Positions 1-64,000 of a DNA stretch of 64,000 nt are shown here, one piece after another (positions within the stretch are counted from its first letter, which is position 1; each line of letters begins with the position of its first letter). Source of the DNA: an uncultured Bacteroidales bacterium (GTDB lineage: Bacteria > Bacteroidota > Bacteroidia > Bacteroidales > VadinHA17); NCBI GenBank assembly GCA_963756885.1, contig CAVWPG010000007.1, positions 3,582 to 67,581 of the forward strand, given 5' to 3'. The position numbers were made by a program, and so were the translations under genes. Under the pieces are notes generated by a model. That model ran no database searches and was not told the origin of the DNA. It saw only the letters and a list, made by a program, of their open reading frames with translations.

Positions 1-611
1 GGGCTGGTTTTCAGTTAAGTCTCACAAAAGGGCCATGGATCATACCTGCAAGGGAGGCACTGCTGAAGACAGATAACCTGAAGACCGGCGATGGGTTGAA
101 AATCGGAGTGGCTCCCTTTGCGAGGCATAAGCTTAAAGTCTGGCCGGAACCATATATGCTGAGGCTGCTGACCTTGATCTCGGAGAAATATAAAACAACC
201 GTACTGCTTTTTGGAGGACAGGAGGACTATGACAAGCTCTCTTCCTTCAAGGCAAGGCTGCCTAATTCAGTAATAGCCGAATCGGGCGCCCTTGAAGAGG
301 AGCTGGCCGTTATGAGCCGGCTCGACATGATGATAGCAATGGATTCCTCCAACATGCACATGGCAGCCCTGCTTGGGGTAAAGGTCATTTCCGTATGGGG
401 AGGAACGGATCCCATAACAGGCTTTGGGGCATGGAAGCAACCCGAAGAACGTTCTGTCAGGATTCCGACAGGCGAGCTTACATGCCGCCCCTGCACTGTT
501 TATGGAAAAGGGGAATGTAAAAGGGGCGATTTTGCATGCATGGTATGGCTGACACCCGATGTTGTTTTCAAAAAGATCGACGGCTGGCTCTCGCAGGAAT
601 ACCTGAAGTGA
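1..611 (+). CDS. glycosyltransferase family 9 (heptosyltransferase-like), 5' end outside window
   Basis: The frame is open from base 3, and the listed M at 96 is a TTG inside the ORF. The C-terminal half has a GT9-like pattern (LLFGGQEDYD ... MDSSNMHMAALLG ... VWGGTDP). Confidence 0.6.
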   Translation, partial: AGFQLSLTKGPWIIPAREALLKTDNLKTGDGLKIGVAPFARHKLKVWPEPYMLRLLTLISEKYKTTVLLFGGQEDYDKLSSFKARLPNSVIAESGALEEELAVMSRLDMMIAMDSSNMHMAALLGVKVISVWGGTDPITGFGAWKQPEERSVRIPTGELTCRPCTVYGKGECKRGDFACMVWLTPDVVFKKIDGWLSQEYLK

Positions 612-665
612 GTGGCGTTGCCCTTCGGATTTTATAATACAATTCATATTACATAATTATTTACA

Positions 666-3024
666 ATGAATTTTGAAGATAAGGCGGCCGGAGGTTTGGG
701 AAAGTATACTTCAGGAACCTCCAAAAGGAGATTTTATACTGCTCTGGCAGCGGCAGCAATTATTGTCGCTGTTGTGATCATCCAGGGCCAGCTGGGTAAA
801 AAGAGACCCCAGGACCCTGCGGACCTTGTAAATCCCCTTATGGGTACAGATTCGGAATATCAGGCTCTCAAACGGGAATACATATCCTGCAATTGCTCTG
901 CCATGGGGGATGAATTTCTGGACACCCCAGACACGAAAAATGGGAGATGGATGGGCCTATACTTATAATGATTACAAGATCATGGGGATAAAGCAGACCC
1001 ATCAGCCAAGTCCATGGATAAATGATTATGCGGCATTTTCCCTTATGCCTGTCACGGGAAGAATAAAAATCAAAGAGTCGGAAAGGGCTTCATGGTTCTC
1101 TCATAAGGCCGAGATTGCACGCCTTATTATTATAGTGTCTATCTTGCTGATTATGATGTTACTGCAGAGATAACTCCCACTGAAAGAGCAGCGATATTCA
1201 GCTTTACATTTCCTGAAAATGATTCCTCATTCATTCTGATTGATGGTTTCAATAAAGGATCCATGGTGAGAATAATACCTTCGGAAAGAAAAGTTATCGG
1301 TTACTGCCGTAATAACAGCGGAGGAGTACCTCCAAATTTTCATAATTATTTTGTTGCTGTATTTGACAAGGATTTTACCGGTACATCCACCTGGCATGGC
1401 GACACTCTCGATATTGGCAGGAATGAGTCGGAAGGTGATCATGCCGGAGCAGTCCTGGGTTTCAGAACCATAAGGGAGAAAAAATTACTGTGAAGGTAGC
1501 TTCATCATTTATTAGTCCTGAGCAGGCATTGATCAACCTGAACAGGGAGACAGGAGGGAAGGATTTTGAACAAATCAAAAATGAAGGCAGGGAGGCATGG
1601 AATAAACAGCTTGGCAGGATCGATGGTGGAGGGAGGAACAGCTGACCAGCAGAGAACGTTTTATTCATGTCTTTACCGGATGATCCTGTTTCCGCGGCAG
1701 TTCTATGAAGTAAATGGGAAAAATGAGATTGTGCATTACAGTCCCTACAACGGGGAGGTGCTTCCGGGATACATGTACACTGACAACGGCTTCTGGGATA
1801 CTTTCCGTGCACTCTTTCCCTTTCCTACCCTGATGTATCCCGATGTTGAACAGCAATATAATGGAAGGCCTGGCAAATACCTACAAGGAGAGCGGCTGGC
1901 TGCCGGAGTGGGCAAGTCCGGGTCATCGCGATTGCATGATCGGTTCCAATTCAGCCTCCCTCATTGCTGACTCCTATACTAAAAGGAATACGGGGTTACG
2001 ATATTGAGACCCTCTATCAGGCAATAATCAAGAATACAAAGGGAGTGGGCCCGGTTTCATCGGTTGGGAGACTCGGTGCAGAATATTATAACGAGCTGGG
2101 CTATGTCCCATATAATGTCGGGATAAATGAAAATACTGCACGTACCCTTGAGTATGCATATGATGATTTCTGTATCTGGAAGCTTGCAACGGAGCTTGGA
2201 AAGCCAGAAGAAGAGATTGATCTGTATGCCGGAAGGGCAATGAACTATAAGAATGTTTTTGATGAAGGCTAGAAGCTCATGAGGGGACGAAATCATGACG
2301 GCACCTTTCAGTCGCCTTTCAATCCTTATAAATGGGGAGATGCCTTCACTGAAGGTAACAGCTGGCACTACACCTGGAGTGTTTTTCAGGATGTTGCAGG
2401 GACTTGTTAACCTGATGGGAGGCAAGGGAAATTTCGTTGCGAAGCTCGATTCAGTATTTCATGTACCGCCTGTTTTCGATTATTCCTATTATGGTCAGGT
2501 TATCCATGAGATCCGCGAGATGCAGATCATGAATATGGGTAACTATGCTCATGGAAATCAGCCCATTCAGCATATGATATATCTTTACAATTATGCTGGC
2601 AGAACCATGGAAGACGCAATATCATGTAAGGGAAGTGATGGACAAGCTTTACAATTATACCCCTGATGGTTATTGCGGCGATGAAGATAACGGACAGACT
2701 TCGGCATGGTACGTATTTTCGGCCCTCGGCTTTTATCCTGTTACTCCGGGTACAGGTGAATATGTTATAGGATCCCCGTTATTCAATAAAGCCACATTAA
2801 GTTTCGAAAACGGCAAGCGACTCGTAATCAGGGCTCAGAAAAATTCAAGGGATAACATTTATGTACAGAGCATTAAGTTTAACGGGAAGCCTGTAGCTAA
2901 AAACTATATAAGCCACAGCGATCTTGTAAAGGGAGGGACACTAATATTCAATATGGGTCCGGTCCCTGACAAAAGCAGGGGAACAGGACCGGAATCATTC
3001 CCTTATTCGATGAGCAGTGAATAG
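666..3024 (+). pseudogene. GH92 alpha-mannosidase, multiply frameshifted
   Basis: Seven listed ORF pieces (666, 910, 1263, 1566, 1964, 2295, 2593) plus an unlisted frame-2 piece (about 1460-1640, KGEKITVKVASSFISPEQALINL...) read as consecutive parts of one GH92-type protein. Recognisable stretches include NPLMGTDS, QPSPWINDY, TFYSCLYRM, LEYAYDDFC, HGNQPIQHMIYLYNYAG and YCGDEDNGQTSAWYVFSALGFYPV. At least seven frame changes are needed. Confidence 0.75.
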
Positions 3025-3035
3025 GTTTCTGCAGC

Positions 3036-4225
3036 TTACAGCTTCAGCCTGATATTGATACTTCACAAGCAGGGCTGTCAGACCCACCATCAGCAGCGCC
3101 CAGGCAACCGATCCGGCTATTGCCACAAGCGGCATTCCAGACTGCTTGTAAATAAGAATGGGCAATCCTGTACTGAAAATAATATAATAGAGGATATCTG
3201 GTGCCAAGGTAAGTTGTAAGAGAATTTTCACCGGCAGGCTTCAGGAAAAAGGTCCATTTTGTTTTCTTCCGTATGTCGATTATCCAGTAAAGGAATGCAA
3301 AGAGAATCATGCTGATTCCGTTGCAAATAAGTCCCCAGCTTGGCGTTGCGCGGATTTTTGAAATTATAAACCATTTTCTGAGGACGAATCCGGCAGCGAT
3401 GCACAATACTCCAAGGGACACAATTGTAAGTATAGTCTTTCTGTGATCGGAAGAAAGTCTTTTCATTATTAAAGTTGTCAGCAATCCGGAGATTACAATA
3501 AATGGCACATTGCCATCAATTATAACTCCAAGAACCGGTTTTACGGGATCAAGGACATTGAGGAGTTCCAGCCTGGAAAGAATGTTCAGGGCCAGGAAGA
3601 AAAGCCAGGCCACAGCCGTATTGAGAATATTGTTGCGGGCCACCAGGTAAAGAAATGCCGAAACAAGATATCCCCAGCCAATGAGTCCGAGAATGCCCCA
3701 CCAGCCAGTAATAAGCGAACCGTTATTTGCCATTTGTCCAGATCTGAATTTGAATACAAGGAAAACAAGCAAAGCTATCCCGGCAAGCCTGAGACCTGAT
3801 ATTGTGAAGAAATTTCTTTCATTCTCGGTGTAATGGTTCCATATAAGAAATACCCCGATCAGCATGAGGATAGACCAGAGATTTTCACCCATTCCTGTCA
3901 GTTCTGCATTTACCCTGCCGGAATTCAGTGAAAGGACTCCTATAATCAGGAGGCTTACCGATCTGATTATTATATGTCTTACAATTGAGTAGGTACTTTC
4001 ACCTTTCCCGATCCTGTTGCCGATGGAGAAGGGGATTGCCATGCCAACCATGAATAGAAATCCAGGAAAAACCCAATCAGCCAGTCCCATGCCATCGAAG
4101 TCAGCTTTCATATGCCCCAGCCACGACGGAACTCCGGGCATATACAGGTCGTTGACAAACAGCATCAGGACCAGTGTCAGTCCCCTCATGATATCTATCG
4201 ATTGAATACGGTTGCTTTGTGTCAT
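3036..4225 (-). pseudogene. HGSNAT-like / DUF5009 membrane acyltransferase, two frameshifts near the 3' end
   Basis: The N-terminal ~330 aa are collinear with the intact paralog at 4251-5441 (MRGLTLVLMLFVNDLYMPGVP...). The C-terminus continues in ORF 2995-3231 (APDILYYIIF...VAIAGSVAWALLM). The last codons (INIRLKL-stop, stop at 3036-3038) match the paralog tail only in a third frame. Confidence 0.6.
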
Positions 4226-4250
4226 TTTAATGTCAGTATAAAGAATTTTC

Positions 4251-5441
4251 TTAAAGCTTGAGCCTGAAATTGATCCGTTGAAGCAGAACAGGAAGAGCTG
4301 CTCCCATCACAAGTGCCCAGGCAACCGACCCGGCTATCACAACCAGTGGAATAGCAGAATCCTTGTAAAAGAGCAGGGGCAGGCTGAACTGCCAGATAAT
4401 GTAATAGAACATATCCGGTACAAGATATACAGTCAGCGAGTTGGCGCCGGCAGGCTTCAGGAAGAGTCCCCATTTTATCTGCTTCCTGATATCAATTATC
4501 CAGTAGAGTAGTGCAAATAGGAGGGCGCTTATTCCATTGCAGATCAGCCCCCAGCTGGGAGTTGCCTGAATTTTTGAGATAATGAACCATTTTCGTAATA
4601 TGAATCCTGCAAGAAGCATTGCAATGCCAAGTGAAACGATTATCCCAAGGGTCTTCCCGTGATGCGCACCGGAAAGCTTTTTGAGAATAAGGGTCGTAAC
4701 CATTCCTGAGAGCACTATAAAAGGAGCATTGCCGTTGATAAGGACTCCGAGGACAGGTCTGACAGGGCTCAGAAAATCAAGAAGATGCAGTTTGGACAGA
4801 ATGTTAAGCGTGAGGAAGAAGACTATTGCCACTGCAGTTTTTGCTATATTGTTCCGGAAGCCAAGGTAGACGAATGCTGCCACAAGGTAGCCCCAGCCGA
4901 TTGTGCCAAGAATGCCCCATGATCGGAAGGAGAAGCCGTGAATTTCATCTTTCCCCGATCTGAAAATATAAACCATGACGAGGATCATGATTATTCCTGC
5001 GACCTTCAGAATATTGATTATAATGCTGTTCTTTTGTGTCACCTTATAGTCGTTCCAGATAAAAAAGACCCCCGTATACATTATCAGTGACCAGATATTT
5101 TTGGACAGGCCGGTAGCCTCTCCGTTGACATTCCTTGAATTTGCCATAAGCGCTCCGATTATAAGCAGGCTGAGGGTTCTGATCAGGATGTGCTGTGATA
5201 TCAGGGATGCTTTTTCTCCCCGGGAGATCCTGTTGCCTAAGGCGAAGGGGATAGCCATTCCAACCATGAACAGGAAGCCCGGGAAGACCCAGTCGGCGAG
5301 TCCCATTCCATCAAAGGTGGCTGCCCTGTGACCAAGCCAGGCCGGAACTCCCGGCATATAAAGATCGTTTACGAAAAGCATGAGTACGAGAGTGAGTCCT
5401 CGCATTATGTCTATCGAGTTAATACGGTTTGATTCGCTCAT
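4251..5441 (-). CDS. HGSNAT-like / DUF5009 family membrane acyltransferase (intact paralog)
   Basis: A 396-aa polytopic membrane protein. The N-terminal motif SIDIMRGLTLVLMLFVNDL is typical of the heparan-alpha-glucosaminide N-acetyltransferase-like family. It is a tandem paralog of the upstream copy. Confidence 0.7.
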   Translation of the reverse strand: MSESNRINSIDIMRGLTLVLMLFVNDLYMPGVPAWLGHRAATFDGMGLADWVFPGFLFMVGMAIPFALGNRISRGEKASLISQHILIRTLSLLIIGALMANSRNVNGEATGLSKNIWSLIMYTGVFFIWNDYKVTQKNSIIINILKVAGIIMILVMVYIFRSGKDEIHGFSFRSWGILGTIGWGYLVAAFVYLGFRNNIAKTAVAIVFFLTLNILSKLHLLDFLSPVRPVLGVLINGNAPFIVLSGMVTTLILKKLSGAHHGKTLGIIVSLGIAMLLAGFILRKWFIISKIQATPSWGLICNGISALLFALLYWIIDIRKQIKWGLFLKPAGANSLTVYLVPDMFYYIIWQFSLPLLFYKDSAIPLVVIAGSVAWALVMGAALPVLLQRINFRLKL

Positions 5442-5478
5442 GGCAGGAAGCTGTTTTGGCGTTTTTAGGTTTGGTTTA

Positions 5479-7215
5479 TTATATTTTGCTTATTTTGAAG
5501 GCAATATCCTGTTTCTGATCCGGATTGTAAGGCACACTCAGTACAAGTTTCCCATTAGCGGCGCTAACAATGGAGGAGCCTGTGTTATTGCCTGTCCAGG
5601 GATCGAACCACGTGACCGAATACCTGCCCTGACCCTCTTTCATGACAGTGAATTTTGTTTTGCCGATATTCTTGTCAAAGATCGATCTGGCCCAGCCAAA
5701 TGCGCTGTCTCCGGCATCCATAACAAAAACATCCTCTCCTTCGGCATCAACCTTGAGGGGTTTGTACGGGAGGTTTGCAAAATCAATGCCGGCAACAAAC
5801 TCTGACAGATGCTTAAGCTGCTGCCAGTCCTGCTCTTCCAGGACAGAAAAGTCCCACCACACAGGGGTTCCTGCAAGGCCATTCGTAAGCGATGCCCAGA
5901 TCTGGTTATGATAGGAGATATGATATTCATTTCGTACCGGCTTAAAGTATGTCAGGTCAGCGCCTGCCTCACCGAAAATAGCAGGCTTTTCAAACCTCTC
6001 CCAGAACCGTTTGCTTGCCCAGGCAAAATTATACATGTCGCTTCTCAGCGTATCTTCAGTGTATTTTAATTTCCATCCCTGTGCAGGGTAGAGATGGAGG
6101 TTCGGAATGTCAGTCATTTCATAGAGCTGTTCACGGTACTGATCAAAACCTCCGCTGAATGAGGCTGTCACAGGATGACGATAAGGATCGTTTTCAGCAA
6201 AATAGCTGACGCATTTGCCGACCCATTTATAAGCCTCGTCATGGTGCCCTTTATCCCAGCCATCAGTTCCGTCCATTTCATTTATAAGCTCCCATACTCC
6301 CCAGCTGCGGCTGTATGCGAACCGCGCTATGAGGTATCTGTATTTCATCTGCTGATATTCCCATACCCGCGGATCACTGTATACGTTTTCAGCTTCTGTG
6401 AGTTCACTGTACGGATTTTCATTCCACTGGGATGCCCAGACAGTTTTTGAGAAGAGGTCATGAGGCCATATTGCGTACATCAGTTCTATATTATCATGTT
6501 CGAGTATGCCAAGCATCGAATCTATCCTTCCAAGCTTTTCCTGGTTATAGGAACCGAGCTTGTTCTCGATGATGCCGGCATCATTTACGAATCCACCGTA
6601 ATTGATATCCCATATTGCAAGGAAATTGGCGTCATGATCGGCATAGGTCCTGAAAACCTTTTCACTGTTTCCCCAGGGAGAATATGCACCTACAGCATAA
6701 TAGGATGTTCCGTCATCATGGGCGAAGTAATGAGGATTCTTTCCTGAGGGTCTTATCCAGCCATGATGATCCGATCCGACAGCAGTAAAGGAAGAATCGG
6801 CTGATTCTCCCTCTGCAGTTCCATCCTTAACATATACCCTGTATTTGTACATGCCAGTCTCACCGGGAGAGAAACGGATCTTCCAGCAATTGGCGCCATG
6901 GTAGTCGTCAAAAAATCCGTTGATCCTTATATTCCTGCCTGACGGTGATGTGAAGAGGGCATAAAGGTCAATATCGGCCGGGTCGTAGGGATTGCTGATC
7001 TTCACATTTTTCAGGTCCAGCTTCACTTCAAATTTTTCATACTTTTTTATTGTTGCCGAATTAACTCCGGATACGGCCACCCCGGGCCTTGAGCCCTGGG
7101 AATATTTGTTGTTCCCTCCTGAACACGAGCTCAGGACAGCCAGAATGAAAACCAGGATCATGCCTGGTAAATTGCAGGGAGGGGATCCGGTTTTGCAACA
7201 ATTGATCTGTGTCAT
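5479..7215 (-). CDS. putative glycoside hydrolase lipoprotein (DUF5060-like N-terminal domain plus GH5-like TIM barrel)
   Basis: It has a lipobox-like signal (LAVLSSCSGG) and an N-terminal region (NPYDPADIDLYALFTSPSG..INGFFDDY) resembling DUF5060. WELINEMDG resembles the GH5 NEP acid/base region. The start may be the internal M at 7161. Confidence 0.5.
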   Translation of the reverse strand: MTQINCCKTGSPPCNLPGMILVFILAVLSSCSGGNNKYSQGSRPGVAVSGVNSATIKKYEKFEVKLDLKNVKISNPYDPADIDLYALFTSPSGRNIRINGFFDDYHGANCWKIRFSPGETGMYKYRVYVKDGTAEGESADSSFTAVGSDHHGWIRPSGKNPHYFAHDDGTSYYAVGAYSPWGNSEKVFRTYADHDANFLAIWDINYGGFVNDAGIIENKLGSYNQEKLGRIDSMLGILEHDNIELMYAIWPHDLFSKTVWASQWNENPYSELTEAENVYSDPRVWEYQQMKYRYLIARFAYSRSWGVWELINEMDGTDGWDKGHHDEAYKWVGKCVSYFAENDPYRHPVTASFSGGFDQYREQLYEMTDIPNLHLYPAQGWKLKYTEDTLRSDMYNFAWASKRFWERFEKPAIFGEAGADLTYFKPVRNEYHISYHNQIWASLTNGLAGTPVWWDFSVLEEQDWQQLKHLSEFVAGIDFANLPYKPLKVDAEGEDVFVMDAGDSAFGWARSIFDKNIGKTKFTVMKEGQGRYSVTWFDPWTGNNTGSSIVSAANGKLVLSVPYNPDQKQDIAFKISKI

Positions 7216-7539
7216 ATCTTGAAAAGATTATAATTGAACCGGTAAGTTAAAAAGTTTAATCGAATTAGGATAATATAAAGCTGAAGAGGTGTCAGTTTTT
7301 ATTGCAACCTGTAATGGAGCGGCAAAGGGATATCGCTATAATCCGGGCCTCTTTCATATGATTTTTAAAAACTTCTCAATAATAAGTACGTTAAAGTCAT
7401 AGAGGGCATTGACTCATCCATTGGAGGGAATAAACTCTCTTTTATGCCCTGCAGGGTGTAAAAAAAACCATAAATTTGGTATCTTTAAAAAAACTCCCGG
7501 ACACAATTACAATCTCAACGATCAAAATAACATGACACT

Positions 7540-9978
7540 ATGAAAAAAATTACAATTATCGCTCTGCTTCTGGGGCTTAGCAGCTATCTTTTGTTTTCCC
7601 AGACCGATGAGAAGCTTAAATCAGATATACGCAGCACCGGTTATGTGCACAGTCCGCTGCCGCTCGATTACAGCAAGTCGTATGAAACCTTCGGGCTGAC
7701 CAAAAAGGTGCTTCAGTCGGAGATGCTATGCGATATGGAAGATATGCAAAAATGGTCGCATACCGGTATCGGGGAGATGAAGCAGACCTCTGACAGGAGC
7801 ATTTCAGGAAAGCATAGTCTCCGCCTCACAGCGCCTACCTTTATTGATACGGTTGCAGCGTGGGGACTGGGACGGGGAACTTCACTTGCATCCTTTGATG
7901 TCGGGGGGAAGAACTGGGAGAAATATAACCGGATCCATCTGAATATTTTCCCCAATTGCGAAGGGGCCCGCAGCATTTACCTGAACCTTTACGTGGAGAA
8001 TGACGGGAAGATCAAGGTACCTGATAAGTACGGGCGCGAAGGCTACCACGAGATCAACCTTGTAAATGGCAAGTGGAATGAATGTTTCCTCGAGATGCCG
8101 GAACTGGCAAGGGACAAGGTTACGAAGATCTCATTTGCGATAGAGGTCTTTGGAAGGGAACGCACAATGGGTGATTCCCTGAAATTCGATATAGATGCGG
8201 TGGAGCTTCAGACAGTAGAAAATCCGGAGGTGGTGAGCGGCTGGCAGCCCGCAGCAAACAGGATCATCCTGTCGACCAGCGGATACAGGCCGGAGAGCGA
8301 GAAAACAGCTATTGTAAAGGTAGCCGGCAACAACGGTGAATTCAGCCTGGTGGATTATACAACATCGCAGGTGGCCTACAGGGGAAAGATAACAAAGGCA
8401 AAAACAGCCCTGGGCGATTTCGAAACAATAGATTTCACGGATTTCAAAAAGCAGGGTGAATATACTATCCGTGTGGGAGATGTTTCAACAATGCCCTTTT
8501 ATATCGATGACAACCTGTGGGACAACTCAGCATGGAGGATGGTTAATTTCATGTTCTGCGAACGTTGCGGTTATCCGGTGCCGGGAAAGCATGGTGTATG
8601 TCATACCGATCTGAACGGCGAATATAACGGTCATATATATCCGGTAAACGGTGGCTGGCACGATGCTGCAGACATGTCGCAGCAATCGCTGCAAACAGGT
8701 GAGATTGCATTTTCATTGCTTGAGATGGCAGCCCGGGCCAGGGAAAAGAACAACACCGATCTTTACAATCGTCTTACGGAGGAGGCTCTCTGGGGACTCG
8801 ATTTCATTATGAAAACCCGGCTTGGCGATGGCCATCGCTTCCAGACCTGGGGTACCAACCTGTGGACCGATGGCTATATAGGATCGATCGATGATGCCGG
8901 GAGGAGGCAGGTTGTTGAGACAAACAGCGGGTTTGAGAATTTTCTTTTCTCGGGTATCGAGGCCTATGCATCCATGACACTGGAGAAAGATCCGATGCTG
9001 AAGGAAAATCTGTGCAAAATTGCCAGGGAGGATTTTGGTTATGCAATGAAGCGCTTCGAGGAACTGGGATACAATGAAAGGATCTCGAAAGGCCACGGAC
9101 ATGCCTATATGGCCTCGCAAAGCCAGTATATGGCCACGATATCGTGGGCTGCAAGCATGCTCTACAGGCTTACCGGTGATAAGTACTATGCCGGGAAGGC
9201 TGCCGGGTCGATAAAATACACTATTCAGTGCCAGCGTTCAGAGCCTTTGAACGATAAGTATCAGACGAGGGGCTTTTTCTACAGGGATCTGGATAAAAAA
9301 TCGATTGTCCATTTCACTCACCAGTCGCGCGACCATGTATACATGCAGGCATTGACAGCTTTGTGCGAAACGCAGCCGGGAAGCCCCGACTATAGTACCT
9401 GGGAGAATTCAATAAGGCTTTATGGTGATTACCTGAAAAATATCTTCAGGTATGTGCAGCCATATGGAATGATTCCCAGCGGAATCTATCAGAAGGATGA
9501 GATAAAGGATTCGGTTAATTTCTATATTGTCCAGGTAGGCATTCGCCAGGATGTAACGAAGGACTTCAGGGAGCAGCTTGACAACGCAGTAAAGCTTGAT
9601 GCGGATCATTACCTTCGAATTTTCCCTGTTTGGTTCTCCTTCAAGGGCAATACAGCGGTTCAGCTTTCGACTGGGAAGGCTGCCGCTCTCTGCGGCAAGT
9701 TCCTTAAGGACAAGGAGCTGATGAATATCGCCGAACAGCAGCTGTTCTGGGTGGTAGGCAAGAATCCCTTCGGGCAATCGCTTATCTGGGGGGAGGGAAG
9801 CAATTATCCGCAGCTCTACACAGCGTTGCCGGGTGAAATGGTGGGAGAGATACCTGTCGGGATGCAATCGCGGTTCAATGAGGATACCCCTTACTGGCCG
9901 CAGTTCAATACGGCAACCTATAAGGAGGTATGGGGAGGGTCAGCCTGCAAATGGTTCATGCTGATCTCTGAATTTTAA
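7540..9978 (+). CDS. GH9-like glycoside hydrolase with N-terminal Ig-like domain
   Basis: It has a signal peptide. The segment RIILSTSGYRPESEKTAIVK resembles the cellulase N-terminal Ig-like domain. GGWHDAADMSQQ is a variant of the GH9 GGWxDAGD motif. The C-terminal NPFGQSLIWGEGSNYP is GH9-like. Confidence 0.55.
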   Translation: MKKITIIALLLGLSSYLLFSQTDEKLKSDIRSTGYVHSPLPLDYSKSYETFGLTKKVLQSEMLCDMEDMQKWSHTGIGEMKQTSDRSISGKHSLRLTAPTFIDTVAAWGLGRGTSLASFDVGGKNWEKYNRIHLNIFPNCEGARSIYLNLYVENDGKIKVPDKYGREGYHEINLVNGKWNECFLEMPELARDKVTKISFAIEVFGRERTMGDSLKFDIDAVELQTVENPEVVSGWQPAANRIILSTSGYRPESEKTAIVKVAGNNGEFSLVDYTTSQVAYRGKITKAKTALGDFETIDFTDFKKQGEYTIRVGDVSTMPFYIDDNLWDNSAWRMVNFMFCERCGYPVPGKHGVCHTDLNGEYNGHIYPVNGGWHDAADMSQQSLQTGEIAFSLLEMAARAREKNNTDLYNRLTEEALWGLDFIMKTRLGDGHRFQTWGTNLWTDGYIGSIDDAGRRQVVETNSGFENFLFSGIEAYASMTLEKDPMLKENLCKIAREDFGYAMKRFEELGYNERISKGHGHAYMASQSQYMATISWAASMLYRLTGDKYYAGKAAGSIKYTIQCQRSEPLNDKYQTRGFFYRDLDKKSIVHFTHQSRDHVYMQALTALCETQPGSPDYSTWENSIRLYGDYLKNIFRYVQPYGMIPSGIYQKDEIKDSVNFYIVQVGIRQDVTKDFREQLDNAVKLDADHYLRIFPVWFSFKGNTAVQLSTGKAAALCGKFLKDKELMNIAEQQLFWVVGKNPFGQSLIWGEGSNYPQLYTALPGEMVGEIPVGMQSRFNEDTPYWPQFNTATYKEVWGGSACKWFMLISEF

Positions 9979-9993
9979 GAAACTTATAAGCTC

Positions 9994-11577
9994 ATGAGAA
10001 ATATTAAACTATTAGTACTTGTGGCCGCCCTGATTGCACTTGTGGGCTGTTCAGGAAATAAAAAGGCGAAGAGTGGCGAATATCCGATGTTCTGGACATG
10101 GATGGATTACAGACCGGGAATGAACTTCGATTCTGTATGCGGTGTCATGAATGAGGCAGGTATCGATGGCGTGATGCTCAATGCACCGACACCCGATGAT
10201 TACCGTTCGGCTATCCCGATCGCACACAGGCATGGAATTGAGGTATACGCCTGGCTCTGGACCATGAATCCCGAGCACGACAGGGATAGCCTCCTGAAAG
10301 AGCATCCCGGCTGGTTCAGTGTGAACAGGAAGGGGCAGAGCCTGGCAGATACAAAAATGTATGTCGATTACTACAAGTTCATGTGCCCTGCCTTGCCGGA
10401 GGTGCGGGAACATATAAAGAAGAAGATCATTGCCTATTGCGAAGTGGAAGGACTGAATGGCATTGCAATTGATTATCACCGGTTTGTCGACGTTATTCTC
10501 CCAACTACACTATGGTCGAGGTATGGAATAGTCCAGGACAGGGAGTACCCTGAATTTGACTTTGGATATCATCCGGCAATGATCAGTTTATTCATGGATA
10601 AGTATGGATATGATCCGCGCAAGGAGGAAGATCCTTCGACAGATGAAAAATGGCTGCAGTTCCGCTGCGATCAGATAACCGAGGTGGCAAACGAGATCGC
10701 GGCAGTGGTTCATTCGTATGGCAAGGTGATGGCTGCATCGCCGTTTCCCACACCTGAAATGGCAAAAAAAATGGTCCGCCAGGACTGGGGAAAGTGGAAC
10801 CTTGATATTGTATTCCCCATGGTATATCATAATTTCTATACGGGCGATTTAAGCTTTATCTCAGATTGTACGCTCGAGAATCTGAGGGACAAGAATCCGA
10901 TGACAACCCTTTATTGCGGGATGACCGCATCGAATGGACCCATTATGTTCAAGTGCATGGATGAAGCCCTGAAGAACGGAGCCCGGGGTATCTCGATATT
11001 CACAGTCGGAAGTCTGCGTTCACCCGAAATACGGGCCAGGTTCAGGGCTTATGCTGACAGTGCCCGACAGGCACGTAGTGCTGCCAGGGGCAAGCCGGTA
11101 ACGACTGAGTACAAGGGGGCTGTTACCGATCCGTTCCTGAAGAAGGGCATCATGGATGCTGTCAGCCTTCGCATGCTGGCATATCTGAGCCTTGCCCGGG
11201 CTGAAGGGAATCCGGAACTTGGAAAAACCGACAAGGCTGTAATTGAATTGCTGGCAAAAAATTCAATGCAGTGCAATACCCCGGCCGACTATTTAAGCCG
11301 ACTCAATAATGCGCCGAGGAGAAACAAGGATCTCGAACCCGTAGCCAGGGCCATTGCCGCTCAGTTCGTAAGCGATACTGCCAGTATAAGGCCCGATCCG
11401 GGGAAATATGATCTGGTTGAGGAGTATGGAGCCACTAAGCATTATACTGTGACTGAACAGACCAGCGGGGTGAAGTTTGATGTAACATTTTATTTTTACG
11501 GAGGAATTCTTTCAGGATGGAATGTCGAACCTGAAGAAGGGTCATATAAAGCCTTTGAAAAGAGGCAGCGGGTATAA
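9994..11577 (+). CDS. lipoprotein, possible glycosyl-hydrolase-like 10 (GHL10/DUF187-type) TIM-barrel protein
   Basis: It has a lipobox (LVGCSGN). The family assignment is a weak recollection based on the HGIEVYAWLW and GIAIDYHRF pattern. Confidence 0.35.
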   Translation: MRNIKLLVLVAALIALVGCSGNKKAKSGEYPMFWTWMDYRPGMNFDSVCGVMNEAGIDGVMLNAPTPDDYRSAIPIAHRHGIEVYAWLWTMNPEHDRDSLLKEHPGWFSVNRKGQSLADTKMYVDYYKFMCPALPEVREHIKKKIIAYCEVEGLNGIAIDYHRFVDVILPTTLWSRYGIVQDREYPEFDFGYHPAMISLFMDKYGYDPRKEEDPSTDEKWLQFRCDQITEVANEIAAVVHSYGKVMAASPFPTPEMAKKMVRQDWGKWNLDIVFPMVYHNFYTGDLSFISDCTLENLRDKNPMTTLYCGMTASNGPIMFKCMDEALKNGARGISIFTVGSLRSPEIRARFRAYADSARQARSAARGKPVTTEYKGAVTDPFLKKGIMDAVSLRMLAYLSLARAEGNPELGKTDKAVIELLAKNSMQCNTPADYLSRLNNAPRRNKDLEPVARAIAAQFVSDTASIRPDPGKYDLVEEYGATKHYTVTEQTSGVKFDVTFYFYGGILSGWNVEPEEGSYKAFEKRQRV

Positions 11578-11874
11578 TATCGCCGGCAATTTTCTGAACA
11601 GAAGCATATTAACCAGTAACTCATAGCAAGTGGCGATAACCGGCACCCTGTCATAATTCCATCTTTCCGGATTAAATTATGTATTTTGCCAATGCCGTGA
11701 TATTAAATATTTTCGTTTGACATTGAATTGAAAGTGATTCGTAAATTTTAATATATCTGTAAACCAGACATATAACATAAAATATGATTTTATTCAGGTT
11801 ATATTGAAAATAACGGTATGGGATTTGTAAGTATGATTGTAATATTAAAGCTTGCTCTTTTAAAAACAAACGTC

Positions 11875-13227
11875 ATGAAGAAGTACTTAACCTCCGCAAT
11901 TATCCTGGTAATGTTAGCCACAGGCGCAACGTTGAAGGCTCAGGCCAGACAGGATGAATACCTCGGCCTGCCCGGGGATAATCTGAATCTATATGCAGTA
12001 ATGAAGTTGTTCCAGGAGTCACCCACTCTTGAAACCTTCGAAAGGGATCTGAACGATCAGAGCTTCAGGATCAACAATCTCGACCTTAACGGGGACAATA
12101 TGATCGACTACCTTACAGTAAGGGATTATGCCGACAGGGATGTTCACACCATCGTACTGCAGGATGCAATCAATAACAGGGAAACGCAGGATGTGGCAGT
12201 TTTCACGGTCCAGCGCTTCCAGAACGGACAGGTGCAGATACAGCTGATAGGTGATGAAGCACTCTACGGGAAGAATTACATTATTGAGCCCATCACCGAT
12301 GAGGAGCTGGCCAGTCAGACGCCCAATCCGGGTTATACAGGGAATCCGGCATACAATGGTACGGTTGTAAGAACCACCTATTACGAGATTGCCGCCTGGC
12401 CAATGGTAAGGTTCATCTACTCACCCGGATATGTGGGCTGGCATTCTTCCTGGTACTGGGGTTACTACCCAACGTACTGGCATCCCTGGAGACCATACTA
12501 CTGGGATTACTACTACGGCTATCATTACCACATGTACAACGATTATTACAGGAACTACCGTCACTGGAATAACCCTCGCTATACACACTGGAACGATTCC
12601 TACTACACCAGCAGAAGGTCTTATTCGCCGTACGTCAGCGGGAGGATAAAGTCAGGGACCTACAAGGTCACCTACTCGCATCCCGAGCAGAGGAGCAAGG
12701 GAGAAGCCCTGTACACCAGCACCGCTCATAACCAGACCAACAGGAGGAGTGAACCCTCACATGTCAACAATCAGGTCAGAAGCAATGACACCAGGGCCAG
12801 CCAGCATGGTCAGCCGGCCGGAAACAATGCAGGCACTTCCAGGAGGAGCACCGCACCGGAGACCAGATCCAGCGGAAATACAAGCAAACCGGAGACCAGA
12901 TCTAATGGAAATACAAGGAAACCGGAAAGTGTAACTCCTGCAGCAAGGCCTTCCGGCAATGCAGGTACCGGATCAGTCAACCACACTTCAGCAGGAAACA
13001 ATTCATCCCCTGCAAGGAGAGCAGCTGCTACAACAACTGCAAAACCGGCTGCGAATCCAAAGCCTGCACAGGCATCACAGCCGGCCAGATCGGCCCCGAA
13101 GCCTGCAAGGGTGACAACAACCTCGTCGCCAAGGAGGAGTAGCAGTGAAAGCAAACCGGCAACATCAGCCAAAAGCAGTGATAATAAAAAGTCGGGCGAG
13201 ACTGCAAAGCCCGACAGGAGGAAGTAA
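11875..13227 (+). CDS. secreted protein with a Tyr/Trp/His-rich region and a basic Ser/Thr/Pro/Arg-rich tail, unknown function
   Basis: The signal peptide starts at the internal ATG 11875 (MKKYLTSAIILVMLATGATLKAQA). A globular N-terminal ~160 aa is followed by YYWDYYYGYHYHMYNDYYRNYRHW and then a low-complexity tail. The tail includes a 33-bp direct repeat x2 (12856-12921). Confidence 0.6.
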   Translation: MKKYLTSAIILVMLATGATLKAQARQDEYLGLPGDNLNLYAVMKLFQESPTLETFERDLNDQSFRINNLDLNGDNMIDYLTVRDYADRDVHTIVLQDAINNRETQDVAVFTVQRFQNGQVQIQLIGDEALYGKNYIIEPITDEELASQTPNPGYTGNPAYNGTVVRTTYYEIAAWPMVRFIYSPGYVGWHSSWYWGYYPTYWHPWRPYYWDYYYGYHYHMYNDYYRNYRHWNNPRYTHWNDSYYTSRRSYSPYVSGRIKSGTYKVTYSHPEQRSKGEALYTSTAHNQTNRRSEPSHVNNQVRSNDTRASQHGQPAGNNAGTSRRSTAPETRSSGNTSKPETRSNGNTRKPESVTPAARPSGNAGTGSVNHTSAGNNSSPARRAAATTTAKPAANPKPAQASQPARSAPKPARVTTTSSPRRSSSESKPATSAKSSDNKKSGETAKPDRRK

Positions 13228-13252
13228 GGCTTACTCTTAATATATATCCCGG

Positions 13253-13283
13253 GAATCCCTGCGAAAGCGGGGATTCTCTTTTT
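13253..13283. terminator. hairpin terminator between convergent genes
   Basis: The stem is gaatccctgc / gcggggattc (10 bp, one G-U) with a GAAA loop, followed by tcttttt. Confidence 0.65.
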
Positions 13284-13321
13284 GTGATTGTATCTGCCCG
13301 GCTAATCCTGGTCACTTAAGC

Positions 13322-14086
13322 CTATTTTGTTTTCCTGTTTCCGTTTGGCTTCATATTTTCAACAAGGAAAAGGTCATCGGATAACCCCTGGTCGAATTTT
13401 ATGTCGGAAAGAATGATCCTCGTTGTGTGGTTTTTTTCAAGATCCTTCATAACAATAACTGAGGCATTCCAGTATTTCCCTATCTTATCGTACTTGTAGG
13501 TCTGCTCCTTGAATTTCCTCCCTCTCCTGTCATAATAATCCATTGTTTCTGCATAGCCGTACATTCTGCTGACCTTCACGACTATCCTTGAATAGTTGGA
13601 TTTTGAGGAGATTGGCACGAGGTTAAGTACCCAGGAATCATTGTCGGTCTGAAGCAGTTCGGGCTTATACCGGTCCGAATATCGGCTGGTTGCCATATCC
13701 TCCAGGGTAAAATCGGTATTATTGAATGCCTGGCTGTCTGCCAGGATCGATATTTTCTTTGGTTTCCCGAAGGCTGGCATATAAAGCCACATAACATCAT
13801 CTGGCAATGACAGGGTTGCAATCCCCGCCTGGGATTCGGGCTTTGTATAGCGATAGAGCTTTTTATCAGGACCCTTTTGCAGCATCGTGGCTTCCCGGAT
13901 CTTTTCCTTCCCATTCCTGTCGGTCACTATTATCGTAACCTTACCCTCTCTGTCTTTCGGTGAGAAAATTATATTATCCATATTCCGCAGGATTTCGGCT
14001 GCATCCTGCGGCAGCGCACCGGTCAGGAGGGTGAAACTCAAAACAGGAATCAGGATTGCCGCATATCTTATTGTTTTCATGATCAT
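13322..14086 (-). CDS. outer-membrane lipoprotein-sorting (LolA-like) protein, partner of the adjacent MMPL exporter
   Basis: A 254-aa secreted protein. Its size, its position immediately downstream of an MMPL/RND gene, and motifs (ATMLQKGPDKKL, WLYMPAFGKPKKI) fit this family. Confidence 0.55.
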   Translation of the reverse strand: MIMKTIRYAAILIPVLSFTLLTGALPQDAAEILRNMDNIIFSPKDREGKVTIIVTDRNGKEKIREATMLQKGPDKKLYRYTKPESQAGIATLSLPDDVMWLYMPAFGKPKKISILADSQAFNNTDFTLEDMATSRYSDRYKPELLQTDNDSWVLNLVPISSKSNYSRIVVKVSRMYGYAETMDYYDRRGRKFKEQTYKYDKIGKYWNASVIVMKDLEKNHTTRIILSDIKFDQGLSDDLFLVENMKPNGNRKTK

Positions 14087-14129
14087 TGTCGTTATTATTT
14101 TGATTGTAATGTCATGCCGTGCCTTGTTC

Positions 14130-16397
14130 TCAGGATTGCTGCAGCTGGCCGGTTGACCGCCTCCGGTTACGGTGAGCCATAATAAGTATTACCGGCAGAA
14201 ATGTAAGGGAGCTCAGTCCTGATCCGACCATGCTCAGGAATATCAGCAGCCCGAAATACTGAAGAGGCACCATTTCCGAGAAGAGCAATACAAGAAAGCC
14301 TGCCGAAACAGAAATTACATTTATTACTATGGCTTTTCCGCTTATACCTATCGTTTTCTCCAATGCCTCCTGAATTGATGCTCCGTTTTTGACGGAATGG
14401 TTGAAATGTGTGATTACATGTATTGAATAATCGACACCTATGCCCATTGCTATACTGGCAACGAGGACGGTGGCTATATTCAGGGGGATGCCGGTATAAC
14501 CCATTAGACCGAAAAGGATCAGGATTGTGGAAATTATCGGCACAGCTGCATAGAGGCCGGCTGAGACTGACCGAAGGATGATGCTCACGATCATTATTGC
14601 GAAAATGACAGCTATCAGGAGGCTTCCAATCTGACTTTTGATAAGGCTCCTGTCCATCGTTGCCTCTATAAAGGGCATACCCGTGAGTTCAATAGTGCAC
14701 GACGGTGTCGGATTATTCCTTATAAAGCTTTGCATGTAAGCTTCAAAGCTGCTCTTTTCACTGCTCTCAGATGAGATGAATCTGGATATTATGATAGCCT
14801 CGGTCTGATCCTCCGACACGAATTTCTGAAGGTTTTCATTGCCGTCAAGAAGAAACCATAGCTGCCCGATCTTATCCTTTTCATCAGGGATTGCCCTGCT
14901 TTCACCCAGAGCTCCGTTTACATCTGCAATCAGATCGGCAATCGACTGGGCTGCGACTATTTCAGGACGCTTTTTCATATACTCCTCTGTCCTGAGCATT
15001 GTTTTCAGCACTACCGGATCAAGGATATCTCCTTTAAATAATACAAAGACCGGTTTTGTTCCTCCGAATTTTTCAGTCAGAATATCCTCGGCTATCCTTG
15101 TCGGGTTATTCTTCCTGAAGTAGTTTCTGACATCAACATTTCTTTTTATAAGGAATATTCCGCCTGTATTGACTATCGTAAAAAGGATCCAGATCAGGAA
15201 TACTTTTTTTGTATGCTTAAGCAGCAATCTCTGGAGAGGTATCAGAATATGTCCGGTGAGAAATGTGTCATCTGACTGCAATCCGGTGCCGGATCTGACA
15301 GGGCTTTTCCAGGCAAATGCAGAAATAAGTGCTGGAATGAAAAAGAGTGAAAGGAGAAGAGCGATGAAGGTTCCAAGGGCCGTGTAGATCCCAAAGTTTC
15401 GGATCATTGTAAGGTATGAGCCGAAAATGAAGGACACAAATCCGGTAATTGTTGTAAGGGCGGCCAGCACTACGGGAATGAATACCGATGTAAGGGCGAC
15501 AACTATCGAACGGTCCGGATCATCCTTCACCTGGTCGATCCTGTTCAGCACATGGATTGCATATGCAGTGCCTATCGCGAGCAGGACAATGGGGATGTTA
15601 TTCGATACCATGGTCATTGCCGATCCGGCAAGTGACATAATGCCTATTACCCAGATTATCGACAAAGAAGCGGTAAGGAGGGGAAGGATAACTCCCCTTG
15701 ACGAACGGAATCCGATAAACAGGACGAGAGTGATCAGCAGGAAGGCAATCGGGAGCAACCTTGTGAGATCTGAAGCGATCAGCCGGGAGATGGAGGTAAT
15801 CATCATCGGGGAGCCGCCATAATAGATCTTTTCCGGCAGCCGGAGCGATTCCGTTTTCTTTCTGACCCTGTTCGCCAGCACCTGCATATTCCCGTCATCG
15901 GCTATGGAGAATATTATAGTCGTTGAGGTTCCGTCTTCCGAGACTATCGTCCCCCTGAAGTTTTCGTGCGACATTACCCTCTTCCTCAGAAGTGCCAGCT
16001 CCTCAGGCGTATCCGGAAGATCGTCAGCGTCGACAAGCTGTCCGATCTCAAGGCCATCCGCCCCCTCTTTTACATCCATTACATTGGTAAGGCTCGTAAC
16101 TCCTGAGATCCCTTCCATCTCACCCAGGGAGTCTGTTATCATCCTTACATGCTCCAGAACCTGGGTCGTGTATATATTGTCGGTTTTAAGGATTATCATC
16201 CCTGTTTTGTTGCCGCTGAACTCTGTTCCTATTTTTTTTATAAGTACAGCATCCGGATCATTGTCGGGCAATGAGCTTATGACATCGGAATTGATCCTGA
16301 TCTTAGGGATCTGCAGGGCCAGGAAGACAGTTATTGCCAGCACCAGCAGTAAAATCAGCCATCTTATCCTGATCACATATCTGAATAATTTCTCCAT
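14130..16397 (-). CDS. MMPL / RND-superfamily exporter
   Basis: It has two blocks of ~6 TM helices separated by large soluble loops, the typical MMPL layout. The likely start is ATG 16397 (MEKLFRYVIRIRWLILLL). Confidence 0.75.
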   Translation of the reverse strand: MEKLFRYVIRIRWLILLLVLAITVFLALQIPKIRINSDVISSLPDNDPDAVLIKKIGTEFSGNKTGMIILKTDNIYTTQVLEHVRMITDSLGEMEGISGVTSLTNVMDVKEGADGLEIGQLVDADDLPDTPEELALLRKRVMSHENFRGTIVSEDGTSTTIIFSIADDGNMQVLANRVRKKTESLRLPEKIYYGGSPMMITSISRLIASDLTRLLPIAFLLITLVLFIGFRSSRGVILPLLTASLSIIWVIGIMSLAGSAMTMVSNNIPIVLLAIGTAYAIHVLNRIDQVKDDPDRSIVVALTSVFIPVVLAALTTITGFVSFIFGSYLTMIRNFGIYTALGTFIALLLSLFFIPALISAFAWKSPVRSGTGLQSDDTFLTGHILIPLQRLLLKHTKKVFLIWILFTIVNTGGIFLIKRNVDVRNYFRKNNPTRIAEDILTEKFGGTKPVFVLFKGDILDPVVLKTMLRTEEYMKKRPEIVAAQSIADLIADVNGALGESRAIPDEKDKIGQLWFLLDGNENLQKFVSEDQTEAIIISRFISSESSEKSSFEAYMQSFIRNNPTPSCTIELTGMPFIEATMDRSLIKSQIGSLLIAVIFAIMIVSIILRSVSAGLYAAVPIISTILILFGLMGYTGIPLNIATVLVASIAMGIGVDYSIHVITHFNHSVKNGASIQEALEKTIGISGKAIVINVISVSAGFLVLLFSEMVPLQYFGLLIFLSMVGSGLSSLTFLPVILIMAHRNRRRSTGQLQQS

Positions 16398-16628
16398 TAC
16401 TCGGTTTCTTTGAGGTTGGGTTAAGGGTGGCAAAAATAATGTATTTCGGGCAGCTATCAAAAGGACGGTAACAAAGGCTGCACCGTTTCATCAGTATCCG
16501 ATGAATTTTTGCTGTCTTTCAGAAATTATCGATGCACGATCCTACGCTCAATATATTAGCAGATAAAATTTTTCAATTTTTTAATATTCTGAAAATATGT
16601 TGCAGGTTAAAAAAGTTTTGTATTTTTG

Positions 16629-16646
16629 TTTCGTGATTAGACGAAA
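16629..16646. promoter_or_regulatory. palindrome TTTCGT-N6-ACGAAA upstream of arsR (candidate operator)
   Basis: It has perfect 6-bp arms and ends 12 nt before the arsR ATG. The same core recurs at 18469-18488. Confidence 0.4.
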
Positions 16647-16657
16647 TACTAAATGAA

Positions 16658-16978
16658 ATGGAAATAAAGGAGAAGGTGAATGTTTATACCGAAAAGCAGG
16701 AAAAGATTGCCCGTTATTCCAAGGCGCTTGGGCATCCTGTAAGGGTGTATATAATGGATTTCCTCGTCAAGAATACCGACAAATGCTGTTATAGCGGCGA
16801 TATGGCTGAGGAACTGCCAATAGCCCGATCGACTCTCTCCCAGCATCTTAAGGAATTAAAGGAGGCCGGATTGATACAGGGTGAAATAAATCCCCCTTAT
16901 ATTAAATATTGTATAAATAAAGCAGGATGGGGCGAGGCCAAGGAGTTGCTCGGAGCCTTTTTTAACAGAAAATATTAA
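16658..16978 (+). CDS. arsR: ArsR/SmtB-family metalloregulator
   Basis: It has a winged-HTH signature (ALGHPVRVYIMDFL ... STLSQHLKELKEAGLI) and heads an arsenic gene cluster. Confidence 0.85.
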   Translation: MEIKEKVNVYTEKQEKIARYSKALGHPVRVYIMDFLVKNTDKCCYSGDMAEELPIARSTLSQHLKELKEAGLIQGEINPPYIKYCINKAGWGEAKELLGAFFNRKY

Positions 16979-16989
16979 ATGGATATATA

Positions 16990-17223
16990 ATGGAAATTAA
17001 AATTTTAGGTACCGGTTGTTCAAAATGCAAAACCCTCGAGGAAATTACGCGTAAAGTAGTAAGGGATAATGCTATCGATGCAAGCATCACAAAAGTTGAA
17101 GACATTGTTGAAATTATGAAATTCAACGTCATGACAACCCCCGCCCTGGTCGTTAACGAAAAGGTTGTATCGAGGGGACGCATTCCGTCAGCCGGTGAGA
17201 TAAAACAATTTTTAACAAAATAA
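16990..17223 (+). CDS. small thioredoxin-fold protein (redox-active disulfide protein 2 type)
   Basis: A 77-aa protein. MEIKILGTGCSKCKTLEE is the typical N-terminal CxxC pattern of this family. Confidence 0.8.
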   Translation: MEIKILGTGCSKCKTLEEITRKVVRDNAIDASITKVEDIVEIMKFNVMTTPALVVNEKVVSRGRIPSAGEIKQFLTK

Positions 17224-17233
17224 AAGACTGGAC

Positions 17234-17656
17234 ATGAGAAAATTCTTATTAATTAATTTTGTACTGATAACACTTGCCGGTTTTTCGGGCAGAGCCCAGA
17301 CAAGCCAAAAGCCGGCAACAACAGTTACAGGGAATGGCGATGTTGAAGTATATTACTTTCATATGACCATCCGGTGCACAACCTGCAAAACGGTTGAAGC
17401 TGAAGCCAGAAAGAATGTTGAAATGTTATATGCTGATCAGGTTAAGAGCGGTAAGATAAGTTTCACTGCTTTAAATCTTGAAGAGGCCACCGGAAAAGTA
17501 ATGGGAGAAAAGCTGGGCGTGAACGGTCAGACACTACTGATTGTTAAGGGGGACCAGAGGATCAATATTACGAATGAAGGTTTCCTCTATGCTGTTTCTC
17601 AGCCACAGAAATTTACTGAGGTTATGAAATCGAAAATTGATCCTCTGATTAAATAA
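17234..17656 (+). CDS. secreted CxxC protein of ars islands (possibly ArsF-family-like)
   Basis: It has a signal peptide and a CTTC motif, and sits between the thioredoxin-like and CcdA-like genes. The ArsF-family label is recollection only. Confidence 0.45.
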   Translation: MRKFLLINFVLITLAGFSGRAQTSQKPATTVTGNGDVEVYYFHMTIRCTTCKTVEAEARKNVEMLYADQVKSGKISFTALNLEEATGKVMGEKLGVNGQTLLIVKGDQRINITNEGFLYAVSQPQKFTEVMKSKIDPLIK

Positions 17657-17754
17657 ACGGGATGCTGGGTGCCAGGTCAAAGGTTCTCGGTACTTTGGCA
17701 CAGGGGACCAGGGAGCGAACACCAGGCAACCAGTCACAAGCAACAAGCGACCTG

Positions 17755-18453
17755 ATGGATTTTCTTACAAATCTTCTTGATAGTAGTTCCATGCCATGGG
17801 TTACAGCCTTGTTACTCGGTTTGATGACTGCTGTCAGTCCATGTCCGTTGGCAACTAACATTACGGCAGTCGGATTTATAAGCAAAGATCTGGAAAACCG
17901 CAACAGAGTCTTTTTCAACGGCTTGTTTTATACTCTTGGAAGAGCAATTTCATATACTTTAATTCCACTTGTAATTTATTTTGGAGCAGATCAGTTTAAA
18001 TTCTCAGGGTTCTTCCAGCTGTATGGAGAGAAAATCATCGGACCCCTGTTATTGTTAATCGGAATATTCATGCTAGATATCATCAGGATTAACCTGCCAG
18101 GTTTTGGCAGACTCTCTGAGAAAATGGAAAAGAGAAAGTCGTGGATGTTTATTGATGCCCTATTGCTGGGAATGCTTTTTGCCTTTGCTTTTTGCCCTTA
18201 CAGTGCAGTTCTTTATTTCGGAATGCTTGTTCCCTTAACCGTCTCAAGTGCTTCCGGACTCTATCTTCCAGTTGTATTTGCGATCGCAACCGGAATCCCT
18301 GTAATTATTATTGCATGGATGCTGGCTTATGCCATTTCAGGTTTGGGTGGCCTTTACAATAAGATAAAAATTTTCGAACTCTGGTTTAGAAGAGTAATCG
18401 CAGTAATCTTCATCATTGTTGGTCTTTATTACATATTCAGGATTTACATTTAA
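17755..18453 (+). CDS. DsbD/CcdA-superfamily membrane protein (ArsG-like transporter candidate)
   Basis: The likely start is ATG 17755 (MDFLTNLL...). It has the conserved TAVSPCPLATN motif and six predicted TM helices. Confidence 0.6.
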   Translation: MDFLTNLLDSSSMPWVTALLLGLMTAVSPCPLATNITAVGFISKDLENRNRVFFNGLFYTLGRAISYTLIPLVIYFGADQFKFSGFFQLYGEKIIGPLLLLIGIFMLDIIRINLPGFGRLSEKMEKRKSWMFIDALLLGMLFAFAFCPYSAVLYFGMLVPLTVSSASGLYLPVVFAIATGIPVIIIAWMLAYAISGLGGLYNKIKIFELWFRRVIAVIFIIVGLYYIFRIYI

Positions 18454-18468
18454 AAAATTTGTAAAATT

Positions 18469-18488
18469 ATTTCGTAATATGACGAAAT
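18469..18488. promoter_or_regulatory. palindrome ATTTCGT-N6-ACGAAAT overlapping the permease start codon
   Basis: It has perfect 7-bp arms and the same core as the site at 16629-16646. Confidence 0.4.
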
Positions 18489-19527
18489 GTCAATGCTTAT
18501 AGAAATGAAAAACATTAAAACAAATATCTGGTTACCTGTTGCATTGCTGCCAGTATGGTACCTGCTTTATCATAACCTTCAACCAGCGACCGACCTGGTA
18601 ATAGATTCGGTTTTCGGTATGACAAGGGGGGCACCTCTTACTGAAGCGGTGCGGTTTTTTGTTTTCGAATTTCCGAAGGTAATGATGCTTCTTACCCTCA
18701 TTATCTTCCTCGTTGGGATTATCAGGACATATTTCACCCCTGAGCGGACCCGTAAAGCACTTGAAGGCCGGAAGACGTTCACCGGCAATATAATGGCAGC
18801 AGCCCTCGGCATTGTGACTCCGTTTTGTTCATGCTCGGCAATCCCCTTGTTCCTTGGGTTTGTTGAAGCCGGGGTTCCACTGGGAGTCACATTTTCTTTT
18901 TTGATTTCATCACCAATGATCAATGAAGTTGCTGTTGTTCTTTTATATGGAATGTTTGGATGGAAGGTAGCAGCAATATATGTGGGTACAGGTTTGATTA
19001 TTGCAATTACTGCCGGATGGATAATTGGTTTACTCCGGCTTGAAAAATGGGTGGAACCATGGGTCTTCGAGACACATCTGGGTAACGGGAATGAGGAAGA
19101 AGAAAAAATAACATTCGGTTACAGAGTCGGTCTTGGTTATGATGCAATAAAAGATATTGTCGGTAAAGTATGGCTTTATGTAGCCTTAGGTATTGCTGTC
19201 GGAGCAGGCGCTCATGGTTATGTCCCGCAGGATTTTATGGTGGCCTTGATGGGCAAATCTGCATGGTATTCGGTTCCGTTATCAATATTAATAGGCATAC
19301 CGTTATATTCTAATGCAGCGGGAATAGTCCCAATTGTTTCAGTGCTTATCGAAAAAGGAGCAGCGCTGGGAACTTCCCTTGCGTTTATGATGGCAGTAAT
19401 TGGCTTGTCATTACCTGAAATGGTCATCCTGCGTAAGGTATTGAAGCTCCCGTTAATTTTTACATTTATAGGTGTGGTTGGATTAGGAATAATGATAGTG
19501 GGATATCTTTTCAATATTATTTTTTAA
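18487..19527 (+). CDS. COG0701-type permease (ArsP-like organoarsenical efflux permease candidate)
   Basis: A polytopic membrane protein with a TPFCSCSAIPLF cysteine motif characteristic of this permease family. It lies in an arsenic gene context. Confidence 0.65.
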   Translation: MSMLIEMKNIKTNIWLPVALLPVWYLLYHNLQPATDLVIDSVFGMTRGAPLTEAVRFFVFEFPKVMMLLTLIIFLVGIIRTYFTPERTRKALEGRKTFTGNIMAAALGIVTPFCSCSAIPLFLGFVEAGVPLGVTFSFLISSPMINEVAVVLLYGMFGWKVAAIYVGTGLIIAITAGWIIGLLRLEKWVEPWVFETHLGNGNEEEEKITFGYRVGLGYDAIKDIVGKVWLYVALGIAVGAGAHGYVPQDFMVALMGKSAWYSVPLSILIGIPLYSNAAGIVPIVSVLIEKGAALGTSLAFMMAVIGLSLPEMVILRKVLKLPLIFTFIGVVGLGIMIVGYLFNIIF

Positions 19528-19553
19528 ATAACTGATAAGATGGAATAAAAAAA

Positions 19554-19907
19554 TTGACAGTCGTTTCATGCTCAGGGGCAAGCAACACGGGAAAATATTC
19601 AGATGTTGTTGCAAGACAGTTAATGCAATCCGGACAGGCAAAAATGCTTTGCCTTGCCCGATTTTCAATCGATAAGCAGTTCGCAGAGAAATCAAAAACC
19701 GAAATAAACAAAAATGTTGACTGGGATCGTGACGGTCTGCCACTTAAAACAAATTTTGAAGAGAGATTATCCGGATCTTGCATGTGTCAGTTGAAGCCAC
19801 GAGAGGGGAAGAAGGACAAAAGACAAAGGACAAAAGACAAAGGACAAAAGACAAAAGACAAAAGCAGGGTCATTACGTTCAATGAACTGCAATTGAGTAT
19901 ATTTTAA
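19554..19907 (+). CDS. DGC-domain-like putative zinc-binding protein, atypical (DGC replaced by DGL, repeat-encoded tail)
   Basis: The N-terminus (VVSCSGASNTGKYSDVVARQL ... MLCLARF) fits the DGC family. The name-giving motif reads DGLPLKT instead of DGCPLxC. The last ~30 codons are encoded by a GACAAA(A)G-type short tandem repeat. Confidence 0.4.
   Translation: MTVVSCSGASNTGKYSDVVARQLMQSGQAKMLCLARFSIDKQFAEKSKTEINKNVDWDRDGLPLKTNFEERLSGSCMCQLKPREGKKDKRQRTKDKGQKTKDKSRVITFNELQLSIF
19814..19864. repeat. purine-rich short tandem repeat (GGACAAAAGACAAA x2, then GGACAAAAGACAAAAGACAAAAG)
   Basis: Read directly from the sequence. It lies in the 3' end of the DGC-like ORF. Confidence 0.9.
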
Positions 19908-19927
19908 TTCACAAAAATCATATCAGT

Positions 19928-20698
19928 ATGAAACAGTCAATTGGTTTTATCGGTGGAGGAAGAGTAACAAGAATTCTTCTGCAGGCATTCAAAAATAAAA
20001 ATGCACAATTCAGTAAAATTGTTGTTACTGAACCTAACCAGGATGTTTCAGGCAAATTGAAAAAATCATTTCCTGAGATTCAGCTTGAAGATGCATCTGT
20101 AGCCGCCTCGCAGGATATTGTTTTTATTTCCCTGCATCCTCCTGTTGTAATGGATACCCTTGAGCTTATAAAGGGTAGTGTTAACAGCAATACAATAGTG
20201 ATATCTCTTGCCCCTAAAATCACTATTGCGAAAATATTATCAAAACTGAGCCAGGTAAAAAACATTGCGAGGTTAATTCCAAATGCAACATCATTTATAA
20301 ATGAAGGTTACAACCCGGTATGCTTTTCATCTGATTTTTCAAAGAGTGAAAAGAAACAGGTTCTCGAACTATTAAAGCTTATGGGTAATACTTTTGAGGT
20401 TTCAGAAGGGAAACTTGAAAGCTATGCCATCATGTCGGCCATGCTACCGACATATTTCTGGTTCCAATGGAATGAACTGGCAGAGATCGGGAAGAAAATT
20501 GGTCTGTCAGAGAAAGAGAGTAACGACTCGATAAACGACACTTTGATTGCTTCATTAAACCTGATGTACAAATCGGGATTAACTCCACAGGAGGTAATGG
20601 ATTTAATCCCGGTGAAGCCAATTGGAGAGCATGAAACACAAATCGCTGAAATTTATAAGACTAAATTGTTCGGTTTGTATGAGAAGATAAAACCCTGA
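19928..20698 (+). CDS. pyrroline-5-carboxylate reductase-like NADP oxidoreductase
   Basis: It has an N-terminal Rossmann motif (IGFIGGGRVTRILLQAF) and a ProC-like length and C-terminal dimerisation-domain pattern. Confidence 0.55.
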   Translation: MKQSIGFIGGGRVTRILLQAFKNKNAQFSKIVVTEPNQDVSGKLKKSFPEIQLEDASVAASQDIVFISLHPPVVMDTLELIKGSVNSNTIVISLAPKITIAKILSKLSQVKNIARLIPNATSFINEGYNPVCFSSDFSKSEKKQVLELLKLMGNTFEVSEGKLESYAIMSAMLPTYFWFQWNELAEIGKKIGLSEKESNDSINDTLIASLNLMYKSGLTPQEVMDLIPVKPIGEHETQIAEIYKTKLFGLYEKIKP

Positions 20699-20781
20699 AA
20701 AACAGCTTGGATTTAAATATTCTCATCTTTTAATTAAAATCTTATGTAAAAGATTTGTGAATTAATAAGAATACTGTATTT

Positions 20782-20805
20782 TTGTAAGCAATTACTTACT
20801 TACAA
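20782..20805. promoter_or_regulatory. inverted repeat TTGTAAG-N10-CTTACAA just upstream of tetR (candidate operator)
   Basis: It has 7-bp arms. A related perfect palindrome, GTAAGTACTTAC, lies at 21420-21431 upstream of the next gene. Confidence 0.4.
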
Positions 20806-20807
20806 TT

Positions 20808-21398
20808 ATGGCACGTAAAACAACCGACATCAGACAGGAGGAGATAAAACAGGCTGTCCTTGATATCATATACGCCGATGGTTTGAAAAACCTCTCTACA
20901 CATAACCTGGCAAAACGGATTGGAATGAGCGAGGGTTCTATTTTTCGCCACTTTCCAACAAAACAGGATATCATCCTTTCAATTATAAATGATGTTCAAA
21001 ATGACTTTATCGGGCAATTGCGTAATGCTTCGAACTCTGAAGGAGATGCGGAAACCCGCTTGAAGAATTTTATTTGTGCTACAATTGAATATCTCACGGC
21101 AAATAAGGGAATTACAATGCTTTTATTTTCAGAAGCATCTCACAATAACGATGCTGCACTGAAAAGCCAGCTTCAGAAGATATTCAATAGCCAGAAGGAG
21201 CTTGTAAGCAAAATTATTCTTGAGGGAATTGCTGCAGGAACATGGGACGATCAGATACCGGTTGAAAACCTCGCTATGCTTTATATGGGCATTCCGATTT
21301 CCCTTAACATCGAATTGATCCTTAGCGGGGGTGAGTTTCATACTGATAATTATTGCAACAGGATGATGCAGTTAATGCTTAAAATCCTGAAAAAGTAA
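20808..21398 (+). CDS. TetR/AcrR-family transcriptional regulator
   Basis: It has the N-terminal HTH LSTHNLAKRIGMSEGSIFRHFPTKQDI. Confidence 0.85.
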   Translation: MARKTTDIRQEEIKQAVLDIIYADGLKNLSTHNLAKRIGMSEGSIFRHFPTKQDIILSIINDVQNDFIGQLRNASNSEGDAETRLKNFICATIEYLTANKGITMLLFSEASHNNDAALKSQLQKIFNSQKELVSKIILEGIAAGTWDDQIPVENLAMLYMGIPISLNIELILSGGEFHTDNYCNRMMQLMLKILKK

Positions 21399-21419
21399 TT
21401 TTTTTTCATCTATAACAAT

Positions 21420-21431
21420 GTAAGTACTTAC
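21420..21431. promoter_or_regulatory. perfect 12-bp palindrome GTAAGTACTTAC upstream of the porin gene
   Basis: Read directly. It shares GTAAG/CTTAC half-sites with 20782-20805. Confidence 0.4.
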
Positions 21432-21437
21432 TTATAT

Positions 21438-22772
21438 ATGAATAAAACTATTACCATAATAATCCTGCTCATCTGTTTTACAGCTGTCAATGGTCAGTCG
21501 GACAACTCCAAAGTTAAATTTGATCTGTCGGTGCGTTACCGGTTTGAATTGTGGAATGGGATGAATGTCAGGAATTACGGGGATGATAGTCCGGCTGGCG
21601 TTGGCAAGCTAAATGACAAGATCCTCTTTCAACGGGTCATAACTGGTCTTACTCTTAAGCCCATTAATAAATTAACCATTGCATTTCATTTGCAGGATTC
21701 ACGTGCTTTCGGTTGGTCACTGCGTAATAGTCAGTACCCTGATCTTTTCAAGGTTCGTAAGGCAGGTACTCAGACACCTTATTATACTATGAACCCAAAT
21801 GAAGAGTTTTTTGAGATTTATGATGCGTATATTGAATATGATCAGCTATTGAAGAATTTAAAAGTAAAGCTTGGCAGACAAAAAATATTTTATGGCGATT
21901 CAAGGATTTTTGGTCCGGGTGAATGGGGAAACACAGGGCGTTGGACATGGGATGCGATGAAAGTTTCATATAAAAAGGGAGAAAATTTTATAGACGTTTT
22001 TGCTGGAGGAACCAAAATACATGATCCTGAAAGAATTTCCATTCCGTTTACACAGACTGAGTTCTGGGGTGGAGGAATGTATGCCCACCTTGGTATTCCT
22101 AAGGTACTTAATATTGAGCCTTTCTACGCTTATAAAACAGAAGGATCAGCAGACTATATCAATACTCTCCGATTTAAAAGAAATTGGACGGGGATCAGAA
22201 TCTTTAATAATGACTTTAATCATTTTGTAATTGATCTTACAGCAGTTAACGAATTCGGCAAAGAAAGCGATAAAGCCATAAATGCTTATGGATGGTTTGC
22301 AAAGCTTGGATATCAATTCCATGATATCCCAACAAATCCGATCATCAGTATAAGGGAAAGTTATGCTTCGGGAGGCAGGAAAACGGATGATAAGGTTTAC
22401 ACCTTCGAACCTGCGTACGGAGCTAACGATAAGTACTATGGCTGGATGAACATTACATCGTGGTCAAATCTTGACGACCGGGAAATTGTCCTTGAACTTT
22501 TCCCGGTGAAAGAAATGTGGATAGAAGTAAAATACAATAGGTTCTATATCCCTGTTCCTGAGGATGTAACACTTTTAAATACAATGAAGTTGGAACCAGG
22601 GAAGCACCATCCTGGTGATGAAATCGATACTTTTATCAGGTACCAGGTTCTGAAACACTGGCAATTGACAGGAGCATTCGGATATTTTATTCCCGGGAAC
22701 ATATTGCCAATTAATAACAAACCTGCAAAGGATGCTGAATGGTATTCTATACAGGTGCTTTTCACTTTTTAA
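21438..22772 (+). CDS. outer-membrane beta-barrel, alginate-export-family-like porin
   Basis: It has a signal peptide, alternating beta-strand pattern and a terminal aromatic residue (..QVLFTF). The family call comes from the RYRFELW and LGRQKIFYGD motifs. Confidence 0.5.
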   Translation: MNKTITIIILLICFTAVNGQSDNSKVKFDLSVRYRFELWNGMNVRNYGDDSPAGVGKLNDKILFQRVITGLTLKPINKLTIAFHLQDSRAFGWSLRNSQYPDLFKVRKAGTQTPYYTMNPNEEFFEIYDAYIEYDQLLKNLKVKLGRQKIFYGDSRIFGPGEWGNTGRWTWDAMKVSYKKGENFIDVFAGGTKIHDPERISIPFTQTEFWGGGMYAHLGIPKVLNIEPFYAYKTEGSADYINTLRFKRNWTGIRIFNNDFNHFVIDLTAVNEFGKESDKAINAYGWFAKLGYQFHDIPTNPIISIRESYASGGRKTDDKVYTFEPAYGANDKYYGWMNITSWSNLDDREIVLELFPVKEMWIEVKYNRFYIPVPEDVTLLNTMKLEPGKHHPGDEIDTFIRYQVLKHWQLTGAFGYFIPGNILPINNKPAKDAEWYSIQVLFTF

Positions 22773-22793
22773 TACTTAAACAACTTAATAATT

Positions 22794-23549
22794 ATGGCAT
22801 ACTTTATTGTGTTTCTGGTTATTACAATTGCTTCATTCATTTTTGCAATGCTTGGTTTGGGTGGGGGGATGGTTTATGTTCCGGTGATCAACTGGTTTGG
22901 TTTCGATATGAAAGAGGTAGCTATTCCTCTGGGACTTCTCCTCAACGGATTAAATACCCTGTTTGCCCTTATTCCTTTTGCACGCAAGAAACTCATCGAC
23001 TGGAAAGGTGGGGCTGTAATGGCAGTTGCTGCTGTAATTGCTTCACCAATTGGTTCCTGGTTTGCTCAATATGTTCCGGTAGGGACATTGAAAATATTCT
23101 TTGCTGCAATGGTTGTGGTTGCTGCAGTCAGAACCTTAATGGTATCAGGCAATGCAGATCCTGAAACTATGATGTCATTTAAAAGACGGGCAATCATTGG
23201 TCTTTTTGTCGGGATCTTCGCTGGTTTCGTGGGAGGTATGTTAGGTATTGGTGGCGGTTTTATTATTGCTCCGATTTTAATGTGGATGGGATATAAGACA
23301 AAAGAGGCGGCAGCAACGACAGCCTTTGTAGTCACCTTCTCTTCTTTCTCAGGTTATTTTGGACACATGGCACAAGGACACATGAACTGGACGCTTACAA
23401 TTGTTTTGATTGTATCTGTAATTATTGGTTCCCAGTTCGGTGCAAGATATCTGTCTTCAAAAGCCAAATCAAGGCAGGTAAAGATTATATATGCTGTCGT
23501 GTTGCTTCTTATAGCGGCCAAATTGGTTATTGATGTTCTGTTAAAATAA
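22794..23549 (+). CDS. TauE/SafE-family anion exporter
   Basis: It has eight TM helices and duplicated GxGGG motifs (MLGLGGGMVYVP, MLGIGGGFIIAP). Confidence 0.8.
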   Translation: MAYFIVFLVITIASFIFAMLGLGGGMVYVPVINWFGFDMKEVAIPLGLLLNGLNTLFALIPFARKKLIDWKGGAVMAVAAVIASPIGSWFAQYVPVGTLKIFFAAMVVVAAVRTLMVSGNADPETMMSFKRRAIIGLFVGIFAGFVGGMLGIGGGFIIAPILMWMGYKTKEAAATTAFVVTFSSFSGYFGHMAQGHMNWTLTIVLIVSVIIGSQFGARYLSSKAKSRQVKIIYAVVLLLIAAKLVIDVLLK

Positions 23550-23582
23550 ATTATTATAATATTCACTTTAAAATTTAAAATC

Positions 23583-24245
23583 ATGATTGATCCAAAAGAT
23601 TGGCTCGAATTCGGGCAAAAGTTTCACGGACATAAATGTCCCGCCATGCCAATGGGCTTGCGTGTTGGTGCTGCAGCAATGAATAGGCTTGGAATTGAAC
23701 GTGCAAAAGACGGACAGATTATTGCTTTCGTCGACTTAGGCGATGACCATTGTGCCACTTGTTATGGTGATGGTTTGCAGGTTATAATGGGAACCACATT
23801 TGGCAAGGGGAATCTCAAAAAAACACATAAAGGAAAATGGGCAGTTACAGTAGTTGACAAAGCTACCAACAGGGCAGTGAGAGTAACCCCTAAAGCGGAA
23901 GCAATGCTTAATAATAAGAAAACTGCATTCTTCACCGAATACAGGATGGTCGGGAAACCTGCCAGTACAGTTCCAGCTGAAGTAGTTGATCCCCTCATTA
24001 CAGGAGTTATGAATGCTCCTGATGAAATGTTGCTAAAAGTATCTGATATCTTTGAATACAAACTTGAGCCGAAAAAAGACAGTTTTGATGGCTTTGTTTG
24101 CGAAGAATGTGGTGAGATGACTGTTATGGAGTATGGAAGAATAAAAGGTGATAAGAAGGTTTGCATGGATTGCGCAGCAAAATATTATTCTCAATTTTAT
24201 GAAAAAGCTGAACTACATTGTTCAGCTTTTTTTATAATCTTATAA
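23583..24245 (+). CDS. FmdE-family protein with C-terminal zinc ribbon
   Basis: FHGHKCPAMPMGLRVG is the FmdE-domain signature. The C-terminal cysteine pairs are CEECGE...CMDCA. Confidence 0.75.
   Translation: MIDPKDWLEFGQKFHGHKCPAMPMGLRVGAAAMNRLGIERAKDGQIIAFVDLGDDHCATCYGDGLQVIMGTTFGKGNLKKTHKGKWAVTVVDKATNRAVRVTPKAEAMLNNKKTAFFTEYRMVGKPASTVPAEVVDPLITGVMNAPDEMLLKVSDIFEYKLEPKKDSFDGFVCEECGEMTVMEYGRIKGDKKVCMDCAAKYYSQFYEKAELHCSAFFIIL
24203..24233 (+). terminator. rho-independent terminator overlapping the end of the FmdE-family ORF
   Basis: The stem is aaaagctgaac / gttcagctttt with a 6-nt loop, followed by a T-run. It separates the TetR-porin-TauE-FmdE block from the arsR2-arsC-arsM-acr3 block. 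Confidence 0.6.
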
Positions 24246-24344
24246 TTAGAGTTGAATATGAGATTTCTGATTGAAGAATATGTTGTCAAAAGTATTTGAT
24301 ATTTGCAAATAATATCGTATATTTGCGTCATTAGATGCAAATGT

Positions 24345-24665
24345 ATGAATAAAGCAGAAAAATTCGAAGATTCATTACAGGAACTTTCCCGTTTTGCGCA
24401 AAGTTCTCTCTCATCCCGCACGTTTGGCAATTCTGAAATATCTTGCAGAAACAAAAACCTGTATTTCTGGAGATATTTCTGATGATCTACCATTAGGCCG
24501 TACAACTGTCTCCCAACATCTGAAGGAACTTAAAGATATAGGCCTGATAAATGGAGAAATAGATGGACTGAAAATCAATTATTGCTTAAACTCATGAGAA
24601 ATCGGAACTGAATAATCTTGAGATATTTTGAAAATTTCTTTAAACCGGTAAAAAATGAAAAATAA
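24345..24665 (+). pseudogene. arsR: second ArsR-family regulator, apparently frameshifted (about three frame changes)
   Basis: ATG 24345 gives MNKAEKFEDSLQELSRFAQ. The HTH core (LSHPARLAILKYLAE...TVSQHLKELKDIGLI...INYCLN) is in the next frame (TTG ORF 24394-24597). The expected tail (HEKSELNNLEIF, then FENFFKPVKNEK-stop at 24663-24665) needs two more shifts. Alternatively a truncated 67-aa product is made. Confidence 0.45.
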
Positions 24666-24690
24666 AAATAATTTATGAAAAACACTAAAA

Positions 24691-25116
24691 ATGAAAATAC
24701 TAATATTATGCACGGGCAACAGTTGCCGCAGCCAGATGGCAAAGGGGTTTTTACAATCGTTTGACAAGAATCTGGATGTTCATTCGGCAGGAACAGAACC
24801 TGCGTCACAGATAAATCAAACTGCAGTAAAAGTAATGCACGAAGCCGGCATCGATATAAGCCGGAATGTTCCCAGGTCAGTTGATATCTACCTGAAGGAA
24901 GAATGGGAGTATGTTATAACTGTGTGCGATGATGCAAAAGAATCTTGCCCGTTTTTCTCAGGAAAAGTAAAACACAGGTTGCACATGGGGTTTGAAGATC
25001 CCTCACATGCTAAAGGTTCTGATGAATATATTCTAAGCGAGTTCCGACGAGTAAGGGACGAGATAAAAGATAGTTTTTTTACATTCTATACTACTCAAAT
25101 TAAACCACAATTATGA
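24691..25116 (+). CDS. arsC: arsenate reductase, LMW-PTPase (thioredoxin-coupled) type
   Basis: It has the CX5R P-loop MKILILCTGNSCRSQMA, plus downstream cysteines typical of the Trx-coupled ArsC family. Confidence 0.9.
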   Translation: MKILILCTGNSCRSQMAKGFLQSFDKNLDVHSAGTEPASQINQTAVKVMHEAGIDISRNVPRSVDIYLKEEWEYVITVCDDAKESCPFFSGKVKHRLHMGFEDPSHAKGSDEYILSEFRRVRDEIKDSFFTFYTTQIKPQL

Positions 25117-25916
25117 AAGCAGAAGATTTAAAACTAATAGTAAAGGAGAAATATGGTGAAATTGCTCAACAAAGCAATCCACAATCTTCATCATGCTGCG
25201 GAACATCATCATGTTGCTCAGGAGTTGATTACACAACATTCAGTGAAAGTTATGAAAATCTGAAGGGATATAATCCTGATGCAGACCTTAATCTTGGTTG
25301 CGGAATTCCAACAGAATATGCCCATATTAAAACTGGTGATACAGTTATTGACCTTGGTTCAGGAGCTGGAAATGACTGTTTCGTGGCCCGGTCGCTTGCC
25401 GGAGAGACAGGAAAGGTAATCGGGGTGGATATGACAGAAGCTATGATAAACAAAGCCAGGACAAATAATGATAAGCTCGGCTACAATAACGTTGAATTTC
25501 GGCTGGGTGATATTGAGGATATGCCCGTTTCAGAAAATTCGGCCGATGTCGTGATAAGCAATTGCGTCCTGAATCTTGTCCCGGATAAAAATAAGGCATT
25601 CAGCGAGATCTTCAGGATCTTAAAACCGGGGGGGCATTTATCCGTCTCTGATGTAGTGTTGCGAGGCACACTGGACAAAAAAATTCAGGATGCTGCTGAA
25701 ATGTATGCAGGCTGTGTTTCCGGGGCAATTGATATTGACCTGTACCTGGCTATTATGAAAGACTCGGGGCTCATCGGCATTAAAGTTCAGAAGGACAGGA
25801 TTATCATAATACCTGATGAGACATTATTGAATTACCTTGACAAGGCTGAACTGACGACTTTCAAAAAATCCGGCTCCGGCATATACAGCATAACAGTCTA
25901 TGCAGAAAAACCATAA
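25113..25916 (+). CDS. arsM: arsenite S-adenosylmethionine methyltransferase
   Basis: It has an N-terminal cysteine cluster (SSCCGTSSCCSG) and a SAM-binding motif (VIDLGSGAGND). It overlaps arsC by 4 bp. Confidence 0.85.
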   Translation: MKAEDLKLIVKEKYGEIAQQSNPQSSSCCGTSSCCSGVDYTTFSESYENLKGYNPDADLNLGCGIPTEYAHIKTGDTVIDLGSGAGNDCFVARSLAGETGKVIGVDMTEAMINKARTNNDKLGYNNVEFRLGDIEDMPVSENSADVVISNCVLNLVPDKNKAFSEIFRILKPGGHLSVSDVVLRGTLDKKIQDAAEMYAGCVSGAIDIDLYLAIMKDSGLIGIKVQKDRIIIIPDETLLNYLDKAELTTFKKSGSGIYSITVYAEKP

Positions 25917-25937
25917 TAAATATTAACCCATATATGT

Positions 25938-27017
25938 ATGAAAGCCCGACTGAAATTTGCCGACAGGTATCTGACCGTATGGATCTTCCTTGCAATGATT
26001 ATCGGAGTCTTTTCGGGATATTTCTTCCCGTCGGTTGCAACATTCTGGGATTCACTGAAATCATCTCCTGAGAGCACAACCAATATTCCTATTGCGATTG
26101 GTCTTATTCTGATGATGTATCCCCCTCTTGCAAAAGTTAAATATGATGAATTAGGGGGAGTATTCAGAAACTTTAAAATTCTGGGTCTCTCACTTGTGCA
26201 GAACTGGATAATAGGACCTGTGCTTATGTTTGCTCTTGCGATAGTATTCTTTAAGCTTTTCCCAGGAAAAGACAACGCAAATCTTCCGTATATGTACGGG
26301 ATCATAATGATTGGACTGGCTCGCTGTATAGCCATGGTGATAGTTTGGAACGATCTTGCCAGAGGAGATTCAGAATATTGTGCAGGACTGGTCGCATTCA
26401 ATTCAATCTTTCAGGTATTGCTTTTTTCGGTCTATGCATGGGTTTTTATAGCTGTTCTGCCGGGATGGTTTGGCGTACCTACAAATTCTGTTGTTGAGAA
26501 CATAACGATAAGCCAGATAGCGAAGAGCGTTTTTATTTATCTCGGAATACCGTTCATAGCAGGTTTTCTGACCCGGTTTATTTTGATCAGGGTCAGAAGC
26601 AGGGAATGGTATCAAACACGGTTTATTCCCAGGATCAGTCCCCTAACCCTGATAGCCTTACTCTTCACTATAATAGTAATGTTTTCCCTGAAAGGGGAGT
26701 ACATAGTAAAATTGCCTTTGGATGTTATAACGATCGCCGTGCCTCTTATAATTTATTTTGTCATCATGTTTATGTTCACCTTCTATATGAGCAGGAAGGC
26801 AGGTGCTACATATGGACAAACGGCTACGCTGTCGTTTACTGCTGCCAGCAATAATTTTGAGCTTGCCATAGCAGTTGCGATAGCCGTTTTCGGGTTAAAT
26901 TCAGGGGAAGCCTTTACCGCTGTGATCGGACCTCTGGTTGAGGTGCCCGTTATGATTGGGCTGGTAAATGTTGCCCTGGCTTTAAGGCGAAAATATTTTG
27001 CAGCGCAGGCAGGCTAA
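25938..27017 (+). CDS. acr3: ACR3-family arsenite efflux transporter
   Basis: The N-terminus ([20 protein letters not shown]), ten TM helices and conserved RCIAMV and ELAIAVAI segments are typical of ACR3. Confidence 0.9.
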
Positions 27018-27565
27018 GGGCTTCGTTTTCAATGTCTGTTAGTTATCCTTTTACATACCTGCTTATTAAGCATACCTGAAGTTTTTGAGTCCGATAATAA
27101 AACTTGCCCGGGAAATAATAGAGAACACTATTGGTTACAATCCGAAGAAGTCTGGATAACCATTATAATCGGATTCATCAGAAAACGAATACGGGATTGA
27201 TCTTACCTGAATTTTCCATAAATATTAAAGCAAAGGTTATAAACCCATAGCAGAATAAAAAAGTAATATACGCCAACAAAAAATTCTGAAATTGAATGCC
27301 GTGAATTTCTTCTGGCGCTTAATGACAATCCTATTCTCCTGAACAATTAGCCGGGGTTCATGTTTTTCTAATAGATGAAGATGAAAAGATAACCTGATCG
27401 TGAAGTCTCATGAAGGATATATTGAAGAACAGGAATTGATATGAGTTTTTTCCAGCGATTTGTGGAAGGATTTTAACAACATGGGGCATTGCATTATTTG
27501 GATTCCTCAACACAATATAACAATGCTGTTATATAACATAAGGCGAAAATTAAATACTATCAAAT

Positions 27566-28271
27566 ATGAACTCTGTTAAAAATCAAATTGCTGAGATTTC
27601 AATAAGAAAATCGGCTATAATCGCAGGGATTAGTCTTTTGTTTATGGCGATTATTGCACCGATCGCAAATTTTGCAATTATTCAAAAATTAATTGATTAT
27701 AATGATGCTGCGAAGACTGTTGGAAATATTGTCGCTTCCAACGGATTATTTCGTATTGGGATTGGTTTGTTTTTGATTGTTGCTTTGCTCGACATAATTG
27801 TTGCCTGGGCATTGTATGTTTTTCTGAAACCCATTAACAGGCAGTTATCATTGCTTACAGCATGGCTAAGGATAGTATATGCTACAATTTTAATCGCAGC
27901 TCCTTATTTATCTTCTGAATGTTTTGGCGCTTCTGAATGGGGCAGAATATCTATCTGGTTTTTCTACAGCTCAACTAAATTCACAGGTGATGATCTCCTT
28001 AAATATGTTTACCCGTGGCTGGGAATTCGGACTGATTGTCTTTGGTTTTCACTTATTGCTTCTGGGATACCTGATACTTAAAGCCGGATATATGCGTAAG
28101 ATCCTGGGATCTCTGATAATATTGGCAGCGTTGGGATATTTGATCGATGGTTTTGGCAAACTACTTTTAACTGATTACGGCATAAGCGTCAGTATGTTTA
28201 CTTTTATTGGTGAAGTGATACTTATATTTTGGCTGTTAATAAAAGGCAGAAAGATTGAAGCAAGGAAATAA
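27566..28271 (+). pseudogene. DUF4386-family membrane protein, one frameshift
   Basis: ORFs 27566-28081 and 27924-28271 together reproduce the DUF4386 layout (..AWLRIVYATIL.. then ..AEYLSGFSTAQLNSQVM..FGFHLLLLGYLILKAGYM..). A short direct duplication (cttctgaatg ... cttctgaatg, about 27912-27940) sits at the frame change. Confidence 0.6.
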
Positions 28272-28575
28272 TATAGAATATCACTACCAAACGGATAAAT
28301 GGTCAAATTAGCAAGAGATTCTTCGCTTCACTTCGTTTCGCTCAGAATCTCAAACTTTTAGTCGGACAGTAGTAATAGAATATAGAATAAAAGGAGAAAT
28401 GCAGAATTACAATAGCCGGTTCATTAGTAAATTGATCCGAATTTACCCGATTCGATTTCCTTCCGGCCTGATAAGTATGAAGTATGCTCCCGATGGCTCA
28501 CGGTACTGCTTCTATTCTTATAATAACCTTTATGCACAATTTATTAAACTCATTGTCCTGAATAAATAAGTCATT

Positions 28576-29774
28576 ATGAGGAAGAAACAAAATGAAATCA
28601 TGCGTACACTCCTTAACTCACCAATCCTATCAGTTGCCGGGCTGGCTATCACGCTGACCCTGGGTTCCTCCTCCCTTGCCCAGCGCACTTCCGACCAGGA
28701 TTCACTTTCAAAAAACTCATCCCAATGGAACCAGGAAGAGCGTGAAGTGCCGAAGGGAAGAAAAGTGCACGAGCTTTCACAGGGATTGCCCATTGCCGCA
28801 TTTAGCGACAGGAGGAGAAAAAGAAAGAGCACTTGAAGATTTTCTGACTGAACAGAAAGTAGCCGGCCTCCTCATTTTACAGGATGGAAAGATCCGGTTG
28901 GAACGCTACGCTCTTGGGCACAGCGAATCCGGCCTATGGTCGTCACTGTCTGTTGCAAAGTCAGTAACGAGCACCCTCGTAGGGGCTGCCATCAAGGATG
29001 GTTACATCAAAAGTGTGGACGACTACGTAACGGACTACATCCCCGATTTAAAAGGGAGCGCCTACGAAAAAGTGACCATCCGCCATCTCCTCACCATGAC
29101 CACCGGTATACGATGGAACGAGAACTATACTGATCCGAATGCTGACATTGCCAGATTTTTTACAGATTCGGTAGAACCGGGCATGAATGCAACAGTAAGT
29201 TATATGCGACGTTTGCCGGCCGAGGCAGAACCTGGCAAAAAATGGGTGTATAGTACAGGTGAAACTCACCTGCTGGGTGTCCTTGTCAGCTCAGCTACCC
29301 ATCAAACGTTATCCCACTACCTTTCCTCGAAGATCTGGATTCCTTACGGTATGGAGCAGAAGGCCACCTGGACCCTGGATCGAACTGGTCAGGAATTGGC
29401 AGGCTGTTGCCTCCAGATGACGCTCCGTGATTTCGCAAGGTTCGGACAATTTGTTCTCGAAGACGGACGCATTAACGGGGAATCCATTGTTCCCGATGAT
29501 TGGTTCAAGACAGCGACCCATATACAAGTGCCGCTTTGGCCCGGTGGGGGCTATGGATACGGTTGGTGGATCTTTAATGGCAGTAGCTTTCGAGGCATTA
29601 GGGATCCATGGCCAGATGATCCATATCGACCCTGCGAGGCGACTGGTGATTGCAGTCAACAGTGCATGGCCTGAGGCTGAGAGTAACGAGCGACATTTAG
29701 CTGTCGCCAATTTTGTGAAAACCATTACTGACGAGATTGATAAAGAGAAAAAAGATCGCCTGAGCCATAATTAA
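28576..29774 (+). pseudogene. beta-lactamase-family serine hydrolase, two frameshifts
   Basis: The signal peptide is in ORF 28576-28836. The catalytic core, with SxxK (SVAKSVTSTLVGAAI), is in ORF 28676-29674. The C-terminal end (ALGIHGQMIHIDPARRLVIAVNSAWP) is in ORF 29427-29774. Confidence 0.65.
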
Positions 29775-29822
29775 CTTGCAATTCCCAGCTGGCGTACTGT
29801 TGGACTAATAAATTTTCATTGT

Positions 29823-29868
29823 AAAAAAAACAAAGCCCTTCCGCTTTTGCAGAAAGGCTTTCCTTTTT
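29823..29868. terminator. bidirectional hairpin terminator between the hydrolase pseudogene and tRNA-Pro
   Basis: An A8 run is followed by an imperfect 13-bp stem (aaagcccttccgc / gcagaaaggcttt, 11 pairs) with a tttt loop, then a T5 run. Confidence 0.5.
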
Positions 29869-29869
29869 G

Positions 29870-29942
29870 TCGGGGTGAGAAGACTCGAACTTCCGGCCTC
29901 TACGTCCCGAACGTAGCGCGCTACCAACTGCGCCACACCCCG
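29870..29942 (-). tRNA. tRNA-Pro (anticodon CGG)
   Basis: The reverse complement folds as a cloverleaf. The acceptor stem is CGGGGTG/CACCCCG and the D arm is GCGC-AGTTGGTA-GCGC. The anticodon stem CTACG/CGTAG carries loop TTCGGGA (anticodon CGG). The T arm is GGAAG-TTCGAGT-CTTCT. Confidence 0.9.
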
Positions 29943-29951
29943 AAAAGCGTA

Positions 29952-29981
29952 CAAAAATAATCAATCTATCTGCATTACAAA
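29952..29981 (-). promoter_or_regulatory. Bacteroidota-type promoter for tRNA-Pro (-33 TTTG / -7 TATTTTTG)
   Basis: On the minus strand, TATTTTTG (29952-29959) matches TAnnTTTG and lies 9 nt upstream of the tRNA 5' end. A TTTG lies 18 nt further upstream (29978-29981). Confidence 0.5.
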
Positions 29982-30176
29982 AAGATTTTTTACCAATGGC
30001 AGTAATAACATGGCATTTCATTGCCTTTAAGTCAGGAAGCTTTCGGATCATAGCTAGGCCAGGTCACTGATACTGCCCAAGTGCTGCCTGCATGCCGTCC
30101 AAACCTTTTCAGCAAAATTTATTACCCGGTTAATTTTTATTCAGACCTTAAATTACTACTGATGAGTTTAATTGAA

Positions 30177-32770
30177 GTCAAACTCCTCCAGGGTTAACAC
30201 ATCAATTAAACCAATAAATCATAGAACATTTGTATTCAATTCATTATCAATAAAAACATATCTCTGAATTTATTGCAACATTGGTATTTAAAAACCTTAT
30301 TTTCTTCCTCCACTTTAGTAGAAAATGTCCCCCAAAGTCCCTCAACCTTATTACCTTATTCAGGATTAATAGTTTTTTGGTGGAAATTATCGCCTGATAT
30401 TCAAGATTATACAGATCCGACCATTCATAAGAGCTTGTTTCAGGAAAGCATAAAATTTCAACAACCGGTACGTATATTTCTGTTTTTGCCAAAAATTAAA
30501 TATTCCGGTGCCCTGCACCTTTGGCCCTAAGATTGACTATTTTTTCTACAAATATTTCGCAGCTCTGCTGCTTTGCATCCGAACTATAAAGTTCAGATCG
30601 CCTGAAACCTGAAAATAATTGCTTGCACTTAAGAGCTTAAGGTGCAGAGCACCAAAATATCTGTAGCAATGTATTGTAGAATGATTAAAGGTGCAGAGCA
30701 CCGGAATATTCGTCGAAGTTCATTCTTCACCCCTTAAGGGTTACAGGTGGGTTTTCCTGTCTTTACCGTGGGTTGGACCCACGGTTATTCATTTCAAACC
30801 CCTCCAGTGTTAACACATCAATTAAACCAATAAATCATAGAACATTTGTATTCAATTCATTATCAATAAAAACATATCTCTGAATTTATTGCAACATTGG
30901 TATTTAAAAACCATATTTTCTTCCTCCACTTTAGTAGAAAATGTCCCCCAAAGTCCCTCAACCTTATTACCTTATTCAGGATTAATAGTTTTTTGGTGGA
31001 AATTATCGCCTGATATTCAAGATTATACAGATCCGACCATTCATAAGAGCTTGTTTCAGGAAAGCATAAAATTTCAACAACCGGTACGTATATTTCTGTT
31101 TTTGCCAAAAATTAAATATTCCGGTGCCCTGCACCTTTGGCCCTAAGATTGACTATTTTTTCTACAAATATTTCGCAGCTCTGCTGCTTTGCATCCGAAC
31201 TATAAAGTTCAGATCGCCTGAAACCTGAAAATAATTGCTTGCACTTAAGAGCTTAAGGTGCAGAGCACCAAAATATCTGTAGCAATGTATTGTAGAATGA
31301 TTAAAGGTGCAGAGCACCGGAATATTCGTCGAAGTTCATTCTTCACCCCTTCAGGGTTACAGGTGGGTTTTCCTGTCTTTACCGTGGGTTGGACCCACGG
31401 TTATTCAGATCAAACCCCTTCAGGGTTAACACATCAATTAAACCAATAAATCATAGAACATTTGTATTCAATTCATTATCAATAAAAACATATCTCTGAA
31501 TTTATTGCAACATTGGTATTTAAAAACCATATTTTCTTCCTCCACTTTAGTAGAAAATGTCCCCCAAAGTCCCTCAACCTTATTACCTTATTCAGGATTA
31601 ATAGTTTTTTGGTGGAAATTATCGCCTGATATTCAAGATTATACAGATCCGACCATTCATAAGAGCTTATTTCAGGAAAGCATAAAATTTCAACAACCGG
31701 TACGTATATTTCTGTTTTTGCCAAAAATTAAATATTCCGGTGCCCTGCACCTTTGGCCCTAAGATTGACTATTTTTTCTACAAATATTTCGCAGCTCTGC
31801 TGCTTTGCATCCGAACTATAAAGTTCAGATCGCCTGAAACCTGAAAATAATTGCTTGCACTTAAGAGCTTAAGGTGCAGAGCACCAAAATATCTGTAGCA
31901 ATGTATTGTAGAATGATTAAAGGTGCAGAGCACCGGAATATTCGTCGAAGTTCATTCTTCACCCCTTCAGGGTTACAGGTGGGTTTTCCTGTCTTTACCG
32001 TGGGTTGGACCCACGGTTATTCATTTCAAACCCCTCCAGGGTTAACACATCAATTAAACCAATAAATCATAGAACATTTGTATTCAATTCATTATCAATA
32101 AAAACATATCTCTGAATTTATTGCAACATTGGTATTTAAAAACCTTATTTTCTTCCTCCACTTTAGTAGAAAATGTCCCCCAAAGTCCCTCAACCTTATT
32201 ACCTTATTCAGGATTAATAGTTTTTTGGTGGAAATTATCGCCTGATATTCAAGATTATACAGATCCGACCATTCATAAGAGCTTGTTTCAGGAAAGCATA
32301 AAATTTCAACAACCGGTACGTATATTTCTGTTTTTGCCAAAAATTAAATATTCCGGTGCCCTGCACCTTTGGCCCTAAGATTGACTATTTTTTCTACAAA
32401 TATTTCGCAGCTCTGCTGCTTTGCATCCGAACTATAAAGTTCAGATCGCCTGAAACCTGAAAATAATTGCTTGCACTTAAGAGCTTAAGGTGCAGAGCAC
32501 CAAAATATCTGTAGCAATGTATTGTAGAATGATTAAAGGTGCAGAGCACCGGAATATTCGTCGAAGTTCATTCTTCACCCCTTCAGGGTTACAGGTGGGT
32601 TTTCCTGTCTTTACTGTGGGTTGCACCCACGGTTATTCAAATCAAACCCCTTCGGGGTTAACGCATCAATTAAATCAATAAAACCAAAAACACTTATATT
32701 CAATATATTATCAATAAAATAAAAATATATTTCTCTTGTTAATGCCTCATTGGTAATCTTAAATACTAAC
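30177..32770 (+). repeat. tandem array of a 616-bp non-coding unit: 4 near-identical copies plus a diverged partial 5th
   Basis: Copies span 30177-30792, 30793-31408, 31409-32024 and 32025-32640, with the diverged partial copy at 32641 to about 32770. The GTTAAC landmark sits at 30193, 30809, 31425, 32041 and 32657, exactly 616 bp apart. There are no indels and about ten variable positions by eye. Confidence 0.95.
30499..30710. repeat. 24-bp long-range inverted repeat module inside each 616-bp unit (first copy given; others at +616, +1232, +1848)
   Basis: aatattccggtgccctgcaccttt (30499-30522) pairs with aaaggtgcagagcaccggaatatt (30687-30710) with one mismatch and a 164-nt spacer. An extra direct copy of the right-arm core, aaggtgcagagcacc, lies at 30639-30653. 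Confidence 0.85.
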
Positions 32771-32778
32771 TTTAAATT

Positions 32779-34059
32779 ATGGAAAATCCAGTAAAAATCT
32801 GCATTGCCTGCCTCGTCCTTTGTACTGCAATGGGATGTACAAGCGAATTTCATCCAATAAAAAAGCTCAACGGCATGGTTGAGGGGGAAAAATTCGGTGA
32901 CCTCTTCACTGAACTGTCTGTCAACAGGAATGCGTATAACCCGGAATCGATAATTTATTACGATCTGATACTGAAGTCGGTACTGAACCAGCCTGAGGAA
33001 TCGAACACGCTGATCCAAAAATTCCGTGACCAATTCAGTAAATTCAGCGACACTGCAGATTATAATCTGGTTCAGACCGAATATTATAATAACCTGAAGT
33101 TGCTTGACTATAAAAAGCTGAAAGATTTAAGCAGGAATCTGATCGATAATTACAAACAATTCATTGATTCCGGCGATTTCGTCGAATTGAAGGATGACAA
33201 TATTGCATATGGGTACCTGGAGAATGAGCCGCCTACACGGGTAATAAAGGAGGGAGACACTGAAATAAAGATTAAGAAGGATCTCGCCGGGTATAATCTG
33301 CTTCGCGTGAAAAGCAATAACGACTCTACCGTAAGTATGATTTTCGATACAGGCGCCAATGTGAATGTAGTAAGCGAATCAACCGCAGAAAAATTAAATC
33401 TCAGGATAATTCCAGGGGCGGTAGTTTATGTAATGGGCTCTACAGGCACACGCAATGCCTCAAAAATTGCCATTGCCGATCAGGGATCCATCGAAAATAT
33501 AGGATTTCAGCATGCTGAATTCATTGTTTTTGCCGATAGTCTGCTCTCGTTTGCCAACGGGAGATACAAGATCAACGGGGTAATTGGTTTCCCTTTTATC
33601 ATGCGCTTCGAATCCATCCGGTTTACCGATTCCCTCATTTATATTCCAAAGAATCCTGAAGCCGGATCCGGTATTCCCAACCTGTTCATCAAGGGTGATG
33701 ATTATATAATTGATGTTGCCTATAAAAACAAGATCCTCCCTTTCTTCTTTGATACAGGTAATTCAAATACAAGCTTTTACAGCAACATGTACGATGCAGA
33801 TCCGGAGTATTTCAAAACGCTGAAAGACACTGTTTTTGCCTATTCAAGCGTGGGAGGCACAATTACACAGAAAGCCAAGCTGTTGCCTGAGATCAGGCTT
33901 GAATGCGGATCAAAAAGCTTCGTTCTAACAAACACATTTATTGCGCTCGGCAAGAATTTATTAAACCCCGATCTCTACGGCAATATAGGTAAGGATTTTG
34001 TAAATCAATATAAATCAATTACAATGTGCTTTAAGTACGGGTATATTGATTTTGAATAG
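32779..34059 (+). CDS. lipoprotein with two retropepsin-like aspartyl protease domains
   Basis: It has a lipobox-like signal (LVLCTAMGCTSE) and two DTG active-site motifs (MIFDTGANVNVV and FFFDTGNSNTSF) about 130 aa apart. This is consistent with a pseudo-dimeric retropepsin-like fold. Confidence 0.6.
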   Translation: MENPVKICIACLVLCTAMGCTSEFHPIKKLNGMVEGEKFGDLFTELSVNRNAYNPESIIYYDLILKSVLNQPEESNTLIQKFRDQFSKFSDTADYNLVQTEYYNNLKLLDYKKLKDLSRNLIDNYKQFIDSGDFVELKDDNIAYGYLENEPPTRVIKEGDTEIKIKKDLAGYNLLRVKSNNDSTVSMIFDTGANVNVVSESTAEKLNLRIIPGAVVYVMGSTGTRNASKIAIADQGSIENIGFQHAEFIVFADSLLSFANGRYKINGVIGFPFIMRFESIRFTDSLIYIPKNPEAGSGIPNLFIKGDDYIIDVAYKNKILPFFFDTGNSNTSFYSNMYDADPEYFKTLKDTVFAYSSVGGTITQKAKLLPEIRLECGSKSFVLTNTFIALGKNLLNPDLYGNIGKDFVNQYKSITMCFKYGYIDFE

Positions 34060-34163
34060 CCGGAATGCTCCGGCAAGGCTTTTCACATTGCCCCGCAAAA
34101 TTTCCTTCGTCAATTTTCGAACATTACAGGCTGGAAAAATGTTCCTGCAAAAATGGCAATCCG

Positions 34164-34628
34164 ATGACAACACATCCAATCCCGAAAGGCTACAACACCT
34201 TAACACCCTATATCACCGTAAAGGGCGCCGGCAAGGCAATCGAATTTTATCAGAAGGTATTTGGCGCCAGGGAAACGGGGCGTATAAGCATGCCTGATGG
34301 AACAATAGGTCATTGCGAATTGCAGTTTGGCGATTCGAAATTAATGATGGCCGAGGAAAACAGGCAGTGGGGCAATATAAGCCCGCAGACACTTGGCGGA
34401 TCAACTGTCTATCTAAGCCTTTATGTGGATAATGTCGATTCTGTTTTTGAAGCTGCTATCCGGGAGGGGGCCAGGGTGCTCGGAGAGATGGCGCCAAAGG
34501 ATCAGTTCTATGGCGACCGTACAGCCAGCATCACCGACCCATTCGGTCACATCTGGACCATAATGACCCATATCGAGGATCTCTCCTTTCGGGAGATGCA
34601 AAAACGTTCCGATAGCCTTTTCAAATAA
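34164..34628 (+). CDS. VOC/glyoxalase-family protein (PhnB-like)
   Basis: The likely start is ATG 34164 (MTTHPIPKGYNTLTPYITVKGAGKAIEFYQKVFGA...). DQFYGDRTASITDPFGHIWTI is the typical PhnB-like C-terminus. Confidence 0.75.
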   Translation: MTTHPIPKGYNTLTPYITVKGAGKAIEFYQKVFGARETGRISMPDGTIGHCELQFGDSKLMMAEENRQWGNISPQTLGGSTVYLSLYVDNVDSVFEAAIREGARVLGEMAPKDQFYGDRTASITDPFGHIWTIMTHIEDLSFREMQKRSDSLFK

Positions 34629-34874
34629 ATAAAAATTTCTCATTTTGAGAAAATCCGGCATGCCGTTTTTCCGGTAAGCTTCGATCCCTCTGGTAAAAGC
34701 AACACTGTATTTCAGGCATTTAAGAGGTCAGCCCTTTAAGATCCCATCCCACTAAATCTTTATGGCACAACATTTGGTTTATCCCTTAACATAAAAGAAT
34801 GCTCTTTTTGATATTATGCGACAGAGTGATTTCTAAAGGGATTTTAAGGGAACAACATTCTAAAAACTGACATC

Positions 34875-35057
34875 ATGAGAACGAATTCATTTGGATACTG
34901 GAAAGATAAAAAGGAAAAATTACTGAAGAAGTACAAGAATCTTACTGAAAAGGATCTGCGTTTTGATCTGGGGAAGGAAAATGAAATGATTGAGACACTG
35001 GGTTACAAGCTGGGGATTTCTGAAAGGGAGATGCTTACAATAATTGTAACAATATAA
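34875..35057 (+). CDS. small CsbD-like general stress protein
   Basis: A 60-aa protein. WKDKKEKLLKKYKNLTEKDL resembles the CsbD-type pattern. Confidence 0.45.
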   Translation: MRTNSFGYWKDKKEKLLKKYKNLTEKDLRFDLGKENEMIETLGYKLGISEREMLTIIVTI

Positions 35058-35131
35058 AAAAGTCTGCTACAATCCATTTCTACTAATCACTTCAAGATGG
35101 TCATGTTCTGGCGGACATGGCAATATAAATC

Positions 35132-35264
35132 AACCATAGGGTTGCAAGGAGATTCATAGATAAATGTTCCCGGGGAAAACCCACCACAAAAGAGATCTTC
35201 AAGGGAGGACGGGAATAAAATCCAGGCAACCTTAATTTGGCAAGCTCCACGCAACCCTATGGTT
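35132..35264. repeat. 14-bp perfect (about 27-bp imperfect) inverted repeat enclosing 105 nt
   Basis: aaccatagggttgc (35132-35145) pairs with gcaaccctatggtt (35251-35264). The flanking bases extend the pairing imperfectly. It is intergenic, between the CsbD-like and ERG4/ERG24-like genes. Confidence 0.85.
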
Positions 35265-35388
35265 ATAATTTCTTTAAGGTTCAACTTCTAAATTGAGCGT
35301 CATTAAGAAGAGGCGTTGAGACTATTCGGCCTCACAATTCAAAAATAATTCAGGATTTTGTTTTAATTTTAAGTCATAACTCAAAGCT

Positions 35389-36468
35389 ATGACTAAAATC
35401 CTTGGATTTTCTGCTCCACTCATAATTGCGATAATCATTTTTGCCCTGAATGCCCTGCTGCCCGGCAAGTGGGTGACAGGCTACGTGACGAGGAAATATT
35501 CGGCCGGCCGGCTGCGCTACCATATTAACGGGATAAGGGTATTCTTTGCAGTTGTCCTGACATGGTGCCTGCTGGGATTCCTGAATGTAATTCCCTTCGA
35601 CTGGCTCTACACCTGGAGGTGGTATGGACTGGCAGGAGCGTTTGCAGCAGGCCTCGTTTTTTCGCTTGCAGTTGTGCTTGCCTATCCTCCGGTTCGCAAA
35701 TCCTTCATGGCTGATCTTTATTTTGGCAGGATCGAGAACCTTCAGTTCCGGGGCGGACTGGTTGATGTAAAAATGTGGCTGTACCTTGTCGGGGCAACAC
35801 TGCTGGAGCTCAATGCATTGAGCTTCTCGGCCCATCACCTTCTCGTATACGGAGAGAACGCCTCTGCCGGCATAATACTCTCTACTGCGCTTCTTACCTG
35901 GTTCATTATCGATTACCTCATTTTTGAAGAGGTTCATCTCTATACTTATGATCTTTTTGCAGAAAGGGTCGGGTTCAAGCTTGGGTGGGGGTGCCTCGTA
36001 TTCTATCCGTATTTCTATTCCATTTTTTTGTGGGCCACAGTTGAGCTTCCCGACCCGCAGACGAATGGATGGCTGCTGGCCATCTTTGTCCTGGTATTCC
36101 TGGGCGGGTGGAGCCTGTCACGTGGAGCCAACCTCCAGAAATACTACTTCAAAAAGGACCCCAAAAGGGCCTTCCTGGGGATTGTTCCGGAAACTTTAAC
36201 CGATGGCAGCAATAGCCTGCTTGTGAACGGATTCTGGGGACTGAGCCGCCATATCAACTATTCAGGTGAGGTGCTTATGGCCACGGGGATGATCCTCTGC
36301 ACCGGCTATCCTGCCCTGATCTGGCCCTGGCTCTACCCTTTATACTATATCCTTCTGCTGGCTGCGCGCCAGATTGATGACGATAAACGGTGCGCCGCAA
36401 AATACGGGGAGCTCTGGGGAAAATACAGGGAAAAAGTTCCGTACAGGATTATTCCGCATGTGTATTGA
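35389..36468 (+). CDS. ERG4/ERG24-family (sterol-reductase-like) membrane oxidoreductase
   Basis: A polytopic protein. The C-terminal signature LLVNGFWGLSRHINYSGEVLMA ... AARQIDDDKRCAAKYGELWGKYREKVPYRIIP matches the sterol C14/C24/C7 reductase family pattern. Confidence 0.7.
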   Translation: MTKILGFSAPLIIAIIIFALNALLPGKWVTGYVTRKYSAGRLRYHINGIRVFFAVVLTWCLLGFLNVIPFDWLYTWRWYGLAGAFAAGLVFSLAVVLAYPPVRKSFMADLYFGRIENLQFRGGLVDVKMWLYLVGATLLELNALSFSAHHLLVYGENASAGIILSTALLTWFIIDYLIFEEVHLYTYDLFAERVGFKLGWGCLVFYPYFYSIFLWATVELPDPQTNGWLLAIFVLVFLGGWSLSRGANLQKYYFKKDPKRAFLGIVPETLTDGSNSLLVNGFWGLSRHINYSGEVLMATGMILCTGYPALIWPWLYPLYYILLLAARQIDDDKRCAAKYGELWGKYREKVPYRIIPHVY

Positions 36469-36542
36469 GGAAGCCGCTGCGCTGATGCTGCGGAGGATCA
36501 AGGTTGAAGAGGGTTGAAGGCCGCTTTAGCTTAACAACTGAT

Positions 36543-37409
36543 TCACAATTGAATCCTGTACATTTTTCGGGTTGTATCACCCATTATCATAACAGCCATT
36601 CTCCGGGAAAGGATCTTTTGCATAAAAAAAGATGCGATCCTGTTGCCTCTTCCCGTGATGAATGAGGGTTGTTTGCCAAGCTTCCTGAAACATTCTGGCG
36701 GCACCTCCTCCGGAGCCAGAACACGGGGAGTTAAAAATCCGGTCCTTTCGGGCCGTGATTTCTCATAACCGGGCGTTGCAGTGGCCCCGGCACAGCAGGC
36801 TATAACATCCACCCCCTTGTCCTTCCACTCGTACCACAGACTCTCTCCCAGGATCCTGATGAAGGCTTTCGTGGAAGCATAGAGCGACAGATTACCGCTG
36901 CCCTGGAACCCCGCAAGGGAGCTCATCAGGATAATTGCCCCCCTGCCGTTTCTTACCATTTTTTCCCCCAGTGATCGTACCAGTTTGAGGGGGGTTATAA
37001 TGTTCACACGCGTTGCGTCAAGTATGGTCTCCCGGGAATTTTCAAGAAATGGTCCGATGGGGGAGAGAGCTGCATTGTAAACCATAAGGCTGATTTCAAT
37101 CCCCTCAAGCTCTTTTTCAATTCCCTCAGCAGCCGCAGGATCCGACAGGTCATATGGCAGGCATATTACCTTTACCAGGTGCTTTTCTTCAAGCATGGCT
37201 GCCAGCTCGCCTAAAGGTCCGGACCGCCTTGCAATCAGCACCAGATCCATCCCCTCCGAAGCAAGATGGGATGCAAAGGCAGCACCTATCCCTTCCGAGG
37301 CACCTGCCACAAGGGCCGTACTTCCATATCTTTGTTTCAGAGTCATGGCGGCAGGGTTAAATCCTGATTTTGAAAGTATTGAAAGAACTTCCTGCAAGCG
37401 CGGCCTCAA
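36543..37409 (-). CDS. short-chain dehydrogenase/reductase (SDR)
   Basis: It has a TGxxxGxG-type motif (ALVAGASEGIGAAFA) and a YxxxK motif (YASTKAFI). It overlaps the upstream GH30 gene by 4 bp. Confidence 0.8.
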   Translation of the reverse strand: MRPRLQEVLSILSKSGFNPAAMTLKQRYGSTALVAGASEGIGAAFASHLASEGMDLVLIARRSGPLGELAAMLEEKHLVKVICLPYDLSDPAAAEGIEKELEGIEISLMVYNAALSPIGPFLENSRETILDATRVNIITPLKLVRSLGEKMVRNGRGAIILMSSLAGFQGSGNLSLYASTKAFIRILGESLWYEWKDKGVDVIACCAGATATPGYEKSRPERTGFLTPRVLAPEEVPPECFRKLGKQPSFITGRGNRIASFFMQKILSRRMAVMIMGDTTRKMYRIQL

Positions 37410-38764
37410 GCATCAGGTTCCCGGCTACAAATGTTTTCCGTACCGGTCCTCCCTTCGTTATAATATTCAATAATGACAAAATCATGGTCTCTGAAAGCCA
37501 GACAATCGGTATCGGAGCTTTCAACCTTATGGGAGCCGGCGGGTATGAAGCGGCTGAAGTGCTTCATCAGGAAGTATTCAGGGTTCATTGTTACTTTCCC
37601 GGTTTCTGAATTTACTGTTATCATTGAATTTTGCTTCCATCCCCACTGGCTCTTGCCCGATTCGTTCAGGACCATATTCCAGTACATATATGCATTTGCA
37701 CCGTTATTGAAATAATGTTTCATCAGCGAGAAGGTATGTTCTGCTGCTTTCCAGTCGTTTGAGCCATCACCGCATTCGGTCTCAGTCTGCATCAGCTTGT
37801 ACCCGGGATACTTTGCATGAACAAGGGGAATTGCATCTTTTCCCGCCCATTGGAATCCTACTCCCCTGATATACTTCCTGGCCAGAGGATCTGTGAAAAC
37901 TTCATCAACTCTTTCTATTTGTGGCCGTTCAATTGTCCCCAGCCAGATCTGAGACCGGATACCCTCTTTTTCAAGCTCTGGCCCCAGGTATTTTCCAATA
38001 AAATCTGCAAGAGCTGAGGGTTCCCAGATGCAGGATGGAAAATTCTGGCATGAATTGGGCTCGTTCTGAACATGGACGGCATAGATATCTATACCCTCAC
38101 TATGATAGGCAGATATGAATTTTGAAAAATAAAGCGCATAGGCAGAAAGATATTTCTCCTCCATCCGGAACTGGGTATGCATCTCTTCGCCTGCCCCCTT
38201 TTCATCCAGGTCATTTACGACATCCGGCCTGCATGCATAGTTGTTGTTTGTCTTCATCCATGAGGGAGGGCACCAGGGAGAAGCCCATATCATGAGTTTC
38301 GGGCAATATGCCTGCGCATGTCTGATATAAGGGATCAAACGCATCCTGTCTCGCTCTAAAGAGAAATTTTTCATATCAAAATCCCCCGGAGTCTCGTCAT
38401 AGCTGTACCAGTCGACGGCATAGTCGTTTGCCCCGATTGGCATCCTGCAGATATTGAACCCGCATCCTGAAATTGTGTCGAAGAGCGATTTGAAGATTTC
38501 TTCTGCCGATATGGAATCTGTCTGTTTCATGGCCTCCCATCCCAGTTCATTAAAGCAGCCTCCGAAGCCATCTATAGCTTGTTGCTGCCTGTCGGGGAAC
38601 ACCTCGATAGCTGAACCGGTTCTGCCATGCACCGGCCTGATGATTATCCTGTCTGCCTGCCATTGCGATTCGGGAGTGCTTCGTACCCATTCTGCGTATT
38701 TATTGTTGCTGCAACTCAGCAAAGCGAGTGTGATGATTATGGCTGAGGCATTTATTATCTTCAT
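37406..38764 (-). CDS. GH30 glycoside hydrolase (glucosylceramidase-like)
   Basis: It has a lipoprotein signal. The motifs IDGFGGCFNELGW, ASPWCPPSWMKTNN and VHVQNEP are typical of GH30. Confidence 0.75.
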   Translation of the reverse strand: MKIINASAIIITLALLSCSNNKYAEWVRSTPESQWQADRIIIRPVHGRTGSAIEVFPDRQQQAIDGFGGCFNELGWEAMKQTDSISAEEIFKSLFDTISGCGFNICRMPIGANDYAVDWYSYDETPGDFDMKNFSLERDRMRLIPYIRHAQAYCPKLMIWASPWCPPSWMKTNNNYACRPDVVNDLDEKGAGEEMHTQFRMEEKYLSAYALYFSKFISAYHSEGIDIYAVHVQNEPNSCQNFPSCIWEPSALADFIGKYLGPELEKEGIRSQIWLGTIERPQIERVDEVFTDPLARKYIRGVGFQWAGKDAIPLVHAKYPGYKLMQTETECGDGSNDWKAAEHTFSLMKHYFNNGANAYMYWNMVLNESGKSQWGWKQNSMITVNSETGKVTMNPEYFLMKHFSRFIPAGSHKVESSDTDCLAFRDHDFVIIEYYNEGRTGTENICSREPDA

Positions 38765-38962
38765 AGTATTCTGTAATAATTTTGAAAAATTGAACCGGTA
38801 AAACCCTGCCTTTTTGATGCCTGGTTAATCAAATGTAATATATTTTTTGTTTCTGTCCCGGGAATGAGGTCGGTTCATCCTCCAATCCGTTATGAAAATC
38901 ATTATCTCATTGTTTAAATGTACTTTTGTTAATATAAGCTCGTCGGAGAGCAATAAAAGATC

Positions 38963-41200
38963 ATGAAGAACTTGAAAGTCAATCGGATTTTGCTGGCGGC
39001 TGCCCTGGGGATCACTGTATTGCCTGTCCTTTTTATTTTCCTGGTATATTCCGGCCTGTTTGGTCATCTGCAGGGTAGGGAAGAGCTCATCAGCTTCAGG
39101 AATGCCGAGGCCACACTTGTAATGTCTTCGGATAACCAGCTCATTGGCAGGATCTTTAATGAAAACAGGACGAATATAGCTTACGATCAGATTCCCCGCT
39201 CGCTCATTGACGCTCTTGTTGCGACCGAGGATTTCAGGTTCTACAGGCATAAAGGAATAGATGCCAGGAGTCTACTCAGGGTCTTCTTCAAATCCATTCT
39301 GCTCGGCAGGAATGAATCGGGAGGAGGAAGCACCATCTCCCAGCAGCTTGCCAAGAATATGTTTGGCAGGTCAAATTCGGGCCCTCTTTCCCTGCTTGTA
39401 AACAAGACAAAGGAGGCAATACTTGCTCACCGTCTCGAGACGACTTTCACGAAGGAGGAAATTCTGACCCTCTACCTGAATACTGTCTCATTCGGCGGAA
39501 ACGTATATGGCATAGAAGCTGCTTCCCTTCTTTATTTCAATAAGGAAGTCGCCCTTCTCGACATCGGGGAATCGGCAGTTCTGATAGGGATGCTGAAGGC
39601 AAATACTCTTTACAATCCGCGGCTTCATCCCGAAAACGCTCTCGTGCGAAGGAACATCGTGCTTAAGCAGATGGAAAAGTACGGATATCTTCCTTCATCA
39701 CAGGCTGATTCACTCTGCAGGCTTCCCCTGCGACTGAATTATAATGACATTGTTTCAGAAGGTCCGGCAGATTATTTCCTCGTAAGGGTGAAGAGCGAAG
39801 CCCGGGCTATTCTTGAAAATATAAGTGCCGCCACAGGCAGAAAGTGGAATATCGAGGAGGACGGGCTCACAATAACAACCACCCTTAACCTTACCCTTCA
39901 GAAATATGCACTCTCAGCCTTCCGGGAGCATCTTTCGGTAATGCAGAAGAGGTTGTGGGACCAGTACCAGACTGCCTCAGGCCGGATGGAGGTAAAGCGT
40001 CTGACCGGTCAGCTTCTGAAAGAGCAGGGACTTGAAAAAAGGGCCGGAGAAATCAGTTTAAGGCAGGTTTTCGACTGGAATGGAACTCATACTCAATCTA
40101 TTTCTGTTGCTGATAGCATTAAGCAAGCCCTGCTGATCCTTCATGCCGGGCTTATAGCCATGGATCCTCTGAACGGTTCGGTAAGAGCCTGGGTTGGGGG
40201 TGTTGATTTCAGGAGTCAGCCCTATGACCAGGTCTATGCAAGGAGGCAGATGGCTTCCACCTTCAAGCCGGTGCTTTATGCCGAGGCATTTGAAACTGGC
40301 ATGGAGCCGTGCCAGTATCTTGACAATGATTCGATTGTTGTGTCAACGGAGGAAGGGGACTGGAGCCCTTCAAATTATGATCACACTACCGGCGGGAAAT
40401 ATTCTCTCGCAGGAGCTCTGGCCATGTCGATGAATATCCCGACATTTAATTTATTTATGGCCGTTGGATTTGATAATCTTGATTCCCTCTGGAGAAAGCT
40501 GGGCTTTTCCTTTCCGCTGGTCAATAACCCGTCTTTGGCGCTGGGGACTGCAGAAGCCAGTTTGCTGGAAGCGGCTGTAGCCTATTCTGCTTTTGCGAAT
40601 GGCGGTTTTAGCGTTGCCCCGCAGTCAGTAGTGTCAATAAGCACCTCTGATGGTGAAGTTATTTACAGGAATGAACTCAATGCCGGTCATGACAGAGTAT
40701 TAACTGAACGTACTGCTCTGCTTATAGGAGCGATTCTGCAGAAAGCGGTGAGGGAGGGAACAGGAGCCTCCATGGGTACTGTTTATGGTGTAAAGATACC
40801 GATGGCTGGTAAAACCGGAACTTCACAGGATTATTCAGATGCCTGGTTTGCCGCCTTTAACCCGAGGCTTGTACTCATAGCGAGGGCCGGGGCCTCATCG
40901 GGAGCTGTTCACTTTAACAATGGATCGAATGGCTCAGGCAGTGCACTGGCCCTTCCGCTGGTAGCGCTGACCCTGAAACAGCTTCAGGGGAACGATACTT
41001 TGATCAAACAGTTTGAATCACCTTTCCCCGGGCTGCCTGAAGAATTGAAGAATGCACTCGGCTGTCCCGATTTCAGGGAGAATAATTTTTTGGATAAGTT
41101 CAGGGGCTTCTTTGAGAAAAAGAAGATTAATGCCGGACCACCGGAGAAAAGGCCCGTGAAGAAGGGGAAGGGATTCTTTAAAAGGCTGTTTGGCCGATGA
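38963..41200 (+). CDS. class A penicillin-binding protein (PBP1A-type transglycosylase/transpeptidase)
   Basis: Glycosyltransferase motifs are ATEDFRFYRHKGID and GGSTISQQLAKN. Transpeptidase motifs are STFKP, SMN and KTGTS. Confidence 0.85.
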   Translation: MKNLKVNRILLAAALGITVLPVLFIFLVYSGLFGHLQGREELISFRNAEATLVMSSDNQLIGRIFNENRTNIAYDQIPRSLIDALVATEDFRFYRHKGIDARSLLRVFFKSILLGRNESGGGSTISQQLAKNMFGRSNSGPLSLLVNKTKEAILAHRLETTFTKEEILTLYLNTVSFGGNVYGIEAASLLYFNKEVALLDIGESAVLIGMLKANTLYNPRLHPENALVRRNIVLKQMEKYGYLPSSQADSLCRLPLRLNYNDIVSEGPADYFLVRVKSEARAILENISAATGRKWNIEEDGLTITTTLNLTLQKYALSAFREHLSVMQKRLWDQYQTASGRMEVKRLTGQLLKEQGLEKRAGEISLRQVFDWNGTHTQSISVADSIKQALLILHAGLIAMDPLNGSVRAWVGGVDFRSQPYDQVYARRQMASTFKPVLYAEAFETGMEPCQYLDNDSIVVSTEEGDWSPSNYDHTTGGKYSLAGALAMSMNIPTFNLFMAVGFDNLDSLWRKLGFSFPLVNNPSLALGTAEASLLEAAVAYSAFANGGFSVAPQSVVSISTSDGEVIYRNELNAGHDRVLTERTALLIGAILQKAVREGTGASMGTVYGVKIPMAGKTGTSQDYSDAWFAAFNPRLVLIARAGASSGAVHFNNGSNGSGSALALPLVALTLKQLQGNDTLIKQFESPFPGLPEELKNALGCPDFRENNFLDKFRGFFEKKKINAGPPEKRPVKKGKGFFKRLFGR

Positions 41201-41326
41201 CCCAGTCATTTTTACCGGCATCATATTTGTGCATACTGTAATGAATATTATCAGGACAGATCTCAGGTCCTTTCGGGATTATCGGGGCCTTAAGATAAAT
41301 GTGCCGTTTTTGAAATTATTTGGAAT

Positions 41327-41851
41327 ATGTATTTTTCAATGTATATTTTGTTAATTGGTGGTTATGCCTTCTTCGGCAGCAGCCAGAACAGTGCAAAAAC
41401 AATTGTGGGGAGTCACGTCCCCCCTTTCACCCTGCGTGATCAGGATGGCAAATTATTCCCGATAGATTCCGTAGTTGGCAAAAGGAATCTTGTGATCTAC
41501 TTCTACCCAAAAGATGATACCCCGGGATGTACCGAGGAAGCCTGTTATTTCCGCGATGAGCTGGATCTTTTCAGTCAGTCAGATGCGATGGTAATAGGAA
41601 TAAGCGGTCAGTCGGTGGCCAGTCATAAAAAGTTCGCTGAAAAATACAATCTCCGCTTCACGCTCCTGAGTGATGAGGGCGATAAGGTGAGGGACCTTTT
41701 CGGTGTGCCTGTCAGTTTCTTCGGTCTGTTGCCAGGGAGGGTCACCTATATTGTCGACAGGACAGGCACTGTCGTTTACATCTACAATTCACAGACCCGG
41801 GCCAAAAGCCATGTGGACGAAGCACTGAGGATACTGAAGGGGCTGAGTTAG
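41327..41851 (+). CDS. bcp: thiol peroxidase / peroxiredoxin, Bcp type
   Basis: FYPKDDTPGCTEEA is the PxxxTxxC-type peroxiredoxin motif, and the size fits Bcp. Confidence 0.8.
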   Translation: MYFSMYILLIGGYAFFGSSQNSAKTIVGSHVPPFTLRDQDGKLFPIDSVVGKRNLVIYFYPKDDTPGCTEEACYFRDELDLFSQSDAMVIGISGQSVASHKKFAEKYNLRFTLLSDEGDKVRDLFGVPVSFFGLLPGRVTYIVDRTGTVVYIYNSQTRAKSHVDEALRILKGLS

Positions 41852-42175
41852 AAAAGCTGACTTTTCATCCTTTGTAATGTCGAATTTACTTTCTACATTT
41901 GGTTTGCAATGCACCCTGGAGAAATGTGTTTTTATCAGATAGGGCTTTATTGGTTTCCTGATTTTTGCGGGTCATATTTAGCCAATTGACCTCGAAAGGG
42001 AATTACCGGTCCGGGGCAGAGGGGAATGAAGATTCTCCGGTTTGTGCATCGGGCTGTGAGTTGAAACTTAGTTACCTCAGTTTTGGAATGACATTTTAAA
42101 TTTAATGCACTATTAACCAAATCTTATTTCAATTAATTTCTCAGGCGTGAACTTTTTTGATAACCAGACTTATTT

Positions 42176-45064
42176 ATGAGCAATCTGAAAACCAACCTGA
42201 TTTATACCCTGCCTATACTCCTGTTTCTCTGTCCGCTGTCAGTCATAAAAGGACAAAAAAATCCGGTCAGGGCAGATTCTGAGACTCTAAGGCTAATTCA
42301 TGAGGCACCCGAAGAAAAGGGTAAGGAGACTGGGGCCCTGATCATTCTGAAAGATTATCGGATGACGATAGATGAAAAGGGGCAGTCCAGACTGATACTC
42401 AGAATCCTTGGCAAAGTTTTCACAAGGGAAGCTATGCTGGATTACAGCCAGATCCCTCTTGGATACAATTCATTTTATGAGCAACCTGAACTGAATTACG
42501 CCAGGGTCATACACAGCGACGGAACAATCAGGGAGGTTCCGAAAGATGCCGTTCAGATAAAGACGACTCCGGAATCAGAAGGATTGCAGTACACAGACAG
42601 CAGGTACCTTTCATTTGCCCTCTCAGGAATGGAAGTTGGCGCTGCTTTCGATTACCAGCTCACCTTTACCCAGAAAGTGCCCATAATAGAAGGAGAATGG
42701 TACGATAATCATATGTTTGGCTATCTTTTAAGGAATTTAAGTTCCCCTTTTGTCCCGCGCATCGATCCCACCCTGACCTCGAAATATACTTTATTTGTCC
42801 CGAAGGGTTCAAAATTCACCTATCACATGTATTCTTCACATAGTGAGCCAGTTAAGAAGAGTATAGGCGCTCAGGATGAATACATCTGGGTACTGACAGA
42901 TCTGCCTTCTGTAAAAATGGAAGAGGGAATGCCATCGCTGAGTAAAATCACTCCGATTCTGGTAGCAGGTTCTGTTAAAAGCTGGTCCGACATAGATAAA
43001 TGGGCTTCAGGCAAAATATCCGCCAGTGTTGAGATAACTGATGAGATCAGGAAAAGGGCTACTGAGCTGGTTACAGGGAAATACTCAGAGCTGGACAAGA
43101 TAAAGGCAATATCGGATTTCATCAGGAAGGATATTCAGTATATTTATGCAGACCTTGACAGGGGGGGATATACACCGCATCCTGCTGGTGAAATATTAAA
43201 ATCTAAATACGGAGACTGCAAGGATAAATCCATCCTTCTTATTGCAATGCTGAAGGCTGTTGGCATTGAAGCATTTCCGGCAATGATTAATCCTTTTCCA
43301 TATGATGAGCTTTGCGATATTCCCCTTCCCCTCTTTACACATATGATCACTTTCATTCCATGCGCCGGGAAGGAGATCTGGCTTGATATGACATCAGGCG
43401 TCACCCCATTTCCTGAACTATTTTTTCCCGACCAGGGCAGAATGGCGTTCATAGTTGACGGGAAAGGGGGAAAGCTTATCCGGACACCGGCAGATGATCA
43501 GAATAAAAACTATTCTGTTTTTAACCTTAATGCATCCTTTAGCGGAGGTAAGGTAATAATAAGTATGAAAACAGATGCCAGAGGAATGCAGAGTGATATG
43601 CTGAAGTCAGTGTTCAAGGAACTGCCACAGGAAATGAGGGAGCAATCCTTTAAAGCGATGATTCAGTCATATGCGAATAAGGCCATTTTTGACACAATCA
43701 GTTTTTCAGACCTCACTAATTCTGATGTTCCATTTGGTGTCGATATAAAGTATAATCTTGACAGCGTCTGGCAGAAGGGGCAACAGCAATTTACATTTGG
43801 AAGCCATTCATTGTTTGCCCTGTCACTTCTTGGAAACGTAATTCTTGGGTCATCCTCCGGAAAAAGATTTAATGACCTGGTAGAAGGCTATTCATTTACT
43901 ATTAGTGGCTCAGAAAAATATGAACCGCCCCTGAAAGACCTTTTACCTGTAAGCATCCCACATAACGATTCAATCAAAAATGAGTTTTTTGATTTCAGGC
44001 AGTCATTTGGGAAGGAAGGTGCTGCTGTCGTGGAAAAATGGTCGTATTCAAGTCATTACGAAACCATCCCACTTGCAAAATATGAATCATTTACAAAAGG
44101 TCTAAATTCAATTAAAGAGCTCGTCAGCTGGAATCTGACTTTTGTTGATCCCATGTTCTATATTCCGGCTTTGTTAAAGTCAGAGACTTCGACCAAAATT
44201 CTTGCCTCTTGCAATGAATTGCTTAAAGCTGACCCAAAGAATATCCTGGCTTTTCTTATCAGAGGCATGGTCTATACAGGTGCTGGCCAGATGGATCCTG
44301 CAATAAGGATCTTACAGGAAGCCATTGATATCGATCCGCATAATAAGTATGCCTATCTCTATATTGCTTATCCGCTTATGGCGAAGAAGAACCAGGTGCT
44401 AGCCGTGCAAAATATTGAAACTGCAATTCAGCTCGATAATGATTTTGAGCAGGCGTATGCAACAAGGAGTATTATTTATGAAGGTCAGAAATTATATGAT
44501 AAGGCTATTCGTGATCTGGATGAAATACTCAGAATTGAACCTGGCAATGTGTTTTATCTGCACAGGAAATCAATCCTCCTATCAAATAACGGGAAAAAAG
44601 ATGAATCGCTGAAAATTCTGGAAGATGCCCTGAAAGCCGATAGCTCAAACGTTGATATCTGCTCGGTTCTGGCTGAAGCATATCTGTCACAGAATCTTTA
44701 CAATAAAGCCATCTTGCTTTATTACCATGCTATAGACCTTGACGATACTAAGGCATCCAGTTACGGGAACCTGGGATGGGCATATTATCTTGCCGGCAAC
44801 GATCAGAAAAGCATTGAATACTCCCAAAAGGCAGTTGAACTTGACCCTGTAGCCTATTATGCTATTTATAACCTCGGACTGGCAAATCTTCGGTCGGGCA
44901 ATATAGTGCAGGCAAGGAAAATATACGGCCAGGTAAAAGGGGAGGAGAGCTCAGTATCTGATTCTGTCAGGAGAGGAGCCATAAAAGATCTTAATGATCT
45001 TAAGGCAACTGGCGTAAATGTCAGGGAGATAAGAGCAATACTGAAAGATTTTTTTGGTATGTAA
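42176..45064 (+). CDS. DUF3857 / transglutaminase-like cysteine protease domain protein with C-terminal TPR repeats
   Basis: It has a transglutaminase core (KYGDCKDKSILLIAMLKAVGIEA) and multiple TPR-like repeats in the last ~300 aa. Confidence 0.7.
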   Translation: MSNLKTNLIYTLPILLFLCPLSVIKGQKNPVRADSETLRLIHEAPEEKGKETGALIILKDYRMTIDEKGQSRLILRILGKVFTREAMLDYSQIPLGYNSFYEQPELNYARVIHSDGTIREVPKDAVQIKTTPESEGLQYTDSRYLSFALSGMEVGAAFDYQLTFTQKVPIIEGEWYDNHMFGYLLRNLSSPFVPRIDPTLTSKYTLFVPKGSKFTYHMYSSHSEPVKKSIGAQDEYIWVLTDLPSVKMEEGMPSLSKITPILVAGSVKSWSDIDKWASGKISASVEITDEIRKRATELVTGKYSELDKIKAISDFIRKDIQYIYADLDRGGYTPHPAGEILKSKYGDCKDKSILLIAMLKAVGIEAFPAMINPFPYDELCDIPLPLFTHMITFIPCAGKEIWLDMTSGVTPFPELFFPDQGRMAFIVDGKGGKLIRTPADDQNKNYSVFNLNASFSGGKVIISMKTDARGMQSDMLKSVFKELPQEMREQSFKAMIQSYANKAIFDTISFSDLTNSDVPFGVDIKYNLDSVWQKGQQQFTFGSHSLFALSLLGNVILGSSSGKRFNDLVEGYSFTISGSEKYEPPLKDLLPVSIPHNDSIKNEFFDFRQSFGKEGAAVVEKWSYSSHYETIPLAKYESFTKGLNSIKELVSWNLTFVDPMFYIPALLKSETSTKILASCNELLKADPKNILAFLIRGMVYTGAGQMDPAIRILQEAIDIDPHNKYAYLYIAYPLMAKKNQVLAVQNIETAIQLDNDFEQAYATRSIIYEGQKLYDKAIRDLDEILRIEPGNVFYLHRKSILLSNNGKKDESLKILEDALKADSSNVDICSVLAEAYLSQNLYNKAILLYYHAIDLDDTKASSYGNLGWAYYLAGNDQKSIEYSQKAVELDPVAYYAIYNLGLANLRSGNIVQARKIYGQVKGEESSVSDSVRRGAIKDLNDLKATGVNVREIRAILKDFFGM

Positions 45065-45140
45065 TTCATGTGCACACCCCTCATGAGGGCCCTTCATTTG
45101 TAATTCCGAGCTTTGTCAGCAAAGGGCCAGCCCGAAAGTG

Positions 45141-46667
45141 TCAGATCTTCAGTTCTTCCCATCCTTTCCTGTACTCTCTCCTGACGAACTGGTTAGCCTT
45201 TTCAAAATTTGTAATTCTCATGTTCTCCCCATCCCATTTGTATGTTATATAGCGCCCCGGGAAGGTGTATCCCTCCATTTCGCCATAAACAGGGTCCTTC
45301 CTTGAGATTTTTTCGCGGATATTGAAGCTTCTCAGGATCAGGTTTCCCATCAGGACAGTTTCAGTCAGCGGGCCCGCATAGCCCACGAACGGAGAGTCGA
45401 CTTCTGCGTTGCCGTATCCGGCTATGCAGGCATCAATCCATTGCCACCAGTGGCCGTCCATATCTCCATCCACCCTTGGGTATTTTTTCGGTATGCTTAT
45501 CTCCTTGTTCCTGGAGAGAGGCAGCAGTATCGGATTTCTTCCGCCCCAGCCGCAGGCAGCTTTCCCCTTCGATCCGATGAATAGTGTACCGCCCTCATAG
45601 TCGTTCAGACCCGGATAGTCGGCCATCAGTTCATTCATATTGGCATCAGGATCGAGCTCATCCGGCCTGTCGGGTGTAAGGCCGCCATCCATCCAGAAAA
45701 GATCGAGATTGCTCCCATTCTTCCTCCGGTACCTGAATCTTACTATACTCGACACGGGTCCGCTGTCGGGATATATTCCCTCCTCGAAGATCCCGCTGTA
45801 AACCGTACTGGCACTGCAAGTCACTTCATAGGGATAACCGGGCTCAAGCAATTTGAAGGGAGGTCCTATTATATGGCAGCCCATATCCCCCAGGGCTCCC
45901 GTTCCAAATCTCCACCATCCTCTCCAGTTGAAAGGGACAAGATTGTCTATATAATCGGTCTGTTCAGCCGTTCCCAGCCAGAGATCCCATTTCAGTCCGG
46001 ATGGTACAGGTGGCCGCGACGAAGGCCAGGGTATGCCCTGGGGCCAGACAGGCCTGTCGGTCCAGCAGTAAACCTTCCCGATTTCGCCAAGGACATCGGC
46101 TTCGATCCATTCCCTGAGTGTTCTCATCCCTTCGCACGATGCTCCCTGGTCGCCCATCTGGGTTACTACCCTGTACTTTTCAGCAGCCTCTGTGAGGATC
46201 CGGGCTTCATAAATATCGTGAGTAAGTGGCTTCTGGAGGTACAGGTGCTTCTTCAGCTGCATGGCGCTGAGCCCTACAATGGCGTGGTTATGATCAGGAA
46301 TGGCAACCGACACTGCATCAAAATTTTTATTCTCCCTGTCGAACATCTCCCGCCAGTCATAGTAGAATTTTGCCTTAGGAAAATCCTTTCTGCGCGGGGC
46401 GGCCATCCTGTCATCCACATCGCAGAGGAAAGCTATTTCGGCATTCTTCTTAGGGGCGATTGAATAATGGCGTATATCGTCGGCAGCCTCGCCTCCGCAA
46501 CCTACGGCGGCAATAAGCAGCTTGTCGCTCGGGGCAACATGGCCAAGACCGCTCACTGCATAGTTGGGTATAATTGTAAGTGCAGCCGATCCGGCGGCAG
46601 CCCTCCTCAGGAAGCTGCGCCTGGACAACCTGCCCGATCTGTTTGTTTTGCTTCCGGTTATCTTCAT
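45141..46667 (-). CDS. Gfo/Idh/MocA-family oxidoreductase with twin-arginine signal
   Basis: It has a Tat motif (SRRSFLRRAAAGSAAL) and a Rossmann segment (LLIAAVGCGGEA). It overlaps the DUF1080 gene by 4 bp. Confidence 0.8.
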   Translation of the reverse strand: MKITGSKTNRSGRLSRRSFLRRAAAGSAALTIIPNYAVSGLGHVAPSDKLLIAAVGCGGEAADDIRHYSIAPKKNAEIAFLCDVDDRMAAPRRKDFPKAKFYYDWREMFDRENKNFDAVSVAIPDHNHAIVGLSAMQLKKHLYLQKPLTHDIYEARILTEAAEKYRVVTQMGDQGASCEGMRTLREWIEADVLGEIGKVYCWTDRPVWPQGIPWPSSRPPVPSGLKWDLWLGTAEQTDYIDNLVPFNWRGWWRFGTGALGDMGCHIIGPPFKLLEPGYPYEVTCSASTVYSGIFEEGIYPDSGPVSSIVRFRYRRKNGSNLDLFWMDGGLTPDRPDELDPDANMNELMADYPGLNDYEGGTLFIGSKGKAACGWGGRNPILLPLSRNKEISIPKKYPRVDGDMDGHWWQWIDACIAGYGNAEVDSPFVGYAGPLTETVLMGNLILRSFNIREKISRKDPVYGEMEGYTFPGRYITYKWDGENMRITNFEKANQFVRREYRKGWEELKI

Positions 46668-47380
46668 TTTGCGAGCGGTTTAACTGCTATCTCCTTGAAA
46701 AATACAACATCCTTGTCGCTGTGGTTCTGAATACCGATGTAACCTGAATCGGGGCGCCTGCCTCTCTGAGGCTCAAAATCGAACTTACGCTCAGGCACGG
46801 GATCCCCCTCGGTATAATCGGTCACTTTAACGCCATTGACAAAAACTATCGTGCGTGGCCCGTCGAGGGTTATCTCCGTTGTATTCCATTCCGGACCCGG
46901 CTTGGCGGGCTTGGCCAGGGGCTTTGTAAGGGAATAGAGTGTACCTGTGTAATGGTAATCATCTTCTCCGGAGAGCTCCGGCTTATTGTCAATCTGTACC
47001 TCATACCCGTAGTTTACTGGCATCCATTCTTCGCGTGGTTCTATTGGGATCCTTATGAATATTCCTGAATTGCTGTTCTCATCCCGCATCCTCCATACTA
47101 CCTTAATTATGCAATTGCCGAATTTTTCCTTCTGCCAGTAAAGCAGTCCCATGCCACCGTGCGATTTTATCAGCCCATCCTCAACATATTGTTCACCGGG
47201 ACCGACGTGTTTCCAGCCTGTCAGATCCTTCCCGTTGAAGAGCTCCCTCCATCCGCCCTTATCCTGTGAAGTTGCCGTTGTTCCTGATACGAGAATAAGA
47301 AGTACCATGACGATCAGGGCGATATTTATCCTGCCTGATGCAGGCAGGATGCCATTCAGATTACTTGAATCCTTTTTCAT
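46664..47380 (-). CDS. DUF1080 (3-keto-disaccharide hydrolase-like) secreted protein
   Basis: The motifs LFNGKDLTGWKH, NSGIFIRIP, YEVQIDN and GYIGIQNH are typical of DUF1080. Confidence 0.75.
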   Translation of the reverse strand: MKKDSSNLNGILPASGRINIALIVMVLLILVSGTTATSQDKGGWRELFNGKDLTGWKHVGPGEQYVEDGLIKSHGGMGLLYWQKEKFGNCIIKVVWRMRDENSNSGIFIRIPIEPREEWMPVNYGYEVQIDNKPELSGEDDYHYTGTLYSLTKPLAKPAKPGPEWNTTEITLDGPRTIVFVNGVKVTDYTEGDPVPERKFDFEPQRGRRPDSGYIGIQNHSDKDVVFFKEIAVKPLAK

Positions 47381-47661
47381 GATATTGAAATTTAGTTCCG
47401 GTTAAAATTAATATGAGCTATATTTTTCAAAGTCTCCGGGGGCGATATTTCAAGTCTTCTTTAAATAGCTCTGTTTATGAGCATTAACAATTATCGGGGC
47501 ATAAATGTTTTTCAGATTAAATTTATGAAATATCAGCCAATTATAAACCGGAAGGAATACGGATTACGCATAATTGGCAAATGATTGCCGGTTGATGCAG
47601 TGTGCACAAAAATGGATCCGGAGCTGATTGCGTTCGGCTCACTTTATTTATCTTCGCAGTA

Positions 47662-48492
47662 ATGACCGAGCTGTTTACAATATTCAAGCTTACGGAGGAG
47701 AGGGCAACGGAAATTGCGGCAATGCCTGATGAGCCTCATTTCCATGACTATGAGGAGCTCCTTGTGGGACTGGAGGGTGCCCTGGAGCATTTCATAGATT
47801 TCAGGCAGGAGGTTTTCGATGCGCCTTATGTAAGCTTTGTTACAAAGGGTAAGATCCACAGGGTGATCCCCCGGCTGAAAGACGATAAGTGCAAGGTCTG
47901 GGTAATCCGCTTCAAAAGCGAGTTTATCCCGGAAACAACCTTCCAGCTCTATTCATATTATCACGACCAGGCAAACATTGTGATGAAGGACGGAGAATGC
48001 TTCAGGCGTATTCCCCTGTTGTGCGAGATGATGTCGGGTGAGCTGGTTCAGGCGGAGCCCGATTTTGGAGTAATCCGCCAGCTGCTGGAAACCGTTTTTA
48101 CAGTAGTCGAGTCGGAAAGAAGGAAGCTGGCCCCCCATGATGAGAACATTCAGAAAACGCAGAATATAACATTTAAGAACTTCCTGCTGATACTTGAGGA
48201 GAATTTTCGCCGGCCCCTGGGGGTTGACTTTTATGCAGAGAAACTATTCATGAGCTCCAGAAACCTGAATCTTATCTGTCATAACATCTTGCAGCAGAGC
48301 GTTACTGAAATAATTGAGACGAGAAAGCTCATAGAAGCCAAGAATCTTCTGATAAGCACGGACAAGACAATCTCCGAGATTAGCTATGAGCTGGGCTTTA
48401 ACGAGAAGTCCTACTTTACAAATGTATTCCGGAAAAAATCCGGGCAGACTCCATCCGAGTTCAGGGAGGAAATGAAAAAGCTCATTTCCTGA
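47662..48492 (+). CDS. AraC-family transcriptional regulator
   Basis: It has a C-terminal double HTH (ISEISYELGFNEKSYFTNVFRKKSGQTPSEFR). The likely start is ATG 47662. Confidence 0.8.
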   Translation: MTELFTIFKLTEERATEIAAMPDEPHFHDYEELLVGLEGALEHFIDFRQEVFDAPYVSFVTKGKIHRVIPRLKDDKCKVWVIRFKSEFIPETTFQLYSYYHDQANIVMKDGECFRRIPLLCEMMSGELVQAEPDFGVIRQLLETVFTVVESERRKLAPHDENIQKTQNITFKNFLLILEENFRRPLGVDFYAEKLFMSSRNLNLICHNILQQSVTEIIETRKLIEAKNLLISTDKTISEISYELGFNEKSYFTNVFRKKSGQTPSEFREEMKKLIS

Positions 48493-48598
48493 TATCACAA
48501 CACCTTTTCCGAATACTGTTACCTGTGGCCCTTTTGACGGTCGTATCTTTACATCGTAAAATTAAACGATTATTCATAACAATAAATTCATATTTAAA

Positions 48599-49153
48599 AT
48601 GGAAACTTTAACAGAAAAAAAGAAAGCAACACAATGGGTTCTTGATCTATCACACAGTGAGCTTAATTTCAGGGTTAAGCACCTTATGATCTCGAATGTA
48701 AAGGGTGAATTCAGAAAATTTGAGGCAGAAGTTGAAGGAGAAGATTTTACAACCTCCCCTGTACTGGTTGCTATCGATGCGGCATCCATTTTCACAAATG
48801 ACGATGCCCGCGACGGGCACCTCAGGAGTGCAGATTTCTTCGATGTTGAAAAATACAGGGAGATCACTTTCACGTCGACATCATTCAAAAAAACCAATGA
48901 TGCGAATTATAAGCTCGCCGGTCAGCTTACCATGAAAGGTGTTACCAACCCGGTCACTCTCGATGTCGAATTTGGCGGCAGGAACAAGGATCCCTGGGGA
49001 AATGAAAAGGCTGCATTCTCCCTTAGCGGAGTAATCAATCGCAAGGACTGGGGATTGAACTGGAACGCAGCACTTGAAACCGGCGGAGTCCTTGTCAGCG
49101 ATGAGGTGCGCATAACAGGTGATATCCAGTTAGTACGGAAATCAGCAGAATAA
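48599..49153 (+). CDS. YceI-family polyisoprenoid-binding protein
   Basis: WVLDLSHSELNFRVKHLMISNVKGEFRKF and RDGHLRSADFFD are the typical YceI motifs. Confidence 0.85.
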   Translation: METLTEKKKATQWVLDLSHSELNFRVKHLMISNVKGEFRKFEAEVEGEDFTTSPVLVAIDAASIFTNDDARDGHLRSADFFDVEKYREITFTSTSFKKTNDANYKLAGQLTMKGVTNPVTLDVEFGGRNKDPWGNEKAAFSLSGVINRKDWGLNWNAALETGGVLVSDEVRITGDIQLVRKSAE

Positions 49154-49204
49154 ATCAATATCTTTGCTACGAACATTCAGCAGGATCCTCTTAAAAATTC
49201 GTCA

Positions 49205-50035
49205 ATGAAACTGAATGACCTTAAAAAGATAACAGAATCCTTTGACAGCACGGCAAAAATGCCGGTGCTGTTTCTGGGTCATGGCAGTCCGATGAATGCC
49301 ATCGAAGAGAATGAGTTTGTAGCCGGTTTCAGAACCGTTGGCAAGTCACTCCCCAGGCCTAAGGCCGTATTATGCGTGTCTGCACACTGGGAAACGAGAG
49401 GAACCTTTGTCACAGCAATGGAAAAGCCGAAGACGATCCACGACTTCGGCGGTTTTCCATGTGAATTGTTTGAGGTACAGTATCCTGCTCCGGGCAGTCC
49501 TGAGCTTGCACAGCAGACAAAAGGGCTCGTAAGGAAAGCGGATGTGGGTCTGGATCAGAAATGGGGCCTTGACCATGGAGCATGGAGTGTAATAAAGCAC
49601 ATGTATCCTGCTGCGGATGTGCCGGTAATTGAAATGAGCCTGGATTATTATCAGACACCCCAATATCATTACGACCTGGCAAGGGAGCTGAAGCCGTTGC
49701 GTGAAAGAGGTGTTCTTATCATTGGGAGCGGGAATATGATTCATAACCTGGGACTGGTGGCATGGGATAAATTAAACAGCCTCTACGGGTATGACTGGGC
49801 CCTGGAAGCCAGGTCTAAAATGAAGGACCTCATTCTTGACGGTGACCATAAATCACTTATCAATTACAGATCGCTTGGAAAGAGCTTTGATCTTTCAATT
49901 CCTACTCCGGAGCATTATTTGCCCCTACTGTATGCACTAGCCTTAAAGGACGAGGATGAATCAGCAACATTGTTCAACGATGAACCCGTAGCAGGCTCTC
50001 TGACAATGACATCCGTATTGATTAATAAGTTCTGA
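49205..50035 (+). CDS. class III extradiol dioxygenase (4,5-DOPA dioxygenase, YgiD-like)
   Basis: LFLGHGSPMNA, SAHW and LIIGSGNMIHNL motifs are present. Confidence 0.8.
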   Translation: MKLNDLKKITESFDSTAKMPVLFLGHGSPMNAIEENEFVAGFRTVGKSLPRPKAVLCVSAHWETRGTFVTAMEKPKTIHDFGGFPCELFEVQYPAPGSPELAQQTKGLVRKADVGLDQKWGLDHGAWSVIKHMYPAADVPVIEMSLDYYQTPQYHYDLARELKPLRERGVLIIGSGNMIHNLGLVAWDKLNSLYGYDWALEARSKMKDLILDGDHKSLINYRSLGKSFDLSIPTPEHYLPLLYALALKDEDESATLFNDEPVAGSLTMTSVLINKF

Positions 50036-50127
50036 CTTTCCAACCCCCACTCTCTGTCTCCTATTCGGCTCCTCTGTGGACCTTTGTATAACAAAGTCCC
50101 ATTCATGCCGGCCGTTACATGGTCAAG

Positions 50128-51021
50128 TTATTTTTTTATGCATCTTACATACTGCCCCCTCTGCTTGGGCGTGCTGCTACTGCTGAGACTACCGGCCAGT
50201 GTAATATAGTGGTCGACTGCATTGGAGGTGCTGCTTTCAGTTGAGCTCCACCAGGTGGCAATGCTGTTGATGTTCTTGAATAATCCGTTCTCAATCCGGT
50301 AACCTCCGGGGAAGCCCCCGAAACCGGCTTCATTCTTTCCGTTATCTCCGGCGCTCCATCCGCTCGCGCTCTTCATTTTTGCTCCTGCAATCGATTGTCC
50401 ACCCAGGACGTGTGTAATTTCTGTCCAGTCCTCGTCAGATGACAGGGACCAGCCTGCCGGAGCAAGGCCCCTTGGGTCGTTCACTGCAAACCAGTTGTAT
50501 AGTTTGCCATATTTAGGCCCGTTTGCAGGGTCGTTATTGTAATAGCACCAGGCTGGTTTGCCTGCTGTACCTGCGGCTACCCACTGCTCGTTTGTTTTAG
50601 CTTCAGGAATTGTATCGCCGTTCCGGAAGGTACCTGCATTCAGGTTAGCGATGGCCCAGTTTTGTGATCCAATTGTAACAACTGAGGGATCTTTCTTTTT
50701 TACGGGCTCGGCAGGAAGACTCTTTGCAGCAGTTTTAGTTTTAGCCGTGCCGGATTTCGCAGCGGACGGAGTTGCTTTGGGTTTGGTCTGAGTCGATTTA
50801 GTCGTTGTCGTCGTCTTGGCTTTTGCAGTGCTTGTTTTCGGCTTGGTCTGGGTTTGGGTGGACTTTGAAGTTGTGGTTGAGGGTTTGGTCTGGGTTGTTT
50901 TTGGAGTATCCTGCCCTGCGTTGCCTGTGCCTGAAACAGAGGCCATGCCCCGGGTAATTCCGGCCGTGGCCGATATAATGAGGAGAATGGTCATTGCAAT
51001 AATCATTTTTGTCTTTTTCAT
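50128..51021 (-). CDS. FISUMP-domain secreted protein with Thr/Lys-rich linker
   Basis: A signal peptide is followed by a low-complexity TKPKT-type linker. The C-terminal domain (IGSQNWAIANLN ... YGKLYNW ... LAPAGWSLSSDEDW) is typical of the Fibrobacter succinogenes major paralogous domain. Confidence 0.7.
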   Translation of the reverse strand: MKKTKMIIAMTILLIISATAGITRGMASVSGTGNAGQDTPKTTQTKPSTTTSKSTQTQTKPKTSTAKAKTTTTTKSTQTKPKATPSAAKSGTAKTKTAAKSLPAEPVKKKDPSVVTIGSQNWAIANLNAGTFRNGDTIPEAKTNEQWVAAGTAGKPAWCYYNNDPANGPKYGKLYNWFAVNDPRGLAPAGWSLSSDEDWTEITHVLGGQSIAGAKMKSASGWSAGDNGKNEAGFGGFPGGYRIENGLFKNINSIATWWSSTESSTSNAVDHYITLAGSLSSSSTPKQRGQYVRCIKK

Positions 51022-51305
51022 AGCTGGTTTCTTTTAATTGCAGGTAAATATTTTGTCATTCTCAATTACATGATTGTCAAAAAAATCTTTTCAGCCCTTT
51101 TAGACATCTTTTGAATACATCCGCATTATTCCCGGGTCTGCTGAACAACATACACGTTGGAGCATTCAAAGATTCCGGCAGTATGAGTAAGACATTCAGG
51201 TTACTGTATTTTATGACTATCAGGTAGATAACGTACCCTGAAAGACTTTATTATTCAAAACCGGGAACGTCTTGCAAAACTTTAGAGCTGAATGAAGAAT
51301 TACCC

Positions 51306-51989
51306 TCAGAAATATTTCTCGTAGAATATATTTTCATCAGGGATCCCTTTATCCCTGAGGATATGATAGACCTCGTATATCATATTGCCGTTGCCACACA
51401 GGTAGAACAGCATGCCCGTGCCTGTGGGGAACGAGGGCAATATCCTGGTGACTCTCCCCTTATGGCCCCCCGAGGTCTCTTTGGATGTGCACAGAATATA
51501 CCTGTGAGGGTCAAAATCAGCCTTCTCGTAGGCCTCATTTTTATATCCTACTCCGTGGATTAGCATATAATTAATTCCGGGATACGACCTGACAAAGCTA
51601 TGGAACGGGGATATCCCGGTTCCCGTTGCGATGAAGAGCATTTTCCTGGTGTACATGTCGTATGGCTCGATCCCAAAGGTTCCGAAGGGCCCGTTGACCT
51701 GCAGCAGCTGGCCCGGTTTGCTCTGCTTCAGTTTGACTGATATATTGCCGTCAAGAACTTCCCTGACAAGAATCTCAAGGTAGTCGTCGTTTTCTCCGCT
51801 GTATATTGAATATTCCCTTTGATCCAGTCCTCCTTCAGGGCCAACAATTATATGTTGTCCTGCCCTGAATTGCAGATCTCCGCGATCGAGCCTGATAACA
51901 AAAGTCCTGTCGGTCAGAAACCTGATTTGCATTATTTTATGAAGATCTGTGGAAACTGCAGGATCTGACACTTTTTCTTCTGAATACAT
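51306..51989 (-). CDS. ferredoxin-NADP reductase-like FAD/NAD(P)-binding oxidoreductase
   Basis: It has an RxYS-type FAD motif (REYSIYS) and an NAD(P) motif (FIATGTGISPF). Confidence 0.65.
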   Translation of the reverse strand: MYSEEKVSDPAVSTDLHKIMQIRFLTDRTFVIRLDRGDLQFRAGQHIIVGPEGGLDQREYSIYSGENDDYLEILVREVLDGNISVKLKQSKPGQLLQVNGPFGTFGIEPYDMYTRKMLFIATGTGISPFHSFVRSYPGINYMLIHGVGYKNEAYEKADFDPHRYILCTSKETSGGHKGRVTRILPSFPTGTGMLFYLCGNGNMIYEVYHILRDKGIPDENIFYEKYF

Positions 51990-52193
51990 GATGAGATATT
52001 TCCAATTAAACCTGAAAAGCTAAAACAACAAGAATATTGGATTGTTCAGGGGAGTTGCAGACCAGGCAGCTTTCAATTCCTGCTTCAAATAAGCCTGATC
52101 CGTTATAAATTCGGCCAGGCAATCTCTTATTGAATCATAAATATTGTACATTTATTAGCTGATAAACCTTTCGGAATTTTAAACTCTATTTAA

Positions 52194-53756
52194 ATGAAAA
52201 TGACCCTGAGAAAATCCGGTTTCCTGATTCTGGTACTTATTCTCCTGTCGGCTGGCTGCAGGAATGAAAAGACAATAACCTCGCTTCCCCGCAGCGTTCC
52301 CGAGGCTGAAGGAGTCTCCTCGCAGGGGATCCTCGATTTTCTGAAGGCAGCTGCGAACAGCAGTAATGAATTTCACAGTATAATGTTCCTCAGGCATGGC
52401 AAGGTCATTGCTGAAGGATGGTGGAGCCCTTACAGGTCAGATCTCAGGCATACCCTCTATTCCACGAGCAAAAGCTTTACCGCCTCGGCAGTAGGATATG
52501 CTGTAAATGAAAAACTCCTTTCAGTCAACGATAAAGTTGTCTCTTTTTTCCCCGATGAGCTCCCCGATACTGTAAGTCCCTTCCTCGCAGAGATGAGGGT
52601 AAGGGATCTCCTAACAATGTCGGCGGGTCTTGATCCTGAGCCGACCGACAAGATAGTAACGAGCGACAGCAACTGGGTCAGGTCGTTCCTGTCGTTTCCG
52701 GTTATACATGAACCGGGAACAAAATTCCTTTATAATTCGATGGCTACTTATATGCTATCCGCTATAGTGCAGAAAGTCACCGGGCAAAAAGTAATTGACT
52801 ACCTTAAGCCACGTCTGTTCGATCCCCTGGCCATAACCGGAATGGATTGGGAGGTCGATCCCCGCGGAATAAATACGGGAGGCTGGGGGCTGAGGCTGAA
52901 AACGGAGGATCTGGCAAAATTCGGTCAGCTTTTTCTGCAGAAGGGGATCTGGAACGGGAAACAGGTATTGCCGGCCGCCTGGGTAGCGGAGGCCTCGACA
53001 AAGAAGATTGACCAGAACCCTGACGCCACTCAGGCAGCCAGGGATTCGAGCGACTGGCTTCAGGGCTACTGCTATCAGATGTGGCGCTGCAGGCACAACG
53101 CGTTCAGGGCTGACGGAGCCTATGGCCAGTTTATCATCATGATGCCCGACGAGGATGCAGTGATTGCCATTACTGCAGAGACTTATGATATGCAGGCCGA
53201 ATTAAACCTTGTCTGGAAATACCTGCTCCCTGCCATGAAGGAAGACAAGCTGCCTGAGAACCCTGTACTGTCAGCCCTTCTGAAGCAAAAACTTTCTGAC
53301 CTTGCACTGCCGCTGCCTGCCGCCGGAGATGGATCTGCCACTGTAACAGGGATCTCGGGTAAATCCTTCAGCCTTGACCCCAATGATATGAATATTGAAA
53401 CCTTAACCCTCACATTCGATGGCAATATCTGTAAAACGGTTATGACAACCGGCTCTGACACATATAATTTTACATTTGGAAAAGGGCAGTGGGCAGGAGG
53501 TGAGACAACACTGCACGGGCCCAACCTTCTCCTGAGGGCCAAAGCCCATGATGCAGGCCTTCCGCCTGCCAGGGTAGCAGGGAGCTTCGGCTGGAAAGAT
53601 GAAAAGACGCTGGTACTGGTTCTGCGCTATATCGAAAGTCCGCACACCGAAACCATTACATGCAGGTTCGAAGGGAACAAAATATCGGTTGGGTTTCATT
53701 TCAGCAATGACCCCGGTTTTAATCCCCCGGAATTAAAGGGTGTTGCAAAAGATTGA
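52194..53756 (+). CDS. beta-lactamase-family serine hydrolase lipoprotein
   Basis: It has a lipobox (LLSAGCRN), an SxxK motif (YSTSKSFTASAVG) and a C-terminal beta-rich extension. Confidence 0.75.
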   Translation: MKMTLRKSGFLILVLILLSAGCRNEKTITSLPRSVPEAEGVSSQGILDFLKAAANSSNEFHSIMFLRHGKVIAEGWWSPYRSDLRHTLYSTSKSFTASAVGYAVNEKLLSVNDKVVSFFPDELPDTVSPFLAEMRVRDLLTMSAGLDPEPTDKIVTSDSNWVRSFLSFPVIHEPGTKFLYNSMATYMLSAIVQKVTGQKVIDYLKPRLFDPLAITGMDWEVDPRGINTGGWGLRLKTEDLAKFGQLFLQKGIWNGKQVLPAAWVAEASTKKIDQNPDATQAARDSSDWLQGYCYQMWRCRHNAFRADGAYGQFIIMMPDEDAVIAITAETYDMQAELNLVWKYLLPAMKEDKLPENPVLSALLKQKLSDLALPLPAAGDGSATVTGISGKSFSLDPNDMNIETLTLTFDGNICKTVMTTGSDTYNFTFGKGQWAGGETTLHGPNLLLRAKAHDAGLPPARVAGSFGWKDEKTLVLVLRYIESPHTETITCRFEGNKISVGFHFSNDPGFNPPELKGVAKD

Positions 53757-53814
53757 AAAGAGATCCGGCCATCAGTGCCGGGAAATATGAAATTTTACTA
53801 ATAAGGAATCCAAA

Positions 53815-55344
53815 ATGAATAATAAGGTTTTCAGCAGTCAGCCAATGCCTTATGCTTATTCGAGAGAAAAGGGCATAGGTTCAGCTTCACGATTAATGTT
53901 AAAATTTCTTCGGGTGATTTTGTTCTGCATTCCTGCAGGAATATCCTGTGAATTATGTAACTGTCAGCCATTAGCTTCTTCGGATCTTCAAGGAGGTTCA
54001 GCAAAAGAAGCCGGTAGTGCTGTAGCGGTACCGTCATACTCAATCACCCTTTCCGGGAGAAAAAGCCAGCCTGTGACCGGTTGGGGCTGCTTTCCGGGTT
54101 TTATAGACTGGGGGGCAGGGATTGGATATGACAAGTCGCTGCAGAAAGCTATTTACGGAGATCTTGGCATGACAGTCGGGAGGGTCAAGATCTATCCTCA
54201 GTATTGCAACCGCGATGGCTCCCTTAACAAGCACCTCATTGACATCAACCTGGCAAGCGAAATCGGAGCAATGCGCAGCTATGGCATAAAGACATGGATA
54301 ATCACTACCTGGTCGCCACCAACATTCATGAAAACCTTCAATGACACTATCGGAAATGTAAATGGCCAGCCGAACCATCTGAAGCCTGAATTCGAGGATG
54401 CCTTCGTAAAATTTTATGTGAAGGTTCTCGCGTACCTGAGGGATGTAAAAAAGCTTGGAACACCTTTATATGCAACTGTACAGAACGAGCCCGACTATGC
54501 AGCCAACTGGGATGGGTGCCCCTATGAACCTGAACAATGGCGAAGGGTAACGAAGAAGCTAAGGCAGGAGCTCGACAGGGAAAAGCTGTCGGTGGTCAAA
54601 ATTCACGGGCCCGATCACAATCACTACACTATAGGTAAATATCTCGGTGCTGATCTTTCGGAGCTGAGGAACGACCCTGACCTTCTGAAGGCTATCGATG
54701 GCATCGCATTTCATTCATATGATGAGGGAACCCAGTCAGGCGGTAAGGCTGCTGTCGAGGCGCGCGATCTGATTCTGAAATTCAAGCATGAGCTGAATAA
54801 GGGAGATCAGATCTGGCAAACTGAAAATTGCACGGTTAAAGCCGAAGATCTTACTGTTTCCGCCATCCGGCAGCTAAGATCGATGATGAGGGACATGGGT
54901 TACCTCGAGGCCAATTGTTATATCTACTGGCTGGGTGCCACCAACGACGATAGCTACGACGGAGAGCAGCTTATTTATGGTGATACTCGGACAAAGCTTT
55001 ACTGGGTTTTCAGGAAATTATGGCATACAGTTACCCCTGGCGATTTTTTTGTAGAGAATTTTGTTGAAAATGACGATCCGGCTCTCGCATCCTTCGGTCC
55101 CGACCCCATGGATATGCTTGCCTTTACCGGCAAGGGCAGGACTGTCGTTCTGCTCACAAATCCGACAGACATCACCAGAAACCTGACAGTAAAGGGACTC
55201 GCTGGAACCAGGGCTGAAATATTCCGCACTTCTGCTACCGAAGATATGGCTCCTGCAGGGTCGGGAGATATCAGGAACGGAGAGACTACAGTATTACTGC
55301 CAGCGACATCGGTCCTCATGATTGAAACTGACGGAGGCCAGTAA
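53815..55344 (+). CDS. GH30-like glycoside hydrolase
   Basis: WSPPTFMKT and ATVQNEPDY resemble the GH30 pattern. The N-terminal start is uncertain. Confidence 0.5.
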   Translation: MNNKVFSSQPMPYAYSREKGIGSASRLMLKFLRVILFCIPAGISCELCNCQPLASSDLQGGSAKEAGSAVAVPSYSITLSGRKSQPVTGWGCFPGFIDWGAGIGYDKSLQKAIYGDLGMTVGRVKIYPQYCNRDGSLNKHLIDINLASEIGAMRSYGIKTWIITTWSPPTFMKTFNDTIGNVNGQPNHLKPEFEDAFVKFYVKVLAYLRDVKKLGTPLYATVQNEPDYAANWDGCPYEPEQWRRVTKKLRQELDREKLSVVKIHGPDHNHYTIGKYLGADLSELRNDPDLLKAIDGIAFHSYDEGTQSGGKAAVEARDLILKFKHELNKGDQIWQTENCTVKAEDLTVSAIRQLRSMMRDMGYLEANCYIYWLGATNDDSYDGEQLIYGDTRTKLYWVFRKLWHTVTPGDFFVENFVENDDPALASFGPDPMDMLAFTGKGRTVVLLTNPTDITRNLTVKGLAGTRAEIFRTSATEDMAPAGSGDIRNGETTVLLPATSVLMIETDGGQ

Positions 55345-55406
55345 TTGAGTACCAGGCCAGTATTAAACCCATAATTTTCACCTCCATTTGATAAAGCAAT
55401 TCAGAT

Positions 55407-56909
55407 ATGAACACCGTGACCTCTGTTTTTTGTGCTGCACTTTGCATGACAATATTATCTGCCAGGCCGCAGGATCTTCCTGGCCAGGACAGGCAACCTG
55501 TCAGGATTGAATCCTGGATAACCACTCCGGATCGTGCCTCCCTCTTTGAAGAACAGAAAGACACTGTCTTCTTCGGAGACAACAGGAAGGGGTGGGGCCC
55601 CGATATAGTTGTAGATGAGAGGCAGCAGTTTCAGGAGATCGATGGTTTCGGCTTTGCCCTTACAGGGGGGAGTGCCGGGCTTATTATGAAAATGAGCACC
55701 GAACACCGCAATGTTCTGCTGAAGGAGCTTTTCTCGACGGAAGGGAAAAGCATCGGTGTAAGCTATCTCCGGATCAGTATAGGTTCTTCTGATCTCAATG
55801 AATTTGTTTTTTCATATGATGATCTGCCGGACGGAGAGACCGATTATGATCTGAGAAAGTTCAGCCTGGCACAGGATCTCAATGATGTTGTTCCCGTGCT
55901 GAAGCAGATCCTGTCCATCAACCCCGATATTAAAATACTTGGCTCACCATGGTCGGCTCCCGGGTGGATGAAGACAAACAATAACGTAAGGGGAGGTTCG
56001 CTGAAAAAGGAATGCTATGATGTGTATGCCCGCTATTTTGTCAGATATATTCAGGCGATGAAAAAGGAGGGGATCACAATCGATGCAATCACTATTCAGA
56101 ATGAGCCGCTGAATTCAAAAAACACCCCCAGCATGAGGTGGCTTGTTACTGAACAGACCTCCTTCATCAGGGACAATCTGGGTCCGGTGTTCAGGAAGGC
56201 TGGTCTGACGACGAAAGTTGTTCTTTTCGATCATAATTGCGACAGGCCCGATTATCCCCTGGCTCTTCTGAGTGATCCCAAACTGGCACAGTATGTGGAC
56301 GGTACGGGTTTTCACCACTATGGAGGAGACCTGGGCGCCATGAGCCTTGTTCACATGGCAAGGCCCGATAAGAATCTCTATTTTACAGAACAGATGGTAA
56401 CTGAAGAACCCGGAAGTCCTGCAATTGAAATTACTGACCCTGTGAAGCGCCTGATTATCGGAGCAACAAGGAACTGGAGCCGGAATGTTATACTCTGGAA
56501 TCTGGCGGCAGATCCGCTGGATGATCCGCATACAGACAACGGCGGCTGCTCCATGTGCCAGGGAGCCATTACAATAGATGGAGATAAGGTCAGCCGCAAT
56601 ATTGCATATTACACTGTCGCTCACGCTTCGAAATTCGTCAGGCCGGGATCGGAACGGATCGCCTCCACATATACCGGAGATAACACGATCAGTCTCACAA
56701 GTGATGAGGAGCAGCCCGGTATTTTCCGGGCAACGGTGATCACAGATACCCGGGTGCTGCCCAATGTGGCTTTCAAAACACCTGATGGAAGGATTGTGCT
56801 TATCGTTGCAAATGACACCTGGTCAGTCAGACACTTTAATATTCAGTACAGGGGTCAGTTTGCCACCCTTATTCTCGGCCCGGGAGCTGCAGGCACTTAC
56901 ATATGGTAA
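55407..56909 (+). CDS. GH30 glycoside hydrolase (glucosylceramidase-like)
   Basis: IDGFGFALTGGSA, GSPWSAPGWMKTNN and ITIQNEP motifs are present. Confidence 0.8.
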   Translation: MNTVTSVFCAALCMTILSARPQDLPGQDRQPVRIESWITTPDRASLFEEQKDTVFFGDNRKGWGPDIVVDERQQFQEIDGFGFALTGGSAGLIMKMSTEHRNVLLKELFSTEGKSIGVSYLRISIGSSDLNEFVFSYDDLPDGETDYDLRKFSLAQDLNDVVPVLKQILSINPDIKILGSPWSAPGWMKTNNNVRGGSLKKECYDVYARYFVRYIQAMKKEGITIDAITIQNEPLNSKNTPSMRWLVTEQTSFIRDNLGPVFRKAGLTTKVVLFDHNCDRPDYPLALLSDPKLAQYVDGTGFHHYGGDLGAMSLVHMARPDKNLYFTEQMVTEEPGSPAIEITDPVKRLIIGATRNWSRNVILWNLAADPLDDPHTDNGGCSMCQGAITIDGDKVSRNIAYYTVAHASKFVRPGSERIASTYTGDNTISLTSDEEQPGIFRATVITDTRVLPNVAFKTPDGRIVLIVANDTWSVRHFNIQYRGQFATLILGPGAAGTYIW

Positions 56910-57119
56910 CTTTCGGGTATTTATGCTGGTTGACCCGGGAGTTATAAAAAATTGACTTTTTATTGTATTTTATCTCTTTATTATTTCTTAACTTGTAGAG
57001 ATAATAACCTGATCTCTAATTGAAAATCGTGATGATGAGAATCATTGCTCCGGATTTGCTGGCCTGATGTGCAAGAGCAATGAGCTGGAATACTGAAATC
57101 TCAATTAAAATTCAATGAT

Positions 57120-57764
57120 ATGACACAATTATTTTTACAACTCGCGCAATCCGTTACCGGAAATGTGGTTACAATTGTTGCCCTGGAACTTGCCGTTGCA
57201 ATCATCGGATTTGCAATTGCCTGGTATTATGCCAGATCAGTGTATACTCCTGTAATAAAGGGTCTTGAAGCAGATAATGCAAGCTTGGGCAGCCAGGTGC
57301 TGAACCTGAGAAGTGAGGTGGGAAAGCTGAATGATCAGATCGATAGCCTTGATAAAAAGATTACTGCACTGGGGGAAGAGCTGGCATCCAAAGCTGAGCA
57401 GTTGAAAGAATTTTCTGCTGAGAATTTTCAAGTGGGGAAATACGTTATCAGTCAGGCAAAGAACGGAGAGAATTATTTTAACCTTAAAGCTACAAATGGA
57501 CAGGTAATTCTGACAAGCGTAATGTATTCATCGATGGATGATTGCACCAGCGGGATCCATGCCACCAGGGGAAGCTGCGTCGATGATAATATGTTCGAGC
57601 GCAAACTATCCTCCAATAATAAGCACTTCTTTACGCTGAAAACCCCGGAAGGGCAGATTGTAGGCAAAAGTGAAATATACGAGTCGCAGGCCAACATGGA
57701 AAAGGGCATCTCATCTGTTAAGCGAAACGGTCTGAGCATGAATGTCGTTGAAGAACAGGATTAA
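57120..57764 (+). CDS. membrane-anchored protein with coiled coil and two YegP (DUF1508) repeats
   Basis: It has an N-terminal TM helix and a heptad-like segment (about aa 50-95). Two DUF1508-like repeats follow (YFNLKATNGQVILTSVMYSSMDDCTSGIHATR; FFTLKTPEGQIVGKSEIYESQANMEKGISSVKRN). Confidence 0.65.
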   Translation: MTQLFLQLAQSVTGNVVTIVALELAVAIIGFAIAWYYARSVYTPVIKGLEADNASLGSQVLNLRSEVGKLNDQIDSLDKKITALGEELASKAEQLKEFSAENFQVGKYVISQAKNGENYFNLKATNGQVILTSVMYSSMDDCTSGIHATRGSCVDDNMFERKLSSNNKHFFTLKTPEGQIVGKSEIYESQANMEKGISSVKRNGLSMNVVEEQD

Positions 57765-58190
57765 GGTCGGTATATCCCTCATTGCATTCCTTAAAGTTGA
57801 TTTTTTAATAATTCCATGTAATGGGAAGTGCCCCTGTTGCCGGGTGAAGTAAAAATGTCAGCTGGTATTGGGGCTGGTCAGAAAGGGGAAGATGAAATGT
57901 CACATCCTGGACCAGGGAGAATTCCGCTAATGAATTCCGGAAAACTATTTTTTAATTTAGATGCTGATCGGTGAAAGGTTAAATGAGTTGCCTGTTCCCG
58001 TTATTTAATAATGCGTTATTTTATGAGAAGGAAAGCAGACGGAAACAGAATTATTGAGGACCGCAGGGAATGGTTACTGACAGGGTAAGAAACAAGAGAC
58101 ATGGATAAGGGTGATACCTTTAAAGCCGGAGCAATTTAATATCTTGCAGAAATTATCGGATTGAAATTTATTTACAATTACAGACCAGTT

Positions 58191-61100
58191 ATGAAAAAGA
58201 CTTTCACCCTTCTTGTTTTAGCTCTCTTTTTTTTAAAATCCTTCGGTCAGGATAATCCATTATGGATCCGTTATCCGGCAATATCGCCGGATGGGAAGAC
58301 TATCCTGTTTTCCTTCAGGGGAGACATATACTCTGTTCCTTCATCAGGCGGAGAAGCCTTTCCCCTTACCTTGAGTGAATCGTATGAGTTTTCTCCCGTC
58401 TGGAGCCATGACGGGAAAAATATAGCCTTTGCTTCCGACAGATATGGAAACTTCGATGTGTATGTCATGCCAGCGGGAGGAGGCGAGGCAAAGCGACTCA
58501 CCTTTCATTCAGGCAATGAAATCCCATCCACCTTTACAGCAGACGACAAGAATATATATTTCTCCGCGTTCAGGCAGGACCTGGCGACAAATGCGCAATT
58601 CCCCACCCCGATGCTTACCGAGCTGTACAGCGTTCCTGTCGCCGGGGGCAGTGTTGTTCAGGTCCTTACAACACCTGCACTTAATGCAACAGTCAATACA
58701 AAGGGCGACAAAATCGTCTTTGACGATCTGAAGGGTTATGAAAGTCTCTGGAGGAAGCATCATACCTCTTCCGTGACACATGACGTCTGGGTTTACGATA
58801 TTAATTCGGGAAAATATGACAAGCTGACCCAATTCCCGGGCGAGGACAGGAATCCTGTTTTCAGCACGGATGACAATAATTTCTTCTACCTGAGCGAGCA
58901 GAACGGATCATTCAATGTTTTTGAAAGCTCACTTGCAGATCCTTCCAGGACGAAGGCGTTGACGAGCTTTACAAGGAATCCGGTAAGGTTTCTGACTGTT
59001 TCAAAGTCAAATACACTCTGCTTCGGCTTTAACGGATCGATTTACACTCTGAGACCAGGTGAGGAACCCCGGGAAATAAATATAAAAATATCCAATGACG
59101 GACATGGGGCCATTAATAAAACAGTGCCGGCAAATGAAAAAATTACCGAGGCCAAGCTATCGCCCACAGGCAAGGAATTTGCCTTTGTGTTCCGCGGGGA
59201 AATATTTGTTACAAGCACCGAGGGTGGGATAACAAAGCGGATCACAAACACTCCTTGGCAGGAAAGAAGCGTGGATTTCAGTCCTGATGGCCGTTCTCTC
59301 GTATATGCTGCTGAAAGGGACAACAGCTGGAATGTTTACATCACATCAATTGCAAGAAAAGATGAGCCCTATTTCTATGCCTCCACCCTGCTGAAGGAAG
59401 AACCTGTGATAGCCACCTCAGCTGAGGAATACCAGCCTTCCTTTTCGCCTGACGGACAGGAGGTCGCATACCTGGAGAACAGGGTAACACTCAGGGTTAT
59501 CAACCTGGCTTCAAAGCAGGTACGGACAATAATGGCTGCGGATAAGAATTATTCCTATGCGGATGGCGATCAGTATTATACCTGGTCACCTGACGGAAAA
59601 TGGTTCCTGGTGCAGTTTGGATACCCGGAACGGGTAATGTCGCCCGAAGTCGGACTGGTGGCTGCTGACGGGAAAAGCGAAATCCACAATCTTACCCAGA
59701 GCGGGTATGATGATTTTCAGCCTAAATGGGTGATGGATGGCAAGGTGATGATCTGGGGGTCGGACCTTGAAGGCCCTCGTCAGCAGAGCGGCGACCCGGC
59801 TGGCGGAGATGTGTATGCCATGTTCTTTGCCAGGGAAACATTTGACAGGTTCAATCTTTCCAAGGAAGAATTTGCCCTGTTGAAAGAGCAGGATGCCAAA
59901 AAGGAGAAGGAGAAAAAAGAGGCCGAAGAAAAGGATAAAAAAGCTGATAAAAAGAAGAAGCCTGAGACTGAAGCCAAAACAGAAAAGGATTCGTTGAAGA
60001 AAGAGATTCAGATTGACTGGGACAAGCTCACCGACCGCAAGAAAAAACTTACGATAAACACCTCGCCTGCCAATGACTGGGTTTTATCAAAAGACGGTGA
60101 AAAGCTTTACTATCTCACATCATTTGAGAAGGGCAACGATCTCTGGGTAACCGAACTCAGGACTAAAGAAACAAAGCTCCTCGTGAAACTGGGGATCCAT
60201 AATTCGGGTATGGAGCTTTCGAAGGATGGGAAATTCCTTTTCATCCTTGGCGACGGGAAAGTTATGAAGGTGAATCTCGATTCTGACAAATCGGAGCCCT
60301 ACAAGATCAATGGTGAGATGGTGCTGAATCAGACAGCGGAAAGAGCTTATATTTTTGACCACATCTGGCGCCAGCTTAAAGAAAAATTCATCTTTGAGAA
60401 CCTTCAGGGTGTTGACTGGAACTACTATTATACCGAGTATAGGAAGTTCCTGCCTTCGATCGATAATAACTATGATTTCACCGAGATGCTCAGTGAAATG
60501 CTCGGAGAGCTCAATGCTTCCCACACCGGGTCGGGCTATCGCAATTTCAGGCCTGACTTTGATCAGACAGCCTCTGCAGGATTGCTTTTTGACTATAATT
60601 ATAAAGGAAAAGGACTGAAGATCGCCGAAATAATTCATAACGGTCCGCTTGATAAGGCCTTATCTGTTGTAACAGCTGGTGATATACTGGAACAGATTGA
60701 TGGACAGTCAGTCGATTCGATAGATTTCTACCAGCTGCTCAACCGCAAGGCAGGCAAGCTTGTATTGCTGACAGTCACCAACCCTGTTACAGGGAAGACT
60801 GCTGAACAGACTGTAAAACCCGTTTCCCTTGGAGAGGAGAACGAGCTCCTCTATAAAAGGTGGGTTGATGGCAGGCGCGACGAGGTTGAAAGGCTCTCAA
60901 ACGGTAAGATCGGTTATATCCACGTAAGATCGATGAATGATGCCAGTATGAGGACCGTGTTTGAAGAGGCTCTTGGCAGGAATATTGAAAAGGAGGCAAT
61001 AATTATTGACACCAGGTTCAACGGCGGTGGGAATATCCATGAGCAGCTTTCCGATTTCCTCAGCGGAAGGAAATACCTTGATATAATCCCGCACGGACAA

Positions 61101-61451
61101 TATATAGGATCGGAACCATCGGATAAATGGACAAAGCCCTCGATTGTCCTTATCGGGGAGAGCAATTATTCGGATGCGCATCTTTTTCCGGTTGCCTATA
61201 AGCTGAAGAACATTGGCAAGACCCTCGGAATGCCGATCCCGGGAACAGGAACCTTTGTGTGGTGGGAGACACAGATCGATCCCACTATATATTTCGGAAT
61301 CCCGATGGGAGGGTGGCGCACCCCCGATGGCAAGTTCTGTGAGAATAACCAGATGGAGCCTGACATAATGGTAAGGAATGAGCCGGAAATTCTATCCCAG
61401 GGCCGTGATCAGCAGCTGGAAGCGGCGGTGAAGGAATTATTGAAAAAATAG
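58191..61451 (+). CDS. tricorn-protease-like S41 peptidase (PD40 beta-propellers, PDZ, S41 domain)
   Basis: It has repeated PD40 motifs (ISPDGKTILFSFRGDIYSV, WSHDGKNIAFASDRYGNFDVYVM) and a Lys/Glu-rich insert. The C-terminal S41 pattern is GYIHVRSMN ... IIDTRFNGGGNIHEQL. The likely start is ATG 58191. Confidence 0.8.
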   Translation: MKKTFTLLVLALFFLKSFGQDNPLWIRYPAISPDGKTILFSFRGDIYSVPSSGGEAFPLTLSESYEFSPVWSHDGKNIAFASDRYGNFDVYVMPAGGGEAKRLTFHSGNEIPSTFTADDKNIYFSAFRQDLATNAQFPTPMLTELYSVPVAGGSVVQVLTTPALNATVNTKGDKIVFDDLKGYESLWRKHHTSSVTHDVWVYDINSGKYDKLTQFPGEDRNPVFSTDDNNFFYLSEQNGSFNVFESSLADPSRTKALTSFTRNPVRFLTVSKSNTLCFGFNGSIYTLRPGEEPREINIKISNDGHGAINKTVPANEKITEAKLSPTGKEFAFVFRGEIFVTSTEGGITKRITNTPWQERSVDFSPDGRSLVYAAERDNSWNVYITSIARKDEPYFYASTLLKEEPVIATSAEEYQPSFSPDGQEVAYLENRVTLRVINLASKQVRTIMAADKNYSYADGDQYYTWSPDGKWFLVQFGYPERVMSPEVGLVAADGKSEIHNLTQSGYDDFQPKWVMDGKVMIWGSDLEGPRQQSGDPAGGDVYAMFFARETFDRFNLSKEEFALLKEQDAKKEKEKKEAEEKDKKADKKKKPETEAKTEKDSLKKEIQIDWDKLTDRKKKLTINTSPANDWVLSKDGEKLYYLTSFEKGNDLWVTELRTKETKLLVKLGIHNSGMELSKDGKFLFILGDGKVMKVNLDSDKSEPYKINGEMVLNQTAERAYIFDHIWRQLKEKFIFENLQGVDWNYYYTEYRKFLPSIDNNYDFTEMLSEMLGELNASHTGSGYRNFRPDFDQTASAGLLFDYNYKGKGLKIAEIIHNGPLDKALSVVTAGDILEQIDGQSVDSIDFYQLLNRKAGKLVLLTVTNPVTGKTAEQTVKPVSLGEENELLYKRWVDGRRDEVERLSNGKIGYIHVRSMNDASMRTVFEEALGRNIEKEAIIIDTRFNGGGNIHEQLSDFLSGRKYLDIIPHGQYIGSEPSDKWTKPSIVLIGESNYSDAHLFPVAYKLKNIGKTLGMPIPGTGTFVWWETQIDPTIYFGIPMGGWRTPDGKFCENNQMEPDIMVRNEPEILSQGRDQQLEAAVKELLKK

Positions 61452-61581
61452 ATTCTACAAAAGGATTTTCAAAATTTATTCTGTATTAGGACTAAATCGG
61501 GCTACTGAAATAATCTCTCTTTTACTCTTCCCACAAGGCGGCCGATATAAGTGTAGTGGTGTAACTATGTTGAGTAGTATA

Positions 61582-61668
61582 AGTTTCCCCTCCTTTTGAA
61601 GGAGGGGTGGCCGGGGCAATTTATTATCTGATCTTTACAGGACCTTCTTCCCGGCCGGGGTGGTTGAT
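61582..61668 (+). repeat. structured REP-like element (left copy)
   Basis: The sequence is agtttCCCCTCCTTttgAAGGAGGGGtGGCCGGG-(37 nt)-CCCGGCCggggtggttgatt. It forms two consecutive hairpins. Confidence 0.8.
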
Positions 61669-61868
61669 TTTTTCTTTTTTATATTCATATCTATGAAAAG
61701 CAAAAACATACAATATAGAAAAATTCTTTATTTTTTCAGATCATCTTTCAGCAATAGATATACTACAGCTGAAGCAGCATTAAGGGAGATATTTTAACTA
61801 ATAAATCCAGATGAATATCCACGGGCGAATAACATAATGTATGAGAAGATAGCAAAGGGATAAATACC

Positions 61869-61956
61869 AATCAACCACCCCGGCCGCACCCTGAATTTGC
61901 GATGCCTCGACCATCATCCTGCTGCGGCCACCCCCTCCTTCAAAACGAGGGGAAAC
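61869..61956 (-). repeat. structured REP-like element (right copy, inverted orientation)
   Basis: The reverse complement is agtttCCCCTCgttttgaaGGAGGGGgtGGCCGCA-(37 nt)-TGCGGCCggggtggttgatt. It has the same architecture as the left copy, and the second stem has a compensated sequence. Confidence 0.8.
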
Positions 61957-62157
61957 TTTTTTAATCCACATATTTACAGTGCAACTCTTAGGTTGACGGC
62001 TATGCCGCAGACCCCCCAATTGGGATATCTGGTAATCTTATTGTATGTGTTTCATCTGCATGCAGGAAATTTTTTTGACGGTCAATTTTTCTTTTGTAAA
62101 TTTGAAATGACGCTCGCTGCGTTTAATATAAATATCTTTGAGAAAATAATGGGAATC

Positions 62158-62187
62158 ATTAATTGTGATATATAACTCACAATTAAT
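62158..62187. promoter_or_regulatory. perfect 11-bp inverted repeat ATTAATTGTGA-N8-TCACAATTAAT upstream of the helicase gene
   Basis: Read directly. It ends 30 nt before ATG 62217. Confidence 0.45.
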
Positions 62188-62216
62188 AGTTTACGTTTAT
62201 AATTACAGAACTCGAT

Positions 62217-64000
62217 ATGGAAACTGTCACTAACCAGGATCTGCAGCTGGCTTTTGATTTTGTAAAATACACGAACCGGAACATCTTTCTCACGGGGAAA
62301 GCCGGTACTGGCAAAACCACTTTTCTGCGCGACCTGAAAAATGCATCCCCGAAACGGATGATCGTGGTGGCCCCGACAGGCGTGGCAGCAATAAATGCAG
62401 GAGGGGTTACAATACACTCATTTTTCCAGTTGCCTTTTCACCCCTTCATTCCATCTCTCTACCTGCCCGAAACCAATCATCGAAGCCAGCCGGAGCATAA
62501 TGGTACAGAAGGATATAAAATGAGCCGTGAAAAGATCAACATAATCAGAAGCCTTGACCTTCTGATTATTGATGAGATAAGCATGGTCAGGGCAGACACT
62601 CTCGACGCCATTGATTCAGCGCTGAGGAGGTACAGGATCCGCCACCTGCCCTTTGGGGGTGTCCAGCTGCTGTTGATAGGTGATCTTCAACAGCTTGCTC
62701 CTGTTGTAAAGGACGATGACAGGGACATAATAGGGAAATATTATGATTCCCCTTTTTTCTTCGGCAGCAGGGCCCTGTGCAGCACCGATTATGTGACGAT
62801 CGAGCTGAAGCATATTTACAGGCAGAATGACCAGGCTTTTATTGACCTGCTCAATAAAATCCGCGACAATCATGTGGATTCAGAGGTGCTGGGCGAGCTT
62901 AATAAAAGGCATATTCCTGATTTTGATCCTGATACGGGAGGAGGATATATTACCCTTACAACTCACAATGCCCAGGCCCAGGCTTTAAATGACTCAAGGC
63001 TTGAGAGGCTTCGGGGCAAAGCTCATACATTTACGGCGACTATAAAGGATGAATTCCCTGAGTTTTCCTTCCCAAACGTCAGCGAACTTGTTTTGAAGGC
63101 AGGGGCTCAGGTTATGTTTGTAAAGAATGACCTGTCGCGTGACAGGCTTTTCTTCAACGGTAAGATAGGGAAAGTGGAATCCTTTGAGGACGATATTATT
63201 GTTGTCAGGTGCCCCGGCGATGATTTCAGCATCAGGGTGGAGCTGGCGGAGTGGCAAAACATGAAGTATACGCTCGATGAGGAGACAAAGGAGATAGGAG
63301 AGACGGTGATCGGGACATTTACACAGTTTCCCCTTAAGCTGGCATGGGCAATAACGATTCACAAGAGCCAGGGGCTTACCTTCGACAGGGCCGTCATTGA
63401 TGCCAACGCTGCCTTTGCCCATGGGCAGGTATATGTTGCGCTCAGCCGGTGCCGTACCCTGGATGGACTTGTTTTGAGCAGCCGGATCGGCCAGAGAAGC
63501 ATAATAGACAATCCGGTTATTTCCGACTTTGTTAATGGGACGGCACAAAATCAACCCGGACCCGAGCAGCTGGCAGAATCGAAGAGAGATTTCCAGCGGC
63601 TGCTGCTTACAGATCTTTTTGATTTTAATCCCCTCATTCACAGATTCAATTACTGTCTTAAGGTAGTAAATGAGCATCATGGCTCTCTTTTGGGAGCTCC
63701 GCGGGAAATGCTCGAAAATACCATGGCCCTTATCAGGACCGACCTTATTGAGGTATCGGAAAAATTCCGACCTCAGCTGGCCGGACTCTTAACCGGTAAT
63801 ATTGATGCGGAATCAAGCGGCCCCCTGCAGGAGCGGGTCAGGAAAGCAGGCGAATTCTTTTCGGTCAGGCTCGAGGCTGCTATGAAGGAAATCCTGGACG
63901 GTTATGCAGTGGAGACAGATAACAAAACAGTCAGGAAATCTGTTTCCGAAGCCCTGGAGCGGGCCAGAAGGGAGGGAGTTGTAAAGTTAGCCTGTCTGAA
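62217..64000 (+). CDS. Pif1/RecD-like superfamily-1 DNA helicase, 3' end outside window
   Basis: The ORF is open from ATG 62217 to the window end and is not in the supplied track. Walker A is FLTGKAGTGKTT, followed by VVAPTGVAAINAGGVTIHSFF. Walker B is LIIDEISMV, and WAITIHKSQGLTF is typical of Pif1-like helicases. Confidence 0.75.
   Translation, partial: METVTNQDLQLAFDFVKYTNRNIFLTGKAGTGKTTFLRDLKNASPKRMIVVAPTGVAAINAGGVTIHSFFQLPFHPFIPSLYLPETNHRSQPEHNGTEGYKMSREKINIIRSLDLLIIDEISMVRADTLDAIDSALRRYRIRHLPFGGVQLLLIGDLQQLAPVVKDDDRDIIGKYYDSPFFFGSRALCSTDYVTIELKHIYRQNDQAFIDLLNKIRDNHVDSEVLGELNKRHIPDFDPDTGGGYITLTTHNAQAQALNDSRLERLRGKAHTFTATIKDEFPEFSFPNVSELVLKAGAQVMFVKNDLSRDRLFFNGKIGKVESFEDDIIVVRCPGDDFSIRVELAEWQNMKYTLDEETKEIGETVIGTFTQFPLKLAWAITIHKSQGLTFDRAVIDANAAFAHGQVYVALSRCRTLDGLVLSSRIGQRSIIDNPVISDFVNGTAQNQPGPEQLAESKRDFQRLLLTDLFDFNPLIHRFNYCLKVVNEHHGSLLGAPREMLENTMALIRTDLIEVSEKFRPQLAGLLTGNIDAESSGPLQERVRKAGEFFSVRLEAAMKEILDGYAVETDNKTVRKSVSEALERARREGVVKLACL

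Follow-up and report, generated by a model that had tools for sequence, protein, structure and literature searches.

Introduction

The closest described systems to the locus analysed here are the REP, BIME and REPIN repeats that accompany RAYT (TnpA-REP) transposases in Proteobacteria. REP sequences are recognised by a rule set that requires GTAG or GTGG 0-2 nt 5' of a 7-20-bp stem (PMC6006769), and REP clusters can be reiterated in tandem along with flanking DNA (PMC3733652). Among the TnpA-Y1 enzymes, subclass 1.2 was defined by Quentin et al. in 2018, and its associated secondary structures are given as 'no' (PMC6006769). In the literature that we searched, REP/RAYT systems come almost entirely from Proteobacteria and Cyanobacteria. 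Further intergenic repeats are known from Neisseria, where the mosaic elements dRS3/RS form arrays of short inverted repeats and longer repeat blocks in alternation; they have units of 50-150 bp, unrelated repeat sequences and a different type of recombinase. Invertons of Bacteroidales have been reported over a range that covers inverted repeats of a length and spacing such as 24 nt and 164 bp.

Here we analysed a window of 64 kb (the whole stretch of DNA under study) from an uncultured Bacteroidales bacterium. An earlier note on this DNA had described a structured non-coding tandem array that could not be assigned to any family. We report that this array is part of a phylum-wide hairpin-repeat system tied to an IS200-like Y1 transposase.

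Results

Array geometry and flanking genes

A repeat search together with a column-by-column comparison revealed four head-to-tail copies of a 616-bp unit at 30171-30786, 30787-31402, 31403-32018 and 32019-32634, with a start spacing of 616/616/616. Tandem Repeats Finder returned no rows for the array because its longest period was 500, which is below 616. The array and its neighbours comprise the following features.

29869-29942, minus strand: tRNA-Pro(CGG), the left neighbour and the only Rfam match reaching the gathering threshold
30171-32634, no strand assigned: four full 616-bp copies (n = 4), starting at 30171, 30787, 31403 and 32019
30787-30811, no strand assigned: hypervariable unit junction, a T-rich tail and then the hairpin AACCCCTCCAGGGTT ending in GTTAAC
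32635-32766, no strand assigned: diverged partial copy 5, unit offsets 0 to ~125
32779-34059, plus strand: retropepsin-like aspartyl-protease lipoprotein gene, the right neighbour (Asp_protease_2, E = 1e-11)

The geometry claimed by the earlier note, namely four copies in exact register without indels, about ten variable positions, a regularly spaced GTTAAC landmark and a diverged partial fifth copy, was borne out throughout. The four full copies are 98-99% identical, contain no indels and differ in 11 columns, and GTTAAC is found at 30193 and then once every 616 nt. Copy 5 is 82% identical to the unit across its first 85 nt, and in a gapped alignment with one 5-nt indel its homology reaches unit offset ~125, corresponding to ~32766 in the window. 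The arrangement is thus satellite-like, with in-register copies that are nearly identical in the interior and a divergent copy at the edge. Copy 5 is also the sequence directly upstream of the protease gene, ending 13 nt before it, and each unit starts with a copy of this upstream region (~125 nt).

The substitutions are distributed unevenly. The copies carry different combinations of variants, and in the interior copies four of the eight variable positions are located at the unit junction (offsets 5-21), a clustering that was matched in 72 of 20000 random placements. Simple unequal crossing-over leaves this clustering unexplained. The outer limits of the array fall in the AT-rich 'J' segment, outside the palindromes; therefore, the REP-like repeats are not demonstrably the points of joining.

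As stated previously, the array lies between tRNA-Pro on the minus strand and the lipoprotein protease gene on the plus strand. It starts 229 nt upstream of tRNA-Pro, and the protease gene encodes a product of 426 aa whose N-terminus reads as lipoprotein-like; all 96 homologues of this protein have the identical domain set. Exact look-ups of proteins encoded in the window gave no record of the 426-aa product or of a 359-aa product. To the left of the array we found split reading frames, with DUF4386 in two pieces and a beta-lactamase-family gene. The two decayed genes noted on this side are therefore real split frames, but split genes also occur at a distance, for instance GH92 at 1581-3024, so that the decay is not a property of the array locus. 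The many split genes suggest an error-prone long-read assembly, and the contig family apparently stems from metagenome assemblies, which together raise the question of whether the assembly multiplied one or two real copies or compressed a longer array. We regard such an artefact as very unlikely, since the copies have distinct combinations of substitutions without indels, unlike a duplicated consensus or homopolymer errors, and since comparable arrays were present in independent assemblies (L085, L067).

In the closest available relative (L120), the protease is 83% identical and the downstream genes and tRNA-Pro are the same. The interval from tRNA-Pro to the orthologous protease gene measures 351 nt in this genome versus 2836 nt in the window, and these 351 nt contain neither an array nor a module. 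The array is lineage-specific.

Content of the 616-bp unit

The unit is non-coding. It holds no called ORFs; the ORFs of 81 and 85 aa lie on opposite strands, overlapping each other, and both begin with TTG. Neither these ORFs nor the three-frame translations of offsets 60-300 matched Pfam, and the ORFs are absent from a collection of 15 billion proteins. The earlier view that the overlapping frames are not credible genes and that the array is not a protein-repeat gene agrees with these results. The sole coding trace is an 11-codon relic of a yjbR-type gene, to the left of a cluster of hairpin modules. Within the first copy these features are located as follows.

30419-30451, plus strand: yjbR-type 3' relic, the last 11 codons (DHS*ELVSGKH, with an internal stop), recurring in every copy
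30499-30522, minus strand: REP-like module M1, hairpin GGTGC-AGG-GCACC with a degenerate tail, left arm of the 24-nt inverted repeat; it recurs at +616, +1232 and +1848
30544-30571, minus strand: REP-like module M2, hairpin GCAGC-AGA-GCTGC with the perfect tail G.AATATTTGTAGAA (exact minus-strand match), in every copy and also in L085, L089 and L109
30639-30668, plus strand: REP-like module M3, GGTGC-AGA-GCACC with the tail AAAATATCTGTAGCA, in every copy
30687-30717, plus strand: REP-like module M4, GGTGC-AGA-GCACC with a degenerate tail, right arm of the 24-nt inverted repeat, in every copy
30729-30785, plus strand: GC-rich hairpin block at the 3' end of the unit, containing a terminator-like stem-loop

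The relic was detected by tblastn with the YjbR protein of L085, an ORF that matches Pfam YjbR at E = 3e-34 (shuffle p = 0.001 for the relic), and by nhmmer with a profile of yjbR 3' ends (E = 2e-4). We also considered whether the whole unit is a decayed yjbR gene. Support was limited to the last 11 codons; collinear weak matches (TLVFK, KC.P) were not significant and Pfam found nothing.

Four REP-like modules, nested in a cluster, form the conserved core of the unit (offsets ~322-548); the module is made up of a 5-bp hairpin with an AGA loop and then G.AATATTTGTAG. The 24-bp inverted repeat and the richness in hairpins that had been pointed out before were both recovered. The arms at 30499-30522 and 30687-30710 are 164 nt apart and 96% complementary, and the region between them is the portion that nhmmer detects in other loci. 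The core had a fold z-score of -6.4, and the whole unit, as RNA, one of -4.5; this predicted stability is due to the inverted repeats themselves. In the 3' hairpin block the 15-mer ACCCCTTCAGGGTTA occurs twice, 69 nt apart, and the terminator-like stem-loop ACCGTGGGT-TGG-ACCCACGGT followed by TATTCATTT (30765-30785 plus tail) was called in copies 1 and 3.

These properties could indicate that the unit is a functional gene or regulatory cassette such as a structured small RNA, or that the array, placed between the tRNA-Pro promoter and the protease gene, acts as stacked terminators or insulators. The strong predicted structure as RNA, the terminator-like stem-loop with its T-rich tail at the plus-strand 3' end and the copy of the protease upstream region that opens each unit all speak for a function. 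We nevertheless judge this reading improbable. A search against Rfam, as the earlier note had suggested, gave no family match for the unit at the gathering threshold, and at E up to 10 only eukaryotic snoRNA models far below threshold appeared besides tRNA. An exact TAnnTTTG Bacteroidota -7 box is absent from both strands, and a sigma-70 promoter scan showed no excess over shuffles. Moreover, only the palindromic modules and the adjacent gene relic are conserved elsewhere, in both orientations, the predicted stability stems from the inverted repeats, and relatives that keep the flanking genes have no array. The idea of an array of ncRNA genes with AT-rich leaders finds no support in view of the missing box and this pattern of conservation.

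The inverted repeat also recalls phase-variable invertons, in which a site-specific recombinase would flip the 164-bp segment between the 24-nt repeats. Repeat length and spacing fall within the range for Bacteroidales invertons; however, there is no recombinase gene at 14-47 kb of the window and no promoter box within the segment, all four copies share a single orientation, and the arms are copies of a hairpin repeat whose dispersed family flanks a gene for a Y1 transposase, not for an invertase. An invertible cassette, which had been put forward as one candidate, is therefore extremely unlikely.

Two other classes were rejected. A CRISPR array, already held not to fit, is incompatible with a 616-bp period and identical 'spacers', and the scanned neighbours showed no cas-type domain. 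For an integron with attC sites, the junction GTTAACA breaks GTTRRRY at position 6, and there is no integrase at 14-47 kb.

A dispersed repeat family in Bacteroidota

We searched a one-genome-per-species collection with the strict two-module pattern GGTGCAGRGCACC-N25-45-GGTGCAGRGCACC. At least 119 loci were obtained, nearly all from Bacteroidota, against an estimated ~0.01 chance matches; OW818663.1, JBBSDC01, CBDUZZ01 and JBBACY01 each have at least 4-5 separate loci. When these loci were searched with the unit by nhmmer, 201 matches resulted, in both orientations and nearly all at offsets ~322-548. A perfect 5-bp hairpin lies exactly 2 nt upstream in 174 of 300 tails, while the figure is ~1% at most shifted registers, and the stems GGTGC/GCACC, GCGGC/GCCGC, GCAGC/GCTGC and GCTAC/GTAGC are interchangeable. 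These results show that the module hairpin is maintained by compensatory stem changes and that the repeat family exists across Bacteroidota. Accordingly, the 24-nt inverted repeat and the hairpins can be assigned to a dispersed family, contrary to what was first thought. Members of the family are also present in cultured strains of Dyadobacter (L036, L054, L068, L082, L107 and L112), which makes experiments feasible.

Offsets 0-247 and 549-616, about half of the unit, had no homologue in the loci, metagenomes, or plasmid or phage collections searched, and the plasmid and phage collections had no match to the unit at all. In the JGI metagenomes a unit-specific 28-mer gave no match; a broader 33-nt pattern retrieved three contigs with the cluster, none of them with a 616-bp array. 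Within the 64-kb window, no module copies lie outside the array. A literature search for the 13-mer core returned unrelated cancer biology only.

Association with a Y1 transposase

According to Pfam, a Y1_Tnp protein is encoded at 21 of the at least 119 loci. Fifteen of these have a full-length gene, and modules are directly adjacent to it in 13, on both sides in 11. Forward modules precede the ATG by 27-130 nt, and inverted ones follow the end of the protein match (last codons) by 14-45 nt. This inverted arrangement around a Y1 gene is the REPtron layout, and it shows that family members flank a transposase gene in genomes other than that of the window. The earlier statement that there is neither a transposase nor a terminal-inverted-repeat architecture thus does not hold for the family.

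The protein is IS200-like, ~155 aa long, and carries the 'subclass 1.2' signature; its motifs fit class 1, subclass 1.2. It scores 71 bits against the NCBIfam model of IS200/IS605 TnpA (cut-off 55) and 27.1 bits against REP_Tyr_transpos (cut-off 80), and it is therefore not a class 2 RAYT or TnpA-REP. Its nearest solved structures are ISDra2 and Sulfolobus TnpA.

Searches of the 64-kb window with domains, protein profiles and DNA profiles found no Y1 transposase gene or relic, so that the link to the enzyme rests on the other genomes. A relic between the modules was likewise rejected: in a six-frame hmmsearch with a profile of 15 Y1 proteins the best hit had E = 0.7 and lay outside the array, and a DNA profile of the genes gave a best E of 0.6. 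With nhmmer, unit offsets 245-330 also aligned with the 5' end of the L047 Y1 gene in antisense; since both profile searches were null, we read this suggestive match as over-extension from the adjacent module.

Comparable arrays in other genomes

Comparable tandem arrays with long periods are also present around these modules in other genomes. In another Bacteroidales MAG (L085), the units measure 432, 483 and 534 bp; they show homology to offsets 248-546 of the window unit and have the yjbR relic in common with it. Three copies of a 422-bp unit were found in L067, and L054, L016 and L098 have units of 190-270 bp. In L085 and L127 the yjbR relic and the cluster occur together in a genomic context that differs from that of the window, and an intact yjbR gene lies immediately beside the array.

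These arrays bear on the possibility that the unit is a non-autonomous mobile element with REP-like ends, in which ~420 nt of captured DNA replace the gene and which a Y1 HUH enzyme would have copied in tandem, through rolling-circle-type synthesis starting at a nicked hairpin or through repeated insertion beside the end of the element itself. With its order 'forward, forward - 420 nt - inverted', the array has the same module layout as is seen around the transposase gene, the relic and cluster appear in another context in L085 and L127, the orthologous locus of L120 is empty, and substitutions cluster at the unit junction. The unit also shares a 13-nt exact match, TTAAAAACCATAT, with the L085 junction. 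However, this similarity is not significant (p = 0.03-0.08), and a duplication junction that the unit would share with L085 and L127 was rejected on the same ground. Furthermore, no transposase relic lies between the modules, the array limits are away from the modules, and the intact yjbR beside the L085 and L127 arrays fits duplication in situ. We know of no report of tandem insertion by IS200/IS605-type enzymes. Taken together, we consider a mobile element of this kind unlikely.

Discussion

The array probably arose by the tandem amplification, specific to this lineage, of a non-coding intergenic segment of ~616 bp that contains a REP/BIME-like cluster. The core of this segment is the nested four-module cluster, which is comparable to a BIME or REPIN and belongs to a family tied in trans to subclass 1.2 Y1 enzymes. 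In addition, the segment holds relics of its neighbours, i.e. the yjbR 3' end, the GC-rich hairpin block and the ~125-nt copy of the protease upstream region. An initial duplication of the segment may have been followed by expansion through unequal homologous recombination or replication slippage between the 616-bp copies. Gene conversion would account for the 98-99% identity of the interior copies, with the edge copy left to drift to 82%, and the hairpin repeats probably promote expansion by stalling replication or as substrates of the Y1 enzyme. We attribute no cellular function to the array; any effect on the downstream gene, for instance through extra terminator-like hairpins, would be incidental. 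Among the three candidates offered in the earlier note, a satellite-like DNA under concerted evolution comes nearest to this conclusion.

A more far-reaching reading is that the unit represents an undescribed non-autonomous class, bounded by modules of subclass 1.2 Y1 enzymes, carrying host fragments such as the yjbR 3' end and copied head-to-tail by the HUH enzyme. The copying would proceed by ssDNA nicking and rolling-circle-type synthesis or by self-targeted insertion. We think this rather improbable; if true, it would constitute a transposase-driven route to satellite-like arrays in bacteria.

The array shows that such a cluster can give rise to tandem repeats with a long period, which measures 430-616 bp across several genomes. 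It also offers a compact, testable example of concerted evolution in bacteria, with no pointer to a new cellular function. If the association with the Y1 gene holds, a Bacteroidota REP-like family could be used for strain typing; it would also help to recognise intergenic repeats that break assemblies and to study domesticated HUH enzymes.

In comparison with other systems, the Neisseria dRS3/RS elements resemble the array, as far as their general description goes, in the alternation of inverted repeats with longer blocks. Bacteroidales invertons are alike in having inverted repeats of ~20-30 nt around a segment of a few hundred bp; in contrast to them, the array has no nearby invertase and no promoter box, and its arms are members of a dispersed hairpin-repeat family. 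IS200/IS605 elements and PATEs share with the family a Y1 transposase of the same Pfam/NCBIfam family and subterminal hairpins at both ends. Here, however, there are far more hairpin modules than genes for the enzyme, the window lacks the gene, and the unit lacks coding capacity. The TnpA-Y1 proteins of subclass 1.2 have the same motifs (DH[IV]H, WQ and Y---Q--HH), a similar length of ~150 aa and a Bacteroidetes origin (PMC6006769), whereas hairpin modules lie beside 13 of the 15 full-length genes in our set, 11 of them on both sides.

The closest similarity is to REP, BIME and REPIN sequences with RAYTs. Like REPs, the modules are short hairpin repeats with a conserved GTAG, and in other genomes they too are dispersed between genes as singletons, inverted pairs and clusters; the REPtron, a single Y1 HUH transposase gene flanked by inverted copies, also has its counterpart there. 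Unlike REPs, whose GTAG is found 0-2 nt 5' of the stem, the module has GTAG ~10 nt 3' of its hairpin, and its stem is only 5 bp long. Moreover, the hosts are Bacteroidota, the associated protein scores as an IS200/IS605 TnpA, and the reiterated unit measures 616 bp, with about two thirds of it outside the repeat family. The array is probably an unusually large case of a known repeat type and not a new class of element.

Results

Array geometry and coding capacity

The perfectly phased array that the earlier note had read from the sequence is real and was correctly described. A column-by-column comparison of its four copies gave 0 indels and 11 variable columns. Tandem Repeats Finder returned no rows for it only because the period limit of that program is 500. 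After copy 4 a fifth, diverged piece follows, whose first 85 nt are 82% identical to the unit. When one 5-nt indel is allowed, it aligns to unit offset ~125 (position within the unit; window ~32766), and the homology ends 13 nt before the protease ATG. Offsets 0-125 are a copy of the sequence immediately upstream of the protease gene. An assembly artefact is a less likely explanation of the repeats.

Array and neighbours (window positions)
30171, 30787, 31403, 32019: starts of the unit copies, spaced by exactly 616 bp (repeat search, 98-99% identity)
29869-29942, minus strand: tRNA-Pro(CGG), left neighbour of the array
32779 (ATG): 426-aa protein, lipoprotein-like at the N-terminus, with an aspartyl-protease domain of the retropepsin type; right neighbour of the array
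30176-30192, recurring at these offsets in every copy: junction substitution cluster among the interior copies, covering the T-rich tail and also the loop and stem of the hairpin AACCCCTCCAGGGTT
Offsets 558-616 of each unit: GC-rich hairpin block including a predicted terminator-like stem-loop

The unit lacks coding capacity, as the note had also proposed. Its ORFs of 81 aa and 85 aa overlap on opposite strands and have TTG starts. Neither matched Pfam, nor did three-frame translations of offsets 60-300. No array ORF was present in a collection of 15 billion proteins, which does hold the protease from apparently the same contig (P0001, 100% identical). No known RNA family matches the unit: in Rfam only the tRNA reached the gathering score, and relaxing the threshold to E up to 10 added only sub-threshold matches of the array to eukaryotic snoRNAs. 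The -7 consensus of Bacteroidota is TAnnTTTG, and an exact box of this kind is absent from both strands of the unit. We regard an array of functional RNAs as one of the less likely readings.

A hairpin-repeat family across Bacteroidota

The 24-nt inverted repeat of the unit and a third half-site have the core GGTGCAGRGCACC in common. When one genome of each species was scanned for pairs of such cores separated by 25-45 nt, at least 119 loci were found, against a calculated chance expectation of ~0.01. Nearly all lie in Bacteroidota (Bacteroidales, Prolixibacteraceae, Saprospiraceae, Dyadobacter, Chitinophaga), and among the matches listed several genomes have four or five separate loci each. 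The core of the unit, for which the earlier note knew no family, belongs to a phylum-wide repeat family and forms a REP-like cluster. An nhmmer search of these loci with the whole unit gave 201 matches in both orientations, nearly all restricted to offsets ~322-548, the stretch between the inverted-repeat arms.

Reading the matches revealed a basic module of a 5-bp stem with an AGA loop, followed by G, one base and AATATTTGTAG(AA). The hairpin was examined independently of the search pattern in 300 tails from the loci: a perfect 5-bp hairpin stands exactly 2 nt upstream in 174 and 3 nt upstream in 41 more, compared with ~1% at other registers. The stems are interchangeable (GGTGC/GCACC, GCGGC/GCCGC, GCAGC/GCTGC, GCTAC/GTAGC, GGGAC/GTCCC) while the AGA loop stays constant. 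This covariation shows that what is conserved is the hairpin itself, in single-stranded DNA or RNA. Every unit carries four modules arranged as a nested palindrome, and the cluster has a predicted single-stranded DNA fold of -41.7 kcal/mol (z = -6.4).

Modules of the first unit (window positions)
30499-30522, minus: M1
30544-30571, minus: M2, stem GCAGC, perfect tail
30639-30668, plus: M3
30687-30717, plus: M4

Outside the phylum, 51-nt tandem repeats of the Firmicute Cohnella cholangitidis (L014:3700-4060) contain the same 13-mer hairpin core, which is followed there by GCAATAT, and 57-nt tandem repeats of an Anaerolineales and a Planctomycetota MAG (L037 and L043) contain it too.

Association with a Y1 transposase

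At several loci the ORF adjoining the modules starts with MANTYTQ and includes MPDHIHI; a full-length example is Pfam Y1_Tnp (E = 8e-28). By tblastn the Y1 protein was found in 21 of the 119 loci, each of at most 8 kb, among the matches listed. This transposase type has ~1.7 copies per genome (PMC6006769), which implies that Y1 genes are enriched well over tenfold at module loci. The association of the repeat family with a transposase shows more clearly in the geometry: modules directly adjoin 13 of 15 full-length Y1 genes, and 11 of the 15 on both sides. On the upstream side, forward modules stand 27-130 nt from the Y1 ATG; on the downstream side, inverted ones stand 14-45 nt beyond the point where the protein match ends, a few codons short of the stop codon.

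Y1 loci with directly adjoining modules
L011, L025, L029, L046, L047, L049, L058, L061, L076, L078, L101, L104, L113, L116 (loci in other genomes): usually inverted copies on both sides; subclass 1.2 signature

Gene content of the window

Neither a Y1 gene nor a trace of one was detected in the 64-kb window or the array by tblastn, a six-frame profile search or a DNA profile of the genes, and no module copies occur in the window outside the array. Pfam scans of the ORFs at 14-47 kb found no recombinase or transposase; an inverton is also among the less likely readings. These ORFs are ordinary chromosomal genes (arsenic-resistance cluster, TetR regulator, GH30 hydrolase, PBP1a, peroxiredoxin and others). 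The two arsenic-resistance groups, likewise ordinary chromosomal context, comprise an ArsR-type regulator, a DsbD-like protein and an ArsP-type permease (16658-19527) as well as an ArsC-type phosphatase, an ArsM-type methyltransferase and an ACR3-type carrier (24691-27017).

Two adjacent paralogues of 393 and 396 aa with nearly identical N-termini (MTQSNRIQSIDIMRGLTLV... and MSESNRINSIDIMRGLTLV...) lie at 3044-5441 on the minus strand and look like a tandem gene duplication without connection to the array. Split reading frames occur at 1581-3024, 27566-28271 and 28576-29774 (a GH92 gene in three or more pieces, a DUF4386 gene in two, a beta-lactamase-family gene). The "decayed genes" noted to the left of the array are indeed split. 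Genes are similarly split in contigs of relatives (L120). The splits beside the array may come from frameshift errors of a long-read assembly, in which case these genes would not be true pseudogenes.

Relatives and origin of the unit

The array is lineage-specific: in L120, whose protease is the nearest available orthologue (83% identity), the protease gene is followed by the genes that also follow it in the window (glyoxalase, ERG4-like, SDR, GH30, PBP) and has the same tRNA-Pro(CGG) 351 nt upstream, with neither array nor module at the locus. This locus is homologous to the window over the tRNA and ~100 nt more at one end, and over ~30 nt preceding the ATG at the other. The tRNA and the gene are 2836 nt apart in the window; without the four units 372 nt would remain, a distance close to that in L120. 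More distant orthologues (L121-L124) also have no array.

Offsets 248-546 align at ~70% identity to a tandem array in the Bacteroidales MAG L085, whose units of 432, 483 and 534 bp differ by whole 51-nt modules. The yjbR gene in which that array starts is intact (Pfam YjbR, E = 3e-34), and every unit there carries the last ~32 yjbR codons. The window unit retains the last 11 (DHS*ELVSGKH, compared with DHSYDLITGKH in L085), a relic supported by shuffling (p = 0.001) and nhmmer (E = 2e-4). In the JGI contig L127 the order is yjbR, another ORF, module cluster and yjbR fragment. The junction TTAAAAAC|CATATGAATAAAAA, where the spacer after the module cluster is fused to yjbR codon ~71, is identical in L085:1548-3370 and L127:120-1400, two different genomes. 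This identity points to a tandem duplication that would be old, passed down to both lineages and expanded afterwards in L085. Offsets 0-247 and 549-616 had no homologues in any collection searched.

Discussion

The best-supported reading, which we consider reasonably probable, is that an intergenic segment bearing a REP/BIME-like cluster was amplified in tandem in situ. Expansion and homogenisation by unequal recombination or slippage between the 616-bp copies would account for near-identical interior copies beside a diverged edge copy, and the hairpins or the enzyme may have taken part. The amplification reading does not explain one feature: of the 8 positions that vary among the interior copies, 4 are at offsets 5-21, in the junction hairpin, a clustering matched in only 72 of 20000 random placements. 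Because of this clustering and the module order "forward - 420 nt - inverted" in the array, we keep as an unlikely alternative that the unit would be a non-autonomous element with modules at its ends, copied by the Y1 enzyme.

Comparable arrays occur elsewhere in addition to that of L085. An intergenic region of L067 contains three 422-bp units built around module clusters, L054, L016 and L098 have 190-270-bp units with modules, and many loci carry simple arrays of 50-56-nt modules. We found no paper linking these repeats to Bacteroidota, and the family together with its link to a subclass 1.2 Y1 transposase in this phylum is apparently undescribed in the literature searched.

Modules are placed around the Y1 gene in the way that has been described for genes of REP-associated transposases. 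The protein itself scores 71 bits for NCBIfam IS200/IS605 TnpA (cut-off 55) and 27 bits for REP_Tyr_transpos, below the cut-off of 80, and its closest solved structures are ISDra2 and Sulfolobus TnpA. On layout and scores the system would work like REP/RAYT, yet its protein lies outside the canonical RAYT family. Its motifs DHIH, WQ and Y(I)xxQxxHH fit subclass 1.2 of Quentin et al. 2018; that defining paper records no associated secondary structures for the subclass (PMC6006769), whereas hairpin modules stand beside the genes here. The array itself is not a new class but a large-period variant of tandemly reiterated REP-type clusters.
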